Source: Myxococcales bacterium
GTDB lineage: Bacteria > Myxococcota_A > Polyangia > Palsa-1104
DNA length: 64,000 nt
NCBI GenBank assembly: GCA_028287105.1
Contig: JAQBQH010000289.1
Coordinates: 4,544-68,543, forward strand
Direction of reading: 5' to 3'
A program made the position numbers and the translations under genes. This document shows positions 1 to 64,000 of the stretch, piece by piece (position 1 is the first letter of the stretch; each line of letters begins with the position of its first letter). The notes beneath the pieces were generated by a model. That model made no database searches and had not been told where the DNA came from. It saw only the letters and a list, made by a program, of their open reading frames with translations.

Positions 1-1199
1 AGCCGGAGAAGCTGGCGTCGCATACGCTGGGGCCGCGCGGCACCTTGCTCGTCGTGTGCGACGGCATGGGCGGCGCCGCGGCCGGCGAGGTCGCTTCGGG
101 CATGGCCATCGACGCCCTGGCAGTGACCATGCTCGACGGCACCGAGGCGCTGGCGCCCGACGGCGTCGTCGACGACGAGAAGACCCATCTGGCGCGCAAG
201 CTGCGCGCGGCGGCCCGCGAAGCCAACGGCCAGATCTTCCGCGAGGCGCGCGAGAACCTCACGCGCAGCGGCATGGGCACCACCATGACCGCGGCGCACC
301 TGTGGGGCGGCGCTGCGCTCATCGCGCAGGTCGGCGACTCGCGCGCGTACGTCTGGCGGCAAGGTGCCTTCACGCAGGTGACGCGCGATCAGTCGCTCGT
401 CAATCAGCTCCTCGAGACGGGGCAGATCACCGTCGAGCAGGCCAAGTTCTTCGAGCACTCCAACGTCATCCTGCAGGCGCTCGGCGTGCAGGAGGAGGTC
501 GAGGTGCAGCTCTCGAAGGTCGAGCTCTGCAAGGGCGACCGCATGATGATGTGCTCGGACGGCCTGGTCGGCGTCGTCAGCGACGAGGAGATCGCCGCGG
601 TGGTGGGATCGATCGACGATCCGTCGGAAGCGGCGCGCATCCTCATCGAGATGGCCAACGGCGCCGGCGGGCCCGACAACATCACCGTCATCGTCGTTCA
701 CGTCGACGGTCCCGGGCTGCCGGCGGCGAGCGAGGCCGACGTCATCACCTTCGCGCACTGGCGCATCGATCCCGATCTGCCGGTCGAGCGCGAGACCGGC
801 AGCGAGAGCTACGACAACTTCGCGCCGCCATCGCAGCAGCCGACGACCGAGCATCGCGTCGTGCCGCCGCCGGTCTCGCCGCGGCGGCCGACGATGGAGC
901 TCATGTCGATGGCGGTGGTCATCGGGCTCATCCTCGGCAGCATCGTCACCGGCGCGGCGCTCTATCGGCACGGCGTCAAGTGCCAGGTGCAGGCGCGCAC
1001 CGCCGGGCTCACCGTGCTCACCGACGGGCACGACTCGGGCGCGCGTACCGCCGACGGCACCGTCGAGCTCAGGCTGTCGCCGGGCCGCCACACGCTGGCG
1101 CTGCGCGCGGCCGGCGCCGGGCCCTTCGGCGACCGCGAGCTGCAAGTCGAGCCGGGGCAGGCGTGCGAGGTGAGCTTCACGGAGCCGTCCTCGCGGTGA
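1..1199 (+). CDS. PP2C-family Ser/Thr protein phosphatase with C-terminal TM and PEGA-like domain (5' truncated)
   Basis: Motifs VCDGMGG, GMGTT, QVGDSRAY, CSDGL, GGPDNITV. Frame is open to the window start. Hydrophobic segment near the C-terminus. Confidence 0.93.
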   Translation, partial: PEKLASHTLGPRGTLLVVCDGMGGAAAGEVASGMAIDALAVTMLDGTEALAPDGVVDDEKTHLARKLRAAAREANGQIFREARENLTRSGMGTTMTAAHLWGGAALIAQVGDSRAYVWRQGAFTQVTRDQSLVNQLLETGQITVEQAKFFEHSNVILQALGVQEEVEVQLSKVELCKGDRMMMCSDGLVGVVSDEEIAAVVGSIDDPSEAARILIEMANGAGGPDNITVIVVHVDGPGLPAASEADVITFAHWRIDPDLPVERETGSESYDNFAPPSQQPTTEHRVVPPPVSPRRPTMELMSMAVVIGLILGSIVTGAALYRHGVKCQVQARTAGLTVLTDGHDSGARTADGTVELRLSPGRHTLALRAAGAGPFGDRELQVEPGQACEVSFTEPSSR

Positions 1200-2547
1200 A
1201 GCTGCACATCGACATCGTCGGTGGCGCGCGCGCCGGCCAGCGGGTCACGCTCGATGCTGTCGACAGGCCGATCCGCTTCGGCAGGCATCCCGACAACGAC
1301 GTCGCCTTCGACGCCGAGCGCGATCGCGACGCCTCCGGCCGGCACGCCGAGCTGCGCATCGACGGTGGCCAGCTGTGGCTGTACGACCTCGGCTCGGCCA
1401 ACGGCACGCGCATGAACGGCAAGACGGTCTCGAAGGTGGCGGTGCCGCCCGGCTCCGAGATCGAGTTCGGCAACAACGGACCAAAGGTGCGCGTCAGCTA
1501 CGAGGGCGCGGGCCCGCTCATCCCGGCGACGATCGTGAATCCCAACGCGCCGCCGCCGCGGCCCGGCACGCTCGCGGCCGGCGGCAAGGTCGGCTCGCGC
1601 ACGGTCGCGCTCATGATCGAGCAGGCGCTGGCGCGCGCCCGTCGCGAGCCCGAGCGCTTGCGGCTGCTCGTGGTGGCGCTGGCCGGGCTGCTCGTGTTCA
1701 CCGTCGCCGGTGTGGTGGTCGCGTACCGGCTGCGACCGCCGTCGGACGTGGCGCTCCGGCGCGAGATGGTCAAGGTCATGGAGCAGCAGCGCGCGGCGTC
1801 CGATGGACAGCGCGCCGAGCTGCAGAAGCGTCTCGACGAGCTGACCGGCAAGCTGTCCCACGCAGGCGGCAAGCATGGCGGCGCCGAGATCGCGCGCGCC
1901 AATCGCGCCGCCATCTGGCTCGTTGCCGTGCATTCTCCATCCGGGCAGGAGGAGGGCTTCTGCTCAGCCTTCGCCGTCGCCGACGATCGCCTGCTGACCA
2001 ACGCGCACTGCGTCGCCGCCGCCGAAGATCTGCGCAAACGCGGCGGACAGATCGTCGTCGTGCAGAACGGCGACGCCAAGGTGCGGCGCACCGTCGAACG
2101 CATGCGGCGGGTGCGCGGCTTCATCCCCGGCGGCGGCGTCATCTCGCCCGACGTCGGCTGGCTCAAGGTCGACGGCAAGCTGCCGGCCAGGGTAGCGCTG
2201 GCCGCCGCCGTTGAGTATCAGGCGCTCGGCTCGGGGGATCCGATGTTCACCTACGGCTTTCCCGGCCGGCTCGCCGACGTGAACGCGCCCGAGGCCACCT
2301 TCGTCGAAGGCGTGGTCGGACGCATCACCTCGCTCGACGGACGCGCCGGGGACCCGAAGGAGCTGCGACTCATCCAGCACTCGGCGTTCACCTCGGGCGG
2401 CACCTCGGGCAGCCCCATCTTCAACACCGCCGGACACGTCGTGGCGGTCAACACCGGCGGATACGTCGACAAGTCGCGCGCGCTCGCCGGCTACAACTTC
2501 GGGATGCGCATCGATCTGGCGGAAGAGCTCCTCAGCGAGGCTGACGA

Positions 2548-2551
<4 letters not shown>
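1196..2551 (+). CDS. FHA domain + TM + trypsin-like (S1) serine protease
   Basis: GTG overlaps the upstream TGA. FHA motifs FGRHPDND, ASGRHA, DLGSANGT. TM LLVVALAGLLVFTVAGVVV. Protease motifs TNAHC, PDVGW, GGTSGSP. Confidence 0.88.
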
Positions 2552-4002
<1,451 letters not shown>

Positions 4003-4042
4003 CGCGGCGCGAGACCGCGCGAGCGCGGCGCGGTCAGCCGCG

Positions 4043-4678
4043 TCAGTGCACGGCCGACTTGCCGGCCGCGGCGCCCCACACCTGCTCCAGTCGCCGATCC
4101 CTGCCGCAGCCCGACCGATAGCTGTAATAGCGCCCCGGGCTCTTCTTGTAGAAGTCCTGGTGGTACTCCTCGGCGGCGTAGAACGGCGTGGCCGCGACGA
4201 TCTCCACCGCCACCTTCTGCTTGAGCTGCGCCTCGACCGCGCGCTTCGACTCTTCGGCCGCCTTCTTCTGCGTCTCGTCGAGAAAGAAGATCGCGGGGCG
4301 GTACTGATTGCCGCGATCGCAGAACTGTCCGCCGCCCGAGAACGGATCGACGTTGTGCCAGAAGATCTCGAGGAGCTTGGCGTAGCTCGTCTTTTGCGGG
4401 TCGTAGACCACGCGCACCGACTCGGCGTGGCCGGTGCTGCCGCCGGACACCTCCTCGTAGGTCGGGTCCTTCTTGGGGCCGCCGTCGTAGCCGGAGATGG
4501 CCGCCTTGACGCCCGGCTGCCCCTCGAACGCGGTCTCCATGCACCAGAAGCAGCCGCCGGCGAAGATCGCCTCGCCGCGCTCCGCCGCCTGCGCCACCGA
4601 CGGTGCGGCGCCCGCGACCAGCGACCCCGCGACGACCGAGCCCGCGACGAGCGCCGCCAACCTCAGCGTCGTTCTCAT
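4043..4678 (-). CDS. msrA: Peptide-methionine (S)-S-oxide reductase with signal peptide
   Basis: FAGGCFWC, GHAE, GQFCDRG.QY, AEEYHQDFY. ATG overlaps the msrB stop. Confidence 0.95.
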   Translation of the reverse strand: MRTTLRLAALVAGSVVAGSLVAGAAPSVAQAAERGEAIFAGGCFWCMETAFEGQPGVKAAISGYDGGPKKDPTYEEVSGGSTGHAESVRVVYDPQKTSYAKLLEIFWHNVDPFSGGGQFCDRGNQYRPAIFFLDETQKKAAEESKRAVEAQLKQKVAVEIVAATPFYAAEEYHQDFYKKSPGRYYSYRSGCGRDRRLEQVWGAAAGKSAVH

Positions 4679-5163
4679 TTCACCAGCTCCTGCTTGAGCG
4701 ACACGCCGTTGATGCAGTAGCGCAGCCCCGTCGGCGCCGGGCCGTCCTCGAAGACGTGGCCCAGGTGTCCGCCGCAGCGCGGGCAGTGCACCTCGACCCG
4801 CGCCATGCCGAATTTCTCGTCGCGCGTCGTCGCCACCGCGTCGGCGGCGATCGGTCGGGTGAAGCTCGGCCAACCGGTCCCCGAGTCGAACTTGTCCTCC
4901 GACTTGAAGACCGGCAGGTTGCACGCCGCGCAGTGATAGACCGCGTGACGATGGTCGTTCCCATAGGGCCCCGAGAAGGCGGCTTCGGTGGCCTGGTGGC
5001 GGAGCACGTCGTACGCGAGCGGCGGCAATTGCTTCTTCCACTCGGCGTCGGTCTTGACGACCTTGTCGGCGCGCGTCGGCTTGGCCGCTTCCTCGGCGTT
5101 GGCATGTGCGCCGCTGCAGCCGGCGAGCCCGAGAAATGCCCAGAACAGGTGTCGCGGTTTCAT
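4675..5163 (-). CDS. msrB: Peptide-methionine (R)-S-oxide reductase, lipoprotein-like signal
   Basis: KFDSGTGWPSF, CGGHLGHVFEDGP, RYCING; LAGC lipobox. Confidence 0.95.
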   Translation of the reverse strand: MKPRHLFWAFLGLAGCSGAHANAEEAAKPTRADKVVKTDAEWKKQLPPLAYDVLRHQATEAAFSGPYGNDHRHAVYHCAACNLPVFKSEDKFDSGTGWPSFTRPIAADAVATTRDEKFGMARVEVHCPRCGGHLGHVFEDGPAPTGLRYCINGVSLKQELVK

Positions 5164-5205
5164 GTGTCCTCCGCAGAACAGTACGACGGTGGACCCGGAT
5201 CGGTT

Positions 5206-6912
5206 TCACAGCGTCGACAAGATGCCTTTGACGTCCTCGATGTCCTTGAGATACGGGGGCGAGAGCTCGAGGAAGCGCTGGTATTGCCTGCGCGCGCCGT
5301 CGCGGTCGCCGCGGTCGCGCAAGAGATCGCCGATGAGACGGTGCGGCTCGGGCAGCTTGTCTTCGAGCCCCTCGGCGCGGCGCGCCTCCTCGAGGGCGCG
5401 ATCGGGATCGCGCTTGCGCAGCCGCTCGGCCGCGCGCAGCTCCGCGTGCGCGAGCGTGTAGCTGCGGAGCTCGTCCGACTGCGCGATCGGGTCCTCGGGC
5501 AGATCGGCCGGCTGCGCGCGCTGCACGTCGCCGAGCAGCTCCTTGTGCAGGTCGTAGCCGACGTACTTGCCGATGAGGTGCGGTCCGGTGCCGACCCAGA
5601 TCGTGAGCGCCGTCGCGTCGACGACGACCGAGTGCGTGGCGATGATCGCGTCGAGCGTGTTGCGGTTGCCGAGGCCCAGCTCGACGTTGCCGGTGCCGCG
5701 CTTGTCGCGCAGGATCTCGAGCGCGCGCCGCGGATCGATCTGCCCGCGGGCGTGCTTGACCAACTCCTCGAGGCGCTTGTAGCGCGCGCCCGAGGTCATG
5801 TACCGCTTCAAGCGATCGTTCTCGGCGTCGGCGGCGAAGCTCTGCGCGAGCGCGTGATTGGTGAGCAGGATGGTGCCGTCGGCGCGGTTGACGCGGCGGA
5901 CCTCGGTGCGACGCGGAGTGCGCTCGATGACCGCCGACTCGCCGGTCTTGCCGTCGCCGACGAGGTAGAAGTCCGGCACCATGACCGGGGTCTTTTTCAC
6001 CAGCGCGACCACGTCGTCGACGCTCTTGGCCTGCTCCATGATCTCGCGGACCAGGATCTCGACGGGCATGCCTTCGCCGCCCTTGTCGTCGGAGCGCGCG
6101 GCGTTGACGCTGACGTAGATCCCCTCGGCGTTGAGCCCGGTGATGACGCCCGACATGCCGAGCCAGGCCACCGACGCGAACGGAATTTTGCCGCGCGGCT
6201 TGAAGAAGAGGATCGCTTTTTCGCGATCGAAGATCTCCGGCCCTTCGAAGTCGAAGTTGCGGCCGATGACGAGGTGGCCGTTGCTCGAGGCCGGACCGGA
6301 CGCGGCGAACGCGCTGCAGCCGAGCAGCGGAGAGTGCTCGAGCCCCTGCGTGATGTCGTGGAGCGCGTGATAGAAGACGAGCCGGTGGTAGATCGGCAGA
6401 AAATCGCCGTGTAGATCGTCGACCCCGCGCGCCAGGCCCGCGATTTCCTCGGCGCGACCGGGCGGCAGCAGATCCCCGACGTGGCGGTACTGCATGCGCA
6501 CGCCGCCGCGGATCAGCCAGAGGGCAATTTTGGACGGCACGTAGCGCGCCATCTCGCCGAACATGTAGTCCTCGGCCTCGAGGAAGAGCCGATTTCCGAG
6601 CCGCCCCTGGGCCCAGCCGAGGGCGTAGGGCTCGCCGTTCAGGTGCGCCTCCCAGATGCCGCGCTCCCGTCCGAGCCAGCTCGACCCGACGTAGGCCCGG
6701 CCCCCTTTGACCTCCAGTGGCAGCTCGGCGGCGGCCCGCGTGGCCGGCTCGATCGCGGGCGGCTCGACCCGAGTCATCCGTAAAAAGATGAGGTAGCCCA
6801 CGAACACACAGAAGAGAACGATGGGCGCGACGATGGCGATCCGGCGGCCCCAGCGACGGCCGGCGGTGCGCGGCTTCGACCCGAGGAAGAGGGCCTCTGA
6901 CTTCGGCATCAT
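5206..6912 (-). CDS. C45-family Ntn hydrolase/acyltransferase with N-terminal TM anchor and C-terminal TPR-like helices
   Basis: GCSAF (nucleophilic Cys), GRNFDF, TGLNAEG, LTNH. Confidence 0.8.
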   Translation of the reverse strand: MMPKSEALFLGSKPRTAGRRWGRRIAIVAPIVLFCVFVGYLIFLRMTRVEPPAIEPATRAAAELPLEVKGGRAYVGSSWLGRERGIWEAHLNGEPYALGWAQGRLGNRLFLEAEDYMFGEMARYVPSKIALWLIRGGVRMQYRHVGDLLPPGRAEEIAGLARGVDDLHGDFLPIYHRLVFYHALHDITQGLEHSPLLGCSAFAASGPASSNGHLVIGRNFDFEGPEIFDREKAILFFKPRGKIPFASVAWLGMSGVITGLNAEGIYVSVNAARSDDKGGEGMPVEILVREIMEQAKSVDDVVALVKKTPVMVPDFYLVGDGKTGESAVIERTPRRTEVRRVNRADGTILLTNHALAQSFAADAENDRLKRYMTSGARYKRLEELVKHARGQIDPRRALEILRDKRGTGNVELGLGNRNTLDAIIATHSVVVDATALTIWVGTGPHLIGKYVGYDLHKELLGDVQRAQPADLPEDPIAQSDELRSYTLAHAELRAAERLRKRDPDRALEEARRAEGLEDKLPEPHRLIGDLLRDRGDRDGARRQYQRFLELSPPYLKDIEDVKGILSTL

Positions 6913-7016
6913 TGTTGCCCTGCCTGGTCGTTCATCGGCGACGGAAATCTAGCACGAGTTTGGCGCGTTGACCGCCACGTCGCGCCCTTGGTATTCTGTA
7001 TTTTCAGCGGCATTCG

Positions 7017-7586
7017 ATGGTCGCGTTCAGCCTCTTCGAAGCGGCACCGCACGTCCCAGCTGGTTCGAGCGCCCTGGTGTGGTTGGGGGTTGCTCTGGTC
7101 GCGCTGGCTGCGTCCGCAGCAGCGGTTTTTTGGTGGCTCAGGGCCGGCGCGACGCGCGTCGGCGCGGCCGAGCGCGCCGCCATGGGCGCGCTGCCGATGG
7201 CGTGCCCGGCGTGCCGGCGCAGCTATCCGTCGGGCACGGTCTACTGTCCGGTCGACGCCTGTCGTCTCGTCGCCACCGGCGAGGGCGCCTCGGCCGAGCG
7301 CGGATCGCCGGGCGGCAAGTGTCCGCGCTGTCGCCGCGTCTACGACGCCGGCACGCGCTTTTGCGCGGTCGACGCCGACGAGCTGGTGCCGCTGCCGCTG
7401 TGGCAGGCTTCGCACGCCGAGGCGAGCGCGCACGCCGAGGGAGAAGAGGCCGCCGGGCGCGTCTCGTCGACGGGCGCCGTGCACTTTCACGGCGAAGGAA
7501 AGATCTGCCCCGTGTGCGCGGCCAAGTACGATCTGGAAGCGACCTTCTGCGGCCGCGACGGCTCCGAGCTGGTCACCGTCAACTGA
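7017..7586 (+). CDS. Membrane-anchored protein with three zinc-ribbon repeats
   Basis: TM followed by 3x CPxC-x3-Y-x5/6-(F/Y)CxxD. Confidence 0.75.
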   Translation: MVAFSLFEAAPHVPAGSSALVWLGVALVALAASAAAVFWWLRAGATRVGAAERAAMGALPMACPACRRSYPSGTVYCPVDACRLVATGEGASAERGSPGGKCPRCRRVYDAGTRFCAVDADELVPLPLWQASHAEASAHAEGEEAAGRVSSTGAVHFHGEGKICPVCAAKYDLEATFCGRDGSELVTVN

Positions 7587-7590
7587 CGGG

Positions 7591-8133
7591 CTAGCCGAGG
7601 CGTCTCTTGGTCCGGCGGGCGTGTAGATCGGCGACCGCCTCTTCGTCGACGGTGCGCGCGGCCCGCGGCCAGCGCGCCGCGTACTGGTTGCGCACGTGGT
7701 GGCCGACCTCATGGGCCAGCACCTCGTCGCGCAGCCAGGCGGCGAGCGAGGCGCTGCTCGACCAATGGATCGACACGCCCGGGCGATGGCGCAGGACGGT
7801 GGCGCCGGCGGCGCGCAGGCTGCGCGCGATGTCGGGGAGGATCGATCCCATCCACCACTCGTCGGGGGGCAGCGAGTAGAGGATGATGACGCGGTCTTCG
7901 CGGCGATAGATCGCGAAGGGCTCGCCCACGCCGTCGACGCGGGCGCGCAGCTCGACGGCGGCGAGGCCGTGGATCTGCTCCGGTGGCAGCGCGCGGAGGA
8001 ACGCGCGCACGGCGCCCGTCGCGAGCGGATGAACGTCGCCGCGACGCGGCTTGCGCACGACGATGCGCGGCAGCTTGGGCGTAGCGCGTCGGGCGCGAAT
8101 CGCCGGCTTGTCGGTGCGGCGGCTGCGCGTCAT
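7591..8133 (-). CDS. Hypothetical zincin-like metalloprotein
   Basis: AHEVGHH (HExxH) with downstream EEAVAD. ATG overlaps the upstream TGA. Confidence 0.6.
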   Translation of the reverse strand: MTRSRRTDKPAIRARRATPKLPRIVVRKPRRGDVHPLATGAVRAFLRALPPEQIHGLAAVELRARVDGVGEPFAIYRREDRVIILYSLPPDEWWMGSILPDIARSLRAAGATVLRHRPGVSIHWSSSASLAAWLRDEVLAHEVGHHVRNQYAARWPRAARTVDEEAVADLHARRTKRRLG

Positions 8134-9173
8134 CCCGCGCGTTCGAGGACGAGGGCGACGTTGGCGCCGCCCTGCGCGAAGGACGGCACGAGGACGCGCT
8201 CGGCGCCGCGGCGCTCGAGGAGGAAGACGGCGCAGAGGAGGCGCTGCATGCCCGAGGAGAACGATTCGCCGATCTGCGCGATCGGCGTCACCGATGGCGG
8301 CGTCGCGCCGAGCCCGTCGCTGACGGCGGCGATTTCGCGCGCGTCGTAGCGGGTGCCGTTGGCGCCGGAGACGACGTGGTCGATGTGACGGCCGCCGGCG
8401 GCCTCGCGAACCGCGCGCGCGGCCTCGGGCCACGACGCGGCGCCGCCCCAGCCGACGCGCGGACGGTCGTCGCTGCTCTCGCCGCGGCCGTTGACCCACG
8501 CGCGGATGTTGGCGCCACGCTTCCGCGCGTCCGCTTCGCGCTCGACGAGCATCATGGCCGCGCCTTCGCCGGGAACCAGGCCGGCGGCAATGGCGCCGAG
8601 CTTCTGATAGCCGGCCAGCGCCGGCTTACTGAGCTCGTCGACGGCACCGACGACGAGCGCGTCGGCGCGACCGAGCTCCAGGAGATCGCAGGCCATGGCG
8701 AGCGCCGACAGCGGCGAGGCGTCGCGATGATTCACCGTCGAGTTGACGCCGCGCAGCTTGCACTCGAGCGCCAGTTGCCCGGCGGCGGCGTTCATCACCG
8801 ACGAGGGAAAGAGCAGCGGCGAGGCCGCTTCGGGGCCGCCGTCGAGGTAGCCCCTCATGAACGCGATGGTCTCCTCGAGCGTGCCGAGGCCGGTGCCGAG
8901 GACGACGCCGGTGCGCGTGGGATCGTAGGGCGGGGCGCCGGCCAGGAGCGCCTGCTTGCCGGCGACGATGGCCATCTGCGATAGGCGCGGCAGTCGGCGC
9001 AGGCTGCCGGGCGCGATGTGCTGCTTGGCGCCGAACTCGCCGACGCGCGCCGAACGCACGCCGTCCCCGTCGGTGGCAACGGCGCTCGTGCCGGCGTCGA
9101 GCGCGGCGAAGAACGCCTCTTCGCCGACGCCGAGAGGCGAGACGACGCCGAGCGCTGTGACCGCGAATCTCAC
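8130..9173 (-). CDS. Beta-ketoacyl synthase-like protein lacking the catalytic Cys (chain-length-factor-like)
   Basis: AVTALGVVSPLG, TGVVLGTGLG, SPLLFPSSVMNAAAG, PGEGAA. NHRDAS is found where TACAS is expected. Confidence 0.8.
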   Translation of the reverse strand: MRFAVTALGVVSPLGVGEEAFFAALDAGTSAVATDGDGVRSARVGEFGAKQHIAPGSLRRLPRLSQMAIVAGKQALLAGAPPYDPTRTGVVLGTGLGTLEETIAFMRGYLDGGPEAASPLLFPSSVMNAAAGQLALECKLRGVNSTVNHRDASPLSALAMACDLLELGRADALVVGAVDELSKPALAGYQKLGAIAAGLVPGEGAAMMLVEREADARKRGANIRAWVNGRGESSDDRPRVGWGGAASWPEAARAVREAAGGRHIDHVVSGANGTRYDAREIAAVSDGLGATPPSVTPIAQIGESFSSGMQRLLCAVFLLERRGAERVLVPSFAQGGANVALVLERAG

Positions 9174-9191
9174 GCGCGCATGATAGAAGAT

Positions 9192-9539
9192 ATGGCGATG
9201 CGTGCAAGCGCCGCGGCCATCGCGTTCGTCGCCTGCCTCGCGGGCGCCGTCGCCGCCTGGATGTTCAGGCGGCCCGGCGAAGACGCGCAGCTCGTCGCGG
9301 CCGGTGTGGCGGCGCTGTGCATCGGTGGCGCGGCCGCGTCGCTGCTGCGCCGCCGCATCATGGCCGGCGTCGCGGTGCTCACCGCCGGCGTCGGCGTGTG
9401 GGCGGCGACCGGCGGCATCGATCACTGGCTCTTGCCGCGCGCGCCGTTCGTCGTCTGCAGCGCGCTGGTGGTGGCGCTGGTCGCGCTGGCCCTGGCTAGT
9501 GGACCTGCTTCAACGCCGGGAGGAGCTCCTCGGGCGTGA
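9192..9539 (+). CDS. Small multi-pass membrane protein
   Basis: About four hydrophobic segments. Fills the gap between two minus-strand genes. Confidence 0.5.
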   Translation: MAMRASAAAIAFVACLAGAVAAWMFRRPGEDAQLVAAGVAALCIGGAAASLLRRRIMAGVAVLTAGVGVWAATGGIDHWLLPRAPFVVCSALVVALVALALASGPASTPGGAPRA

Positions 9540-10710
9540 CCGCCTTGTTGAAGCGCGTCACGATCTTTCCGTCGGAGTCGAGCAGCACCACCGTCGGTAG
9601 CGTCGAGGCGCCATAGCGATCCTTGGTGGCGTTGACGATGGGATCATCGTCGTTCGAGCAGTCGACCTTGACGAGCTGAAAGCGGCGCAGCTCGTCGGCG
9701 ACCTCGGGCTTGCCGAAGGTTTTGACGTCGAGCTCTTTGCACGGGATACACCAGTCGGCGAAGAAATCGAGCAGCACCGGCTTGTGCGCGCTCCGGGCGG
9801 CCGCGACGCCGACCTTCTCGCCGTAGGTCCAGTCGAGTGGCTTGGCCGTCAGGGTCCAGGCGACGACGCCGAACAGGCCGGCGACGATGAGGACGATGCC
9901 GGTCGCCTTGCGCAGCACCTTGAACGCGCCGTCGTGGAACGAGAGCTGGACGCCGCCGAGGATGACGCCGGCGACCACGAGCGCGAGATTGACCTCGAGG
10001 AATTTCCAGGTGGGGCGCCCGTAGTGGCCCAGGCTGGCGACGATGTTGCGCAGGAAGTAGAGCGCGGCCACGAGCATGACGACGCCGAAGATGCTCTTGA
10101 CCGACTCCATCCAGCGGCCCGACTTCGGCAGCGCCACCGAGAAGCCGGCGATGGCGAAGAAGAGCGGCCCCATGCCGAGCGCGTAGGTGAAGAGGAGCGA
10201 GCCACCGACGGTGACCGAGCGCGTGGTGGCGACGTAGGCCAGCACCGACGCGAGGACGGGACCCGTGCAGGGCGCGGCGATGATGCCGCCCACGAGCCCC
10301 ATGGCGAAGGCGCCGCTGAAGCCCTTGCCGCCGACGGTGGAGAGGCGCGTCTGCAGCGACGTCGGCAGGCTCATCTCGAAGGCGCCGAACATCGAGGCCG
10401 CCATGATGATGAAGAGCGCCACGATGGGCACGATGAACCAGGCGTTGCCCATGAAGGTGCCGAACTGCCGGCCCGCCAGCGCCGCCGAGACCCCGAGCGC
10501 GGTGTACATGACGGCGATGCCGCCCACGTACGACGTCGCCAGGAGGAGCGCCCGACCGCGCGAGACATGCTCGTCGCGCGCGCCGAAGATCGACATGGTG
10601 ATGGGAATCAGGGGATAGACGCACGGGGTGAGGCTCGTCAGGAAACCGCCCAGAAACACGGAGGCGAAAGCCCAAACCCAACCATGCGCGAACAGATTGC
10701 TGCCGGACAT
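9496..10710 (-). CDS. dsbD: DsbD/CcdA-type TM thiol:disulfide electron transporter fused to thioredoxin
   Basis: LTPCVYP, AAPCTGP, PKSGRWM, FADWCIPC. Confidence 0.88.
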   Translation of the reverse strand: MSGSNLFAHGWVWAFASVFLGGFLTSLTPCVYPLIPITMSIFGARDEHVSRGRALLLATSYVGGIAVMYTALGVSAALAGRQFGTFMGNAWFIVPIVALFIIMAASMFGAFEMSLPTSLQTRLSTVGGKGFSGAFAMGLVGGIIAAPCTGPVLASVLAYVATTRSVTVGGSLLFTYALGMGPLFFAIAGFSVALPKSGRWMESVKSIFGVVMLVAALYFLRNIVASLGHYGRPTWKFLEVNLALVVAGVILGGVQLSFHDGAFKVLRKATGIVLIVAGLFGVVAWTLTAKPLDWTYGEKVGVAAARSAHKPVLLDFFADWCIPCKELDVKTFGKPEVADELRRFQLVKVDCSNDDDPIVNATKDRYGASTLPTVVLLDSDGKIVTRFNKAVTPEELLPALKQVH

Positions 10711-10733
10711 CTTCGATGTAGTATAGCAGCCCC

Positions 10734-11813
10734 GTGGCGACGACGCTGCCAGAGCTTCGACAGGCCATCGACTCGCTCGACGACGAATTCCTGCGTCTGC
10801 TCAATGAGCGCGCCCGCCTGGTGCAAGAAGTGGGCAAGATCAAGGCGCAGCTGAAGCAGCCGTTCTACGTGCCGGAGCGCGAGCGACAGATCCTCGAGCG
10901 GCTGCAGGGCATGAACGGCGGGCCATTTCCGACGGAGGCGCTGCGCTCGGTCTTCAGCGAGATCATCTCCGCGTGTCTGAGCCTCGAGCATCCGCTGCGC
11001 GTGGCGTTCCTCGGGCCCGAGGCGACGTTCACGCACATGGCGGCGCGGTCGCGCTTCGGGCTGTCGGCGCGCTACGTGCCCGCAGCGACGGTGGCGGGCG
11101 TGTTCACCGAGGTGGAGAAGGGGCTGGCGGATCTCGGCGTCGTGCCCATTGAGAACTCGACCGAGGGCGTGGTCAACTCGACGCTCGACGTGCTCATCGA
11201 TTCCGATTTGTGCATCACGGCCGAGATCGCGACCCAGGTCAGCCAGTGCCTGCTGACGCGCTCGGGGACGCTCGAGGGCGTGCAGAAGGTCTACTCGCAT
11301 CCGCAGGCGCTCGGGCAGTGCCGGCAGTGGCTGTCGGCGAATCTGCCGTCGGTGGCGCAGATCGAGGTGGCGTCGACGGCGCTGGCGGCGCGGTTGACGC
11401 GCGACGATCCGGTGGCGGCGGCCGTCGCCAGCGAGCTGGCGGGGCAGCTCTACGATCTGAAGATCGCCAAGCGGCGCATCGAAGACGAGGTGCGCAACGT
11501 GACGCGCTTTCTGGTCATCGGTCGCGAGCCGGCGCCCGCGACGGGGCGCGATAAGACCTCGATCCTGTTCAGCCTCAAGGACTCGGCCGGCGTGCTCTTC
11601 AAGGTGCTGCAGCCGCTGTCGGAGGCGGGCGTGAACCTCTCGCGCATCGAGTCGCGCCCGTCGCGTAAGAAGCTGTGGGACTACGTCTTCTTCATCGACG
11701 TCGACGGCCACACTGGTGAAAAGCCGGTGCAGGAAGCCATCAGCGCGCTCGGCCGGACGTGCGAGTTCGTCAAAGTGCTCGGCTCGTACCCACGCGCCGA
11801 CGCGGAGCCATGA
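10734..11813 (+). CDS. pheA: Chorismate mutase/prephenate dehydratase
   Basis: LRQAIDSLD, LGPEATF, PIENSTEG, SHPQALGQC, NVTRF, IESRP. Confidence 0.96.
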   Translation: MATTLPELRQAIDSLDDEFLRLLNERARLVQEVGKIKAQLKQPFYVPERERQILERLQGMNGGPFPTEALRSVFSEIISACLSLEHPLRVAFLGPEATFTHMAARSRFGLSARYVPAATVAGVFTEVEKGLADLGVVPIENSTEGVVNSTLDVLIDSDLCITAEIATQVSQCLLTRSGTLEGVQKVYSHPQALGQCRQWLSANLPSVAQIEVASTALAARLTRDDPVAAAVASELAGQLYDLKIAKRRIEDEVRNVTRFLVIGREPAPATGRDKTSILFSLKDSAGVLFKVLQPLSEAGVNLSRIESRPSRKKLWDYVFFIDVDGHTGEKPVQEAISALGRTCEFVKVLGSYPRADAEP

Positions 11814-12949
11814 GAGTGTCATCGCCATTGCCATCGAATGATCCGAAGGACGAGCTGGTCGAGCCGGCCATCGCCGGCATCGCGCCCTACGAGCCCGGCA
11901 AACCGATCGAGGAGCTGGAGCGCGAGCTGGGCCACGCCTGGGGCGACGCCGGCGCCATCAAGCTGGCGTCGAACGAAAACCCGTACGGCCCGTCGCCGAA
12001 GGGGATCGAGGCGGCGCGCCGATCCCTCGACGAGGCGAACCTCTATCCGGACGGCGGAGCGTTCGCGCTCAGGCAGAAGCTGGCGGAGCGGCACGGCGTC
12101 GCGCTCAATCAGATCCTGGTCGGATCGGGATCGAACGAGATCATCGATCTCCTGGTGCAGACCTTCTGCGCCGACGGTGACGAGGTGCTGGCGCCGAAAT
12201 ATTCGTTCATCGCCTACAAGCTGGCGGCGCAGAAGAATCGGCGCGCGTTTGCCGAGGCACCGACAGCGCCGGATCTGTCGTACGACGTCGACGCCGTCCT
12301 CGGCGCGGTCGGCCCGCGCACCAAGGTGCTCTTCTTCGCCAATCCGAACAATCCGACCGGCGCCTATCTGGGGCGCGCCGCGTTCGAGCGGCTCGTCGAC
12401 GAGCTGCCGGCGCGCGTGGTGCTCGTCGCCGACGAGGCCTACTTCGAATACGCCGGCGCCGCCGACTATCCCGATGCGACGCGGCTGTTCGGGCGGCGCG
12501 AGCGGCTGGTGGCGCTGCGCACGTTCTCCAAGATCTACGGGCTGGCCGGGCTGCGCGTCGGGTACGCGGTGGCGCCGGCGCGGCTGCTCGACTTCGTCAA
12601 TCGCATCCGGCTGCCGTTCAACGTGGCGGCGACGGCGCAGGCGGCGGCGATCGCGGCGCTCGACGACGCAGCGCATGTGACGCGCGCGCGCGCCGGTAAC
12701 GCCGCCGAGCTGCCGCGGCTGACGGCGACGCTGGCGGCGCTCGGGCTGGCCGTCTTGCCGTCGCAGACCAACTTCGTCCTGGTCGACTTCGGCGCGCGCG
12801 ACGGCCGGCAGCTCTACGACAAGCTCCTCGGCAAGGGCGTCATCGTGCGGCCGATGGGCGGCTACGGGCTGCCGCATCACCTCCGCATCACCGTCGGGAC
12901 CGCGGCCGAGAACGAGCGACTCGTGGCGGCGGTGAAGGACGTCCTGTGA
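11810..12949 (+). CDS. hisC: Histidinol-phosphate/aromatic aminotransferase
   Basis: YEPGKP, KLASNENP, NPNNPTG, DEAY, RTFSKIYGLAGLRVG. Confidence 0.95.
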   Translation: MRVSSPLPSNDPKDELVEPAIAGIAPYEPGKPIEELERELGHAWGDAGAIKLASNENPYGPSPKGIEAARRSLDEANLYPDGGAFALRQKLAERHGVALNQILVGSGSNEIIDLLVQTFCADGDEVLAPKYSFIAYKLAAQKNRRAFAEAPTAPDLSYDVDAVLGAVGPRTKVLFFANPNNPTGAYLGRAAFERLVDELPARVVLVADEAYFEYAGAADYPDATRLFGRRERLVALRTFSKIYGLAGLRVGYAVAPARLLDFVNRIRLPFNVAATAQAAAIAALDDAAHVTRARAGNAAELPRLTATLAALGLAVLPSQTNFVLVDFGARDGRQLYDKLLGKGVIVRPMGGYGLPHHLRITVGTAAENERLVAAVKDVL

Positions 12950-13806
12950 TGGGGCGCCGCGCGGCGCTCATCGGATGCGGCATGGTCGGCGGCTCGCTCG
13001 TCGCGGCGTTGCGCGCGGCCGGCGTCGTCGATCGGGTGCACGGGTACGATCGCGACGCCGAGCATGCGCGGCGCGCACTGACGCTCGGCCTCGTCGACGA
13101 GGTGGCGGCGGACGCGGCGGCGGCGGTGCGCGAGGCCGACCTCGTGGTGCTGGCCGTGCCGGTGCGCGCGACGGCCGAGGTGTGCGCGGCGATCGGCAAG
13201 GCGGTCCCCGGGCGCGCGCTGATCATCGACGTGGGATCGACGAAGCTCGACGTCGTCGCGGCGGCCGAAGCGACGCTGACCGATGCGTCGCGCTTCTGCG
13301 GTGCGCATCCGATGGCGGGCAACGAGAAGAGCGGGCCCGACGCGGCCGACGCCTCGCTGTTCCGCGGGCGGCTGGCGCTGGTCACGCCCGGTGCGCGCAC
13401 CTCGCCCGAGGCGGCGGTCGAGTGCGAGGCGCTGTGGGCCGCGGTCGGGGCGCGAACGCGACGCATGCCGCCGGCGCAGCACGATCGCGTCATGGCGTGG
13501 GTCAGCCACCTGCCGCACGCGGCCGCGTTCGCGCTGGCGGCGGCGGTGGGCGGTGTCGCCGACGAGGTGGCCGGGCTGTCGGGCGGCGGCTTCGTCGACA
13601 CGACGCGCATCGCGGCCTCGGACCCGACGATGTGGCGCGACATCTTCCTCGCCAATCGCGCGCCGCTGCTCGCTGCCATCGACGCGCTCGGCGGCGAGCT
13701 GCAGACGCTGCGCGCCGCCGTCGATGCCGGTGACGACGACGCCATCGAGTCCCTGATCGCGCGCGCACGCGACGGTCGCCGCCGCATCGTCGAGGGGCGC
13801 GCGTGA
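12946..13806 (+). CDS. tyrA: Prephenate/arogenate dehydrogenase
   Basis: GCGMVGGS, DVGSTK, HPMAGNEKSG, SHLPH, DTTRIA. Confidence 0.94.
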   Translation: MMGRRAALIGCGMVGGSLVAALRAAGVVDRVHGYDRDAEHARRALTLGLVDEVAADAAAAVREADLVVLAVPVRATAEVCAAIGKAVPGRALIIDVGSTKLDVVAAAEATLTDASRFCGAHPMAGNEKSGPDAADASLFRGRLALVTPGARTSPEAAVECEALWAAVGARTRRMPPAQHDRVMAWVSHLPHAAAFALAAAVGGVADEVAGLSGGGFVDTTRIAASDPTMWRDIFLANRAPLLAAIDALGGELQTLRAAVDAGDDDAIESLIARARDGRRRIVEGRA

Positions 13807-14786
13807 CGCGGCCGGCGCGCGTGACGCGGCCGGCGCTGGCGATGCTGACGCTGATCGCCGGCTGCGGCGGCTCGATCCATGGCGGCTCGAGCGCGGTCGA
13901 GCGGCCGGTCGGCGAAGATCTCCTGGCGCTGCTCCCGTCGGGGGCGGACGCGGTCATCGACGTCGAAGTGGCGCAGCTCGACGGCTGGCCGACCGCGCGC
14001 CGCCTCCTGACGCTGCTCCCGGAAGAGGGGCGCGCGCAGCTGGCGCAGCTCGGCGACGATCCGCTGGCGCAGATTCAGGCGCTGGCCGTGGCCGTGCACA
14101 AGGCGGGTACGCCCGACGTCGGCACCACCATGGTGGCGCGCGGCGCGCTCGATTGGGATCGACTGCGGGCTGCGCTGACCGGCGCCGTGGAGGGCGAGTA
14201 TCACGGCGCCACGATCGTCGACGGCAACACCGAGTCGATGGCGCGCATCACGCCGACGGTCTTCGCCTTCGGCTCGCGCGTGGCGGTGCGGCGCGTCTGC
14301 GACGTGGCGCGCAAGGACGACGAGGGGCTGCGCACGGCGGCCGTCGACAAGGCGCTGCGCGACGCGCTCGGCCGCGCGCCGACGGCGAAGCTGGGCCGGC
14401 CCGCCATCATGGCTGCGATCGTGCCCACGCCGCCGCTGCGCGAGAAATTGCGCACCGAGAAATGGCAGAGCGCCGCCGACCTCGACTGGGCGGCGGTGTC
14501 GCTCGCCATCGGTGACGGCTTCGACGTCGGGCTCATCGCGGCCGCGCACGGACCGTTCGAGGCCGATTCGTTGACCAAGCTCATGAAGACGCGCGCCGTC
14601 GAGCTCAAGACGCAGGCGACGGTGCGCCTGTTGGGCCTCGTACCGTTCGTGGAGCCGTTCATCGTGATAGCCAAGGAAAAAGAGATCCACGTCGCCTATC
14701 GATTGACCGGCGTGCGCGTCGATCAGCTGGTGACGCGGCTCGAGCAGATGCAGGGTCTCGGCACGCGCAAGGCGGCGCGGCCATGA
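13803..14786 (+). CDS. Hypothetical lipoprotein
   Basis: LIAGC lipobox. GTGA/ATGA overlaps with tyrA and aroA. Confidence 0.75.
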   Translation: MTRPARVTRPALAMLTLIAGCGGSIHGGSSAVERPVGEDLLALLPSGADAVIDVEVAQLDGWPTARRLLTLLPEEGRAQLAQLGDDPLAQIQALAVAVHKAGTPDVGTTMVARGALDWDRLRAALTGAVEGEYHGATIVDGNTESMARITPTVFAFGSRVAVRRVCDVARKDDEGLRTAAVDKALRDALGRAPTAKLGRPAIMAAIVPTPPLREKLRTEKWQSAADLDWAAVSLAIGDGFDVGLIAAAHGPFEADSLTKLMKTRAVELKTQATVRLLGLVPFVEPFIVIAKEKEIHVAYRLTGVRVDQLVTRLEQMQGLGTRKAARP

Positions 14787-16135
14787 GCGCCGACGGAGCC
14801 ATCGAGACGCTAAAGGTGCGCGGGCCGGCGCGCGCGCTGGCGGGCGACGTGGGCGTGCCGGGCGACAAATCGATCGGCCATCGCGCCGTGCTGTTCGCCG
14901 CCATGGCCGACGGGCGGGCCCGCGTGCGCGGCCTCTCGGGCGGCGAAGACAATCGCTCGACCATCGGCGTCCTGCGTGCGCTCGGCGTCCAGATCGACGA
15001 CGTCGGTCGCGGCGAGGTCGACGTCGTCGGGCGCGGCCTCGACGGCCTGCGCGCCGCCGCGGGCGACCTCGACTGCGGCAACTCGGGCACCTCGATGCGG
15101 CTCTTCGCCGGCCTCCTGGCGTCGCGCGCGTTCGCGTCGCGCCTCGTCGGTGATCAGTATCTGCACGCGCGGCCGATGCGGCGGGTCGCCGATCCGCTGC
15201 GCCAGATGGGGGCGCGCCTCGAGGGGCACAGTGGCAAGAAGGAGGGCGAGGTCTATCCGCCGCTCGCCATCGGGCCGCTGCCGTCGGGCGCACGGCTTCA
15301 GGGAATTCGTTGGACGTCGAAGGTGGCGAGCGCGCAGGTCAAGTCGGCCATCGTGCTGGCCGGCCTCGCCGCCGACGGACCGACGACGGTCGTGGAGCCG
15401 GAGCGCTCGCGCGATCACACCGAGCGGATGCTGTCCTACATGGGGGCGCCGCTCACCGTCGACGGACTGGCCGTCACCGTCGATCCGCGCGGCTGGGACG
15501 GCAAGCTCGTCGCGCGCGACCTGGTGGTCGCCGGCGATCTATCCTCGGCCGCGTTCCTCCTCGGCGCGGCCGCGGCCATCCCGGGAAGTCGCGTCACCGT
15601 GCGCGGCGTCGGCGTCAACCCGACCCGCACCGGCGTCCTCGACGCCTTGCGCGCGATGGGCGCGATCATCGAGGTCTCGAACGAGCGCATCGTCGGTGGC
15701 GAGCCGGTTGCGGATCTCACCTGCACCGGCGGCGCCCTGCGCGGCATTCGCATCGCCGGCGAGCTGGCCGTGCGCGCCATCGACGAGCTGCCGCTTCTGG
15801 CGGCGGTGGCCGCGCACGCCGAGGGGGACACCACCATCGCCGACGCGGCCGAGCTGCGGGTCAAGGAATCGGATCGGATCGCTGCGACGGCGGCGATGCT
15901 GCGCGCGCTCGGCGTCGCGGTCGAGGAGCACGCCGACGGTCTCACGGTTCGCGGCGGCCGCGGCGTCACGCCCGGCGTCGTCGAGAGCCACGGCGACCAT
16001 CGCATCGCCATGGCCGGCGCGGTCTGCGCGCTCGGCGCCCGCGGCGAGACGGTCATTCGCGATACACGCAATGTCGCGACCAGCTTCGTCGGGTTCGCCC
16101 CGTCGCTGGCCGCGCTCGGCGCCGACATCCGCTAG
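14783..16135 (+). CDS. aroA: 3-phosphoshikimate 1-carboxyvinyltransferase
   Basis: PGDKSIGHR, DCGNSGT, ASAQVKSA, SRDHTERML, IDE, ELRVKESDRI, GDHRIAM. Confidence 0.96.
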   Translation: MSADGAIETLKVRGPARALAGDVGVPGDKSIGHRAVLFAAMADGRARVRGLSGGEDNRSTIGVLRALGVQIDDVGRGEVDVVGRGLDGLRAAAGDLDCGNSGTSMRLFAGLLASRAFASRLVGDQYLHARPMRRVADPLRQMGARLEGHSGKKEGEVYPPLAIGPLPSGARLQGIRWTSKVASAQVKSAIVLAGLAADGPTTVVEPERSRDHTERMLSYMGAPLTVDGLAVTVDPRGWDGKLVARDLVVAGDLSSAAFLLGAAAAIPGSRVTVRGVGVNPTRTGVLDALRAMGAIIEVSNERIVGGEPVADLTCTGGALRGIRIAGELAVRAIDELPLLAAVAAHAEGDTTIADAAELRVKESDRIAATAAMLRALGVAVEEHADGLTVRGGRGVTPGVVESHGDHRIAMAGAVCALGARGETVIRDTRNVATSFVGFAPSLAALGADIR

Positions 16136-16169
16136 GTCGTCGGACGCGCGTTTGAAAGCTGGCCGGTGA

Positions 16170-17114
16170 TCAGCCGGCGGCGCGTGCGCTGGCGCGCATC
16201 GACGAGGAGACGGTGCGCGGCGGCGCCAGACAGACACGATTGCGTCCGCCGTTCTTCGCTGCGTAGAGCGCCTGGTCCGCCGCTTCGATCATCGCCTCCG
16301 CGGTCAACGAGGCTGCGGAGAAGTCGTCGCTCGTGGTGGCGCCGAGGCTGACGGTGCGCTTGAGCGGAATGCCGCCCGCCATCACTTCGAGCGCCGCGAC
16401 CCGCTCGCGCACGCGCAGGGAGACCGAGGCCGCCTCTTCGCGGCCGCTCTCGACGAGCAAAAGCGCGAACTCTTCGCCGCCGAAGCGGCAGGCGGCGTCG
16501 CCGGCGCGAACCGAGTGTTGCAAGATCTCGGAGACGGAGCCGAGGAGGCGGTCTCCAGTGGGGTGACCGTAGGTGTCGTTGACCTGCTTGAAATGATCGA
16601 TGTCGACGAGCACCAGGGCAAAGCGGCGGCGGTAGCGGCGCGCGCCCGCGATCTCTTCGGCGAGCCGCTGATCGAGATAGCCGCGGTTCCACAAGCCGGT
16701 GAGGGCGTCGATGCTCGAGCGCTCGGCGAGAAGATCGTGATAACGCTTCAGGCGGAGGGCCGAGCGAACGCGCGCGCGCAGCTCGGTGCGGTCGAACGGC
16801 TTGACCACATAGTCGATGGCGCCGAGGTCGAACGCGCGGACCTTGCCTTTGACGTCGCTGGTGCCGCTCACCATGATGACCGGGATGTCGGCGGTGCGCG
16901 GGTTGCCCTTCAAGCGGCGCAGCACGTCGTAGCCGTCGCCGCCGTGCATCACGAGGTCGAGCAGGATGAGGTCGGGCGGCTCGGCGCAGGCGCGTTCGTA
17001 GCCCTGCTCGGGACCGAGCGCGCCGCGCACCTCGCAGCCCTCTTCGAGGAGGTGGCCGGCGAGCAGGCGGTGCATGAGTGGAGAATCGTCGATGACCAGG
17101 ACCGATTGCGCCAT
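16170..17114 (-). CDS. Response regulator diguanylate cyclase (REC-GGDEF)
   Basis: VLVIDD...LILLD...KPF; DALTGLWN, DIDHFKQVNDTYGH, RAGD I-site, GGEEF. Confidence 0.93.
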   Translation of the reverse strand: MAQSVLVIDDSPLMHRLLAGHLLEEGCEVRGALGPEQGYERACAEPPDLILLDLVMHGGDGYDVLRRLKGNPRTADIPVIMVSGTSDVKGKVRAFDLGAIDYVVKPFDRTELRARVRSALRLKRYHDLLAERSSIDALTGLWNRGYLDQRLAEEIAGARRYRRRFALVLVDIDHFKQVNDTYGHPTGDRLLGSVSEILQHSVRAGDAACRFGGEEFALLLVESGREEAASVSLRVRERVAALEVMAGGIPLKRTVSLGATTSDDFSAASLTAEAMIEAADQALYAAKNGGRNRVCLAPPRTVSSSMRASARAAG

Positions 17115-17181
17115 GCCCGTTCCATCGGACGACCGCGCGGCCACTTTAGCCGGGCGCGATGACGATTTGCGAGTCGCTGGT

Positions 17182-19110
17182 CTACGGAACGTTGCGAACG
17201 TTGCGGACGCGCCAGACCCGGGCGCCCTTGGGGCCGAACGCGTCGGCCGAAGGGTTTCCGCGGTCATAGAGCAGCTCGGCTTCGCCGGGGAGCTCGCTGG
17301 CGTCGTCGACGTGGGCGCTCCAGCCGCGGTGCTGTACGACGACGAGGTCGTCGCGTCCGACATGTAGGACGCGCGCCTGCACGTCGAAGTGATGCGTCTC
17401 GTAGGCCGGCTCGACACCGGCTTCGTCGGCGAGCAGCCGGTAGAGGCGATGCGCGTCGCGCGCCGAGCCGTCGGGCAGCGCCATCAGGTAACGCTCGATC
17501 GGATGCGTGCAGAAGATGACGCGGCCGCGCTCGAGCCGATGCGCCGACAGCGCCAGCCGCCCGTCGCCGTCGCGCGCCAGCGACTCGACGGCCGCGCCCG
17601 GCAGTGGCTCGACCGGAATGCGCGCCAGCGACTGCGGCGCCGCCGAGTGCGCCTGTCCGGTCGGGATCGACAGCGTCGGCTCCCCCTTGAAGATCAGCCG
17701 CTCGCCCGGGAGATCGAAGCAGCCGTAGCGCAGGTGGTGGCGCAGCCCCGTGAGCCGCTCGAAGCTCGGGCACCAGGCGCCCTGATGAAATTCGTTCTCG
17801 CCCGAGAAGTAGGACCAGTAGACCGTGGCGCCGGCACGCGCGGCCGCCTCGAGCTTGTGCCAGGTCGGCACGCGCAGCTTCTGCGTCGACGGCACGAGGA
17901 GGAGCGCGTACGACGACAGATCGTCGTCTTCTCCGACCACGTCGAGGTCGATTCCCGCTTGCGAGGCCAGCACGAACGACTGCAGGAGCGAGCGCCTGAG
18001 GCCCGACTTGTCCTCCCACGAAAACGGAAAGGCGCGCTCGACCCAGTCGCTCACCAGGAGCGCCGCGCGCGCCGGCGGCCGGCTCACCTCGGCGTCACCG
18101 ACGGCGTCGACGAGGCGGCGCAGCGCCCGCAGCTCCTCGCAGACCGGCTTCTCGCTGCCGTCCGCGCGCAAGAGGCCGAAGCCCAGCTCGAACGCATGGT
18201 GCGAGTAGGGTGCGAGGAGACCGAGCGTCCGCTCGTCGAAGTCGGTCGCGCACCAGACCATCGCCCCCGCCGCGCCGAGCCCGAACGCCGACAGCACCGA
18301 CTCGCGCACGTAGGCGGCGTGCTCCGCCTCGCCCGCCTGCGTCGACGAGGCGCCGAACTCCTCGAGCAGCACCGGCTTACCGAGCGCCTGCGCGCGGCGG
18401 ATGACGAAGTCGCTGTTCCACGCCTGCCGCAACGGATCGACGTCGCCGTAGTAGACATGCGGTCCGATCCAGTCGACCTCGCCGGCGAGCGCGCGCGTCG
18501 GCCAGCTCGACATCATGCCGTCGCCGGTGCCGACCGGCCGCGTGCCGTCGGCGCTGCGCACCGCCGCGGTCATCGCGCGCGCCCACTCGACGATGGCGCC
18601 CTCGTCGCGCCCGGCCGACCCGCCGACCCACGACGCGCCGCCCCACAGCGGCATCTCGTTCGTCAGGATCCAGCCGGCGATGTTCGGCTCGGAGCGCAGC
18701 GCCCCGACGACCCCGCGCACGAGCGCCGTCTGCCACGCGCGCAGCTCTTCGTCGCTGTACAGGGACCGCGCGCCCTGCCCGGGAAAGTCGAAGTTCTCGC
18801 CCGACATGTGCCCGACGAGCGGCGTCGGATAGAGCGACAGCCCCGCCTCGTGCGCCAGCGCGGCGAAGCGCTTCATCGCCGCCAGCGCCGCTTCGTCGAC
18901 GGCGGGCGGATGCGGCATCATCGTCGGCGCAAACGCGAAGATGCGCAGGCAGTCGAGCCCGGCCGCCTTGAGCGCCGCCAGCTCCGCCTTCACGGTCGTC
19001 TCGTCGAACCGCTCCCACATGCGCGGGCCGCCGGCGCGCGACCAGTAGTTCGCACCGACGGCGAAGCGCTTCGGCAGACCGACGGCAGGGCTCACGGGGC
19101 TGGCGGGCAT
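17182..19110 (-). CDS. Clan GH-A glycoside hydrolase (GH5/GH42-like beta-glycosidase)
   Basis: GANYWSR, GWILTNEM (acid/base Glu), PVLLEEFG (nucleophile). C-terminal trimerisation-like domain. Confidence 0.78.
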   Translation of the reverse strand: MPASPVSPAVGLPKRFAVGANYWSRAGGPRMWERFDETTVKAELAALKAAGLDCLRIFAFAPTMMPHPPAVDEAALAAMKRFAALAHEAGLSLYPTPLVGHMSGENFDFPGQGARSLYSDEELRAWQTALVRGVVGALRSEPNIAGWILTNEMPLWGGASWVGGSAGRDEGAIVEWARAMTAAVRSADGTRPVGTGDGMMSSWPTRALAGEVDWIGPHVYYGDVDPLRQAWNSDFVIRRAQALGKPVLLEEFGASSTQAGEAEHAAYVRESVLSAFGLGAAGAMVWCATDFDERTLGLLAPYSHHAFELGFGLLRADGSEKPVCEELRALRRLVDAVGDAEVSRPPARAALLVSDWVERAFPFSWEDKSGLRRSLLQSFVLASQAGIDLDVVGEDDDLSSYALLLVPSTQKLRVPTWHKLEAAARAGATVYWSYFSGENEFHQGAWCPSFERLTGLRHHLRYGCFDLPGERLIFKGEPTLSIPTGQAHSAAPQSLARIPVEPLPGAAVESLARDGDGRLALSAHRLERGRVIFCTHPIERYLMALPDGSARDAHRLYRLLADEAGVEPAYETHHFDVQARVLHVGRDDLVVVQHRGWSAHVDDASELPGEAELLYDRGNPSADAFGPKGARVWRVRNVRNVP

Positions 19111-20642
19111 GCGTGCATTCCTATGGCGTTGCCGCACGTGTCGAAGTCGCGCGGACCGGCGCAGAATCCGCAATCGACCAGCGACGGAATCGACAGACGC
19201 GGGTAGGCGGCGCAGTCGTCCTCGCGCGCGCAGCGGACAATCAAGCGACTGCTGGGATAATCGACCGTCGTCACGAGGTGCTGTAGAAGCTCGGTGCCGA
19301 TGATGCCGTCGACCGAAGCGGCCGTCGGCCGCACGTCGGAGTTGATGCCGACGATGAGCGGCGTGAGATCGGGCAGCACCCACACCTCGAGCGGCGCCTT
19401 CATCTCGACCACCGCCGGCACGGGCGTATTGATGCTGTCGTCGTTGCACTTGTCGTCGGCGCGCGTGTGCACGCAGGCGCCCGCGTACGGCTCCTGCTGC
19501 GGCGCGCCGCCGGCCACCGAGCATTTGCGATCCGCGTTGATGTAGCAGCAGAGCTCGCCTGCGCAGCTCTGGTGGTTGCCGCCGTTGTAGGCGTCGCGCT
19601 CTGGTTGCGTCGTCGCCAGATAGACGCGGCGGATGCGGCGGCTGCGCGACAGGAGTGCGCACGGACCGAAGAAGAACTCGTTGCCCGAGACCAGCGCCAG
19701 CGACGAGGCGCCGAGCGCTCCCGCCGCGGCGGCGCGCCCGAGCGTCGCCTTGCCCGCCTGCACGCCGGCGCCTTCATCCGCGGGGTCGACCAGATGGAGC
19801 GGCGTCGTTCCGGCGGCGAAGAGCGCGGCCGCCGCGCCGGCCCCGCGCAGTCGATCGTAGGCGTTGGCCGAGAGCGCCATGCCGGGGAAGCCGGTCGACA
19901 CGAGCAGCTTCATGTCGCTGCCGCTCGGCAGGTACGACGGGTTGCTCGGACAATCGAAGCCCGGCGCCACGCACGCCTGAGTCTCGATCGGATCGGGCAG
20001 CGGCTCGAGGCACGCGTCGACCAGGACCCGCGTCGACGGATAGCTGTACTGATCGTTGCCCAGCACGATGCGCGTCTGGCTCTGGATGTTGGTGTCCTGC
20101 CCGCCGGCGAGCTTGAACGGCAGCACCGCGTTGCAGCTGTCCTGGCGCGCGCAGGCGGGCGCCAGCTCGCAGTTGCACGGCGTGACGTTCGACGACAGCG
20201 TCATCGTCGGCGCGGCGGCGCGATAGTCGAGGCCGACGGAGAAGCGCGACAGGTTGTCCCCGCCGATGACGCCGCCGACCGGAGTGACGTCGGCCCCGAC
20301 GCCGAGCGACCCGAGCGGCCCCTGGAACAGCTGCGTGTGCGTGATCGACAGCCGCGGGATCGACTCTCCGGCGCTGCCGATGCCGAACATCGTCAAGTCT
20401 CCGAGGCGCGCGCGCGCCGCCGGGGTGCCGTCGTCGTAGACCGTCAAGATCGTCCCGGTGTCGACCATGACGTCGAACGGCCCCGAGCTGCCGTCGACGC
20501 TGGCGCGCGCGATGAGGCCGCCCGCCGGCCCCGAGAGCTGCATGGGAATGGGGTAGGGGAGCACCTGCCAGTGGCTCTCGGTGCACCCCACGCCCGCGGT
20601 AATGAGCGCCGCGGCGACGATCGCTGCGGCGATGGACCTCAG
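19092..20642 (-). CDS. Cys-rich lipoprotein with aspartyl-protease-like lobes (probable CTG start)
   Basis: GVGC lipobox; MVDTG...GGVIG and LVSTG...DGIIG. Confidence 0.65.
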   Translation of the reverse strand: MRSIAAAIVAAALITAGVGCTESHWQVLPYPIPMQLSGPAGGLIARASVDGSSGPFDVMVDTGTILTVYDDGTPAARARLGDLTMFGIGSAGESIPRLSITHTQLFQGPLGSLGVGADVTPVGGVIGGDNLSRFSVGLDYRAAAPTMTLSSNVTPCNCELAPACARQDSCNAVLPFKLAGGQDTNIQSQTRIVLGNDQYSYPSTRVLVDACLEPLPDPIETQACVAPGFDCPSNPSYLPSGSDMKLLVSTGFPGMALSANAYDRLRGAGAAAALFAAGTTPLHLVDPADEGAGVQAGKATLGRAAAAGALGASSLALVSGNEFFFGPCALLSRSRRIRRVYLATTQPERDAYNGGNHQSCAGELCCYINADRKCSVAGGAPQQEPYAGACVHTRADDKCNDDSINTPVPAVVEMKAPLEVWVLPDLTPLIVGINSDVRPTAASVDGIIGTELLQHLVTTVDYPSSRLIVRCAREDDCAAYPRLSIPSLVDCGFCAGPRDFDTCGNAIGMHACPPAP

Positions 20643-21265
20643 GCGGCCTCCGCCAACTTCGACTTCATTTTCTTGATCAGAGCGTCGTACGACTGCTCGG
20701 TGATGATCTTGTTGAACTGGGTCTTGTAGTTGCGCACCAGGCTCACCTCGTCGGTGACGACGTCCCACACGCGCCATTCGCCGGATACCTTGCGCATCTT
20801 GTAGACGATCTCGGCGTCGCTGTTCTTGCCGGCCGACTTGACCTTCACCACCGTCGTCACCGTGGCATCCTCGCCGTCGACCTGCTCGCCGCGGTACTGC
20901 ACCTGGTAGTCGAGGTTCGAGCGCAGCTGCTTGACGTAGTTGCGCTCGATGAGCTCGCGCAGCGTCGAGACGAACTCCTTGCGCTGCGCCGGCGTCAGCT
21001 TCTCCCAATGCGCGGCGAGCGACCGCTTGGCCAGCTCGTCGTAGTCGAGCAGCGCCGCCGCGAGCTGCTTGATCTCGTCCTTCTGCTTCTGCTCGGCGGG
21101 CGTTCCCTTCTCCACCTTGTTGCGCAGTAGCTTGTCGACCTCGCCGTTCTTCTGCTTCAGCGTCGACAGGGGCGTGCCCGGCGCGGCCAGGGCCAGCGCG
21201 GGCACGAGCAAAGCTGCGAAAACGAGCGTACGCATGATCATCTGACGTTCCACCCCGCGTTTCAT
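20639..21265 (-). CDS. MlaC/Ttg2D-family periplasmic lipid-binding protein
   Basis: DYDELAKRSLAAHW..LTPAQRKEF, WRVWDVV.DEVSLVRNYKTQF. Confidence 0.88.
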   Translation of the reverse strand: MKRGVERQMIMRTLVFAALLVPALALAAPGTPLSTLKQKNGEVDKLLRNKVEKGTPAEQKQKDEIKQLAAALLDYDELAKRSLAAHWEKLTPAQRKEFVSTLRELIERNYVKQLRSNLDYQVQYRGEQVDGEDATVTTVVKVKSAGKNSDAEIVYKMRKVSGEWRVWDVVTDEVSLVRNYKTQFNKIITEQSYDALIKKMKSKLAEAA

Positions 21266-22656
21266 TGCACCAATACGCCCGCCGCCTGCTTGAGGGCGGT
21301 GGTCGCCATGTTCACATCCATGATCGACTGGAGATGGCGCATGCGCAACTCGAAGAAGTTGCGGGCCGCATCCACCAGATCGCGCGACTCGGCCACGCCG
21401 ACCTGCAGGTTCTGATCGACCGCGTTGTACCAGCCGCGCGCCACCTTCTCCGAGTGCGCCAGCAGATCGGTGCGCCGCCGCGCCGCGCGCGCATCGAGCC
21501 AGGCGTTCTCGATCTCGATCGAGATCCCGCCGAGCGCCTGCCGGCGCCGCTGCTGGAGGACCCGCTCGTCCGCCTTGGCCTTCGATAGATTGGCGAGTCG
21601 CATCGGCACATCGAGGTTGTAGCGCACCACCAGCGCCAGTCCCGCCCCGAGCGCGTTGGGATGATTCATGAACGCGTTCTGCGGATCGTCCACCGACTGC
21701 GCGTAGGCGTAGGTGAACGAAAACGCCAGCCCGAGATCGGGGATGAGGTTGGCGACCTGCAGCTTGTGCGCGTTGCGGATCGCCTCGGTCCCGGCCGCCA
21801 GCATGCGCGCCTCGGGGCGGTGCACCCGCGCCGCGTCTTCGTAGAAGCCGAGGGGATGCTCCATCGGCTCCGAGATGTCGAGGTCCTCTTCGTCGATGTC
21901 GGCATCGGGATCGTCGGTGAGCATGCGCATGCCCGAGAGGCCGAGCTCGCGCGCCTTCTCGACGTCCAACGACGTCAGCTCCGCGGTATCGAGCGCCAGC
22001 TTGATGCGCACCAGGTCGTTCTCGGTGTAGGTGCTCTTGCCCTTGTCGATCTCGTCGTTGATGCGCTTGACCCACTCCTTCAAGCGGCTCTTGCCGTCGT
22101 CGAGGGTCGCCATGGCGGTGCGCGCCCACTTGAGGAGCCAGTAGGCGCGCGTCACGTTGAAGGTGACGTCGGCGCGATCCTTGTCGACCTGTGCCCGCGC
22201 CACGTCGATGCCCGCCTTGGCCGCGCCGCGGGCCGCTTCGATCTTGCCGAAGGTGTACAGCGGCTGCACGAGGTTGATCCCGAGGTTGAAGGCGACGCCG
22301 TGGAACGGCAGCACCTGATCGTTCGATCGCAAGTCGACGACGTTGGTCTGGACGCAATCGATGGTGCTGGGGAGGCAGCGGATGTTCGGCGAGCCCGTGA
22401 TCCCGAAGGTCAGCTGCCCGGTCGGCCACCACAAGCGCGTCGCCTGAGACAGCTGCGCATCGGCCGCCTCCACCCCCTCGCGCGCCGCCTGCACGCCCGG
22501 GTAGGCGGCGTTCACCTTGGCCACCAGCTCCGCCAGCGTATATCGCCGCGCCGCGGCATCGCGCGGCGTCGCCACGATGGCGAGTGCGGTCATCAGCACG
22601 AGTGGAACGCGCGCTCTCATCATGTGAAGTGCCAGACGTGACAATATGGAAGCCAT
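21262..22656 (-). CDS. TolC-family outer membrane efflux protein
   Basis: Signal peptide; QPLYTFGK, VTRAYW, two OEP-like helical repeats. Confidence 0.88.
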   Translation of the reverse strand: MASILSRLALHMMRARVPLVLMTALAIVATPRDAAARRYTLAELVAKVNAAYPGVQAAREGVEAADAQLSQATRLWWPTGQLTFGITGSPNIRCLPSTIDCVQTNVVDLRSNDQVLPFHGVAFNLGINLVQPLYTFGKIEAARGAAKAGIDVARAQVDKDRADVTFNVTRAYWLLKWARTAMATLDDGKSRLKEWVKRINDEIDKGKSTYTENDLVRIKLALDTAELTSLDVEKARELGLSGMRMLTDDPDADIDEEDLDISEPMEHPLGFYEDAARVHRPEARMLAAGTEAIRNAHKLQVANLIPDLGLAFSFTYAYAQSVDDPQNAFMNHPNALGAGLALVVRYNLDVPMRLANLSKAKADERVLQQRRRQALGGISIEIENAWLDARAARRRTDLLAHSEKVARGWYNAVDQNLQVGVAESRDLVDAARNFFELRMRHLQSIMDVNMATTALKQAAGVLVQ

Positions 22657-22750
22657 TTTCCGTCGCTGGGCGCGGCGTCGGTCACATTCGCGAGACGACT
22701 AGCCTTGCTCGCTCTTACCACGCGGCACGCGCGTTGCTCAACCGCCATGC

Positions 22751-22948
22751 ATGGTCGCTACGAATGCAGCAATTGGCAAAATCATCTGCTTTCACTGCCG
22801 CCGCACCGATTGCGTCGGCCCTTGCGACGCCGCGCCGCGCAAGCTGCGCATCGTCGGAGAGCTCAAGCGTGCGGGCGCCTGGTTGGGCGGCGCATGCGTC
22901 GCGGGCACTGCCCTCGGCGCCGGGCTTGCGCTACTCTTCTGTGGGTGA
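22751..22948 (+). CDS. Small Cys-rich membrane protein
   Basis: CFHC...CVGPC followed by a C-terminal TM. TGA overlaps the next GTG. Confidence 0.45.
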   Translation: MVATNAAIGKIICFHCRRTDCVGPCDAAPRKLRIVGELKRAGAWLGGACVAGTALGAGLALLFCG

Positions 22949-23139
22949 AGGGCTACTTCGAATATCTCGAGCTTCATTCGTATTTTGCGAGCGTAGGGCA
23001 ACCCAAGCTCTCTCGTGTCGAATTTGACGCGCTGCAGGCTGAATATGTTGTCCTGGCCGCCAAGCACCCGGCGCTGACCATCGCCGAGCGCGGCCGCCTC
23101 AACGAGCTGAAAACCGTCCTCTTCCGAGACAAGCCGTGA
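22945..23139 (+). CDS. Small hypothetical protein (64 aa)
   Basis: Protein-like composition ([13 protein letters not shown]...). GTGA overlaps on both sides. Confidence 0.6.
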
Positions 23140-23639
23140 CGACCGCGGGGGGCAAGCCGCCCGCGGCCTCGCGCGTCGAAATGACCGAGATCGTGCTGCC
23201 CGGCGACACCAACGCGCTCGGCACCATCTTCGGGGGCAAGGTGATGCAGTGGATCGACATCGCCGCCTCGGTCGCCGGAATGCGTCACTCGGGTGGCAAC
23301 GTGGTCACGGCATCGATCGACGGCCTGACCTTCCTCACCCCCATCCACCTCGGCGAGATCGTGCTCCTGCAGGCGCAGGTCAACTTCGTCGGGCGGACCT
23401 CGATGGAGATCGGCGTGCGCGTCGAGGCCGAGGACCCGCGCACCGCCGCGCGCCGCTATACGACCAAGGCCTACCTGACGTTCGTGGCCATCGACGCCGA
23501 CGGCAAGCCGCGGCCGATTGCCCCGTTGGTGCCGGAGAACGACGAAGATCGGCGCCGCTGCCAGGATGCTTTGGCGCGGCGCGACGCCCGGCTGGCGTCG
23601 CGCGCCGCGCGGCCGGCATTGCGCGATCCGCGGCGCTGA
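23136..23639 (+). CDS. Acyl-CoA thioesterase (HotDog, YciA-like)
   Basis: [11 protein letters not shown]...[23 protein letters not shown]. Confidence 0.92.
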
Positions 23640-23653
23640 CTTAGGTTGCGGGG

Positions 23654-24550
23654 ATGGCCCTCGTCCGCACGTTCCACCCCGCCAGGCTCGTGCTCACCGG
23701 CGAGGATCGCGTGCGCTTCCTCCACGGCATGGTCACCAACGACATCGAGGCCCTGAAGCCGGGGCAGGGCTGCCACGCGGCCATGTTGACGGCCAAAGGC
23801 AAGATGCTGGCCGACCTCATCGTCGAGGCCGACGAGGCCTCGTTGACGCTGGTGCTCGACGGCAGCCTGCGCGACAAGATCAAAGCGGTCCTCGACAAGC
23901 ACATCATCATGGACGACGTCGAGGTCGCCGATCGCTCCGACGAGCCGGCGCTGGGCGTCTTCGGCGACGACGCGGCGGCGGCGATCGCGGCGGGCACCGG
24001 GCTCGACGCGGCGGCGCTCGCGGCGCTGCCGAATTATCATTTCCTCGACGCCGGCGCGCTGCGGGTCGCGCGTACGCCGGAGCTCGGCGGCGCCGGGTTC
24101 CACCTCTTTGGCGAGGCGCGCGTCGCGGGCGAGCCGCTGACCGATGCCGAGTTCGAAGAGCGGCGGGTCGAGGCGGGCACGCCGCGCTATGGCGTCGACA
24201 TGGGGGAGGATCGCCTGCCCATCGAGGCCGGCGTCAACGACGCGGTCAGCTTCACCAAGGGCTGCTACCTCGGCCAGGAGGTGATCGCGCGCGCCACCAA
24301 CCTCGGCCACATCAACCGCCGCCTGGTCGGGCTCATCCTCGACGGCGAGGCGCTGGCCAAATCGGGCGCGAAGCTGTCGTCGCCGTCCAAGCCGGAGGCG
24401 GGCTGGATCACCACATCGGTACGCTCGCGACGCCTCGGCAAGGTCATCGCGCTCGGCTACGTCCACCGCACGCTCTGGGAGCCCGGCGTCAGCCTCACCG
24501 TCGACGACGGCCGCACGGCGACGGTGAGCGCGCTGCCGTTCGCACCATAG
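23654..24550 (+). CDS. ygfZ: Folate-binding YgfZ/GcvT-family protein
   Basis: GEDRVRFLHGMVTND; signature KGCYLGQE. Confidence 0.92.
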   Translation: MALVRTFHPARLVLTGEDRVRFLHGMVTNDIEALKPGQGCHAAMLTAKGKMLADLIVEADEASLTLVLDGSLRDKIKAVLDKHIIMDDVEVADRSDEPALGVFGDDAAAAIAAGTGLDAAALAALPNYHFLDAGALRVARTPELGGAGFHLFGEARVAGEPLTDAEFEERRVEAGTPRYGVDMGEDRLPIEAGVNDAVSFTKGCYLGQEVIARATNLGHINRRLVGLILDGEALAKSGAKLSSPSKPEAGWITTSVRSRRLGKVIALGYVHRTLWEPGVSLTVDDGRTATVSALPFAP

Positions 24551-24616
24551 TCGCCGACGACCGTCGAGAGAGACGGGCCGCCGACGACTACGTGTGTGAA
24601 TGGGTTGCGGGAGTCG

Positions 24617-24778
24617 CTACTTCGAAGAAGACTTCTTGGACTTCGAAGGCGCGGATCCCTTGGTGCTGGCGCGCTCGGTCGCGGCGCGCACGCGACGCGC
24701 CTTGATGCGGCCCTTCAACTTACGCTGACGAATCTTGCGCCGCATCTTGGGCGAGCGGCGGTTGTCTCCGAGTCCCAT
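24617..24778 (-). CDS. Small highly basic protein (53 aa), not in ORF track
   Basis: MGLGDNRRSPKMRRKIRQRKLKGRIKARRVRAATERASTKGSAPSKSKKSSSK; AAGGAG SD upstream of the ATG. Confidence 0.7.
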   Translation of the reverse strand: MGLGDNRRSPKMRRKIRQRKLKGRIKARRVRAATERASTKGSAPSKSKKSSSK

Positions 24779-24799
24779 GTTCGTGTGCTCCTTCTTGGG

Positions 24800-25480
24800 C
24801 TACGCACTTTCGGCGACGTCGTCGCTGCCGTCAAGCGCGTTTTCGGCCTCGAGCATCTCGAGCCGGCGCACCAGCTCCTTCAAACGGCGCGTTCCACCTG
24901 CGTCGCGCGCCTTGAACTCGATGCCGATACCTTCTTCACCCTCGGTGTGACGGGTCCACGCGACGCGCCCAGCGATCTCGAGCGGCCGCAAGGAGCCCGG
25001 CGGCGTGACGTCGAGGACGATCTCGGTCCCCGGCGGCAAGAACTCGGTGGTGCGCAAAAAGGCGCCGCCCGGACCGATGTCCTCGATGTGGCTGTGATGC
25101 TGCTCGCGGTCCAACACGACGCGCCAATCAGCCGTCAGCGTGACGGGCAAACGACGATGCCGGCGAGTGATCATCTCCGCTATCTCCCCCTTGGCCACCG
25201 CGATACAGAAATCTCTGCGCTTCGCTTCTGCCCCTAAGAACTCGATGCCAAGGCCCGCCCGCAACTTCGTGCGATGCTTACCCGCGCGTCGCCACGCGAT
25301 GAAGCCGCGCAACAAGTGCTTGTTGCACAGCTCTGGAAAACGGATTTCGACCAGCACGGTCTCGCCGAGCGGAATCGCTTCCCGCGTCGGAAAAAAGAGG
25401 CCTCCGCCCGGGAGCGACGGCTGGTAGTGCCGGAGGAACTCCTCGCCGCTCCGGTATCGCGCGCGTAGAATTCGCATCAA
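24800..25480 (-). CDS. Tandem PilZ-domain protein (myxobacterial TIGR02266-like)
   Basis: GGLFFPT, RRHRR (RxxxR), DIGPGG (DxSxxG-like), GIGIEF. Confidence 0.88.
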   Translation of the reverse strand: MMRILRARYRSGEEFLRHYQPSLPGGGLFFPTREAIPLGETVLVEIRFPELCNKHLLRGFIAWRRAGKHRTKLRAGLGIEFLGAEAKRRDFCIAVAKGEIAEMITRRHRRLPVTLTADWRVVLDREQHHSHIEDIGPGGAFLRTTEFLPPGTEIVLDVTPPGSLRPLEIAGRVAWTRHTEGEEGIGIEFKARDAGGTRRLKELVRRLEMLEAENALDGSDDVAESA

Positions 25481-25553
25481 GTTTCTCCCCTGGTGGCGCG
25501 AGCAGGAGGACCATAGTCCAGCGCGGACGCCTGTGCAAGTACGTTACGCGGCC

Positions 25554-26276
25554 TTACTCAAATATCAGTCGGCTATACCGTTCGGCCCAGGGGGCTCCAA
25601 AGACGCGACCGAGCGGGCCCCGTCGTGGCCCGTTGGCGTGGAAAGCGGTGAAAAAATCGCGCTGCCCGTCGGCGTTGGCGTCGGCGGCGACCTCTCGAGC
25701 GGCCGTCAGCACGTCGAGGTAGCGACCGATGGCCGCGGTCAGGGCGGCGAACGCATCGTCGACGAGACGTAGGCTGGGACCCGCATGCAGACCGACGCCT
25801 GATGCGACCGGCAGCGCCCACTCGGGGCCCGGCTGCGAGCGCAGGCGACCGAAGCCCTCGCCCAAAGACTCGAGGACGCCGGAGGTCAGGTCGCGCGCGC
25901 CGTAGACGTCGGCGTTGACCGACAGCCGCGTCGGCAGCGCCATCAGGTCGGCGCCAAAGATCGGGGCCGCTCGTCGGCTGGGATGAATGACGAGCGCGAC
26001 CCCTTCGATGAGCGGCCGCATGGAGATGTGCGACAGGACGACCTTGCGCGCTTCGGGCGACTGCCAGGCCCAGGTGCGGACGCTGCCGAGGCCGAGCGGG
26101 CCCGGCTTGTCGGCGAGGTCGGCGTCGATGGGAATCGGGGCGAGCGTCAGGCGGCTCTCGACGCGCGCGCGCACGCCGGCGACCATGCCGGGAACGTCGA
26201 CTTCGAGGCGCGCCTTGACCAGCTCCTCGAGCTGGCGCATCCGCCGCACGAGCTGGTCGCGCGCGCCTTCGAGCAT
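25554..26276 (-). CDS. Ferredoxin-dependent bilin reductase (PcyA-like) homolog
   Basis: WQSPEARK, PIFGADL, PEW, GQ..F...N, and C-terminal FGAPWAERY..LIFE resemble FDBR conserved blocks. Confidence 0.65.
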   Translation of the reverse strand: MLEGARDQLVRRMRQLEELVKARLEVDVPGMVAGVRARVESRLTLAPIPIDADLADKPGPLGLGSVRTWAWQSPEARKVVLSHISMRPLIEGVALVIHPSRRAAPIFGADLMALPTRLSVNADVYGARDLTSGVLESLGEGFGRLRSQPGPEWALPVASGVGLHAGPSLRLVDDAFAALTAAIGRYLDVLTAAREVAADANADGQRDFFTAFHANGPRRGPLGRVFGAPWAERYSRLIFE

Positions 26277-26728
26277 CAGAGGGTCTCCAGGATCGCGGCG
26301 GCGTGCCCCTTGGGCGAGACCTTGTGCTGCGCCGAGACGACCTTGCCCTTTTCGTCGATGACGAAGGTGGAGCGGATGATGCCCTTGTACTTCCTGCCGT
26401 AGAGGACCTTGTCGCCCCAGGCGCCGTAGGCCTCGGCGACCTTGTGGTCGGGATCGGCGAGGAGCAAAAAGTTCAGCTCGAACTTGTCGCGAAACTTGCC
26501 GTGGGTGGTCGCCTTGTCGGGGCTGACACCGACGACGACGGCCTTCTTTTTCTTGTAGAGCGCGGCGCTGTCGCGGAACTCGCAGGCCTGGGTGGTGCAG
26601 CCCGGCGTGTTGTCCTTCGGATAGAAGTAGAGGATGAGGGTCTTGCCGGCAAACTCCTTCAAGGAGTGGGTTTTGCCGTCATCCCCTTCTAGCTTGAAGT
26701 CGGGGGCGCGATCGCCGGGTTCGAGCAT
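26276..26728 (-). CDS. bcp: Thioredoxin-dependent thiol peroxidase (BCP/PrxQ)
   Basis: YFYPKDNTPGCTTQAC, GVSPD, RSTFVID. Confidence 0.95.
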   Translation of the reverse strand: MLEPGDRAPDFKLEGDDGKTHSLKEFAGKTLILYFYPKDNTPGCTTQACEFRDSAALYKKKKAVVVGVSPDKATTHGKFRDKFELNFLLLADPDHKVAEAYGAWGDKVLYGRKYKGIIRSTFVIDEKGKVVSAQHKVSPKGHAAAILETL

Positions 26729-26770
26729 GCATCGGCGTCATAGCGCGCTTTCGTGATCCCCGACAAGCTT

Positions 26771-27100
26771 TTACGCCCCCGTGGCCAGGAGCTTGGGCAG
26801 GTCGCTCGAGAACTTCCCTTTGGCGAGCGCGACACAGCCGCGGTCGCGGGCCGCCTCCATGATGTCGGTGCGCTCGTGGTCGACGAAGCCGATCTTGAGG
26901 GCGGTCAGGGGCACGGCGTCGAGCGCGGCGAGCGCGTCGGGCCGGCGCAGATCGACGATGAAGACCCGCGCGTTGGCGGTGGCGGTTGCCACCTCCGCCG
27001 GGCTGCGCACTGCTTGCAGGTCGAGCCCGAGCTGTTGTGCGGTCTCGCGAATTTTGGACGTGAATAGAAGATCGGTGACCAAGTAGACTACCGCCGCCAT
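26771..27100 (-). CDS. Stand-alone receiver-like (CheY-fold) protein, atypical
   Basis: VTDLLFTSKI, FIVDL, IGFVDH...AARDRGC. Confidence 0.65.
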   Translation of the reverse strand: MAAVVYLVTDLLFTSKIRETAQQLGLDLQAVRSPAEVATATANARVFIVDLRRPDALAALDAVPLTALKIGFVDHERTDIMEAARDRGCVALAKGKFSSDLPKLLATGA

Positions 27101-29504
27101 GACCACAGCATATGCCCACGCGCACATCATTGCGACCGAGCTTTCGGTAGCGCTCGATCAAGTGGAGCGCACCGTCGCTCTGCTCGCCGATGGCGCGACC
27201 ATTCCGTTCATCGCCCGATACCGCAAAGAGGTCACCGGGAACCTCGACGAGGTGCAGATCGCTTCGATCGACGAGCGGCGCACCTATCTGACGGAGCTCG
27301 ACGCCCGCAAGCAGACGGTGCTGGCCGAGATCGTCAAGCAGGGCAAGCTGACCGACGGGCTGCGCGACAAGATCGCGCGCACGCTGTCGAAGACGGAGCT
27401 CGAGGACCTGTACCTGCCCTATAAGCCGAAGCGGCGGACGCGCGCCACCATCGCGCGCGAGCGGGGGCTCGAGCCGCTGGCCGAGAAGATCTTGAAGCAG
27501 GGGGTGGAGGCGGAGGCGCGCGAGGCGCTCGGGACGCCGTTCGTCGATCCGGCCAAGGAGGTTGCCGACGTCGAGGCCGCGTTCGCGGGGGCGCGCGACA
27601 TCGTGGCCGAGAGCGTGGCCGAGCGGGCCGAGGTCCGTGCGGCGCTCCGCGAGCAGGCGCTGGAGTCGGGGACCCTCGCCGGCGCAGCCGTTGCCGGCAA
27701 AGAGGAAGAAGGGTCGAAGTTCAAGGACTACTTCAACTTCAACGAGCCGGCCAAGAGCATCCCGTCGCACCGATTGTTGGCGCTTCGGCGCGGCGAGGCC
27801 GAGGGCTTTTTGCGCGTGCTGCTCGAGGTCGACGGCGACGCGGCCAAGGACATCGTGCGGCACAAGGTGGTGGTCGCGCCCAAGGCGACGCTGGCCAAGG
27901 ATCTCGATCTTGCGCTCGCCGATGCGTATGACCGGCTGCTCAAGACCTCGATCGAGGTCGACGTGCGGCTGGTGCTCAAGGAGCGCGCCGACGCCGAGGC
28001 GATCCGGGTGTTCGCGGGCAACCTGCGCGCGCTGCTCCTACAGGCGCCGCTCGGTGGCAAGCGGGTGCTGGCCATCGACCCCGGGTTCCGCACCGGCTGC
28101 AAGGTGGCCGTGATCGACGCCAAGGGCGATCTGCAGACCGACGACGTCGTCTATCCCACGCAGTCCGAGCGCAAGGTGGAAGAGGCGGCCGCGACGCTCG
28201 AGAAGCTGTGCAAGCAGTACCGCATCGAGTCGATTGCGATCGGCAACGGCACGGCGGGGCGCGAGACCGAGACCTTCGTGCGCAAGCTCGCCGGAGAGGG
28301 TCGGCTCGGTACGGTCAAGATCGTCATGGTCAACGAGTCGGGCGCATCGATCTACTCGGCGTCGGAGATCGCGCGTGAAGAGCTGCCCGATCAGGACATC
28401 ACGGTGCGCGGCGCGGTGTCGATCGGGCGGCGGCTGCAGGACCCGCTGGCGGAGTTGGTCAAGATCGATCCCAAGTCGATCGGCGTCGGCCAATACCAGC
28501 ACGACGTCCATCAGCCGACCTTGAAGAAGGCGCTCGATCAGGTGGTCGAGAGCTGCGTCAACGCCGTCGGCGTCGACGTCAACACCGCGTCGGTGAGGCT
28601 GTTGCAATACGTCGCCGGGGTCGGCGAGACGCTGGCCAAGAACATCGTCGCCCATCGCGCGCAGAAGGGGGCGTTTGCCGCGCGTAAGTCGCTCCTCGAG
28701 GTGCCGCGGCTGGGGCAGAAGGCGTTCGAGCAGGCCGCGGGATTCTTGCGCGTGCGCTCGGCCGCCAATCCGCTCGACAACTCCGCGGTGCATCCCGAGA
28801 GCTACGACGTGGTCGAGCGCATGGCCAAGGATCTCGGTGTCGACGTGCAGGGGCTCGTCGGGCGGACCGACATGGTCTCGAAGATCGACGTGGCCAAGTA
28901 CGTCGACGAGCGGCGCGGGCTGCCGACGCTGAAGGACATCCTCGGCGAGCTCATCAAGCCGGGGCGCGACCCGCGCGCGGAGTTCGAGGAGGTCGGGTTC
29001 GACCCGTCGGTGACCGAGTTCGACCACGTGCGCGACGGGATGGTGCTGCAGGGCGTGGTCACCAACGTGACCCAGTTCGGCGCGTTCATCGACGTCGGGG
29101 TGCACCAGGACGGCCTCGTGCACGTGTCGGAGATCGCGCATCGCTTCGTCAAGGATCCGGCCGAGGTGCTCAAGGTCGGCGACCGTGTAAAGGTCAAGGT
29201 GGTCAAGGTCGACGTCGAGCGCCGGCGCATCGGTTTGTCGATCAAGCAGGCGACGTTGCCGAATGCGGCAGGGGAAAAAGGCTCTCAGCCATCCGCTGTC
29301 AGCTCGCAGCCCCGGAACCGGACGGAGCAGAGGAACGCGCCGCAGTCGCGAGGACTGGAGGGACCGCAGCAGAGGGGCCCGCAGCACAAGGGACCCGATC
29401 CGCGCGGCCCGCAGCCGAAGGGGCCGGCACCGAAGGCGCCGACGGGGCCGTTCTCGACGCCGTTCAACAATCCCTTCGCTGCCGCGTTCACCAAAAAAAG
29501 CTGA
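27099..29504 (+). CDS. tex: Tex-family transcription accessory protein (YqgF, HhH, S1)
   Basis: GATIPFIARYRKE, DLYLPYKPKRRT, AIDPGFRTGCK, KSIGVGQYQHD, S1 domain. Confidence 0.96.
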   Translation: MTTAYAHAHIIATELSVALDQVERTVALLADGATIPFIARYRKEVTGNLDEVQIASIDERRTYLTELDARKQTVLAEIVKQGKLTDGLRDKIARTLSKTELEDLYLPYKPKRRTRATIARERGLEPLAEKILKQGVEAEAREALGTPFVDPAKEVADVEAAFAGARDIVAESVAERAEVRAALREQALESGTLAGAAVAGKEEEGSKFKDYFNFNEPAKSIPSHRLLALRRGEAEGFLRVLLEVDGDAAKDIVRHKVVVAPKATLAKDLDLALADAYDRLLKTSIEVDVRLVLKERADAEAIRVFAGNLRALLLQAPLGGKRVLAIDPGFRTGCKVAVIDAKGDLQTDDVVYPTQSERKVEEAAATLEKLCKQYRIESIAIGNGTAGRETETFVRKLAGEGRLGTVKIVMVNESGASIYSASEIAREELPDQDITVRGAVSIGRRLQDPLAELVKIDPKSIGVGQYQHDVHQPTLKKALDQVVESCVNAVGVDVNTASVRLLQYVAGVGETLAKNIVAHRAQKGAFAARKSLLEVPRLGQKAFEQAAGFLRVRSAANPLDNSAVHPESYDVVERMAKDLGVDVQGLVGRTDMVSKIDVAKYVDERRGLPTLKDILGELIKPGRDPRAEFEEVGFDPSVTEFDHVRDGMVLQGVVTNVTQFGAFIDVGVHQDGLVHVSEIAHRFVKDPAEVLKVGDRVKVKVVKVDVERRRIGLSIKQATLPNAAGEKGSQPSAVSSQPRNRTEQRNAPQSRGLEGPQQRGPQHKGPDPRGPQPKGPAPKAPTGPFSTPFNNPFAAAFTKKS
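29281..29310 (+). repeat. Heptamer tandem repeat (TNTCAGC-type), copy 1
   Basis: gctctcagc catccgc tgtcagc tcgcagc. Confidence 0.55.
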
Positions 29505-29529
29505 GAGCGGAGAGCGGACAGCTGATAGC
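29500..29529 (-). repeat. Heptamer tandem repeat, copy 2 (inverted relative to copy 1)
   Basis: gctgagagc ggagagc ggacagc tgatagc. Confidence 0.6.
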
Positions 29530-29539
29530 CTTTTCCGCC

Positions 29540-29926
29540 ATGCGAAGCCAAGTGCACTCGGACGACGCGCCCAAGGCGATCGGGCCGTATAGCCAGGCGA
29601 TCAAGGCCGGCAATCTGCTGTTCTGCTCGGGCCAGATTCCGCTCGATCCCAAGAGCGGCGAGATGGTCGGCGCCAGCGACGTCAAGGAGCAGGCGAAGCG
29701 CGTGATGAAGAACCTCGAGGCCGTGCTGGCCGCGGGCGGCGCTTCGTTCGCCAGCGTGGTCAAGACGACGATCTACTTGAAGGACCTGGCCGACTTCGGG
29801 GCGGTCAACGAGATCTACGGCGGGTACTTCAAGGAAGCGCCGCCGGCGCGCGCGACGGTGCAGGTGGCCGGGCTGCCGCGCGGTGCGCTCGTCGAGATCG
29901 ACGCGATCGCCGTCGTCGGCGGCTAA
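29540..29926 (+). CDS. ridA: RidA-family enamine/imine deaminase
   Basis: APKAIGPYSQA, SGQIPLDP, PPARATV.V..LP. Confidence 0.94.
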   Translation: MRSQVHSDDAPKAIGPYSQAIKAGNLLFCSGQIPLDPKSGEMVGASDVKEQAKRVMKNLEAVLAAGGASFASVVKTTIYLKDLADFGAVNEIYGGYFKEAPPARATVQVAGLPRGALVEIDAIAVVGG

Positions 29927-30393
29927 GAATCGGCGTGGCGGATGCCGCCGAACTCGAGCGTGAGGGCGTCGTCGTAATGGTCGGCGTAGTCGGCGACGCG
30001 GCGAATCATCTCCTCGACCTCGACGGGATCGAGGCCGACGGTGCTGCGGTCGGTGGTGACCACGACCTCGTCGCCGCGCAGGCCGAAGGCGGCGCCGGTC
30101 ATCTCGTTGGCGTTGAGCTCGAGCAGTCGGCGCAAGAGGCGCGGCGCGGCCAGCTGCTCTTGCGGCGGAACCATCACGGGCGCCACCACCTGAATGAAGT
30201 TGTCACCGGCACTGCCGGCCGTGAGGAAGATGAAGATCTCGGCGGAGCCGGCGGTCATGCCCCACGCGGGGCCGCCGCCGCTCGCGATGCGATGGCGCGT
30301 GGCATCGAGGCCGCGGGCGGTCAGGACCGCTTCGACCATCTGCTCGCAGGTCTTGAGGTTGGCTTCTTGCCGGTTGCCGAACAGCGAGGACAT
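29923..30393 (-). CDS. YbjN/CesT-like chaperone-fold protein
   Basis: WGMTAGSAEIFI, RLLELNA, ADHYDDAL..EFGG. Confidence 0.75.
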   Translation of the reverse strand: MSSLFGNRQEANLKTCEQMVEAVLTARGLDATRHRIASGGGPAWGMTAGSAEIFIFLTAGSAGDNFIQVVAPVMVPPQEQLAAPRLLRRLLELNANEMTGAAFGLRGDEVVVTTDRSTVGLDPVEVEEMIRRVADYADHYDDALTLEFGGIRHADS

Positions 30394-30429
30394 GCGCCGA
30401 GGATATCAGTCCCCGGCAGTGCTGAGAAG

Positions 30430-30621
30430 TTAGGCGACCTTGGTAACCAGGCCCGAGCGCAGGCAGCGGGTGCAGACGCGGATGCGGACCGCGGTGCCCT
30501 CGACGAGTGCCTTGACGCGCTGAAGGTTGGGGCGCTGGACGCGCTTGGTCTTGATGTTCGAATGGCTCACCTTGTTTCCGGTGAGTCGGCCCTTGTTGCA
30601 GATTTCACACGTATTCGCCAT
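30430..30621 (-). CDS. rpmB: 50S ribosomal protein L28 (Zn-binding, CxxC form)
   Basis: CEICNK..GNKVSHSNIKTKR...PNLQ...VCTRCLRSG. Confidence 0.96.
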   Translation of the reverse strand: MANTCEICNKGRLTGNKVSHSNIKTKRVQRPNLQRVKALVEGTAVRIRVCTRCLRSGLVTKVA

Positions 30622-30696
30622 GGCTTCTGACTCCGAAGAGGCGCACCTTTTAACACCCGGGATACCGCGATGCAAGGCATTTTCGCGGGGTTCCGC

Positions 30697-32988
30697 GTGA
30701 AGCGCCCGGCTCTTTGGGGGGCGGCAGCGGCGCTGGTCATCGTCGCGATCGTCGTCGGCGTTCTATTAATAGGACGCGGGCGGAGCGGGGGTGGGGCGGG
30801 GAAGGTCGGCTCGGGCACGGCGGATGGCGGGGGGATACCGGGCAAGCTCGACCTCGCCGGGCGGGTTCTCGACCGGTTGGGGCGGCCGCTCGGGGGCGCG
30901 CGGGTGACGGCGCGGGTCGGTGAGGGCATCCCGGTCGTCGCGACCACGGATGAGCAAGGTCGCTATCGGGTGCGCATGACGTCGGCCGCGCCGGCGCGAG
31001 TGCGGGTCGAGGCGGAAGGGTTCGTGTCGGACGAGCTGGGGGGCGTGGTGCCGCCGCAGGCGGGCCTGGAGCTGTCGCTGGCGCGGCGGCTGGCGCTCGA
31101 GGGGCTGGTTCGCGAGCGCGGGCAGCCGGCGGGAGAGGCGGAGGTGACCATCGCCGGAGCTTCGGGCGTCAAGACGGCGAAGGCCGGACCCGACGGCGCG
31201 TTCAGCTTCGGCGCACTCGCCGAGGGGCGCTACGCGTTGCGCGCCGTGCGCGGCGACCAGGCAGCCTATCTCGACGGCGTGAACGTGGCTGTCGGCGACG
31301 CCGGCGCCGGCGTCGTCACCGTCGATCTGGCCCCCGCGACGGTGCTGTCGGGACGCGTACGCGAGCGCGGCGGCCGCGCCATCGCCGGCGGCGAAGTCAC
31401 CTTGAGCGAAGCGGACGGCGCGCCGCTGCCGCGCAGCGCCACCGCCGACGCCGACGGAAACTTTCGCTTCTCCGGGGTCCTTCCAGGCGCCTACGTCGTC
31501 GTTGCGCGCGCCGACGGCTACTACCCATCGGAGCCGCGCCCGGTGCGCGTCGGCAAGACGCCGCAGACTGTCGACATGCGGCTCGACTCCGGCGCCATCG
31601 TCGAGGGGCGCGTCGTCGACGAGCAGGCGCAGCCGGTGAGTGGCGCGGAGGTGGCGATCTCCGGCGAGTCGGCCGATGGGGGCCCCATCGCCATCACCGC
31701 GTCGTCGTCGAGCGTGCCGGCCGCGGGCGGCGCGCAGGTCGAGCTGGCCGGAGAGCTCGGGATCCTGCGCGGGCCGATTCCGTTTCCACCGCCGGTGCCG
31801 GCGCAGGTCGACGCCTCGCCCGCACCGGCAAAGGCGTTCCGCACCGACGAGAAGGGTGGATTCCGGCTGACCGGGTTGCCGGCCGGGCGGCTGGTCGTCG
31901 TCGCCACCCACGCCGACTTCGCGCGCGGCGCTTCGGAGCCGCTGCACGTGGTCGCGGGCGCCGATGTGCGCGTCACCGTGGTCCTGAGCCGCGGCGTCGA
32001 GGTGCGCGGGCGGATCGTCGACGATCATGGTGCCGGAGTGGGCGGAGCCGACGTCCTCGGCGACGGCGCCACGCTCGCGACCAGCGACGGCCGGGGCGAA
32101 TATCAGATCGCGCACGTCGCGCGCGCGCTGACGGTGACGGTGCGCGCGCCCGGCTTCTTGCCGGCGACGCGCGCCATCGCACCGTCGGAGCGCGGCCCCG
32201 TCGACTTCACACTGCGCCGCGCCGAAGGCCGACTCGGCGGCGTCGTCGTCGACGATCGCGGCGCTCCGGTCTCGGCCGCGCGCGTCGAGATCGCGTCGCC
32301 CCCGATGGCGCCGCGCTGGGTGACGACCGATCGCAGCGGCGGCTTTCGCGCCGACATGCTGGGCCCCGGGCCCTACCGCGTCACGGTCAGCCACGTCGAC
32401 TTCGCGGTGGCGAGCTTCGACGACGTGGCGCCGTCGGACGACGCGCGCTTGCAGATCGCACCGGGCGGAGGTGTCGACGGAGAGATTCGGGATGCGCGGC
32501 TCGGGGGCGTGCCGGGTGGGGCGCGGTTGGAGTTGGTGCCGGGCGGCAACGGGGTCGGTAACGGCAGCGGGAAGGGGAGGCCGATCGCCGTCATGGGAGG
32601 GCGGTTCCGGGCGGATGCGTTGCCCGTGGGCTTGGTGACGCTGGTGGCGGCGGCGCCGGGGTACGTGACGACGCGCAGGGAAGTGGAGATCGTTGCGGGG
32701 GATCGGTTGCACGACGTGACGGTGCGGGACGTGCGGATCGAGATGGAGCGGGCCGGGGTGGTGAGCGGGAGGGTGCGCGATGATCATGGCGATCCCGTCG
32801 CGGATGCGAGCGTCGCTGTTGGTGCGGGTGGGTTGCGGGGGCGGACGGATCGCGATGGGATGTTTCGGGTCGACGGGGTGCCGCCTGGGCGGGCGCGGGT
32901 GGTGGCGGAGAAGGACCGGGCGGCGGGGAGCGAGGAGGTCGAGGTGCGGGCCGGGGATGAGTCGCGGGTGGAGCTGAGGGTGCGGTGA
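30697..32988 (+). CDS. Membrane-anchored protein with multiple carboxypeptidase-regulatory-like (Cna-B/SdrD) repeats
   Basis: N-terminal TM; repeated G.V.D..G.PV.GA.V ... TD..G.F....L..G.Y.V.A. Confidence 0.85.
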   Translation: MKRPALWGAAAALVIVAIVVGVLLIGRGRSGGGAGKVGSGTADGGGIPGKLDLAGRVLDRLGRPLGGARVTARVGEGIPVVATTDEQGRYRVRMTSAAPARVRVEAEGFVSDELGGVVPPQAGLELSLARRLALEGLVRERGQPAGEAEVTIAGASGVKTAKAGPDGAFSFGALAEGRYALRAVRGDQAAYLDGVNVAVGDAGAGVVTVDLAPATVLSGRVRERGGRAIAGGEVTLSEADGAPLPRSATADADGNFRFSGVLPGAYVVVARADGYYPSEPRPVRVGKTPQTVDMRLDSGAIVEGRVVDEQAQPVSGAEVAISGESADGGPIAITASSSSVPAAGGAQVELAGELGILRGPIPFPPPVPAQVDASPAPAKAFRTDEKGGFRLTGLPAGRLVVVATHADFARGASEPLHVVAGADVRVTVVLSRGVEVRGRIVDDHGAGVGGADVLGDGATLATSDGRGEYQIAHVARALTVTVRAPGFLPATRAIAPSERGPVDFTLRRAEGRLGGVVVDDRGAPVSAARVEIASPPMAPRWVTTDRSGGFRADMLGPGPYRVTVSHVDFAVASFDDVAPSDDARLQIAPGGGVDGEIRDARLGGVPGGARLELVPGGNGVGNGSGKGRPIAVMGGRFRADALPVGLVTLVAAAPGYVTTRREVEIVAGDRLHDVTVRDVRIEMERAGVVSGRVRDDHGDPVADASVAVGAGGLRGRTDRDGMFRVDGVPPGRARVVAEKDRAAGSEEVEVRAGDESRVELRVR

Positions 32989-33021
32989 GGCGGGGCGGTT
33001 GAACCCGGCCGGTGTAGGAGG

Positions 33022-34704
<1,683 letters not shown>

Positions 34705-34755
34705 GGTTGAATGGAGACCGGGATCCGATCGTACAATCTGTCTAGAGGTGTGTAA

Positions 34756-35181
34756 ATGCAGAAGGTCGTCGCACTCATCGCAGGTCTATCCATTCCGGGC
34801 ATTCCCGCCCTCGCCTTGGCGCAGCCGCCAGGCGCCGATGCCTCCTACGTCCTCAAGGTCGACGCTCCGGCGGCGAAGAAGGGCGAGAAGGCGGTCGCCA
34901 GGGTCCACATCACCCCCGGCGCCGGCTACCACGTCAACAAAGAGTATCCCACCTCGCTGGTCTTCACCGCCGTCCCGGCCGGGGTCCTCGTCGACAAAAT
35001 GAAGCTGACCGGCAAGGACGCCGCCAAGCTCGAGGAGGCCGGCGCCGAGTTCGACGTCGCCTACACCGCCGCCCAGCCTGGGAAAAAAGTCGTCAGCGGC
35101 GAGCTCAAGTTCGCCGTCTGCAGCGCCACCACCTGCGATCCCAAGAAGTCGAACGTCAGCTTCGAGATCGACGTCAAATAA
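34756..35181 (+). CDS. Secreted DsbD N-terminal-like (Ig-fold) protein
   Basis: Signal peptide; GYHVN.EYP; VCSATTC. Confidence 0.65.
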   Translation: MQKVVALIAGLSIPGIPALALAQPPGADASYVLKVDAPAAKKGEKAVARVHITPGAGYHVNKEYPTSLVFTAVPAGVLVDKMKLTGKDAAKLEEAGAEFDVAYTAAQPGKKVVSGELKFAVCSATTCDPKKSNVSFEIDVK

Positions 35182-35203
35182 ACCGCGCGCTACAGTAGGG
35201 GTC

Positions 35204-37471
35204 ATGTCCCCCGACGATGGCGAGATCCCCAAGGACTCGCTTGCGCAAATCGGTCAGGAAGTCCGCGACAATTACACGCGCAACAAGCGCGTCATGTCGT
35301 TCGACGAGTTCTTCCAGCTCTTCCTCGCCCGTCCCGAGCAGTACGCGCGCAACGTGGCGCAGTACATCAAGGACGTCTTCGACTACTTCGGCAGCGAGGA
35401 GCTCAAGACCCCGCGCGGCACCTTCACGCGCTGGAAGCTCTTCGACGTCCCGTTCGACGGCGGCCGCGATCGCCTCGTCGGTCAGGAGGAGGTGCAGGCG
35501 CGCGTCTATCGCGTGGTGTCGAACTTCGTACGCGAAGGCACCGTCAACAAGCTCCTCCTCATGCACGGCCCGAACGGCTCGGCCAAGTCGACCTTCGTCA
35601 GCTGTCTGGTGCGCGCGCTCGAGTACTACTCGGGGCTCGACGAGGGCGCCCTCTACCGCTTCAACTGGATCTTCCCGTCGGAGAAGCTGCAAAAGAGCGG
35701 GCTCGGATTCAGCGGCGGCTTCCCGACGGGCGCGCCCGGCAGCTACGAGGGGCACGGCGACACCTTCGCCTATCTCGACGAGGACCTGGTCGACGCCAAG
35801 CTCGTCGACGAGCTGCGTGACAACCCGCTGCTCCTGATTCCCGCCAAGCGGCGACAGCAGCTCCTCGACGACAAGTTTCGCGGCAAGTCGTTCGACCCGA
35901 GCGACTACATCCGCTTCGGCGATCTCGGCCACAAGAACAAGCAGATCTTCGAGGCGCTGCTCGTCGCCTACAAGGGCGACTACCTGAAGGTGCTGCGTCA
36001 CATCCAGGTCGAGCGCTTCTACATCTCGCGTCGCTACCGGCAGGCCGCCGTCACCGTCGAGCCGCAGCTCGCGGTCGACGCGCAGGGGCGGCAGATCACG
36101 ATGGACCGCTCGCTCGGCGCGCTGCCGACGGCGCTGCAGTCGGTGGCGCTGTACGAGTATCAGGGCGAGCTGGTCGACGGTAATCGCGGCGTCATCGAAT
36201 ACGCCGATCTCCTCAAGCGCCCGCTCGAGGCCTACAAATATCTCCTCGGCACCGTCGAGCATGCCGAGGTCGCGGTGCAGAACACCATCGTCTTCGTCGA
36301 CGAGTTCTTCATCGGCTCGTCGAACGAGTCGCACCTGGCGGTGTTCAAGGAGGTGCCCGAGTTCCAGTCGTTCAAGGGGCGCCTCGAGCTCATCCGCGTG
36401 CCGTACATCCTCGACTACGAGGCGGAGCGCAAGATCTACGAGGAGCAGATCTCCGACTCGGGCGTGGGCAAGCACATCGCGCCGCACACCGCGTTCGTGG
36501 CGGCGCTGTGGGCGACGCTGACCCGCATGCGCAAGCCCCTGCCGGAGAAGTATCCCAAGGGGCTGGCCGATCTGGTCGCCAAGCTGACGCCGCTCGAGAA
36601 GGCGGAGCTCTACGCGCACGGCCGCGCGCCCGATGGCCTGACGCCCGAGCAGACCAAGGATCTCCTCGGCAACATCGACAAGATCTTTGGCGAGTCCGAC
36701 GCCTATCCCAACTACGAGGGGCGGACCGGCGCCAGCCCGCGCGAGATCAAGGTGCTGCTGCTCAACGCCGCGCAGCACCACAAGTACGCCTGCGTGTCGC
36801 CGCTCGCCGTCTTCGAGGAGATGGAGGAGCTGGTCAAGAACGTCACCGTCTACGAGTTCCTGAAGCAGGAGCCGCTCCCCGGCGGCTATCACGAGAACAA
36901 GAAGTTCATCTTCATCGTGCGCGAGAAGTTCCTCGACATCGTCGACGACGAGGTGCGCTCGTCGATGGGGCTCGTCGAGGAGCGGCAATATGCCGACCTC
37001 TTCGGCAAGTACGTCACGCACGTCTCGCACTGGACGAAAAAAGAGAAGATGCGCAACCCGCTCACCGGCCGCCTCGACGATCCCGACGAGGACATGATGA
37101 TCGAGGTCGAGAAGACGCTCGGCATGGGGCAGAAGCGCGACGACTTCCGCCACGAGGTCATCTCGCGCATCGCGGCGTGGTCGATCGATCATCCGGGGCA
37201 GAAGATCGAGTTCACCAAGGTCTTCCCGCGCCACCTGCAGCAGCTGCGCGAGAGCTACTTCGAGCTCCAGAAGAAGGTCGTCAAGCGGACCAACGAAGAG
37301 GTCCTGCAGTACCTCGCCGACGGCGCCGACAAGGTGAAGAACCGCATCGACCGGGAGGCGTTCGAGCGCGTCGAGACGACGCTGCGCAACCTGAAGCAGA
37401 GCTACGGTTACTGCGACAACTGCGCGCGCGACGCGATCTCGTACCTCATGCGCAAGCGCTACGCCGCGTGA
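35204..37471 (+). CDS. prkA: PrkA/YeaG-family AAA+ serine kinase-like protein
   Basis: LLMHGPNGSAKST, GELVDGNRGVIEY.DLLKRP, SNE, IAPHT, YEGR.GASPRE. Confidence 0.85.
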   Translation: MSPDDGEIPKDSLAQIGQEVRDNYTRNKRVMSFDEFFQLFLARPEQYARNVAQYIKDVFDYFGSEELKTPRGTFTRWKLFDVPFDGGRDRLVGQEEVQARVYRVVSNFVREGTVNKLLLMHGPNGSAKSTFVSCLVRALEYYSGLDEGALYRFNWIFPSEKLQKSGLGFSGGFPTGAPGSYEGHGDTFAYLDEDLVDAKLVDELRDNPLLLIPAKRRQQLLDDKFRGKSFDPSDYIRFGDLGHKNKQIFEALLVAYKGDYLKVLRHIQVERFYISRRYRQAAVTVEPQLAVDAQGRQITMDRSLGALPTALQSVALYEYQGELVDGNRGVIEYADLLKRPLEAYKYLLGTVEHAEVAVQNTIVFVDEFFIGSSNESHLAVFKEVPEFQSFKGRLELIRVPYILDYEAERKIYEEQISDSGVGKHIAPHTAFVAALWATLTRMRKPLPEKYPKGLADLVAKLTPLEKAELYAHGRAPDGLTPEQTKDLLGNIDKIFGESDAYPNYEGRTGASPREIKVLLLNAAQHHKYACVSPLAVFEEMEELVKNVTVYEFLKQEPLPGGYHENKKFIFIVREKFLDIVDDEVRSSMGLVEERQYADLFGKYVTHVSHWTKKEKMRNPLTGRLDDPDEDMMIEVEKTLGMGQKRDDFRHEVISRIAAWSIDHPGQKIEFTKVFPRHLQQLRESYFELQKKVVKRTNEEVLQYLADGADKVKNRIDREAFERVETTLRNLKQSYGYCDNCARDAISYLMRKRYAA

Positions 37472-37478
37472 CCGGGGA

Positions 37479-38591
37479 GTGAGCCGCGTTCGAGCGATCG
37501 ATTGGCTGCGCGGCCTGGTCATGATGCTCATGGTCATCGACCACGCCGGCGCAGCCTACGACTCGCATCATCTCCACGGCGACAGCGCCCGGGGCTGGAT
37601 GCCGGGCACGGTGCTGCCCGCGGGCGAGTTCCTGACCCGCTGGATCACGCACCTGTGCGCGCCGACCTTCGTGCTCCTGGCCGGCACGTCCCTGGCGCTG
37701 TCCTCGGAGCGGCGGCGCAACGAGCCCGGTCAGACCGCGTTCATCGTCAAGCGCGGCCTCTTCATCGCCATTCTCGATCCAACCTGGATGTCGTTCGGGT
37801 TCGCCCTGTTCGACATCGTCATCTTCCAGGTGCTGTATGCCATCGGCATGTCGATGGTGTGCATGGCGTTCCTGCGCCGGCTGTCGTCGCGCACGCTGCT
37901 CGCCCTCGCCGTCGCCATCCAGCTCTTCGGCGAATGTTCCAAGCTCGTCGCGCCGGCGTCGCAGCCGTGGCAGGGGCTGTGGGCCTGTCTGTTCGTCGGT
38001 GGGCCGGTCGTCCGCCGCTTGATTTGCGCCTACCCGCTCATGCCGTGGCTCTCGATCATGATGGTCGGCTGGGTGCTCGGGCGCTGGATCTCGGAGACCC
38101 GCGATCGTCCCAGCCGTTCGCGCGCGCTGCCGATGCTGCTCGTCGGAGTTGGGCTCCTGGCGCTGTTCGCCGTGGTTCGCGGTATCGATGGCTACGGCAA
38201 TTGGGACCTGCACCGCGACTCGATGTCGGCGTTGCAGTGGATGCACGTCGCCAAGTACCCGCCCAGCCTCGCGTACACCGCCCTGGAGCTCGGCCTCGCG
38301 TTCGTTCTGTTCGCGCTCTTCCTAGGGCTCGACGAGGGCGACGAGCCGGCGCTGCTCGAGCCGCTGGCGCTGTTCGGCTCGACGGCATTCTTCTTCTATC
38401 TGCTCCACGTCCATATTCTCGGCGCGACCATGCTGGCGCTCAACCACTTCGCCGGCCTCAGCCGCGATACCCACGGCCTCCTCAAGACCTACGTCGCCAC
38501 GGCGGCAATTATCGTCGTCCTCTATCCGCTGTGCGCCCGCTACCGCCGGTTCAAATCTGCGCATCCCGACGGCTGGACGCGCTACATCTGA
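37479..38591 (+). CDS. DUF1624/HGSNAT-like membrane acyltransferase
   Basis: IDWLRGLVMMLMVIDH, TRWITHLCAPTF, KYPPSL, FFYLLH. Confidence 0.85.
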   Translation: MSRVRAIDWLRGLVMMLMVIDHAGAAYDSHHLHGDSARGWMPGTVLPAGEFLTRWITHLCAPTFVLLAGTSLALSSERRRNEPGQTAFIVKRGLFIAILDPTWMSFGFALFDIVIFQVLYAIGMSMVCMAFLRRLSSRTLLALAVAIQLFGECSKLVAPASQPWQGLWACLFVGGPVVRRLICAYPLMPWLSIMMVGWVLGRWISETRDRPSRSRALPMLLVGVGLLALFAVVRGIDGYGNWDLHRDSMSALQWMHVAKYPPSLAYTALELGLAFVLFALFLGLDEGDEPALLEPLALFGSTAFFFYLLHVHILGATMLALNHFAGLSRDTHGLLKTYVATAAIIVVLYPLCARYRRFKSAHPDGWTRYI

Positions 38592-38608
38592 GCGGCTATA
38601 CCTAACGA

Positions 38609-39328
38609 ATGAACCTCCATGGGTTCACGCAAACGATGAAGGCCGGCGGTGTCACGCTCGGCGTCATCCTCGCGTGCTCAGTGCTGGCGCTCGCGGTAGG
38701 CCTCGAGCGCCTCGCCGCATTGTGGCGCTTTCTCGATCGCGCTCGCACACTCGCCGAAACCGTCAAACGCTGCTTGTATCGCGGCGCCGTCGCCGAAGCG
38801 CGCGCGGCCTGCGAGCGGAGCACCTCGCTCGCTGCCGAGTTCTTCCTCGTCGGCTTCGAGCGACATGGCCGCTCCAACGAGGGTGCGCTCGAAGCCGCCG
38901 TCGATCGCGAGCGGCAGCGCGTCGGCCTGGCGCTGAAGGGGCATCTCTGGATCCTCGCCACCGTCGGTGCGACGGCGCCGTTCATCGGCCTCTTCGGCAC
39001 GGTCTACGGAATCCTGCGCGCGTTCGAGCAGATCGGCGCGACGCATCAGGCCGGCATCGATGTCGTCGGTCCCGGCATCGCCGAGGCGCTCGTCACCACC
39101 GCCGCCGGCATCGTCGTCGCCATCGAGGCCATGGTCATCTACAACTACTTCATGGCGCGTCTTTCGCGCACGGTCCTCGAGCTCAAGCTCATGTCCGAGG
39201 AGTTCGTGGAGCTGTTGCGCGAGCAGAAGCCCGATCCGCGCCCGAAGTCGGAGAGGTCGGAGAAGCCGGAATCGGCCCAGTTGCAGCCGATCGCGGCCCC
39301 GGTCAAGCCGTCGCCGACGGAGGCCTGA
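38609..39328 (+). CDS. MotA/TolQ/ExbB proton channel
   Basis: LATVGATAPFIGLFGTVYGI, GIAEALVTTAAG. Confidence 0.93.
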   Translation: MNLHGFTQTMKAGGVTLGVILACSVLALAVGLERLAALWRFLDRARTLAETVKRCLYRGAVAEARAACERSTSLAAEFFLVGFERHGRSNEGALEAAVDRERQRVGLALKGHLWILATVGATAPFIGLFGTVYGILRAFEQIGATHQAGIDVVGPGIAEALVTTAAGIVVAIEAMVIYNYFMARLSRTVLELKLMSEEFVELLREQKPDPRPKSERSEKPESAQLQPIAAPVKPSPTEA

Positions 39329-39331
39329 GCC

Positions 39332-39769
39332 ATGGCGATGGGCGGACCGCGCAGCAGCGACGACTCCGGTGAAGGCGATCTCTTCGCCGACATCAACATC
39401 ACGCCGCTGACCGACATCTTCCTGGTCCTCCTCATCATCTTCATGGTGACCTCGTCGGTCATGGCCACCGACGGCGCTCGCGCGGGCGTGCGCGTGAACC
39501 TGCCCAAAGGCGCGACCAAGGAGATCTCCTCGAGCGCCAAGGACGTGACGGTCGCCATCACCACGGACGGCAAGATGGTGGTCGACGGGAAAGAGGCGTC
39601 GGCCGAGAGCCTGCGCAAGATGTTCGACGAGGCGCGGGCGCGCGACCCCGAGACTCAGGTGGTGGTGCAGGCCGACGAGGCGACCCATCACGGGCGCGTC
39701 GTCGCGGTGATGGAGCTGGCCAAGGCCGCCGGGCTGCGGCGTCTGGCCATCGCCACCCGCAGGCGCTGA
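39332..39769 (+). CDS. ExbD/TolR biopolymer transport protein
   Basis: DINITPLTDIFLVLLIIFMVT, VNLP, QAD...HG.VV.VM. Confidence 0.93.
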   Translation: MAMGGPRSSDDSGEGDLFADINITPLTDIFLVLLIIFMVTSSVMATDGARAGVRVNLPKGATKEISSSAKDVTVAITTDGKMVVDGKEASAESLRKMFDEARARDPETQVVVQADEATHHGRVVAVMELAKAAGLRRLAIATRRR

Positions 39770-39771
39770 CG

Positions 39772-41028
39772 ATGGGCCGCGGCACGAGCTCTCCAGCCGC
39801 CCGGCTCGTCGCGGCGGCAGTCGTGCTGCTGGTTTCGCCGGCTACGGCGTTCGCCGCGCCGGCCTCGCCGCCGCCGGGTGCGCTCTCGCTCGGTCCCTAC
39901 GTGCAAGACTTGCGCAGCGACGGCTTCACCGTCGCCTTCGAGACCGCCGCCGACGTCGTCGCCGAAGTCCGCGCCGGCAGTATCGTCGCCGCGACCCGCG
40001 GCACCCGCCACGAGGCGGTGCTGCGCGGCCTCGAAGCCGGAACCCGAGTGCCCTATCGGGTCTTCGTCGGCGGCCACGACGCCGGTGGTGGCGAAGTGGC
40101 CCTCGGCAGCGATCGCCCCATCCTCGACTTCGTCGTCTACGGTGATACCCGCAACGGCGACGATCGCGCCGCCGAGCTGGTGCGCGCCATCAGCGCGCAA
40201 CACCCCGACCTCCTGTTCCACACCGGCGACTTTTCGCCGCATGGCGGCGATCTCGTCGGCTGGCTCGGCTTCTTTAGCGGCGAAGCGGCCCTCTTGCGCG
40301 ACATCCCGCTCTATCCGGTCCTCGGCAACCACGAGATCTACCGCGACCCGTCCGCGGTCCAGTGGCGCCGCTTCTTCATCCCGCCCGACGGCGGACGCGA
40401 ACGCTTCTACTACGCTTTCCGGCAAGGTCCCGCCGAGTTCATCATTCTCGACGGCAACCATCCGGCGCCGGCACAGACCGCCTGGCTCTCCGCGCGCCTC
40501 GAGGCGGCTCGCTCGGACGGCGTCCGCCACGTCTTCGTCGTCGAGCATCAGCCGCCGCTCTCGCTCGGCGACCACTGCGGCTCGGCGGTGGAGCAGGCCG
40601 ACTGGGTCGCGCTCTTCGAAGCGCACCGCGCCCGTGTACGCGCCGTCTTTGCCGGCCACGATCACGCCTACGAGCGCATGGAGCGGCGCGGCGTGCGCTA
40701 CTTCGTGTCCGGCGGCGGCGGGGCGCCGACCTACAAGGAGCAGGAGGGCTGCGCGCCGTTCGATCACGCGGCGCGGCGCGTGTATCGCGCCGTACACCAC
40801 ATCGTCAAGGTCCACGTCGACGGCAACAACGTCGAGGTTGCCGCGCTGCAGCTCGACGGCACGCCCATCGACACGACCCGCATCACCGTAGGGGAGCCGG
40901 CGTTCGCGATGGACGCTCCGTCGCTGATCCCGGGCGCGCGGCGATCGACGCCGACCTGGACGCTCGCCGGCGGCGCAGCGATTTTCTTCTTGCTCGGTAT
41001 TTTTCTTCGCCGCCGCCGCCCGCGCTGA
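39772..41028 (+). CDS. Secreted metallophosphoesterase (purple acid phosphatase-like) with C-terminal TM anchor
   Basis: YGDTR, HTGD, LGNHE, EHQP, FAGHDHAYER, SGGGGA; TM followed by RRRRPR. Confidence 0.88.
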   Translation: MGRGTSSPAARLVAAAVVLLVSPATAFAAPASPPPGALSLGPYVQDLRSDGFTVAFETAADVVAEVRAGSIVAATRGTRHEAVLRGLEAGTRVPYRVFVGGHDAGGGEVALGSDRPILDFVVYGDTRNGDDRAAELVRAISAQHPDLLFHTGDFSPHGGDLVGWLGFFSGEAALLRDIPLYPVLGNHEIYRDPSAVQWRRFFIPPDGGRERFYYAFRQGPAEFIILDGNHPAPAQTAWLSARLEAARSDGVRHVFVVEHQPPLSLGDHCGSAVEQADWVALFEAHRARVRAVFAGHDHAYERMERRGVRYFVSGGGGAPTYKEQEGCAPFDHAARRVYRAVHHIVKVHVDGNNVEVAALQLDGTPIDTTRITVGEPAFAMDAPSLIPGARRSTPTWTLAGGAAIFFLLGIFLRRRRPR

Positions 41029-41091
41029 TCGCCATCCGCGCGCGCGCATTCGCCTTGCGCGCTCGGTACGCGCGATGCACATCACACGGGC

Positions 41092-41328
41092 GTGGGCAAG
41101 AAGCTGACAATGCTGACAGGGATGGTCGTGATGCCGGGCGGGCTGGTCCTGCTCGCCGCGATCGCGCTCGTCATCCTCCTCGCCCGCACCGCGCGCGGGC
41201 AGCGCCTCTTGTACATCGTCAAGCGGCGCGTCCCCCCCCGGCTGCGCGCGCACCTCAAGCGCGGCCTGATCATGCTGAGCGGGGAAAAGTTGTTCCTGCA
41301 ACCGCCCCCTACCGTTCACTCCGCGTAA
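41092..41328 (+). CDS. Small membrane protein
   Basis: MPGGLVLLAAIALVILL TM followed by a basic tail. Confidence 0.5.
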   Translation: MGKKLTMLTGMVVMPGGLVLLAAIALVILLARTARGQRLLYIVKRRVPPRLRAHLKRGLIMLSGEKLFLQPPPTVHSA

Positions 41329-41349
41329 CGAAACTTCCCGTCGTCGGAA

Positions 41350-42534
41350 CTATCGCAAGAGGCGCTTGAGCTCGGAGGTCAGCTCGCCCTCGCCGATGCG
41401 ACGCGTCTCGCGGGTACGCATGTTGCGCACCTGAACCTCGCCGTTCTTGCGCTCGCCCTCGCCGCACAGCACCACGACCCGCGCGTGGACCTCGTCGGCG
41501 CGCGAGAGCTGCTCGGCCCAGCCGCCGTCGCCGAGGTCGACGTCGACGCGAAAGCCGCGGGCCCGCTCGGCGGCCGCCGCGCGGAACGCCCAGGCGCGCG
41601 CCGCGGTTCCCTGCGCCGCGATGAAGATCTCGCAGCCGGGCTCGAAGCTGGCGTCGGCAGGCGTCACACACGCCGCCGCGCGCACGAGGCCCAGCGTCAG
41701 CCCCACTGCCGGCGACGCGGCGCTGCCGAGCGCGGCGAGCAGGCCGTCGCGCCGCCCGCCGCGAGCCACGGCCAGGGTCGCACCGTCGGTGGCGCGGGCG
41801 CGCAGCTCCACGATCGTGCGCGCATAACGCCCGCCGCCGAACGCCAGCCGGACGTCGTCACGCGCGACGATGCCGGCCGCCTCCATCGTCGCCAGGACCG
41901 CCTCGTGATGCTTGAGCGCCGGCGTCGACACGAACTCGCGCAAGGCCGGCGCCGCCGCGGCCAGCGCGCGGCAGCCCTCTTCGTCGCAGCTGAAGAAGCG
42001 CAGCGGATCGGGCGACGCCTGGCACCGGTCACACTGTAATCCCCTGAGCTCCGCTATCGCGGTCAGGTAGCGCTGCTGATCGCCCGGATCCCCGACGGTC
42101 GACACCACCAGCTCCGCCTCCGACAGGCCGGGGTCGGCTCCGAGCGCCAGCGCCAGCGCGCCCACCTCGGCATCGGCAGCGGGGCCGGCGCTGCCGAAGA
42201 TGACCCCGCAGGTCACCTCGTAGCTGCCGAGGCGAAGGCGGCCCGCCGGCGCGGCGTCGAAGAGCAGCCCCGACATCATGCGCCGTGCGAACTGGCCGCG
42301 CTTCCCCGAGAGCGAATGCGCGCGCGCCAACGCCGCCATCCCATCCGCGCGCAGCTCCGAGCCGTCGGGCAGCGCCATCGTGGGCGCGCCGATGCGCGCG
42401 TTGTGGCCGGCCGGCTCGAGCGCCGTCGGGATCAGCTCGCGATAGCCGTGCGCGCGAAAGACGGCGAAGGCACGCCGCCCGACGAAGCGAACCTTCGCCG
42501 CCTCGTCCGGCCCGGCGTCAGACGTGGGTAGCAC
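41350..42534 (-). CDS. Histidyl-tRNA synthetase-like paralog with degenerate catalytic motifs
   Basis: HGYRELIPTALE, CDRC...PLRFFSC...C insertion, GGRRDGL, C-terminal anticodon-binding domain (GEGERKNGEVQVRNM). Start is uncertain (42534 GTG or 42591 ATG). Confidence 0.75.
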   Translation of the reverse strand: MLPTSDAGPDEAAKVRFVGRRAFAVFRAHGYRELIPTALEPAGHNARIGAPTMALPDGSELRADGMAALARAHSLSGKRGQFARRMMSGLLFDAAPAGRLRLGSYEVTCGVIFGSAGPAADAEVGALALALGADPGLSEAELVVSTVGDPGDQQRYLTAIAELRGLQCDRCQASPDPLRFFSCDEEGCRALAAAAPALREFVSTPALKHHEAVLATMEAAGIVARDDVRLAFGGGRYARTIVELRARATDGATLAVARGGRRDGLLAALGSAASPAVGLTLGLVRAAACVTPADASFEPGCEIFIAAQGTAARAWAFRAAAAERARGFRVDVDLGDGGWAEQLSRADEVHARVVVLCGEGERKNGEVQVRNMRTRETRRIGEGELTSELKRLLR

Positions 42535-42607
42535 GCCGTGACAATACCACGGAGCCACCAGCTGACGCGCGCCCTTGGGTGCCGACGTCATGCTAGTGTC
42601 GCCGCCC

Positions 42608-43600
42608 GTGGAGCTCATCGTCAGCGACGGGGCGCAGCTCTTGCGCGACGGCCGTCCATTCCGCTTCGTGCTCGCCAACGCCTACTATCTCGCCGACGAA
42701 GTGGGGCAGGGCGCGCGCGCGCACGCGATCGAGGCGCTCGACGCCGCCGCGACGCTCGGCCTCGCCGTCGTGCGCGCCTGGGCCTTCAACGACGATCCGC
42801 AAAAAACGAGCCGCATGCAGAACGGCCTCGGCGACGCGCACGAGCCGGGAATGCGCGCGCTCGACGAGGTGGTCGCCGAAGCGGGCCGGCGAAACCTGCG
42901 CCTCATCCTGCCGCTCCTCAATTATTGGCCGGCCTACGGCGGCCTCGCGCAGTGGCTCGCCTGGCGCGGCACGCCCGTCGCCGACGCCGATCGCGATCAT
43001 CCCGAGCGCTACGCGGCCAGCTTCTATCGCGACACGCAGCTGCGCGACGCCTATCGCCACCGCGTCGAGGGGCTGCTCGATCGCCGCAACACGGTGACCG
43101 GCGCGCGGTACGGCGACGATCCGACGGTGCTCGCCTGGGAGCTCATGAACGAGCCGCGCGGCGCGCCCGACGATTGGATCGCGTTCGCCGCGGCCGTCGT
43201 GCGCGGAAGGTGCAGACAACTGGTTGCACTCGGCGACGAAGATGCGCGCGACTCGCCCGATCTCGATCTGACGTCGCTGCACTTCTATCCCGAGAAACAG
43301 TCGGCTGCGGACGACGCCGAGCGCTTCGGCAACGCCGCCATTCAGTCGGCCGCGCACCGCGTGACGCATCCGCTCATCGTCGGGGAATTCGGCCTGCGCA
43401 ACGATGGCTTGCCGCTCGCGACCCGACAATCGGCCTACCGCGCCTGGTTCGCCAGCGCCGTCGACGCGGGCGTCACCGGCATCGGTCCGTGGCTGCTCGG
43501 ATACGCCGCGCGACCGCCCGCGTGGGACGAAGAGTACACGTTCTCGGTCGGGGGTGATTACGACGCGCTGCTCCGCGCGGCCGTCGAAGATTTCTCTTAA
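42608..43600 (+). CDS. GH5 glycoside hydrolase (mannanase-like)
   Basis: NAYY, VVRAWAFND, NYW..YGG, AWELMNEPR, SLHFYP, IVGEFG. Confidence 0.88.
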   Translation: MELIVSDGAQLLRDGRPFRFVLANAYYLADEVGQGARAHAIEALDAAATLGLAVVRAWAFNDDPQKTSRMQNGLGDAHEPGMRALDEVVAEAGRRNLRLILPLLNYWPAYGGLAQWLAWRGTPVADADRDHPERYAASFYRDTQLRDAYRHRVEGLLDRRNTVTGARYGDDPTVLAWELMNEPRGAPDDWIAFAAAVVRGRCRQLVALGDEDARDSPDLDLTSLHFYPEKQSAADDAERFGNAAIQSAAHRVTHPLIVGEFGLRNDGLPLATRQSAYRAWFASAVDAGVTGIGPWLLGYAARPPAWDEEYTFSVGGDYDALLRAAVEDFS

Positions 43601-43658
43601 AAGTTTTGTGGCCCCAACCATCGATCTCGAAGGTCCGGCCGTGGTACCAATTGCGCGA

Positions 43659-45443
43659 ATGGGGGAGCGCAGAACGCTAGGGCGCTTCGTGTGCGGGGAG
43701 CGGGTCGCGAGCGGCCCGATAGGTGCTCTCCATCGCGCGCGAGTGTACGGCGACGCGGGGTTCGAAAAGGACTTCGCGCTCCTCGTCGTCGACGGCAAGC
43801 TGTCGCGTGATCGCGGCTCGCTGGGGCGGCTGGTGCGCGCGGCCAACGGCTGGGCGCGGCTGAACTACCCGCGCATCGCGCACGCGCATGAGCTCGGCGT
43901 CGAGGACGACACCTATTACCTCGTCAGCGATTGGCTGCGCGCCGCCACCGTCGGCGCGCTGACCGTCGACGGACCGCTGCCGGTCGACATCGCGCTGCTG
44001 CTCGCGGCGGACATCGCCGACGCGGTGGCGCACGCGCATGCGCGCCAGGACCTCGTCGCCGGCGGCATCCTGCATCTCGGGCTGTGCCCCGAGACGGTGC
44101 TGATCGACGCCGCCGGCAACGTCACGGTGCGCGACTTCGGGCTGCTCGCGGCGCGCATCACGCCCAACTGGGCCGACGACGATCGACTCGTCTATGTGCT
44201 GCGCTACTGCGCGCCCGAGGTGCAGGAGGGCGGGATCGTCGACGTGCGCGCCGATGTCTTCGCGCTCGGCGCGCTCTTGTTCGAGCTGCTCACCGGACAT
44301 CCGGCGTTCGGCGGCACACGCGCGCGCGACATCGCCGCGCAGGTGCAGGCGTCGCCACCGTCGCTGACCGGGGTTCCGGCGGCGGTGGGGCCGCTTCTGG
44401 CGCGCGCGCTCGAGGCGCGGGCGGCGGCGCGGCTGCCGTCGCTGACCGAGCTGCGCACGCAGGCGCTGGCGCTGCTCGGCGATCGCGCTTTAGCGGCGCG
44501 CGCGGCGCTGGTCGAGCGCATCAAGCCGCGGCTGCCGGCGGACGTCGCCCGACCCTCGCCGCTCGACGTCGCCGCCGAGGCCGAGCCCGCCGGCGCAGCG
44601 ATCGGCGTATCGAGCGCCGTACGCGCCATCACGATCGCCGACGACTACTTCAACGCCCCGCTGAGCTCCGCCGCCGCCGACCCTCTTCCACTGCCGCCGC
44701 CGCCTTCGATGATCCCGTCGACGCTCTCCGATGGAGCGCGGCCGATGTGGGGCGGGCGTCCGCTGCTCCAGCCGTCGCAGCTCACGGTGTGGGACCCGCC
44801 GTCGACGACGGCGACGACCACGCTCGACGCCCTTCGGCGCAAGCGGAGCAAGGGTTGGCTGCGCGCGGCCGTGCCGCTGGCGCTCCTCTTTGCCGTCGGT
44901 GGCGCGGCGCTGGTCTGGCAACGCGTCGAGCACAACCGCGACCGCATGCGGGCCGCCGAGCGCACTACCGCAGAAGCGCACCGCGCGCCACCGACGCCGC
45001 CGCCGACCCGCGTCGCCTCGACGCCGCCGGGCGCGCAGATCTACGTCGACGGCGTCGCGTTCGGCCAGACCCCGGTCAGCCTCGCGCTCGAGAACGGCGA
45101 GCACAAGATCGTCCTCGTCGCCGAGGGCATGTCGCTGTGGCGCGGGCCCGTCGACGCCGGCGCCAGCATCGATGCCCAGCTCGTGCCGGCGCACCTGCCG
45201 GCGACGCTCGAGGGCGAAGCCGGCCTCAAGCTGGTGTGCAAGCAGCCGGGCCTCTTTCGCGTGTTCGTCGACGGCGTCGACACCGGCCGCACCTGCCCCG
45301 TCGAGGAGCGCATCGCCATGACGCCGGGCGCGCACAAGCTGGCGCTCTACGCCCCGCGTGGCGACCGCAACGTCGACGTGCAGCGGCCGGTCGTGGTCAA
45401 GGATCGCGGCTCTTCGACGCGCATTATATTAGAAGACGAATGA
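43659..45443 (+). CDS. Membrane Ser/Thr pseudokinase with PEGA domains
   Basis: Kinase fold with FALLV for VAVK and HLGLCPET for HRDLKPxN; DFG and YCAPE retained. TM, then STPPGAQIYVDG (PEGA). Confidence 0.82.
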   Translation: MGERRTLGRFVCGERVASGPIGALHRARVYGDAGFEKDFALLVVDGKLSRDRGSLGRLVRAANGWARLNYPRIAHAHELGVEDDTYYLVSDWLRAATVGALTVDGPLPVDIALLLAADIADAVAHAHARQDLVAGGILHLGLCPETVLIDAAGNVTVRDFGLLAARITPNWADDDRLVYVLRYCAPEVQEGGIVDVRADVFALGALLFELLTGHPAFGGTRARDIAAQVQASPPSLTGVPAAVGPLLARALEARAAARLPSLTELRTQALALLGDRALAARAALVERIKPRLPADVARPSPLDVAAEAEPAGAAIGVSSAVRAITIADDYFNAPLSSAAADPLPLPPPPSMIPSTLSDGARPMWGGRPLLQPSQLTVWDPPSTTATTTLDALRRKRSKGWLRAAVPLALLFAVGGAALVWQRVEHNRDRMRAAERTTAEAHRAPPTPPPTRVASTPPGAQIYVDGVAFGQTPVSLALENGEHKIVLVAEGMSLWRGPVDAGASIDAQLVPAHLPATLEGEAGLKLVCKQPGLFRVFVDGVDTGRTCPVEERIAMTPGAHKLALYAPRGDRNVDVQRPVVVKDRGSSTRIILEDE

Positions 45444-45613
45444 CCGAGATCATCCTGCTCGTCGTCGTCGCGGTGCTGATCGCGGGCTTTTCCTATCTGA
45501 CCAACGCCGGATTCGGCGATCGCAAGCCGAAGGAGCTCAGGGAGAAGGAAAAAGCGCGCGCGAAGGCTCAGGCCTCGGCTGCGGCCGACGACGCTCCGCC
45601 GCCGCACAAGTAG
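45440..45613 (+). CDS. Small single-pass membrane protein (57 aa)
   Basis: ATGA overlap with the pseudokinase; [20 protein letters not shown] plus a charged tail. Confidence 0.55.
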
Positions 45614-46500
45614 AGCAGCGCCATGCGCACGGCCACGCCGTAGGCCACCTGGTCGAGGATCACGCTGCGTGCGCCGTCGGCGACCGCCGGGTCGAGCTCC
45701 ACGCCGCGATTGATGGGTCCCGGATGCATGACGATGGCGTCGGGCTTGAGCGTCGCCGCCAGCCGCGGGCCGAGGCCGAAGTAGCGGCTGTACTCCCGCG
45801 TGTTGGGAAAGAGGCCCGCGCCGCCGAGCCGCTCGAGCTGGATGCGCAGCATCATGACCACGTCGGCCCCTTCGACGGCGGGCTCGACGCGCTCGAAGAC
45901 GGTGGCGCCCATCTCCTCGATGCCGACGGGCAGCATGGTGCGCGGTCCGGCGACGCGGACGTGCGCGCCCAGCTTGGTGAGCGCCAGGATGTCCGAGCGC
46001 GCCACGCGCGAGTGGGCGATGTCGCCGACGATGGCGACGGTGAGCCCGGCGACCTTGCCCTTGTGCTTGCGGATGGTCGCCGCGTCGAGGAGCGCCTGCG
46101 TGGGGTGCTCGTGCGTGCCGTCGCCGGCGTTGATGACCGCGGCGTCGACGTGCTTGGCGATGAAGTGCGGCGCGCCCGACGACGAATGGCGCAGCACGAT
46201 GACGTCGGGCGCCATCGCCTGCAGGTTCTTGGCGGTGTCGAGGAGCGTCTCGCCCTTGGTCGTCGACGACGTCGAGCCGGAGATGTTGACCGCGTCGGCC
46301 GAGAGGCGCTTGGCCGCGATCTCGAACGAAGTGCGCGTGCGCGTCGAGGCCTCGAGGAACAGGTTGATGACGGTCTTGCCGCGCAGGGTCGGCACCTTCT
46401 TGATCGGGCGCGTGTTGATCTCGGCGAAGGTGTCGGCGAGATCGAGGATCTTGGTGATCTCGGCGACGCTGAGACCCTCGATCCCGAGCAGATGCTTCAT
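45568..46500 (-). CDS. pyrB: Aspartate carbamoyltransferase catalytic subunit
   Basis: [43 protein letters not shown]. Confidence 0.97.
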
Positions 46501-47033
46501 GGCTTCTCCCGGAGCACGGCGCGGTCCCGCCCGTCGAGGATCACCTTGACCGACTGCTGGCGGGTGGTCTCGACCTTGAGCCCGACGTAGTCGGGTTGGA
46601 TGGGGAGCTCGCGATGGCCGCGGTCGACCAGCACCGCGAGCTGCACCGCGCGCGGGCGGCCGAAGTCCATGAGCGCGTCGAGCGCGGCGCGGATGGTGCG
46701 GCCGGTGTAGAGCACGTCGTCGACGAGGATGATGGTCTTGCCGGCGGCGGCGTTGCCCGGCAGCGTCGTCGTGCCGACCTCCGGTTTCGGCAGCCCTTCG
46801 AAGACGTCATCGCGATAGAGCGTGATATCGATGGCGCCGACTTTTGCTTCGACTTCGCCGGCGTCGGCGATGAAGGCCGCCAGCCGCTCGGCCAGGGGCA
46901 CGCCCGCGGTGCGGATGCCGACGAGCACCACCTCACCGACGGCGGCGTTGCGCTCGACGATCTCGTGCGCGATGCGTTTGAGCGCGCGGCTGATGCCCGC
47001 TTGATCGAGCAGCTCGCGCTTCTCGATCAGCAT
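46497..47033 (-). CDS. pyrR: Bifunctional pyr regulator/uracil phosphoribosyltransferase
   Basis: [42 protein letters not shown]. Confidence 0.96.
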
Positions 47034-47113
47034 GGGCGGCAACCTGGGCGGCGGGACGTGCAGCACCGGCAAAGCTCGCTCACGGCGGCCTTTGGTACTA
47101 CACTGCGCTCGGC

Positions 47114-47839
47114 ATGTCCACCGCCGGCATCATCCTCATCGGCGACGAGATCCTCTCCGGCAAGGTCCGCGACGAGAACGCCCTCTTCTTGGTAGGCGAG
47201 CTGCGCGGCCTCGGCGTCCACCTGCGCAAGATCGTCGTCATCCCCGATGTGCTCGACGAGATCTCGACGACCGTCGCCAGCTGCGCGGCCGCGTTCGATC
47301 ATGTCTTCACCTCGGGCGGTGTCGGGCCGACGCACGACGATCTGACCATGGAAGGCGTGGCGCGGGCGTTCGGCGCCAAGGTGATCCGCCATCCGGAGCT
47401 CGAGGCGCTCCTCCGCGGCTACTACGGCGAGCGGCTGCAGGAGCGCAACCTGCGCATGGCCGACGTGCCCGACGGCGCCCACTTCGTCCAGGGCGACGCC
47501 ACGCCCGGCTGGCCGGTGGTCGCCATGCGCAACGTGTACATCCTGCCCGGCGTGCCGGAGCTGTTCCGCCGCAAATTCCAATCGATCAAGGAGCAATTCC
47601 GCGACGGTCCGTTCCACCTGCGCCAGGTGTTCACGACCTCGGAGGAGGGGCACATCGCCCATGAGCTCGACCGCATCGTCGCGGCCTACGCGGCGGTCCA
47701 GGTCGGCAGCTACCCGACGTTCTCGTCGCCGGACTACAAGGTCAAGGTCACCATCGAGGGCAAGGACGCCGAGGCGGTGCGCGCCGCGTGCGACGATCTC
47801 GTCCGGGCGCTCGGGCAGTCGGTCCTCCGCGTCGAATGA
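47114..47839 (+). CDS. CinA N-terminal-like molybdopterin-binding/FAD-synthase-like protein
   Basis: [34 protein letters not shown]. Confidence 0.88.
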
Positions 47840-47888
47840 GCGCGTACTAGCTCTTGCGCAAACGGCCGGGCGTAGGTACACATTCGGC

Positions 47889-49190
47889 GTGCCCGCGGCA
47901 CTCCTCTTGAAGGGCGGGCGGGTCATCGATCCCGCCGGCGAAATCGACAAAGTCACCGACGTGTTGATCGAGGACGGCGTGGTCAAAGCCGTCGAGGCCG
48001 GCGCGCGGGTCGACGGAGCGCGCGTCATCGACTGCGCCGGCAAGGTCGTCACGCCCGGCTTCATCGATCTGCACGTGCACCTGCGCGAGCCGGGCCACGA
48101 GTACAAAGAGGACATCGCGTCGGGCGCGCGGGCGGCCGCGGCGGGCGGCTTCACGACCGTCTGCTGCATGCCCAACACCAACCCGCCCAACGACAACCGT
48201 TCGGTCACCGACCTCATCGTGCGGCGCGCGCGCGAGGCGGCCATCGTGCGCGTGCTGCCCATCGGCGCCATCTCCAAGGGGCTCAAGGGCGAGTCGCTGG
48301 CCGAGATGGGCGAGATGAAGGACGCCGGCATCATCGCCGTCAGCGACGACGGAATGCCGGTCATGAACGCCGATCTGATGCGGCGCGCGCTCGAGTACGC
48401 CCGCACCTTCGGGCTGTGTGTCGTGCAGCACGCCGAGGACAAGCAGCTGGCGCAGGGCGGCGTGATGAACGAGGGGCCGGCGGCGACGCGCGCCGGGCTG
48501 CGCGGACAGCCGCCCGCGGCCGAGTCGGTCATGGTGGCGCGCGATCTCGAGCTGGTCGAGTGGACGGGCGCCCGCTATCACGTGGCGCACATCTCGACGG
48601 CAGCGTCGGTGCGGGCGGTGCGCGAGGCCAAGCGGCGCGGGCTGCGCGTGACGGCGGAGGTGACGCCGCATCACCTGACGCTCACCGACGTCGCCTGCTG
48701 CTCGTACGACACGGCGACCAAGTGCGCGCCGCCCTTGCGCTCGGAGGCCGACAAGCAGGCGCTGCGCGAGGCGCTCGCCGACGGCACCATCGATTGCATC
48801 GCGACCGATCACGCGCCGCACCAGGCGCAGGAGAAAGACGTCGAGTTCGATCAGGCGGCCTTCGGCATGCTCGGCCTCGAGACGGCGCTGGGCCTCGGGC
48901 TCAAGCTGGTCGACGACAAGGTGCTGACGCTGGCGACGCTGATTCGCCGGCTCACCGTCGGCGCGGCGCAGGTGTTCGAGCTGCCGGGCGGGACGCTGCG
49001 CGCAGGCGCGGCCGCGGACGTGACCATCTTCGATCCGGCCGCGGTCTACAAAGTGGATCCGGCGACCTTTCGCTCGAAGTCGCGCAACTCGCCGTTCCGC
49101 GGCTGGGAGCTGCGCGGGCGGGTGACGCACACCATCGTCGCGGGGCAGCTGGTGTTCGACTACGGCTCCGAGGAGGTCGCGCGTGGCTGA
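47889..49190 (+). CDS. pyrC: Dihydroorotase (multifunctional-complex type)
   Basis: [39 protein letters not shown]. Confidence 0.95.
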
Positions 49191-50331
49191 TCTAGCGCGA
49201 CTGGCGCTCGAGGACGGCACGGTCGTGCGCGGCCGCGCATTCGGCGCGCGCATCGCCGACGACAGCGGCGAAGGCGCGGGCGAGGTGGTCTTCAACACCG
49301 CGCTCACCGGCTACCAGGAGGTCGTGACCGATCCGTCGTATCGCGGGCAGATCGTGGTCATGACCGCGCCGGAGATCGGCAACACCGGCTGGAACGAAGA
49401 GGACCTCGAGTCGCCGCGGCCGTGGCTGTCGGGCTACGTCGTGCGCGAGCTGTCGCCGGTGGTCAGCAACTGGCGCTCGCAGACGACGCTCGACCGCGTG
49501 CTGGCCGAGGCGGGCGTGCCCGGCATCGAGGGCGTCGACACGCGCGCGCTCACGCAGAAGCTGCGCGATCAAGGCGCCATGCGCGGGATCATCACCACCC
49601 TCGCCGTCGACAAGTGCTCGGACGCGGCGCTCGTCGAGCGGGTCAAGCGCACGGCCGGGCTCGAAGGGCGCGACCTCGTTCGCGAGGTCACCTCGGCGGC
49701 CACGTACGGTTGGGAAGAGGGCAGCTGGCAGCACGCGCAGGACACGGCGGCGCGCCGCTCGCCCGACAAGCACGTCGTCGCCTACGACTTCGGGATGAAG
49801 CGCAACATCCTACGCAAGCTGGTCGACTCGGGCTGCCGCGTCACCGTCGTGCCGGCGACGACGAGCGCCGCCGAGGTCCTGGCGCTCCGTCCCGACGGCG
49901 TCTTCCTCTCCAACGGCCCCGGCGATCCGGCCGCGGTCACCTACGCCGCCGAGGCGTGCCGGCAGATCGTCGAGAAGAAGGTGCCGCTCTTCGGCATCTG
50001 CCTCGGCCATCAGATCCTCGGGCTGGCGCTCGGCGGCTCGACCTACAAGCTCAAGTTCGGCCATCACGGCGCCAACTGTCCGGTCATGGATCTGTCGACG
50101 CGCAAGGTCGAGATCACGTCGCAGAACCACGGCTTCGCGGTCGACGTCGAGTCGCTGCGCGGCAAGGCCGAGCTCAGCCACGTCAACTTGAACGACAACA
50201 CCGTCGAGGGCATGCGGCTCGGCGACCGGCCGGCGTTCAGCGTGCAATATCACCCGGAGGCGTCGCCGGGGCCGCACGACGCGTCGTACCTGTTCGACCG
50301 CTTCATGGCGCTCATCGAGAAGCATCGGTGA
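49183..50331 (+). CDS. carA: Carbamoyl-phosphate synthase small subunit
   Basis: [40 protein letters not shown]. Confidence 0.97.
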
Positions 50332-50341
50332 GGAGGCGGTC

Positions 50342-50971
50342 GTGAGCGTGCTGGCCGGGCTGCTCGACCGCGTCGTCGCCTACGCCGCGCGCGACGAGGC
50401 CGAGACGGTCAAGGCGCGCGAAGAGTGGGCGGAGAGGGCGGGGCGCGTCTTCGACGACGACTTTTTGTACGAGGAGCGCACCACCGCGTTTCTCGAGTGG
50501 TATGCGCTCGAGCGGCCGCTGGCCGACGGACGCGCACCGGCGCTGCGCTTCCTCGCCGACGAGAAGCTCGACGACAAAGAGGGCCAGTGGGTGCACGCGC
50601 TGGCGACCTCGCATCGCTCGCTGTTCGAGGTGCGCAAGGTCGACGACGGGATCATCCTGCTCGACGATCTCCTCGGCGGTGGCGAGTTCGCGGTGACCGA
50701 GCGGCGGCGCCTGCCCGGTGTCGAGGAGCACGAGATCTTCGAGGCGCGCCTCATCGCCAACGTCATGACGCCGCCGGAGATCCTGTTCACGCGCGCGTTC
50801 CAGTTCCATCCGCGCGAGGCGCGCGCCGAGCTCAAGCGCCACGCCGAAAAGGCGCGCAAGGCGGGCGAGCCGCGCGCCGAGACGCTGTTCCGCCTCTTGC
50901 TGCTGCGCTTGAAGGCGGTGCGCTACAAGCACGTCACCGCCGACAAGATCTACAAAGAAGAAGGCGGGTGA
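50342..50971 (+). CDS. Conserved hypothetical protein
   Basis: GAGGAGG SD; FLEWYALER, RSLFEV, DLLGG blocks; good codon bias. Confidence 0.75.
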   Translation: MSVLAGLLDRVVAYAARDEAETVKAREEWAERAGRVFDDDFLYEERTTAFLEWYALERPLADGRAPALRFLADEKLDDKEGQWVHALATSHRSLFEVRKVDDGIILLDDLLGGGEFAVTERRRLPGVEEHEIFEARLIANVMTPPEILFTRAFQFHPREARAELKRHAEKARKAGEPRAETLFRLLLLRLKAVRYKHVTADKIYKEEGG

Positions 50972-51894
50972 GATCGAGGCTGACAGCTGTCAGCTATCAG
51001 CTCTCAGCCCTCCTGCTCGCGTCGACGGCGTTGGCGCAGAGCGCCACGACCACCAGCGCGTCGACGGCGATTCCAGCGGAGCGCTTTTCGCCGGCGGTGG
51101 GGCCGGCCTCGCTCATCGGCGTCGAGGGCGCGGCCGTGACGCCGGCGGGCGCGGTGTCGTGGGCGGGGTCGGTCGATTGGGTGCATCAGCCGCTGACGTT
51201 GCGGCGGGCGTTCAGCGGCTCCGACGTGTCGCGGCCGGTGCGCGATGCGCTGGTCACCGACGTGGCGCTCGAGTTCGGGCTGTGGAAGCGGATCGCGGCG
51301 GCGGTCGGCGTTCCGGTCGTGCTCTATCAGGCCGGCGATCGGCTGCGCGGCACCGGCCTCGACGAAACGGCGCTCGCCACCACCGTGGCGGGCGATTTTC
51401 GCGTGCGCGTCAAGGCGCAGCTCGTCGGTGACGTGAGTCGGCCGGGGCTGCACGCCGCCATCCTCTTGCAGGTGACCGCGCCGACCAACGGGCAGCACGA
51501 CTTCGCCGCGCACGACAGCGCCACCGTCGAGCCGCGCGTCGTCGTCGACGGGCAGTGGGGCCGACTGACGGCCGGCGTATCGGTCGGCGCCCGCTTCGCC
51601 AACGAGCGCACGCTCTTTTTGACGCGTCTCGGGGACGAGCTGACCTGGGCGGCCGGCGTCGGCGCCAGCGTCATCGAGCGCAGCCGCCTCGGCGCCGGGC
51701 TGGTGGTCGAAGGTGCCGGCGCGGTCGGCGGCAGCGACGGGTCACGCCCGGTCGAGCTGCGCGGCGCGGTGCGACTGCGCCTCGGTCCCGTGGGGGTCGA
51801 CGCCGGTGCCGGCGCCGGGCTCGATCGCGATGCAGGCGCCCCCGCGTGGCGGCTCTTCCTCGTCGCCCGCTCGACGATCGGCCTTACGAAATAG
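50968..51894 (+). CDS. Secreted putative outer-membrane beta-barrel protein
   Basis: Signal peptide, ERFSPA, alternating beta-strand pattern, GAPAWR; GTGA overlap. Confidence 0.65.
   Translation: MRSRLTAVSYQLSALLLASTALAQSATTTSASTAIPAERFSPAVGPASLIGVEGAAVTPAGAVSWAGSVDWVHQPLTLRRAFSGSDVSRPVRDALVTDVALEFGLWKRIAAAVGVPVVLYQAGDRLRGTGLDETALATTVAGDFRVRVKAQLVGDVSRPGLHAAILLQVTAPTNGQHDFAAHDSATVEPRVVVDGQWGRLTAGVSVGARFANERTLFLTRLGDELTWAAGVGASVIERSRLGAGLVVEGAGAVGGSDGSRPVELRGAVRLRLGPVGVDAGAGAGLDRDAGAPAWRLFLVARSTIGLTK
50979..51008 (+). repeat. Heptamer tandem repeat, copy 3, with a 16-bp palindrome
   Basis: gctgacagctgtcagc tatcagc tctcagc. Confidence 0.6.
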
Positions 51895-51918
51895 CGATCT
51901 CGGTGTTACGTTTCTGAC

Positions 51919-53130
51919 ATGGACCTCGGCGGTCGTCGGGTCGTCGTCGGCGTGGCCGGCGGCATCGCCGCCTACAAAGCGGCGGAGCTGGTGCGCGCGC
52001 TCGTCAAGGCGGGCGCCGAGGTGCGCGTGGTCATGACCGAAGCCGCGCAGAAGTTCGTGACGCCGCTGACGATGCAGGCGCTGTCGCAGCATCCGGTCGC
52101 GACGGACACGTTCGACCTGACGCAGGAAGCGACCATCGGGCACATCCAGCTCGCCGATCGCGCCGAGCTCCTGGTGATCGCGCCCGCGACGGCCGACGTG
52201 ATCGCGCGGCTGGCGCATGGCCTCGCCAATGATCTCTTGACGACGGTGGCGCTGGCCTGTCGCGCGCCGCTGCTGCTGGCGCCGGCGATGAACGTCAACA
52301 TGTGGCGCCATCCGGCGACGCGGGCGAACTTGAAGACGCTGGTGGAGCGCGGCGTGCACACCGTCGGTCCCGACGCGGGCGAGCTGGCGTGCGGCTGGAT
52401 CGGCGAGGGGCGCCTCATCGAGGCGGCGCAGATCGCCGAGGCGTGCGGAGCGCTGCTCGGGCCGCGCGATTGGGCGGGGCGCCGCGTGGTCGTGACGGCG
52501 GGGCCGACGTTCGAGCCGATCGATCCGGTGCGCTTCATCGGCAATCGCTCGACGGGCAAGATGGGCTTCGCGATCGCCGCGCGCGCGGCGCGGCGCGGCG
52601 CCGAGGTCACGCTCGTCGCGGGGCCCACGTCGCTGCCGACGCCGCCCGGCGTGCGGCGGGTCGACGTCGAGACGGCGCGGCAGATGCGTGAAGCGACGCT
52701 CGCCGCCGTCGAGGGCGCGGCCATGGTGGTGATGACCGCCGCGGTGGCCGACTATCGCCCGTCGGTGGAGGCGCCGGAGAAATTGAAGAAGGCGGACCTC
52801 GGCGACACGCCGGCGGTGGCGCTGATGAAGAACCCGGACATCCTGGCCGAGCTGAAGGGCAGGGCGCCGGTGGTGATCGGGTTCGCGGCCGAGACCGAGG
52901 ATGTCGAGCGCCACGCGGCCGAGAAGCTGCGGCAAAAAGGGTGCGACCTCATCGTCGCCAACGACGTCTCGGAGGCGGGCAGCGGCTTCGGCACCGATAC
53001 CAATCGCGTCATGCTGCTCGGGCGCGATGGCAGCGTCGAGCGGCTGCCGCTCTTGAACAAGGACGAGGTGGCGGAGCGCATTCTCGATCGCGCGCGCGCG
53101 CTGCTCGGTCCGGCGGAGGCCGTGGCGTGA
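51919..53130 (+). CDS. coaBC: Phosphopantothenoylcysteine decarboxylase/ligase
   Basis: [54 protein letters not shown]. Confidence 0.97.
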
Positions 53131-53912
53131 GCGCACGCGAGGAGCTACTGGCGCTGACGCGGCAGCTGAAGGAGCACGTCGCGTGGCTGGAGCGCGGCGG
53201 CGTCGTCGGGCTGCCGAAGGGGCAGCAGACCGCGGGGACGCAACCCAACCGGGCGGCGCAACCGAACCGGCTGGCGCAACCGAACCGGCTGGCGCAACCC
53301 ACTGCCGCGGTGCCCGAGAGCGCGGGCGGCCTGACCGGCGCTGCGGGCCTCGAGCAGATTCGCGAAGCGCTGGGCGACTGTCAGCGCTGCAAGCTCAGGG
53401 ACAAGCGCACCAACATCGTCTACGGCGTCGGCAACCCCGACGCCCCGCTGGTGTTCGTCGGCGAAGCGCCCGGTGCCGACGAAGATCGCACCGGCGAGCC
53501 GTTCGTCGGCGCCGCCGGCCAGCTGTTGACCAAGATGATCGAGGCGATGGGCCTCGGTCGCGAAGACGTCTACATCTGCAACATCCTGAAGTGCCGCCCG
53601 CCGGGGAATCGCAACCCCGAGCCCGACGAGATCGCCGAGTGCGAGCCGTTCTTGAAGCGGCAGCTGGCGGCGATCCGCCCGCGCATGATCGTCGCGCTCG
53701 GCAAGTTCGCGGCGCAGTGCCTGCTGCGCTCCGACGCACCCATCTCGCGGCTGCGCGGCAGCTGGTACGAGTACGAAGGCGTACCGCTGATGCCCACCTA
53801 TCACCCGGCGTTCCTTTTGCGCACACCGTCGGCGAAGCGCGAAGTCTGGGCGGATCTGCAGCAGGTCATGGCAGAGCTCGACCGCCTCGGCATCGCCCGC
53901 CCGAAGAAGTAA
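53127..53912 (+). CDS. Uracil-DNA glycosylase family 4 (Fe-S)
   Basis: [30 protein letters not shown]. Confidence 0.94.
53241..53300 (+). repeat. 18-bp tandem repeat (~3.3 copies) in the UDG linker
   Basis: caaccgaaccggctggcg units encoding QPNR(A/L)A. Confidence 0.85.
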
Positions 53913-53916
53913 TCCG

Positions 53917-54432
53917 CTACGCGAACTTCACCTTCTCGAGCAGCTTTAGCGTGAAGCGCTCGTCCCAGGCGCCGTCGGCCAACATGCGGCAGCAGACGCC
54001 GCAGGCGATGGCGTGCCGCTCCTGCGGCCGCTTGCGAAACACCATGCGCCCGCACGACGGGCACTCGTAGACGTAGCGATGGCGCGGCGCGCGATTCTTG
54101 GGATACGGATTGGCGTGGAAGACGCGGATGCCGAGCTGCTCGGCGGCCTTCTTGAAGAGCACGTTGTGCCCCGACGGTTTTCCGAGCGTGTGCAGATAGA
54201 GATGGAGCATCTCGTGCTCCAGCGTCGCGACCGCGTCGGCGTACCCGTACTGGCGATAGTGAAACTCCGAGATCTCGATGAGCTTCCAGCTATAGGTGAT
54301 GCGTCCGGTGAGGCGGCGCAACAGCGGGTTGAACTGGATGGTGTAGTCGCGCGGAAGCAGCGAATCGAACTTCTCCTGGTTCATTTGGCGATAGTGTTCG
54401 TACAAGCGCGCCAGGTCGTTCGCTTCGTCCAT
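53917..54432 (-). CDS. SprT-like zinc metalloprotease domain protein
   Basis: TLEHEMLH, GH...FK, YECPSCG, CGVC. Confidence 0.88.
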   Translation of the reverse strand: MDEANDLARLYEHYRQMNQEKFDSLLPRDYTIQFNPLLRRLTGRITYSWKLIEISEFHYRQYGYADAVATLEHEMLHLYLHTLGKPSGHNVLFKKAAEQLGIRVFHANPYPKNRAPRHRYVYECPSCGRMVFRKRPQERHAIACGVCCRMLADGAWDERFTLKLLEKVKFA

Positions 54433-54589
54433 GGCCGGAAAGGGTGACCGAGCTCCGCGCGCGCGCAATGTACGCAGTTTCGCAATCGATCGCTCGGGCG
54501 GCGATTCGGTTGCGATGCGGTCGGCTGCCCGGCGAGCAGGCGGACGCTCGCGGGTTGAGTTCCCCGACGGGTGCGGCTAGATTGCAGGC

Positions 54590-56143
54590 GTGCATCCGCT
54601 CCCGATCGAAACCGCCGTGGTCGACGAATGTCGCGCGCTGGCCGCCGACATCTCCGGCGGCGTGCAACGCTTCATCGACGCCCACACCACCGTCTCCATC
54701 GAGCGCACCGTCTTGCGCGCCTACGGTGTCGACGGCGCAGACGCCGACGGCGTGCCGCTGGTCAACACCTGCGTCGACCGCTACCTCGCCGCCGGCGGCC
54801 TCGGCCACGGCATCGCCTGGTGGCTCGGCCGTGCGCTCGCCCGCGGCGCAGCCAATCCGCAAGAGGCGGCCGAGGTGCTCGCCTACGGCAGCGAGGTCGA
54901 CGACGGAAGCGTCGGCGCCACGCGCGAGGAGCTCCTGGCGGCGCTGGCGCCCTACACCGACGCGGCGCTGGAGCGGCTCGATCGGGCGCGCGACAAACGT
55001 CTCGCCGATCGCACGCGCCTCGGCACCGGGCCGACGCCGTGGAAGTACGTCATCGTCGCCACCGGCAACATCTACGACGACGCCGATCAGGCGCGCGCCG
55101 CCGCGCAGGCGGGCGCCGACATCATCGCCGTCATCCGCTCGACGGCGCAGTCGCTCATCGACTACGTGCCGTACGGCGCCACCACCGAAGGCTTCGGCGG
55201 CACCTGGGCGACGCAAGAGAACTTCAAGATCGTGCGCCAGGCGCTCGACGACGAGCAGGAGAGGCTCGGCCGCTACCTCATGCAGGTCAACTACTCGTCG
55301 GGCCTGTGCATGCCGGAGATCGCGTATCTCGGCGCCGTCGAGCGGCTCGACATGCTGCTCAACGACGCCATGTACGGCATCCTCTTTCGCGACATCAACC
55401 CGCGCCGCACCTTGTGCGATCAGTACTTCTCGCGGCGGGTGATCGCGCGCGCCGGCATCATCATCAACCCCGGCGAGGACAACTACCTGACCACAGCGGA
55501 CGCCGTCGACAGCGCCCACACCGTCATCGCGTCGCAGTTCATCAACGAGGCCTTCGCCAAACGCGCCGGGCTGCCCGACGAGCAGATGGGCCTCGGCCAC
55601 GCGTTCGAGATCGACAAGTCGATCGAGGATTCGTTGCTCATGGAGATCGCGCAGGCGCAGCTGGTGCGGCAGATCTTTCCGCGCCATCCGATCAAGTGGA
55701 TGCCGGCCACCAAGCACAAGTCGGGCGACATCTTCTGGTCGCATCGCGTCGACGGTCTCTACGATCTCGTCGGGGTCGCGACCGAGCAGTCGATCGAGCT
55801 GCTCGGCATGATGACCGAGTCGATCCACACGCCGCTCCTGCAAGATCGCTTCGCCGCCATCAAGGGCGCCGACTACGTCTTCAACGCCGCACGCCATCTG
55901 AGCGACGAGATCATCTGGAACCCAGAGGGCCGCGTCGTCGCCCGCGCGCGCCAGGTGCTCGACGAGGCGCGCGTGCTTCTGCGCGAGGTGCAGAAGGAGG
56001 GGATGTTCTCCGCCATCGCGCGCGGCGCCTTCGCCGACGTCAAACGCCCGGAGAACGGTGGGCGCGGCCTCGGCGGCGTCGTCGAAAAGTCGACCGCGTA
56101 CGTCAACCCGATCCTGCAGGCGCTGGAGGCGGACCATGTCTGA
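54590..56143 (+). CDS. kamD: Lysine 5,6-aminomutase alpha subunit
   Basis: TTVSIERT, YVIVATGNIYDD, IAVIRSTAQSL.DYVPYG.T.EGFGGT, NYSSGLCMPEIA, GEDNYLTTADA. Confidence 0.93.
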   Translation: MHPLPIETAVVDECRALAADISGGVQRFIDAHTTVSIERTVLRAYGVDGADADGVPLVNTCVDRYLAAGGLGHGIAWWLGRALARGAANPQEAAEVLAYGSEVDDGSVGATREELLAALAPYTDAALERLDRARDKRLADRTRLGTGPTPWKYVIVATGNIYDDADQARAAAQAGADIIAVIRSTAQSLIDYVPYGATTEGFGGTWATQENFKIVRQALDDEQERLGRYLMQVNYSSGLCMPEIAYLGAVERLDMLLNDAMYGILFRDINPRRTLCDQYFSRRVIARAGIIINPGEDNYLTTADAVDSAHTVIASQFINEAFAKRAGLPDEQMGLGHAFEIDKSIEDSLLMEIAQAQLVRQIFPRHPIKWMPATKHKSGDIFWSHRVDGLYDLVGVATEQSIELLGMMTESIHTPLLQDRFAAIKGADYVFNAARHLSDEIIWNPEGRVVARARQVLDEARVLLREVQKEGMFSAIARGAFADVKRPENGGRGLGGVVEKSTAYVNPILQALEADHV

Positions 56144-56906
56144 CGTACCTCCACACAAGCGTCCGCCCGAGCTCATCCGCGCGTACGGAGATCGCAAGGA
56201 CGACGGGCGCATTCAGCTCAGCTTCACGCTGCCGGTGGCGACGTCGGGACGGGCCAAGGAGGCGGCGCGCCGCTTCGCCGAGACGCTCGGGCTCAAGAAC
56301 ATCCTCGTCGCCACGATGGAGAAGGCGGGCACCAACTTCAGCTTCTTCGTCGTCTACGCCAACGCCGACGTGCAGCTCGACTACTCCGCGATCGTGGTCC
56401 CCGAAGTGACGGTGCCGGAGTGGGGCTTCAAGGAGATCAACCATCTCGTCCACGAGCAGATCGGACGTAAGGTCGTCGTCGTCGGCGCCTGCACCGGCTC
56501 GGACGCGCACACCGTCGGCATCGACGCCATCTTGAACATGAAGGGCTACGCCGGCGACAAGGGGCTCGAGGCCTATCCGTGGTTCGACGCCTACAACCTC
56601 GGCGCGCAGGTCGACAACGTCGCGCTCCTGGCGCGCGCCAGGGAGCTGAACGCGGACGCGGTGCTCGTCTCGCAGATCATGACGCAGCGCGATCTGCACA
56701 TCGAGAACTCGCAGCAGCTCATCGAGCTGGCGCGCAAGAGCGGGCAGCGCGATCTGCTGTTCCTGCTCGGCGGGCCGCGCATCGATCACAAGCTCGCGCG
56801 CGAGCTGGGCTACGACGCGGGCTTCGGCCCCGGCACCAAGCCGTCGCAGGTGGCGAGCTACATCGTCGACGTCCTCATCAAGCGCCGGCCACAGGCGGAG
56901 CGATGA
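56136..56906 (+). CDS. kamE: Lysine 5,6-aminomutase beta subunit (B12- and PLP-binding)
   Basis: YGD..DDG..QLSFTLP, DAHTVG (DxHxxG), NMKGYAG, GYDAGFGPG. Confidence 0.93.
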   Translation: MSDVPPHKRPPELIRAYGDRKDDGRIQLSFTLPVATSGRAKEAARRFAETLGLKNILVATMEKAGTNFSFFVVYANADVQLDYSAIVVPEVTVPEWGFKEINHLVHEQIGRKVVVVGACTGSDAHTVGIDAILNMKGYAGDKGLEAYPWFDAYNLGAQVDNVALLARARELNADAVLVSQIMTQRDLHIENSQQLIELARKSGQRDLLFLLGGPRIDHKLARELGYDAGFGPGTKPSQVASYIVDVLIKRRPQAER

Positions 56907-56998
56907 GCCCGACCATCTTCGGCATCATGGTTCTCTTGAGCTTCGTCCTTCCGGTGCCGCTGCTGGCGTGGCTCGACCGGGCTAAAAAGAGCCGCTGA
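56903..56998 (+). CDS. 31-aa single-pass membrane peptide
   Basis: MSPTIFGIMVLLSFVLPVPLLAWLDRAKKSR; ATGA and TGATG overlaps at its ends. Confidence 0.5.
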   Translation: MSPTIFGIMVLLSFVLPVPLLAWLDRAKKSR

Positions 56999-57552
56999 TG
57001 TACGCCGGCCACTTCGCCGCCGGCCTCGCGATGAAGGCCCGAGAGCCGCGCGCCCCGACGTGGGGGCTACTCCTCGGCGTCGGCGTGCTCGATCTCCTGT
57101 TCGGCCTCTTCGTTTCGCTCGGGGTCGAGCGCACGACCATGACGCCGGGCGTGGCGCCGGGCTTCCGCCTCGACTTCATCGACTGGTCCCACTCGTTGGC
57201 CATGTCGCTCGTCTGGAGCCTGCTGTTCGCCGCTCTCCTTTTCCGTCGCGGCCTCGTCGCTGCGGCATGGTGCGGCGTCGCCGTGTTCTCGCACTTCGTT
57301 CTCGACTTCCTCATGCACCCCGGCGATCTGGCGCTGTGGCCGCATGCCGAGGCCCACGTCGGGCTGGGGCTATGGACGCGCTGGCCACGCGGCTGGTGGT
57401 TCTTCGAGCTGGCCTTCATCGCCGTGTGCGCCGCGTATTACCTCGCGCGGGCGCGCCGGCTGCGCAGCTTCGGCGGGCGCGGCGGCTGGGTCGTGGCTGT
57501 CGTGCTCGTCCTCCATGTCGTCAACTCGCCGTGGCTGGCGCCGGCGCGGTAG
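56998..57552 (+). CDS. Membrane-bound metal-dependent hydrolase-like protein
   Basis: MYAGH, LDLL, WSHSL, SHFVLD..MH..DL. Confidence 0.8.
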   Translation: MYAGHFAAGLAMKAREPRAPTWGLLLGVGVLDLLFGLFVSLGVERTTMTPGVAPGFRLDFIDWSHSLAMSLVWSLLFAALLFRRGLVAAAWCGVAVFSHFVLDFLMHPGDLALWPHAEAHVGLGLWTRWPRGWWFFELAFIAVCAAYYLARARRLRSFGGRGGWVVAVVLVLHVVNSPWLAPAR

Positions 57553-57570
57553 ACGACGTACATAGAGGGT

Positions 57571-58443
57571 ATGGCGCGGCTCCACGCGGCGCTGCCGGTC
57601 AACGCGCCGGGCGCCTTCTTCGTCGACGACAGCTGTATCGACTGCGACGCCTGCCGTCAGCTCGCGCCGGCGACGTTCGCGCGTTCGAGCCGCCATGCGC
57701 AGTCGTACGTGGCGGCGCAGCCGGAAGGTGAGACCGCCACCGAGCGCGCGCTCATGGCGCTCGTCGCCTGTCCGACGGCGAGCATCGGAACTGCGCCGAA
57801 GCGCGATGCGCGTATGGCGTCGACGGCGTTTCCGGTGCGGATCGAGGATGACGTCTGGTACTGCGGCTGGCACGCGGCGGCGTCGTACGGGGCGTTCTCG
57901 TATCTCATCGTGCGGCCGGGCGGCAACGTGCTCGTCGACTCGCCGCGTGCTGCCAAGCCGCTCATGCGGAGACTCGAGGAGCTCGGCGGCGTGCGCTGGA
58001 TGTTCCTCACGCACAAGGACGACGTCGCCGACCACGAAGTCTTCGCGCGTCGCTTCGGCTGCACGCGCATCATGCACGCCGCCGATGCGGGGCGGCTTGG
58101 GGTCGAGCGGCGCATCGACGGGAGCGCGCCGGTGAGGCTGGATGCGGACTTGATGGTGATCCCGGTGCCGGGGCATACGCGCGGCAGCATGGCGCTCTTG
58201 TATCGGGACAAGTTCCTGTTCACCGGGGATCACCTGTGGTGGGACGAGGACTACGGGCGGTTGGACGCGGGGCGGGAGGTCTGTTGGTACTCGTTCGAGG
58301 AGCAGGTGCGATCGGTGGAGAGGTTGCGCGCGTACGAGTTCGAGTGGGTGCTGCCGGGGCATGGCCGGTCGTGGCGGGCGGCGTCGGCGGGGGGGATGCG
58401 GGGGGAGATCGAGCGGGCGTTGACCGGGCTGGCGGAGGGCTGA
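57571..58443 (+). CDS. Ferredoxin-fused metallo-beta-lactamase-fold protein
   Basis: CIDCDAC...ACP; THKDDVADH, PGHTRGS, FTGDH, LPGHG. Confidence 0.88.
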   Translation: MARLHAALPVNAPGAFFVDDSCIDCDACRQLAPATFARSSRHAQSYVAAQPEGETATERALMALVACPTASIGTAPKRDARMASTAFPVRIEDDVWYCGWHAAASYGAFSYLIVRPGGNVLVDSPRAAKPLMRRLEELGGVRWMFLTHKDDVADHEVFARRFGCTRIMHAADAGRLGVERRIDGSAPVRLDADLMVIPVPGHTRGSMALLYRDKFLFTGDHLWWDEDYGRLDAGREVCWYSFEEQVRSVERLRAYEFEWVLPGHGRSWRAASAGGMRGEIERALTGLAEG

Positions 58444-58519
58444 GGACCCGGGGGCGGGGGCCTTGCGGCGGACAATCTGTGCTCGAGGGCGTTCGACGAG
58501 GCAGAGGGCGATGACGCGG

Positions 58520-58821
58520 GCGGGCCTTGCGGACCGCCTGTGCTTGATCGAGACTGGAGCCCGTCATCTGCTGCCACCCGACGCGCAAACACCGCCGTCG
58601 ACGACTCGACCGCCGCCTGTGCCGACGTCGCTACCGCGTCGAGTGCCTGTTCCACGACCTGAAGCGCTTCCGCGCCGTCGCCAGCACCTGGCTGTGGCTC
58701 AGCTAATGTGCTCGCCGCGACGAGGCGCCTGAGCTCGGCAAACAGGCCCCACTGCGTGCCGCCGACGGTGGCACAACCACATGCCGCCGGCAGACCGCGA
58801 ACAGATTAGGGACGGCCCTAG
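58520..58821 (+). mobile_element. Degraded IS5-family transposase remnant with probable right end
   Basis: 58554-58706 translates as LEPVICCHPTRK...RRRYRVECLFHDLKRFRAVAS.WLWLS*, matching an IS5 C-terminus with an internal deletion. Terminal ttagggacggccCTAG. Confidence 0.65.
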
Positions 58822-59219
58822 TCGTCCCAGCCGAGGACCTTGATGCCGGCCACGGCGATGACCGCGCGTTCGATGGTGCGGGCGGCCGTGGGGCTGGCGC
58901 CTTCGAGGACGAGGAGCCAGATGCGGCCGACGCCGTTGGAGCCGTGGGCGCCGAGGCGGAGGAGGAGGGGCTTGCCGGCGAGGGTGGCGGCGGCGGTGTA
59001 GCCCCAATCCTCGGGTTCGATGTCGGAGACTTCGATGCCCTGGACGCGGAGCGCGGCGACGATCGCGGAGAGGAGGGGGCGGCCGGCGGCGGCGTCGGCG
59101 GCATCGTCGGGCGGACCGCCGGCGAGCTTCAGCGCGGGAGTCGGCGGCGCGGTGGTGCGGGTCGCCAGGAGCATGACTACGAGGAGCAGCACGAACGCTC
59201 CGACGAAGAGCCACGACAT
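58818..59219 (-). CDS. Hypothetical protein with N-terminal TM
   Basis: MSWLFVGAFVLLLVVMLL; EDWGY motif; upstream -10-like hexamer. Confidence 0.6.
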   Translation of the reverse strand: MSWLFVGAFVLLLVVMLLATRTTAPPTPALKLAGGPPDDAADAAAGRPLLSAIVAALRVQGIEVSDIEPEDWGYTAAATLAGKPLLLRLGAHGSNGVGRIWLLVLEGASPTAARTIERAVIAVAGIKVLGWDD

Positions 59220-59316
59220 ATAAGCAACCTACCATGTGCCGGCGCATGTCAAAATCCGACGGGAGCCGGTGACTCGAAGTTTGACAGCGGAGCGCGGGGC
59301 GAAAAGACTTGGGCGG

Positions 59317-60231
59317 ATGCATCGCGCTCGTTCGGTCTGCTTCGCCTTGTGCCTCGCCGGGTCGCTGGCGCAGGCACAGGCGCAGTCGCCCGCGCCAGCT
59401 TCCAAGGTCACGCCCTCGATCCCTCCCGCGCCGACGCCGTCGACCACGCCCTCCGGCATCAGCGTCGCGCCCGCGACCGCCAAGCCTGTCGCCAAGGTGC
59501 GCAAGCGCAAGAGGCTGCCGCCGCCACCACCGCCGCCCGCGGCCGAGCTCTTCGCCATGAACACGCGCGAGAGCTTCAAGCTGCGCCCCGACGCCAAGGG
59601 CCGCTTCACCAAGGTCGCCCTGCGCGGCTGGAATCGCTTCCTCCGCTGCCACCACACCGGCCGCGTGCACGCGATGTCGACGCGCCTGGCCGAGCTCATC
59701 TACACCGTCGCCAAGCACTTCGAGTTCAAGAAGATCTACGTCGTCGCCGGCTATCGCGCGCCGAAGGTCGCCAAGGAGAAGGGCAACCCGAAGTCGCCGC
59801 ACAAGAAGGGAGTCGCCTGCGACTTCAAGGTCGACGGCGTCCCCAACACCGAGCTGCGCGACTTCGAGCGCACGCTGACGCGCGTCGGCGTCGGCTACTA
59901 CCCGAACTCCGACTTCGTCCACCTCGACGTCGATCCGTCGCGTGTCAAGCGCTCGGCGTTCTGGATCGACTACTCGCGCCCCGGCGAGCGCGCGCGCTAC
60001 TCCAAGACGCCCGACTCCGACCTGCAGGCAGAGAAGCAGCCGGCGCTGCCGCCGTCGCCGACGCTCGTGGGAGACGACGATGACGACCTCCTGGCGCCGA
60101 TGCCGCCGCTCGCCGGCACGTCGCCCATAAAGAAGGAATCGGGGGGCGGCGAGCCACAGCTTTTCGGAGGCCCGGGGGCGACCGCCCCCAATCCGACCCC
60201 TTCGCTCGCTCCAAATCCCCGTATCCCCTAG
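59317..60231 (+). CDS. YcbK/DUF882 peptidase M15A-family secreted protein
   Basis: Signal peptide, Pro-rich linker, FLRCHHTG, AGYR, SPH..G.ACDF, GVGYYPNSDFVHLD. Confidence 0.88.
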   Translation: MHRARSVCFALCLAGSLAQAQAQSPAPASKVTPSIPPAPTPSTTPSGISVAPATAKPVAKVRKRKRLPPPPPPPAAELFAMNTRESFKLRPDAKGRFTKVALRGWNRFLRCHHTGRVHAMSTRLAELIYTVAKHFEFKKIYVVAGYRAPKVAKEKGNPKSPHKKGVACDFKVDGVPNTELRDFERTLTRVGVGYYPNSDFVHLDVDPSRVKRSAFWIDYSRPGERARYSKTPDSDLQAEKQPALPPSPTLVGDDDDDLLAPMPPLAGTSPIKKESGGGEPQLFGGPGATAPNPTPSLAPNPRIP

Positions 60232-60285
60232 CGTTGGAAACGGCCCACCGCTTGCTGTACGGGCTGGCCGTGGAGGGTCGAAACA

Positions 60286-62502
60286 ATGCGTAAGCCACTC
60301 ATCACGTTGGCGTTGGCCGCGGCGCTGCCGATTGCAGGCTGCGACAATGGTCAGACGAACGTGCTCGGAGGCGTCCCCGCGATCGCCTATATCTCGCGCA
60401 CGCCAGCCGACACCGGCAACGTGTTCGACTACACCGGCGGCGGTACGGACGGCAACCTCTTCACCCTGACGCCGCCTACCGCGTCGGGCGTGAAGAAGAA
60501 CCTGACGAACTGGGCCGGCGGCGACGTCAACGCGCTGGACCTTTCGTTCGACGCGCGAGAGCTGGTCTTCTCGGGCAAGGCGCCCGGCGAGGAGCGCTAT
60601 CACATCTTCCGCATCAACGTCGACGGGACCAACCCGTGCGACGCCGCGCAGGGCAAGGTGACCGTCGGTCCCTGCCAGGTCACGATGGGCCCGAACGACG
60701 AGGTCTATCCCATCTACCTGCCGGCCGGCCGCATCTTCTACGTCACCAACCGCAACGTCGAGGGCGGCGCCGTCCCGCAGTTCATGGACGAGTACGAGCG
60801 CGCCACCACCGCGCAGGCCGCGACCATGAAGCTCGACGGCTCGGATCAGATCCTCGGACCCCGCAACGTCTCGCACCGCGTGGCGCCGACGCTGCTCTCC
60901 GACGGCCGCATCCTCATGACCGAGTGGCGCCACCTCGGCGACGTCAACGAAGGCGACCTCACCATCATGCAGCAGGATCTCACCGGCGTGCGTGAAGGCT
61001 TCGGCCGCGAGTCCAAGGGCGTGGCCAACAGCTACCTCCGCGCTCGCGAATACGCGCCCGGTCAGCTCGTCGTCATCGGCACCTCGCGCGACCGCACCTA
61101 CCAGGCGGGCAAGATCCTGCGCGTCAACCTCGGCGGCAGCGACATCACGCAGCAGTCCGAAGCGCGCTCGTCGGCGGAGGACCTCACGCCGCTCGTGCCC
61201 GCCGACCGCACGCCGTCGTTCAAGGACGTCGGTCGCTACTACGACGTCGCTCCCGTGCCGGGCAACAGCGATCGCTTCCTCACCACGTGGGCCGACGGCG
61301 CCGTCGAGACCGAAGTGCTCTCGATGGCCAAGTCGCACCCCGACTTCGGCATCTACGTCTTCGACGCCAAGTCGAACACCCGCTATCCGATCGTCAACCA
61401 GCCCGACAGCTGGGAGCAGTCGCCGCTCGCGATCGTCCCGCGCAACGAGCCGCCGACGCTGACGCCGCTCTTCGCCGCCACCGGCACGACCGGCACGCTC
61501 ATCGGCGCCATCAACGTCTACGACTCGACGATGTTCAACGTCACGCCGGGCAGCGCCATCAAGGTCCGCGTCTCCGAAGGCTTCTCGTCGGAGGAAGGCT
61601 TCCCCGGCGACTTCGGCCTCACCGAGTTCGACGGCCAGGCGCGCCTCGGCGAGGTGCCGATCAACGCCGACGGCTCGTTCAAGGCACAGATTCCGGCCAA
61701 CACGCCGGTGCGCCTGCAGCTCATCGACAAGTTCGGCATGGCGCTCGCCACCTCGGGCGCCGGCGGTGACACCGCGGCCGAGCCGGTCTGGATCCAGGGT
61801 CGCTCGGGCGAAGCGCGCGTCTGCGGCGGCTGCCACGAGGATCGCGTCAAGCCGATCGCACTGGCGCCCGGCAGCTCGATCTTGCAGGCCTCCGGCTCGC
61901 CCGACCTCTTCACCAACATCGCGCGCCAGGAGCGTCGCTCCGACGTCTTCACCTACGACAAGATCATGGGCGTCCCGTGGGACAAGGCAGTGCAGCCGAT
62001 CCTGAGCGCGAAATGCGCCGTCTGCCACGACGGCACGGCCGGCGCGGCCAACCCGAGCTACACCATCACCGACGTCACCGACATGACGATGTTCAGCTTC
62101 ACCTTCGACCTGTCGGCCAAGCCGGTCACCATCGACGCCGGCGACCGCATGTACACGTACACGGCTTCGTACATCGCGCTGCTCGGGCCGCAGATGGCCT
62201 TCCGCGAGAAGCAGATCATGATCACGGGCGACCCGAAGATGTACGTGACTCCGGGCGCCGCGCACTCGTCGGTGGTGGTGCAGATGCTCAATCCGCCGCA
62301 GCGCTTCCCCAACGTCGACATGAACGTGCGCGCCTTTCCGAGCAAGCCCGTCCATCCGGCCGAGGTCGGCGTGTACAACGGCCACGACGGCGCCGACGCC
62401 GCCTATCAGCTGACGGCGGACGAGTACTACACGCTCATTCTCTCCTCCGATTCTGGAGGTCAGTACTACGCACGCGAGAACAAGATGGGAGGGCCGTACT
62501 AA
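60286..62502 (+). CDS. Lipoprotein with beta-propeller, hydrazine-synthase-alpha-middle-like domain and two CxxCH heme motifs
   Basis: IAGC lipobox; LSFDARELVFS, P.LLSDGRIL.TEW, LGEVPINADGSF....PANTPVRLQLID..GMA, GEARVCGGCHE, QPILSAKCAVCH. Confidence 0.8.
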   Translation: MRKPLITLALAAALPIAGCDNGQTNVLGGVPAIAYISRTPADTGNVFDYTGGGTDGNLFTLTPPTASGVKKNLTNWAGGDVNALDLSFDARELVFSGKAPGEERYHIFRINVDGTNPCDAAQGKVTVGPCQVTMGPNDEVYPIYLPAGRIFYVTNRNVEGGAVPQFMDEYERATTAQAATMKLDGSDQILGPRNVSHRVAPTLLSDGRILMTEWRHLGDVNEGDLTIMQQDLTGVREGFGRESKGVANSYLRAREYAPGQLVVIGTSRDRTYQAGKILRVNLGGSDITQQSEARSSAEDLTPLVPADRTPSFKDVGRYYDVAPVPGNSDRFLTTWADGAVETEVLSMAKSHPDFGIYVFDAKSNTRYPIVNQPDSWEQSPLAIVPRNEPPTLTPLFAATGTTGTLIGAINVYDSTMFNVTPGSAIKVRVSEGFSSEEGFPGDFGLTEFDGQARLGEVPINADGSFKAQIPANTPVRLQLIDKFGMALATSGAGGDTAAEPVWIQGRSGEARVCGGCHEDRVKPIALAPGSSILQASGSPDLFTNIARQERRSDVFTYDKIMGVPWDKAVQPILSAKCAVCHDGTAGAANPSYTITDVTDMTMFSFTFDLSAKPVTIDAGDRMYTYTASYIALLGPQMAFREKQIMITGDPKMYVTPGAAHSSVVVQMLNPPQRFPNVDMNVRAFPSKPVHPAEVGVYNGHDGADAAYQLTADEYYTLILSSDSGGQYYARENKMGGPY

Positions 62503-63347
62503 TGCGCACCGCAATCGTGATGATGGCCTTGTTGGCGCCGCTTTCGGCGTTCGCCGGTCGGGGCGGCTCGACGGTGGCAATCAAGGCGGCAGCGCAGTCC
62601 GGCTCGGCCGACGCCATCGTGGCGGAGCTGGAGCGCGCCGAGTTCCTCGCCTGCCTCTCGTGCATCGACGCGGTCCTGCCGCTGGTCGATCACGAGTCGG
62701 CCAGGGTGCGGGACGCGGCCGGTTGGTGGCTGGGACGGCGCGGCGTGCGCAGTCAGGTCATCTCGACCATGCAGGCGCGTCTCGCGGGCGGCGACCCGGT
62801 GGCGGCGCGCAACGCCGGCGACGTGCTGGCGGCGATGCGCGACTACACGACGCTGCCGGCGCTGACCACGTACCTCAGTCAGCCGCTCGACGAGGAGTCG
62901 GGCGTCTCCGTGGCGCGCGCCGTCGGGATCATCGGCCATCCCTCGGCAGTCGCGACGCTGCAGGGTGCGCTCGCCTCGCCGCTGTCGGGCGTGCGGGCGC
63001 AGGCGGCCGCTTCCTTGCGCCAGCTGCGCGCACCGGCCGGCAAGAAGGTCGCCGCGTCGGCGCCGGCGCTCTTGCCGCTGCTCGGTGACAGTGACGCGGG
63101 CGTGCGCCGCGAGGCCATCATGACGCTCGGATTCGTCGGCCAGTCGGGCGGCGATGTCTCGGGCGCCGTCGCGGCGCTGTCGGCCGTGGCGACGGGTGAC
63201 GCCTCACCCGGTGTGCGCAAGGCGGCGGCGTGGGCGCTCGGCGAGATGAAGGATGGCGCGGCGCGTCCTGCGCTGCAGGCCGCCCAGTCCGACTCCGATC
63301 CGCTGGTGCGGTCGATTGCGACCGCCGCGCTCGCCAACCTGCGGTAA
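62502..63347 (+). CDS. Secreted HEAT-repeat protein
   Basis: TAATG overlap; signal peptide; CLSC; repeated D....VR..AA.ALG. Confidence 0.85.
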   Translation: MRTAIVMMALLAPLSAFAGRGGSTVAIKAAAQSGSADAIVAELERAEFLACLSCIDAVLPLVDHESARVRDAAGWWLGRRGVRSQVISTMQARLAGGDPVAARNAGDVLAAMRDYTTLPALTTYLSQPLDEESGVSVARAVGIIGHPSAVATLQGALASPLSGVRAQAAASLRQLRAPAGKKVAASAPALLPLLGDSDAGVRREAIMTLGFVGQSGGDVSGAVAALSAVATGDASPGVRKAAAWALGEMKDGAARPALQAAQSDSDPLVRSIATAALANLR

Positions 63348-63359
63348 AATCCTGCCGGG

Positions 63360-64000
63360 ATGCATTACCCTCGACTATTACTAGGCTCCCTCCTCGCGCT
63401 CTCGGCGGTCGGTTGTGACGACCAGCCGGCGGCGGGCCCCAAATATTACGAGCGGGTCATCCAGCCGATCCTGACGCAGAACTGCGTCTTCAATCAGGGC
63501 GCCTGCCACAAGGACGACGGCAAGGGCAACGCGCTCGGCAACCTCGACCTCACCAGCTACGCCGCGCTCTCGAAGCGCAAGGACGTCCTGCGCACCTACG
63601 GCTCCTTCCCCGTGCCGCTCCTGCTCCTCAAGGCGTCGGGCGCGCAGGTGCCGCCCATCCCGTACAAGGGTAAGACCGACGGCAAGACCGACTTCTACCC
63701 ATCGGAGATCGAGCATGCCGGCGGCGCTACGCTCGGCGTCACGTCGTCGGCGTTCCTCGAGCTGCAGAAGTGGCTCGCCAACGGCGCGCAGGAGGACGGC
63801 TCCGTCGTCAACAAGCCCCAGCAGATGGGGACCGGCGACTGCAATCCGAACTTCATGACGGTGCGCCCCGACGTCGCCGCGCAGCTGCCGACGGTGGATA
63901 CGAGCTCGGCCGCGTTCAAGCAGTTCACCGCCGACGTCGAGCCGGTGGTCACGCAGAGCTGCGCGTTCTCGACCTGTCACTCGGGCGAGCAGTCCGACTT
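63360..64000 (+). CDS. Lipoprotein with planctomycete-cytochrome-c-like domains, atypical CXnCH (3' truncated; not in ORF track)
   Basis: MHYPRLLLGSLLALSAVGC; IQPILTQNCVFNQGACH...GNLDLTSY...HAGG...KWLANGA; VEPVVTQSCAFSTCH. Confidence 0.8.
   Translation, partial: MHYPRLLLGSLLALSAVGCDDQPAAGPKYYERVIQPILTQNCVFNQGACHKDDGKGNALGNLDLTSYAALSKRKDVLRTYGSFPVPLLLLKASGAQVPPIPYKGKTDGKTDFYPSEIEHAGGATLGVTSSAFLELQKWLANGAQEDGSVVNKPQQMGTGDCNPNFMTVRPDVAAQLPTVDTSSAAFKQFTADVEPVVTQSCAFSTCHSGEQSD

What the first reader, a model, noticed from the sequence alone, without database searches (positions are those of the whole stretch)
60286..64000. Hydrazine-synthase-alpha-like heme lipoprotein cluster in a non-anammox bacterium
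Seen: three tightly linked genes. The first is a 738-aa lipoprotein (propeller repeats, then LGEVPINADGSF..PANTPVRLQLID..GMA..W....GE.RVCGGCH, then CAVCH). The second is a signal-peptide HEAT protein with CLSC, joined by a TAATG overlap. The third is another lipoprotein 12 bp downstream. Known: this middle-domain plus CxGCH pattern characterises the HZS-alpha middle domain family, whose non-anammox members have no assigned function that I know of. Inference: a multi-subunit envelope heme redox or catalytic complex, with a periplasmic HEAT scaffold or maturation factor. This is the best candidate for an undescribed system in the window.
Basis: partly seen in the sequence, partly recalled or inferred. 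Interest (0 to 1): 0.78.

Follow-up and report, generated by a model that had tools for sequence, protein, structure and literature searches.

The report
HzsA-like haem lipoprotein pair, HEAT partner
Three conserved neighbouring genes in soil myxobacteria of the class Polyangia encode two membrane-tethered haem proteins built like the alpha subunit of the anammox enzyme hydrazine synthase, plus an exported HEAT-repeat protein; they are not a hydrazine synthase and what they do chemically is unknown.

Summary
g1 (60286-62502, 738 aa lipoprotein) is a full-length structural homologue of hydrazine synthase alpha (PDB 5C2V_A: profile E 3.9e-23; VIA Z 33.8 over residues 27-735). Both haem-c motifs are invariant. 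g2 (62502-63347) is an exported PBS/alphaRep-type HEAT solenoid that overlaps g1 by TAATG. g3 starts 12 bp later, runs off the window and is 1015 aa. It is a paralogue of g1 (hhalign 99.6%) that lacks the C-terminal cytochrome domain. In its place it has three N-terminal modules with invariant CX6CH, CX4CH and CX4CH motifs, each followed by an invariant His.

The g1-g2-g3 order holds down to about 32% identity in Polyangia. It is kept in 17 of 20 class-level loci and 66 of 67 usable loci. In 201 class genomes g1 and g3 co-occur in 64, against 1 with g1 only and 1 with g3 only.

It is not a hydrazine synthase. The Tyr ligand is missing, there is no adjacent beta-gamma gene, and the score is 43.7 of the 800 bits required.

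The most likely reading is an envelope haem-c redox complex with unknown substrate. It is a new variant of the HZS-like clusters described in 2023 and 2025. Binding between the proteins and haem attachment were not tested.

The parts
60286..62502 (+). g1: 738-aa lipoprotein, a full-length homologue of hydrazine synthase alpha. Six-bladed propeller at about residues 27-390, middle domain about 400-520, C-terminal cytochrome-like domain about 545-735.
   Evidence: ORF. Pfam HZS_alpha 43.4 bits. Profile against PDB 5c2v_A gives E 3.9e-23 in six collinear stretches. AF2 model has pLDDT 86.3. Foldseek 5c2v_A E 7e-28, TMq 0.67. VIA Z 33.8, rmsd 3.1, 565 residues aligned, model 27-735.
60340..60342 (+). 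g1 lipobox cysteine (Cys19 in LPIAG-C).
   Evidence: Read from the sequence. Invariant column C19 in alignment A1, 72 sequences.
61609..61839 (+). g1 HZS_alpha middle-domain match (residues 442-518).
   Evidence: The genome search gives 46.6 bits.
61822..61836 (+). g1 haem motif 1, CGGCH (C513-H517). It is homologous to the haem alpha-I site of HZS-alpha.
   Evidence: Aligned to RICSGCH of 5c2v_A. C513, G515, C516 and H517 are invariant. The motif is C[GV]GCH in 30 of 30 orthologues.
62014..62028 (+). g1 haem motif 2, CAVCH (C577-H581). It is homologous to the haem alpha-II site. The invariant His690 is a candidate distal ligand.
   Evidence: Aligned to KCAMCH of 5c2v_A. C577, C580, H581 and H690 are invariant. 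The motif is CXXCH in 28 of 30 orthologues and CX4CH in 2 of 30 (L059, L060).
62502..63347 (+). g2: 281-aa exported HEAT-repeat (PBS-lyase/alphaRep type) protein. Its start overlaps the g1 stop codon (TAATG).
   Evidence: The profile hits alphaRep proteins at E 6.6e-95, CpcE 5n3u_A at 2.5e-16 and YibA at 3.6e-12. g2 lies directly after g1 in 30 of 30 loci.
62652..62663 (+). g2 CLSC (C51-C54), a CxxC pair in the conserved N-terminal segment.
   Evidence: Present in 27 of 31 aligned orthologues. Absent in L016, L017, L022 and L023.
63360..64000 (+). g3, first 213 codons. The gene is 1015 aa and continues beyond the window to window-equivalent 66407 (G000:C73:67903-70950; L001 3904-6951). It encodes a lipoprotein with three CXnCH/His modules (about residues 22-440), a propeller (about 440-870) and an HZS_alpha-type middle domain ending in CGGCH (C975-H979).
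   Evidence: hhalign of g1 26-521 against g3 439-983 gives probability 99.6%. Profile against 5c2v_A gives E 2e-10. AF2 model has pLDDT 85.8. Foldseek 5c2v_A E 7.3e-22 over 627 columns.
63414..63416 (+). g3 lipobox cysteine (Cys19 in SAVG-C).
   Evidence: Read from the sequence. C19 is at least 90% conserved in A2.
63483..63509 (+). g3 module 1 motif CVFNQGACH (CX6CH, C42-H50). The partner His119 lies at 63714-63716.
   Evidence: C42, C49, H50 and H119 are invariant in A2 (71 sequences) and in A4 (25 orthologues). The spacing is CX6 or CX8 in orthologues.
63960..63980 (+). g3 module 2 motif CAFSTCH (CX4CH, C201-H207). The partner His261 and module 3 (C314-H320, His384) lie beyond the window.
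   Evidence: Invariant in A2 and A4. Modules 2 and 3 are homologous at hhalign probability 97%.

Best explanation
g1, g2 and g3 are one conserved operon. It encodes a haem-c redox machine that is membrane-tethered and faces the periplasm. The operon is specific to part of the class Polyangia.

The proteins:
- g1 is a complete HzsA-type protein. It has a six-bladed propeller, a middle domain carrying one c-type haem on CGGCH, and a C-terminal cytochrome-like domain carrying a second haem on CAVCH. The invariant His690 is the likely sixth ligand of that second haem.
- g3 is a paralogue with the same propeller and middle-domain haem site. Its electron-transfer part is different: three N-terminal cytochrome-like modules. 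Each binds haem through an expanded CX4-6CH motif, with an invariant His 54 to 69 residues further on as the second axial ligand.
- g2 is an exported HEAT solenoid. It holds the two lipoproteins together or helps assemble them.

Proposed mechanism: electrons enter or leave through the four low-spin haems (one in g1, three in g3). They reach the two HzsA-type haems, which have an ordinary His proximal ligand. There a small substrate is reduced or oxidised. Candidates are an N-oxide, hydroxylamine or a peroxide. g3 takes the place that the beta-gamma subunit has in other HZS-like systems.

Shown: gene structure, homology, fold, motif conservation, co-occurrence.
Inferred: haem attachment at all six sites, spin states, complex formation, redox catalysis.
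Unknown: the substrate.

It is not a hydrazine synthase.
For: Homology and fold:
- g1 profile against 5c2v_A gives E 3.9e-23. VIA gives Z 33.8 across all three domains.
- g3 profile gives E 2e-10. Foldseek gives 7.3e-22.
- g1 26-521 and g3 439-983 are paralogous, hhalign probability 99.6%.

Haem sites:
- All Cys/His of the six motifs are invariant.
- 30 of 30 g1 orthologues keep two motifs. 24 of 24 full-length g3 orthologues keep four.

CX4CH behaves as a haem motif:
- In g1 orthologues L059 and L060 it replaces CXXCH at the homologous site.
- Distant relatives carry either CXXCH or CX4CH in the same C-terminal domain.
- CX4CH is a published haem-binding motif (PMC11492766, passage).
- Each motif follows a long helix in the model (H29-43, H184-201, H296-311).
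- The g3 module 1 profile aligns to the haem helix of the g1 cytochrome domain (hhalign 88% over 20 columns).
- The A2 profile aligns to the alpha-II haem helix of HZS-alpha, weakly.

Haem maturation: the genome has CcmE, CcmF and CcmC.

Export: both large proteins have lipoboxes and g2 has a signal peptide.

Operon and co-inheritance:
- TAATG overlap and a 12-bp gap.
- Order kept in 10 of 10 family loci, 17 of 20 class loci and 66 of 67 loci with enough downstream DNA.
- In 201 class genomes, g1 is in 65, g3 in 65 and both in 64.
- g1 and g3 are each one clade with matching internal topology (quick tree).

The CX4CH module goes with HZS-like haem enzymes elsewhere.
Against: - No experiment of any kind supports this. 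No expression data were found.
- Protein-protein binding was not tested.
- The neighbours outside the triad are housekeeping genes: MutS, a SPOR protein, HisIE, a thiolase, a kinase, MepK. No electron donor, nitrogen-cycle gene or regulator points to a substrate.
- The three N-terminal modules of g3 have no Pfam or NCBIfam match. They have no PDB sequence relative below E 0.5. Their fold was not tested separately (one search covers mainly residues 430-831).
- CX6CH and CX8CH spacings are not among the haem motifs listed in the passage read in PMC11492766.
- The g2 CxxC pair is missing in 4 of 31 orthologues.
- In three genomes g3 is not next to g1-g2. G155 has it 40 kb away. G099 and G165 have it on other contigs.
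- Conserved order within one class can be inherited without any functional link.
- The propeller motifs conserved in g1 are not conserved in g3. The two proteins need not share a substrate.
Confidence: 0.55

Rival explanations
1. The haem proteins are as described above, but g2 is not a stoichiometric subunit. It is a dedicated periplasmic maturation factor for g3. It could be a chaperone or lyase that presents the unusually spaced CX6-8CH (and CX4CH) sites for haem attachment. This would resemble the way CpcE/CpcF-type HEAT proteins attach bilins to cysteines.
For: - g2 belongs to the PBS-lyase HEAT class: HEAT_PBS 38.1 bits, CpcE 5n3u_A at E 2.5e-16.
- It has a conserved N-terminal CxxC, present in 27 of 31, and an invariant WW-R segment.
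- The long CX6/CX8 spacing is seen only in module 1 of g3, which always travels with g2.
- Long-spaced haem motifs are known to need dedicated lyases. This is recalled knowledge about MccA and NrfA, not tested here.
Against: - CX4CH modules occur without any HEAT gene nearby, in other Myxococcota and in this genome's C314 cluster.
- The CxxC is lost in 4 of 31 orthologues whose g3 keeps all its motifs.
- Scores against CpcE and NblB equivalogs are far below cut-off: 27.7 of 330 and 36.8 of 300.
- The alphaRep-type HEAT fold is a generic binding scaffold.
Confidence: 0.15
2. The triad has a mainly non-redox envelope role. The TolB-like propellers bind an envelope polymer or protein, for example peptidoglycan or another glycan. 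The haems serve as structural or sensing cofactors. A variant: the haems oxidatively modify that polymer.
For: - Both propellers match TolB strongly. VIA gives Z 25 for g1 and Z 25.9 for g3.
- Both proteins are lipoproteins.
- Peptidoglycan genes lie nearby. MepK is directly upstream in 10 of 10 family loci. A SPOR protein lies two genes upstream in f10/f12/f16 loci.
- Earlier notes from this scan link other HzsA-like proteins to lectin modules, esterases and exopolysaccharide clusters (unchecked leads).
Against: - MepK adjacency is confined to one family: 0 of 20 class-level loci.
- The SPOR gene is separated from the triad by mutS.
- No lectin or carbohydrate-binding domain was found in g1, g2 or g3.
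- Six invariant haem motifs make up an expensive, specific redox kit.
- A shared propeller fold does not show shared function.
Confidence: 0.12
3. The three genes are functionally unrelated. They remain neighbours only through common descent within Polyangia.
For: All loci examined come from one class, and kin are not independent. The pairwise-distance correlations of 0.94-0.96 are what shared ancestry alone would give.
Against: - The order survives at 28-35% identity while every other neighbour changes.
- g1 and g3 are gained or lost together: 64 genomes with both, 1 and 1 with only one, 135 with neither.
- g1 and g2 overlap stop to start.
- g1 and g3 are paralogues with complementary domain sets.
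Confidence: 0.05
4. It is a genuine hydrazine synthase or a cryptic anammox-type enzyme.
For: g1 has the overall HzsA fold and both haem sites.
Against: - Tyr591, the proximal ligand of haem alpha-I, has no counterpart. g1 reads CGGCHEDRV. g3 has Val at the aligned position.
- The hydrazine_alpha equivalog scores 43.7 bits against a cut-off of 800.
- No beta or gamma gene is in the cluster. The only beta-gamma-like ORF is on another contig.
- The sections read of PMC12758564 reach the same conclusion for other non-anammox homologues.
Confidence: 0.02

Closest known systems
Hydrazine synthase alpha subunit, HzsA (kuste2861, 'Ca. Kuenenia stuttgartiensis', PDB 5C2V chain A)
   Same: g1 has the same three-domain build: a six-bladed propeller, a middle domain with a c-type haem, and a C-terminal cytochrome domain with a second haem. 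The two align over the whole length (VIA Z 33.8, 565 residues; profile E 3.9e-23). g3 shares the propeller and the middle domain with its haem site.
   Different: Sequence identity is 17-22%. There is no Tyr591-type proximal ligand and no sign of the Zn site. No beta or gamma partner gene is adjacent. Both proteins are lipoproteins. g3 lacks the C-terminal domain and has three N-terminal CXnCH modules instead. The host is a soil myxobacterium, not an anammox planctomycete.
HZS-like alpha + fused beta-gamma gene clusters of non-anammox bacteria (Hagglund et al. 2025, PMC12758564, clades I-IV; hzs-like genes in PMC10732223, 2023)
   Same: These are distant HzsA homologues with canonical His-ligated haem alpha-I, lacking the catalytic residues and of unknown function. 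Their TM-scores to HzsA are about 0.66-0.67, as here. Related clusters exist in other Myxococcota: an alpha-like protein with two CX4CH modules, a small CX4CH protein, a propeller-CCP-like dihaem protein and ApbE.
   Different: Here there is no beta-gamma homologue and no FG-GAP/CRTAC1 gene. The alpha homologue is instead paired with a second alpha-like paralogue, and a HEAT-repeat gene sits between them. 'Myxococc', 'Polyangi' and 'HEAT' do not occur in the main text of PMC12758564. Its supplementary tables could not be read.
PBS-lyase / alphaRep-type HEAT proteins (CpcE/CpcF, NblB, E. coli YibA, deoxyhypusine hydroxylase)
   Same: g2 has the same repeat type: HEAT_2 98.9 bits and HEAT_PBS 38.1 bits. 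PDB profile hits include CpcE at 2.5e-16 and YibA at 3.6e-12.
   Different: g2 is exported and sits in a haem-protein operon. Its conserved N-terminal segment with CxxC and WW is not covered by those matches. It scores far below every equivalog cut-off.
TolB
   Same: A six-bladed PD40-type propeller in an envelope protein (Z about 25).
   Different: There is no TolB family match in NCBIfam. The haem domains are absent from TolB. A shared fold alone does not show shared function.
c-type cytochromes with CX4CH sites (for example tetrahaem cytochrome c3; the motif list in PMC11492766)
   Same: Modules 2 and 3 of g3 carry CX4CH followed by a distant invariant His. CX4CH and CXXCH are interchangeable at homologous sites in this family.
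   Different: No sequence relative with a solved structure was found. No Pfam model matches. Module 1 has CX6CH or CX8CH, spacings not in the published list read.

Membership tests
Hydrazine synthase alpha subunit (HzsA; NCBIfam NF052339 equivalog) | Three-domain architecture: six-bladed propeller, haem-binding middle domain, C-terminal cytochrome c domain. | tested here: met
   g1: VIA Z 33.8, rmsd 3.1, 565 residues aligned, model 27-735 against chain 53-802. Six collinear HMM stretches. g3 has only the first two domains.
Hydrazine synthase alpha subunit (HzsA; NCBIfam NF052339 equivalog) | Two CXXCH haem-c motifs at the alpha-I and alpha-II positions. | tested here: met
   g1 CGGCH aligns to CSGCH, and CAVCH aligns to CAMCH of 5c2v_A. 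Both motifs are invariant in 72 sequences.
Hydrazine synthase alpha subunit (HzsA; NCBIfam NF052339 equivalog) | Tyr591 as proximal ligand of haem alpha-I, four residues after the motif His. That His binds zinc instead (features taken from PMC12607021 and PMC12758564). | tested here: not met
   g1 reads CGGCH-EDRV. In g3 the aligned position is Val (CGGCH-GSVSG against CSGCH-YGSYRG). The Zn ligand Cys303 was not examined.
Hydrazine synthase alpha subunit (HzsA; NCBIfam NF052339 equivalog) | Score above the curated equivalog cut-off (800 bits). | tested here: not met
   g1 scores 43.7 bits. g3 has no match.
Hydrazine synthase alpha subunit (HzsA; NCBIfam NF052339 equivalog) | [quoted passage not shown] | tested here: not met
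   The neighbours are MepK, HEAT, g3 and g4. CCP_MauG matches occur only on contigs C383, C335 and C314. The one beta-gamma-like ORF is on C314.
Hydrazine synthase alpha subunit (HzsA; NCBIfam NF052339 equivalog) | Distal His772 giving bis-His haem alpha-II. | tested here: inconclusive
   g1 has an invariant His690. It lies about six alignment positions before the residue aligned to chain His745 (= His772) in a low-confidence stretch.
Pfam PF18582 HZS_alpha (middle domain) | Score above the gathering cut-off (26.6 bits). | tested here: met
   g1 scores 43.4 bits. g3 is borderline: 24.3 bits by hmmscan and 27.9 bits in the genome search. It is backed by hhalign at 99.6% to g1.
Non-anammox HZS-like clusters, clades I-IV of Hagglund et al. 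2025 | The alpha homologue is co-located with a fused beta-gamma (propeller + CCP-like dihaem) homologue. | tested here: not met
   No such gene lies in or beside the triad in the window. The gene clusters recurring in the 31 loci compared held none either. It is present in other Myxococcota.
Non-anammox HZS-like clusters, clades I-IV of Hagglund et al. 2025 | An FG-GAP/CRTAC1 gene next to the alpha homologue (clades I-III). | tested here: not met
   The gene between the two alpha-like genes is a HEAT-repeat protein. No FG-GAP match was found for g2, g3 or g4.
c-type cytochromes (covalent haem on Cys-Xn-Cys-His) | A conserved haem-attachment motif, export to the periplasm, and a maturation system in the genome. 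| tested here: met
   Motifs are invariant. Lipobox present. CcmE, CcmF and CcmC present.
c-type cytochromes (covalent haem on Cys-Xn-Cys-His) | Haem actually attached, in particular at the CX4CH and CX6CH sites of g3. | not testable with these tools
   This needs haem staining or mass spectrometry. The indirect support is CXXCH/CX4CH interchange at homologous sites.
c-type cytochromes (covalent haem on Cys-Xn-Cys-His) | A cytochrome c fold for the three N-terminal modules of g3. | tested here: inconclusive
   Fold searches were dominated by the propeller (residues 430-831). There were no Pfam or PDB sequence hits. A helix precedes each motif in the model. ESM Atlas feature hits to 'cytochrome c domain' clusters at 0.89-0.91 are leads only.
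Phycobilin lyase CpcE/CpcF, NblB (PBS-lyase HEAT proteins) | Equivalog-level match. | tested here: not met
   NblB scores 36.8 bits against a cut-off of 300. CpcE scores 27.7 against 330. Only the repeat type is shared.
TolB | A family-level sequence match and the TolB N-terminal domain. | tested here: not met
   No TolB model in NCBIfam matches. Only propeller fold similarity and weak profile hits at E about 0.003.

The most novel reading that the evidence does not exclude
g2 is a periplasmic haem lyase or chaperone of the CpcE/F (HEAT) class. It installs haem on the long-spaced CX6-8CH site, and perhaps on the CX4CH sites, of g3. That would be a cytochrome c maturation route outside the known systems, and the first haem-attaching relative of the bilin lyases. 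The mature g1/g3 pair would then work as a two-active-site HZS-like enzyme. In it, a second alpha-type subunit with a three-haem wire replaces beta-gamma and handles a reactive nitrogen or oxygen intermediate.
Probability: 0.08. Interest if true: 0.85.

Novelty: new variant of a known kind. Interest (0 to 1): 0.55.

Why it matters
Hydrazine synthase was long regarded as an enzyme without relatives. Papers from 2023 and 2025 showed distant homologues with unknown chemistry.

This triad is a third, self-contained form of that family. It has two alpha-type subunits, no beta-gamma subunit and a HEAT partner. It occurs in aerobic soil Polyangia and is conserved enough (hundreds of homologues) to be doing something that is under selection.

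It offers three things:
- A test of what the HzsA-type haem site does when it has an ordinary His ligand.
- A previously unmodelled cytochrome-like module with CX4, CX6 and CX8 spacings. This bears on how far the Ccm machinery can stretch.
- A defined three-gene set small enough to express and assay.

If it turns out to be a plain electron-transfer or envelope protein set, it still removes a recurring 'hydrazine synthase' mis-annotation from myxobacterial genomes.

Tried and rejected
Binding is untested.
Both jobs went on whole g1 and whole g3, so the N-terminal modules of g3 could not be folded and searched alone.
- Fold searches of whole g3 say nothing about residues 1-430.
No Cys/His geometry or haem pocket could be measured.
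- The look-up of sequencing runs: no RNA holder listed. One soil metagenome holds 93% of the words, and the other runs hold small shares that I did not lay.
- Promoter and terminator scan of L001: 0 promoter-like sites. 6 terminator-like sites against 4.2 expected, none between the three genes. Uninformative.
- Pfam and NCBIfam on g4 (284 aa, exported) and on g3 residues 1-449: nothing.
- PDB profile search with the g3 N-terminal alignment: nothing below E 0.5.
- Neighbour survey for functional hints: only housekeeping genes.
- Literature searches for this architecture: plus a term search inside PMC12758564. None found a description of a Polyangia or HEAT-linked HZS-like cluster. Supplementary tables of PMC12758564 and PMC10732223 were closed and may list such homologues.
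- The search of earlier findings by place and by sequence: nothing.
- Mirror-tree correlations of 0.94-0.96: rejected as evidence, because shared ancestry explains them.
- The careful tree did not finish. Only the quick IQ-TREE result is used.
- I considered mepK and g4 as members of the system and rejected both. mepK is adjacent only in the window's own family (10 of 10 loci against 0 of 20). g4 is present in 8 of 10, 4 of 20 and 25 of 80 loci.

Full report
WHAT IS THERE

The window is G000:C73:4544-68543. Three co-directional ORFs lie at its 3' end.

- g1 (60286-62502, 738 aa) begins with a lipobox (LPIAG-C19).
- g2 starts at the ATG at 62502, which shares one base with the g1 TAA. It is 281 aa, has a signal-peptide-like start, and scores HEAT_2 98.9 bits and HEAT_PBS 38.1 bits.
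- g3 starts 12 bases after the g2 stop with a second lipobox (SAVG-C19) and runs off the window. On the contig it is 1015 aa, ending at window-equivalent 66407.
- A fourth exported ORF, g4 (284 aa, no family match), follows 27 bases later.
- The gene upstream is a MepK-like M15 peptidoglycan endopeptidase.

Its end coordinate is only the edge of the window.

g1 IS A FULL-LENGTH HzsA HOMOLOGUE

- Pfam HZS_alpha matches residues 442-518 at 43.4 bits against a cut-off of 26.6.
- A profile of 72 homologues hits one PDB sequence only, hydrazine synthase alpha 5c2v_A. E is 3.9e-23, in six collinear stretches from the propeller to the C-terminal domain.
- The AlphaFold2 model (pLDDT 86.3, pTM 0.85) has 5c2v_A as its top Foldseek match (E 7e-28, TMq 0.67). 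The next entries are TolB and LRP6 propellers at E about 5e-9 and TMq 0.28.
- VIA-align gives Z 33.8, rmsd 3.1 and 565 aligned residues, model 27-735 against chain 53-802. TolB follows at Z 25 over the propeller alone.
- CGGCH (513-517) aligns with the haem alpha-I motif and CAVCH (577-581) with the haem alpha-II motif.
- C513, G515, C516, H517, C577, C580, H581 and H690 are invariant in the 72-sequence alignment.

g3 IS A SECOND, REARRANGED HzsA-LIKE PROTEIN

- Its C-terminal 550 residues are paralogous to g1 residues 26-521 (hhalign probability 99.6%, E 1.6e-23). They end in CGGCH (975-979).
- Pfam HZS_alpha is borderline: 24.3 bits and 27.9 bits.
- The profile hits 5c2v_A at E 2e-10.
- The model (pLDDT 85.8, pTM 0.87) hits 5c2v_A at Foldseek E 7.3e-22 over 627 columns. 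It hits TolB at VIA Z 25.9.
- g3 has no C-terminal cytochrome domain.

Residues 22-440 instead form three homologous modules (hhalign r2-r3 97%, r1-r2 65%).

- Each module has an invariant Cys-Xn-Cys-His: C42-X6-C49-H50, C201-X4-C206-H207 and C314-X4-C319-H320.
- Each also has an invariant His 54-69 residues later, mostly in an H-x-G-G motif (H119, H261, H384). These hold in 71 database homologues and in 25 orthologues from genomes.
- The modules have no Pfam or NCBIfam match. They have no PDB sequence relative below E 0.5.

ARE THE EXPANDED MOTIFS HAEM SITES?

The evidence is indirect but consistent.

1. In two g1 orthologues (L059, L060) the second haem site reads CX4CH, where the other 28 of 30 read CXXCH.
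2. Distant relatives have either CXXCH (P0388, P0362) or CX4CH (P0370, P0371, P0373, P0341, P0328) in the homologous C-terminal domain.
3. CX4CH is a recognised haem-binding motif (PMC11492766, passage read).
4. Module 1 aligns with the haem-binding helix of the g1 cytochrome domain (hhalign 88% over 20 columns). The A2 profile aligns weakly with the DIQPILDAKCAMCH helix of HZS-alpha.
5. In the model each motif sits at or just after the end of a long helix. The His loops of modules 2 and 3 (251-265, 382-388) and the stretch after H320 are the only internal low-confidence segments. That would fit cofactor-dependent loops but proves nothing.
6. The genome encodes CcmE, CcmF and CcmC.

Module 1 is CX6CH here and CX6 or CX8 in orthologues. 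These spacings are not in the motif list I read. Their fold therefore remains untested.

THE THREE GENES TRAVEL TOGETHER

Synteny:
- In the window's own family, g1 is found in 13 of 14 other genomes. All 10 loci fetched have mepK-g1-g2-g3. Two are cut inside g3 by contig ends. g4 is present in 8 of 10.
- In a phylum sample of 401 genomes, 43 match g1 at E<=1e-10. Of these, 34 (the window's genome and 33 of the same class) match near full length at 33-51% identity. Nine from other classes match only around residues 436-629.
- In 20 class-level loci, g1 and g2 are adjacent in 20 and g3 follows in 17. The exceptions are L055 (contig ends), L072 = G099 (g3 on another contig) and L074 = G155 (g3 40 kb away on the same contig).
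- A scan of species-representative genomes found 335 relatives. The best 80 are all MAGs labelled Polyangia, Polyangium, Kofleriaceae, Haliangiales, Myxococcales or broader names, plus one labelled Acidobacteriota.
- Of 67 such loci with at least 1200 bases downstream of g1, 66 have g2 and g3 and one (L133) has g2 only. Of 13 shorter ones, 10 show g2 and 3 end at g1.

Co-occurrence:
- On one sample of 201 genomes of the class, g1 matches 65 and g3 matches 65 at E<=1e-30. 64 genomes have both.
- The one g1-only genome (G521) has g1 1.4 kb from a contig end. The one g3-only genome (G448) has a weak 32% paralogue.
- By my reading of the coordinates, 55 of the 64 have g3 about 1-1.3 kb downstream of g1 on the same contig. 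Six of the other nine are at contig breaks or on different contigs of fragmented assemblies.
- Presence is patchy by family: f1 6/6, f10 22/24, f78 18/26, f12 9/25, f4 4/11, f3 0/15, f15 0/21, f80 0/14. The triad is a lineage-specific set, not a class-wide core.

Neighbours: every neighbour other than g2 and g3 changes between families, and all are housekeeping genes.

Caveat: all these genomes are kin. The counts show co-inheritance and co-loss, not independent events.

g2

- Its profile matches artificial alphaRep proteins (E 6.6e-95), deoxyhypusine hydroxylase, CpcE (2.5e-16) and YibA. All matches lie over residues about 83-272. This is a generic binding solenoid of the PBS-lyase repeat type.
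- The N-terminal segment is family-specific. E44, E47, R70, W75 and R80 are invariant.
- The CxxC pair is present in 27 of 31 and absent in L016, L017, L022 and L023.
- Scores against CpcE and NblB equivalogs are far below cut-off.

RELATION TO KNOWN HZS-LIKE SYSTEMS

I read sections 7 and 8 of PMC12758564. They describe non-anammox alpha homologues co-located with fused beta-gamma homologues, usually with an FG-GAP gene. Haem alpha-I is canonical, Tyr591 is missing and no function is known.

PMC10732223 (passages) proposed that hzs-like genes form a broader enzyme family with other substrates.

I found that type in Myxococcota outside the class. It consists of:
- an alpha-like protein of about 1000 aa with two N-terminal CX4CH modules;
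- a single-CX4CH protein of about 170 aa;
- a propeller plus CCP_MauG-like dihaem protein of about 850 aa;
- ApbE.

No HEAT gene is present.

The window's own genome has a separate cluster on contig C314. It holds a four-module CX4-5CH protein, a 982-aa beta-gamma-like dihaem protein and a 183-aa CX4CH protein. It is unlinked to the triad and has no HZS_alpha domain.

A quick tree of the propeller plus middle region used 43 rows and a midpoint root. The careful search did not finish.
- g1 orthologues form one clade (SH-aLRT 100) on a long stem.
- g3 orthologues form one clade (99) nested among the module-bearing alpha-likes.
- The internal topologies of the two clades match.

My reading is that g3 derives from the module-bearing alpha lineage that elsewhere partners with beta-gamma. 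It lost the C-terminal domain and gained a third module. In Polyangia it is paired with a distinct HzsA-like protein and a HEAT protein. The direction of these events is inferred, not tested.

WHAT IT IS NOT

It is not a hydrazine synthase.
- No Tyr sits four residues after the alpha-I His. g1 reads CGGCHEDRV, and g3 has Val at the aligned position.
- The equivalog scores 43.7 bits against a cut-off of 800.
- No beta or gamma gene lies in the cluster.

WHAT IT MOST LIKELY IS

I put about 0.55 on an envelope-tethered haem-c redox complex. Two HzsA-type, His-ligated haems are the reactive centres. Four bis-His haems act as electron relays. g2 is the bridging or assembly subunit. The substrate is unknown.

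Alternatives:
- g2 as a maturation factor (0.15).
- A mainly non-redox envelope role suggested by the TolB-like propellers and peptidoglycan-related neighbours (0.12).
- Chance-inherited neighbours (0.05).
- A true hydrazine synthase (0.02).

Localisation is open. Both lipoproteins have Asp at +2. In E. coli that would mean inner-membrane retention, but this rule, and the fact that myxobacteria sort differently, are recalled and were not tested.

NOVELTY

HzsA-like proteins outside anammox bacteria are known and still uncharacterised. Earlier notes of this scan (unchecked) list many architectures.

I found no description of the alpha-HEAT-alpha' triad, of the three-module g3 protein or of the CX6/CX8CH motif. 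That covers the library searches and the main text of PMC12758564. Supplementary tables were closed.

I rate it a new variant of a known kind, of moderate interest.

Noticed in passing
G000 contig C314, locus L170 7208-13188: The same genome holds a second, unlinked haem cluster. It has an 846-aa protein with four CX4-5CH modules and no HZS_alpha domain, a 982-aa propeller plus CCP-like dihaem (beta-gamma-like) protein, and a 183-aa protein with a single CX4CH. The CXnCH/His module is therefore a recurring partner of HZS-like enzymes.
   Followed up: partly
L164 5065-11025, L165 6138-13312, L166 5739-12778, L161 5012-10925: Myxococcota outside the class carry the published type of HZS-like cluster. 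It has an alpha-like protein of about 1000 aa with two CX4CH modules, a small CX4CH protein, a propeller-dihaem protein of about 850 aa, then ApbE and DUF3570. The ApbE flavin transferase next to it hints at a flavinylated partner.
   Followed up: partly
L059 and L060 (g1 orthologues of family f12): The second haem site of g1 reads CATSGCH or CGTNGCH (CX4CH) instead of CXXCH. This is a natural swap at a homologous haem site.
   Followed up: partly
L072 (G099:C107) 1577-2280: Here g2 matches in two different frames and the ORF ends early at 227 aa. g3 is missing from between g2 and the usual downstream genes and sits on another contig (C370). This is either a decaying or rearranged locus or an assembly error.
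   Followed up: no
L056 (G284:C2) 4970-7892: g3 is read in two frames that join near residue 243. This is either a frameshift or a sequencing error in that MAG.
   Followed up: no
window 59236-60231 (+): A MepK-like M15 peptidoglycan L,D-endopeptidase (Peptidase_M15_2, 84.4 bits) lies 54 bases upstream of g1. It is kept there in 10 of 10 loci of the window's family and in 0 of 20 loci of other families.
   Followed up: yes
L001 6979-7833 (window-equivalent 66435-67289, +): g4 is a 284-aa exported protein with no Pfam or NCBIfam match, 27 bases after g3. It is kept only in families f1, f10 and f12, and in 25 of 80 loci. It is probably not a core part of the system.
   Followed up: partly
G434 (contigs C137 and C348): This genome has two full-length g3 copies (49% and 47% identity to the window's g3) on different contigs, and one g1.
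   Followed up: no
control genomes: Pfam HZS_alpha also matches above cut-off in Bacteroides thetaiotaomicron. This fits earlier scan notes that HzsA-like proteins are common in glycan-degrading bacteria.
   Followed up: no
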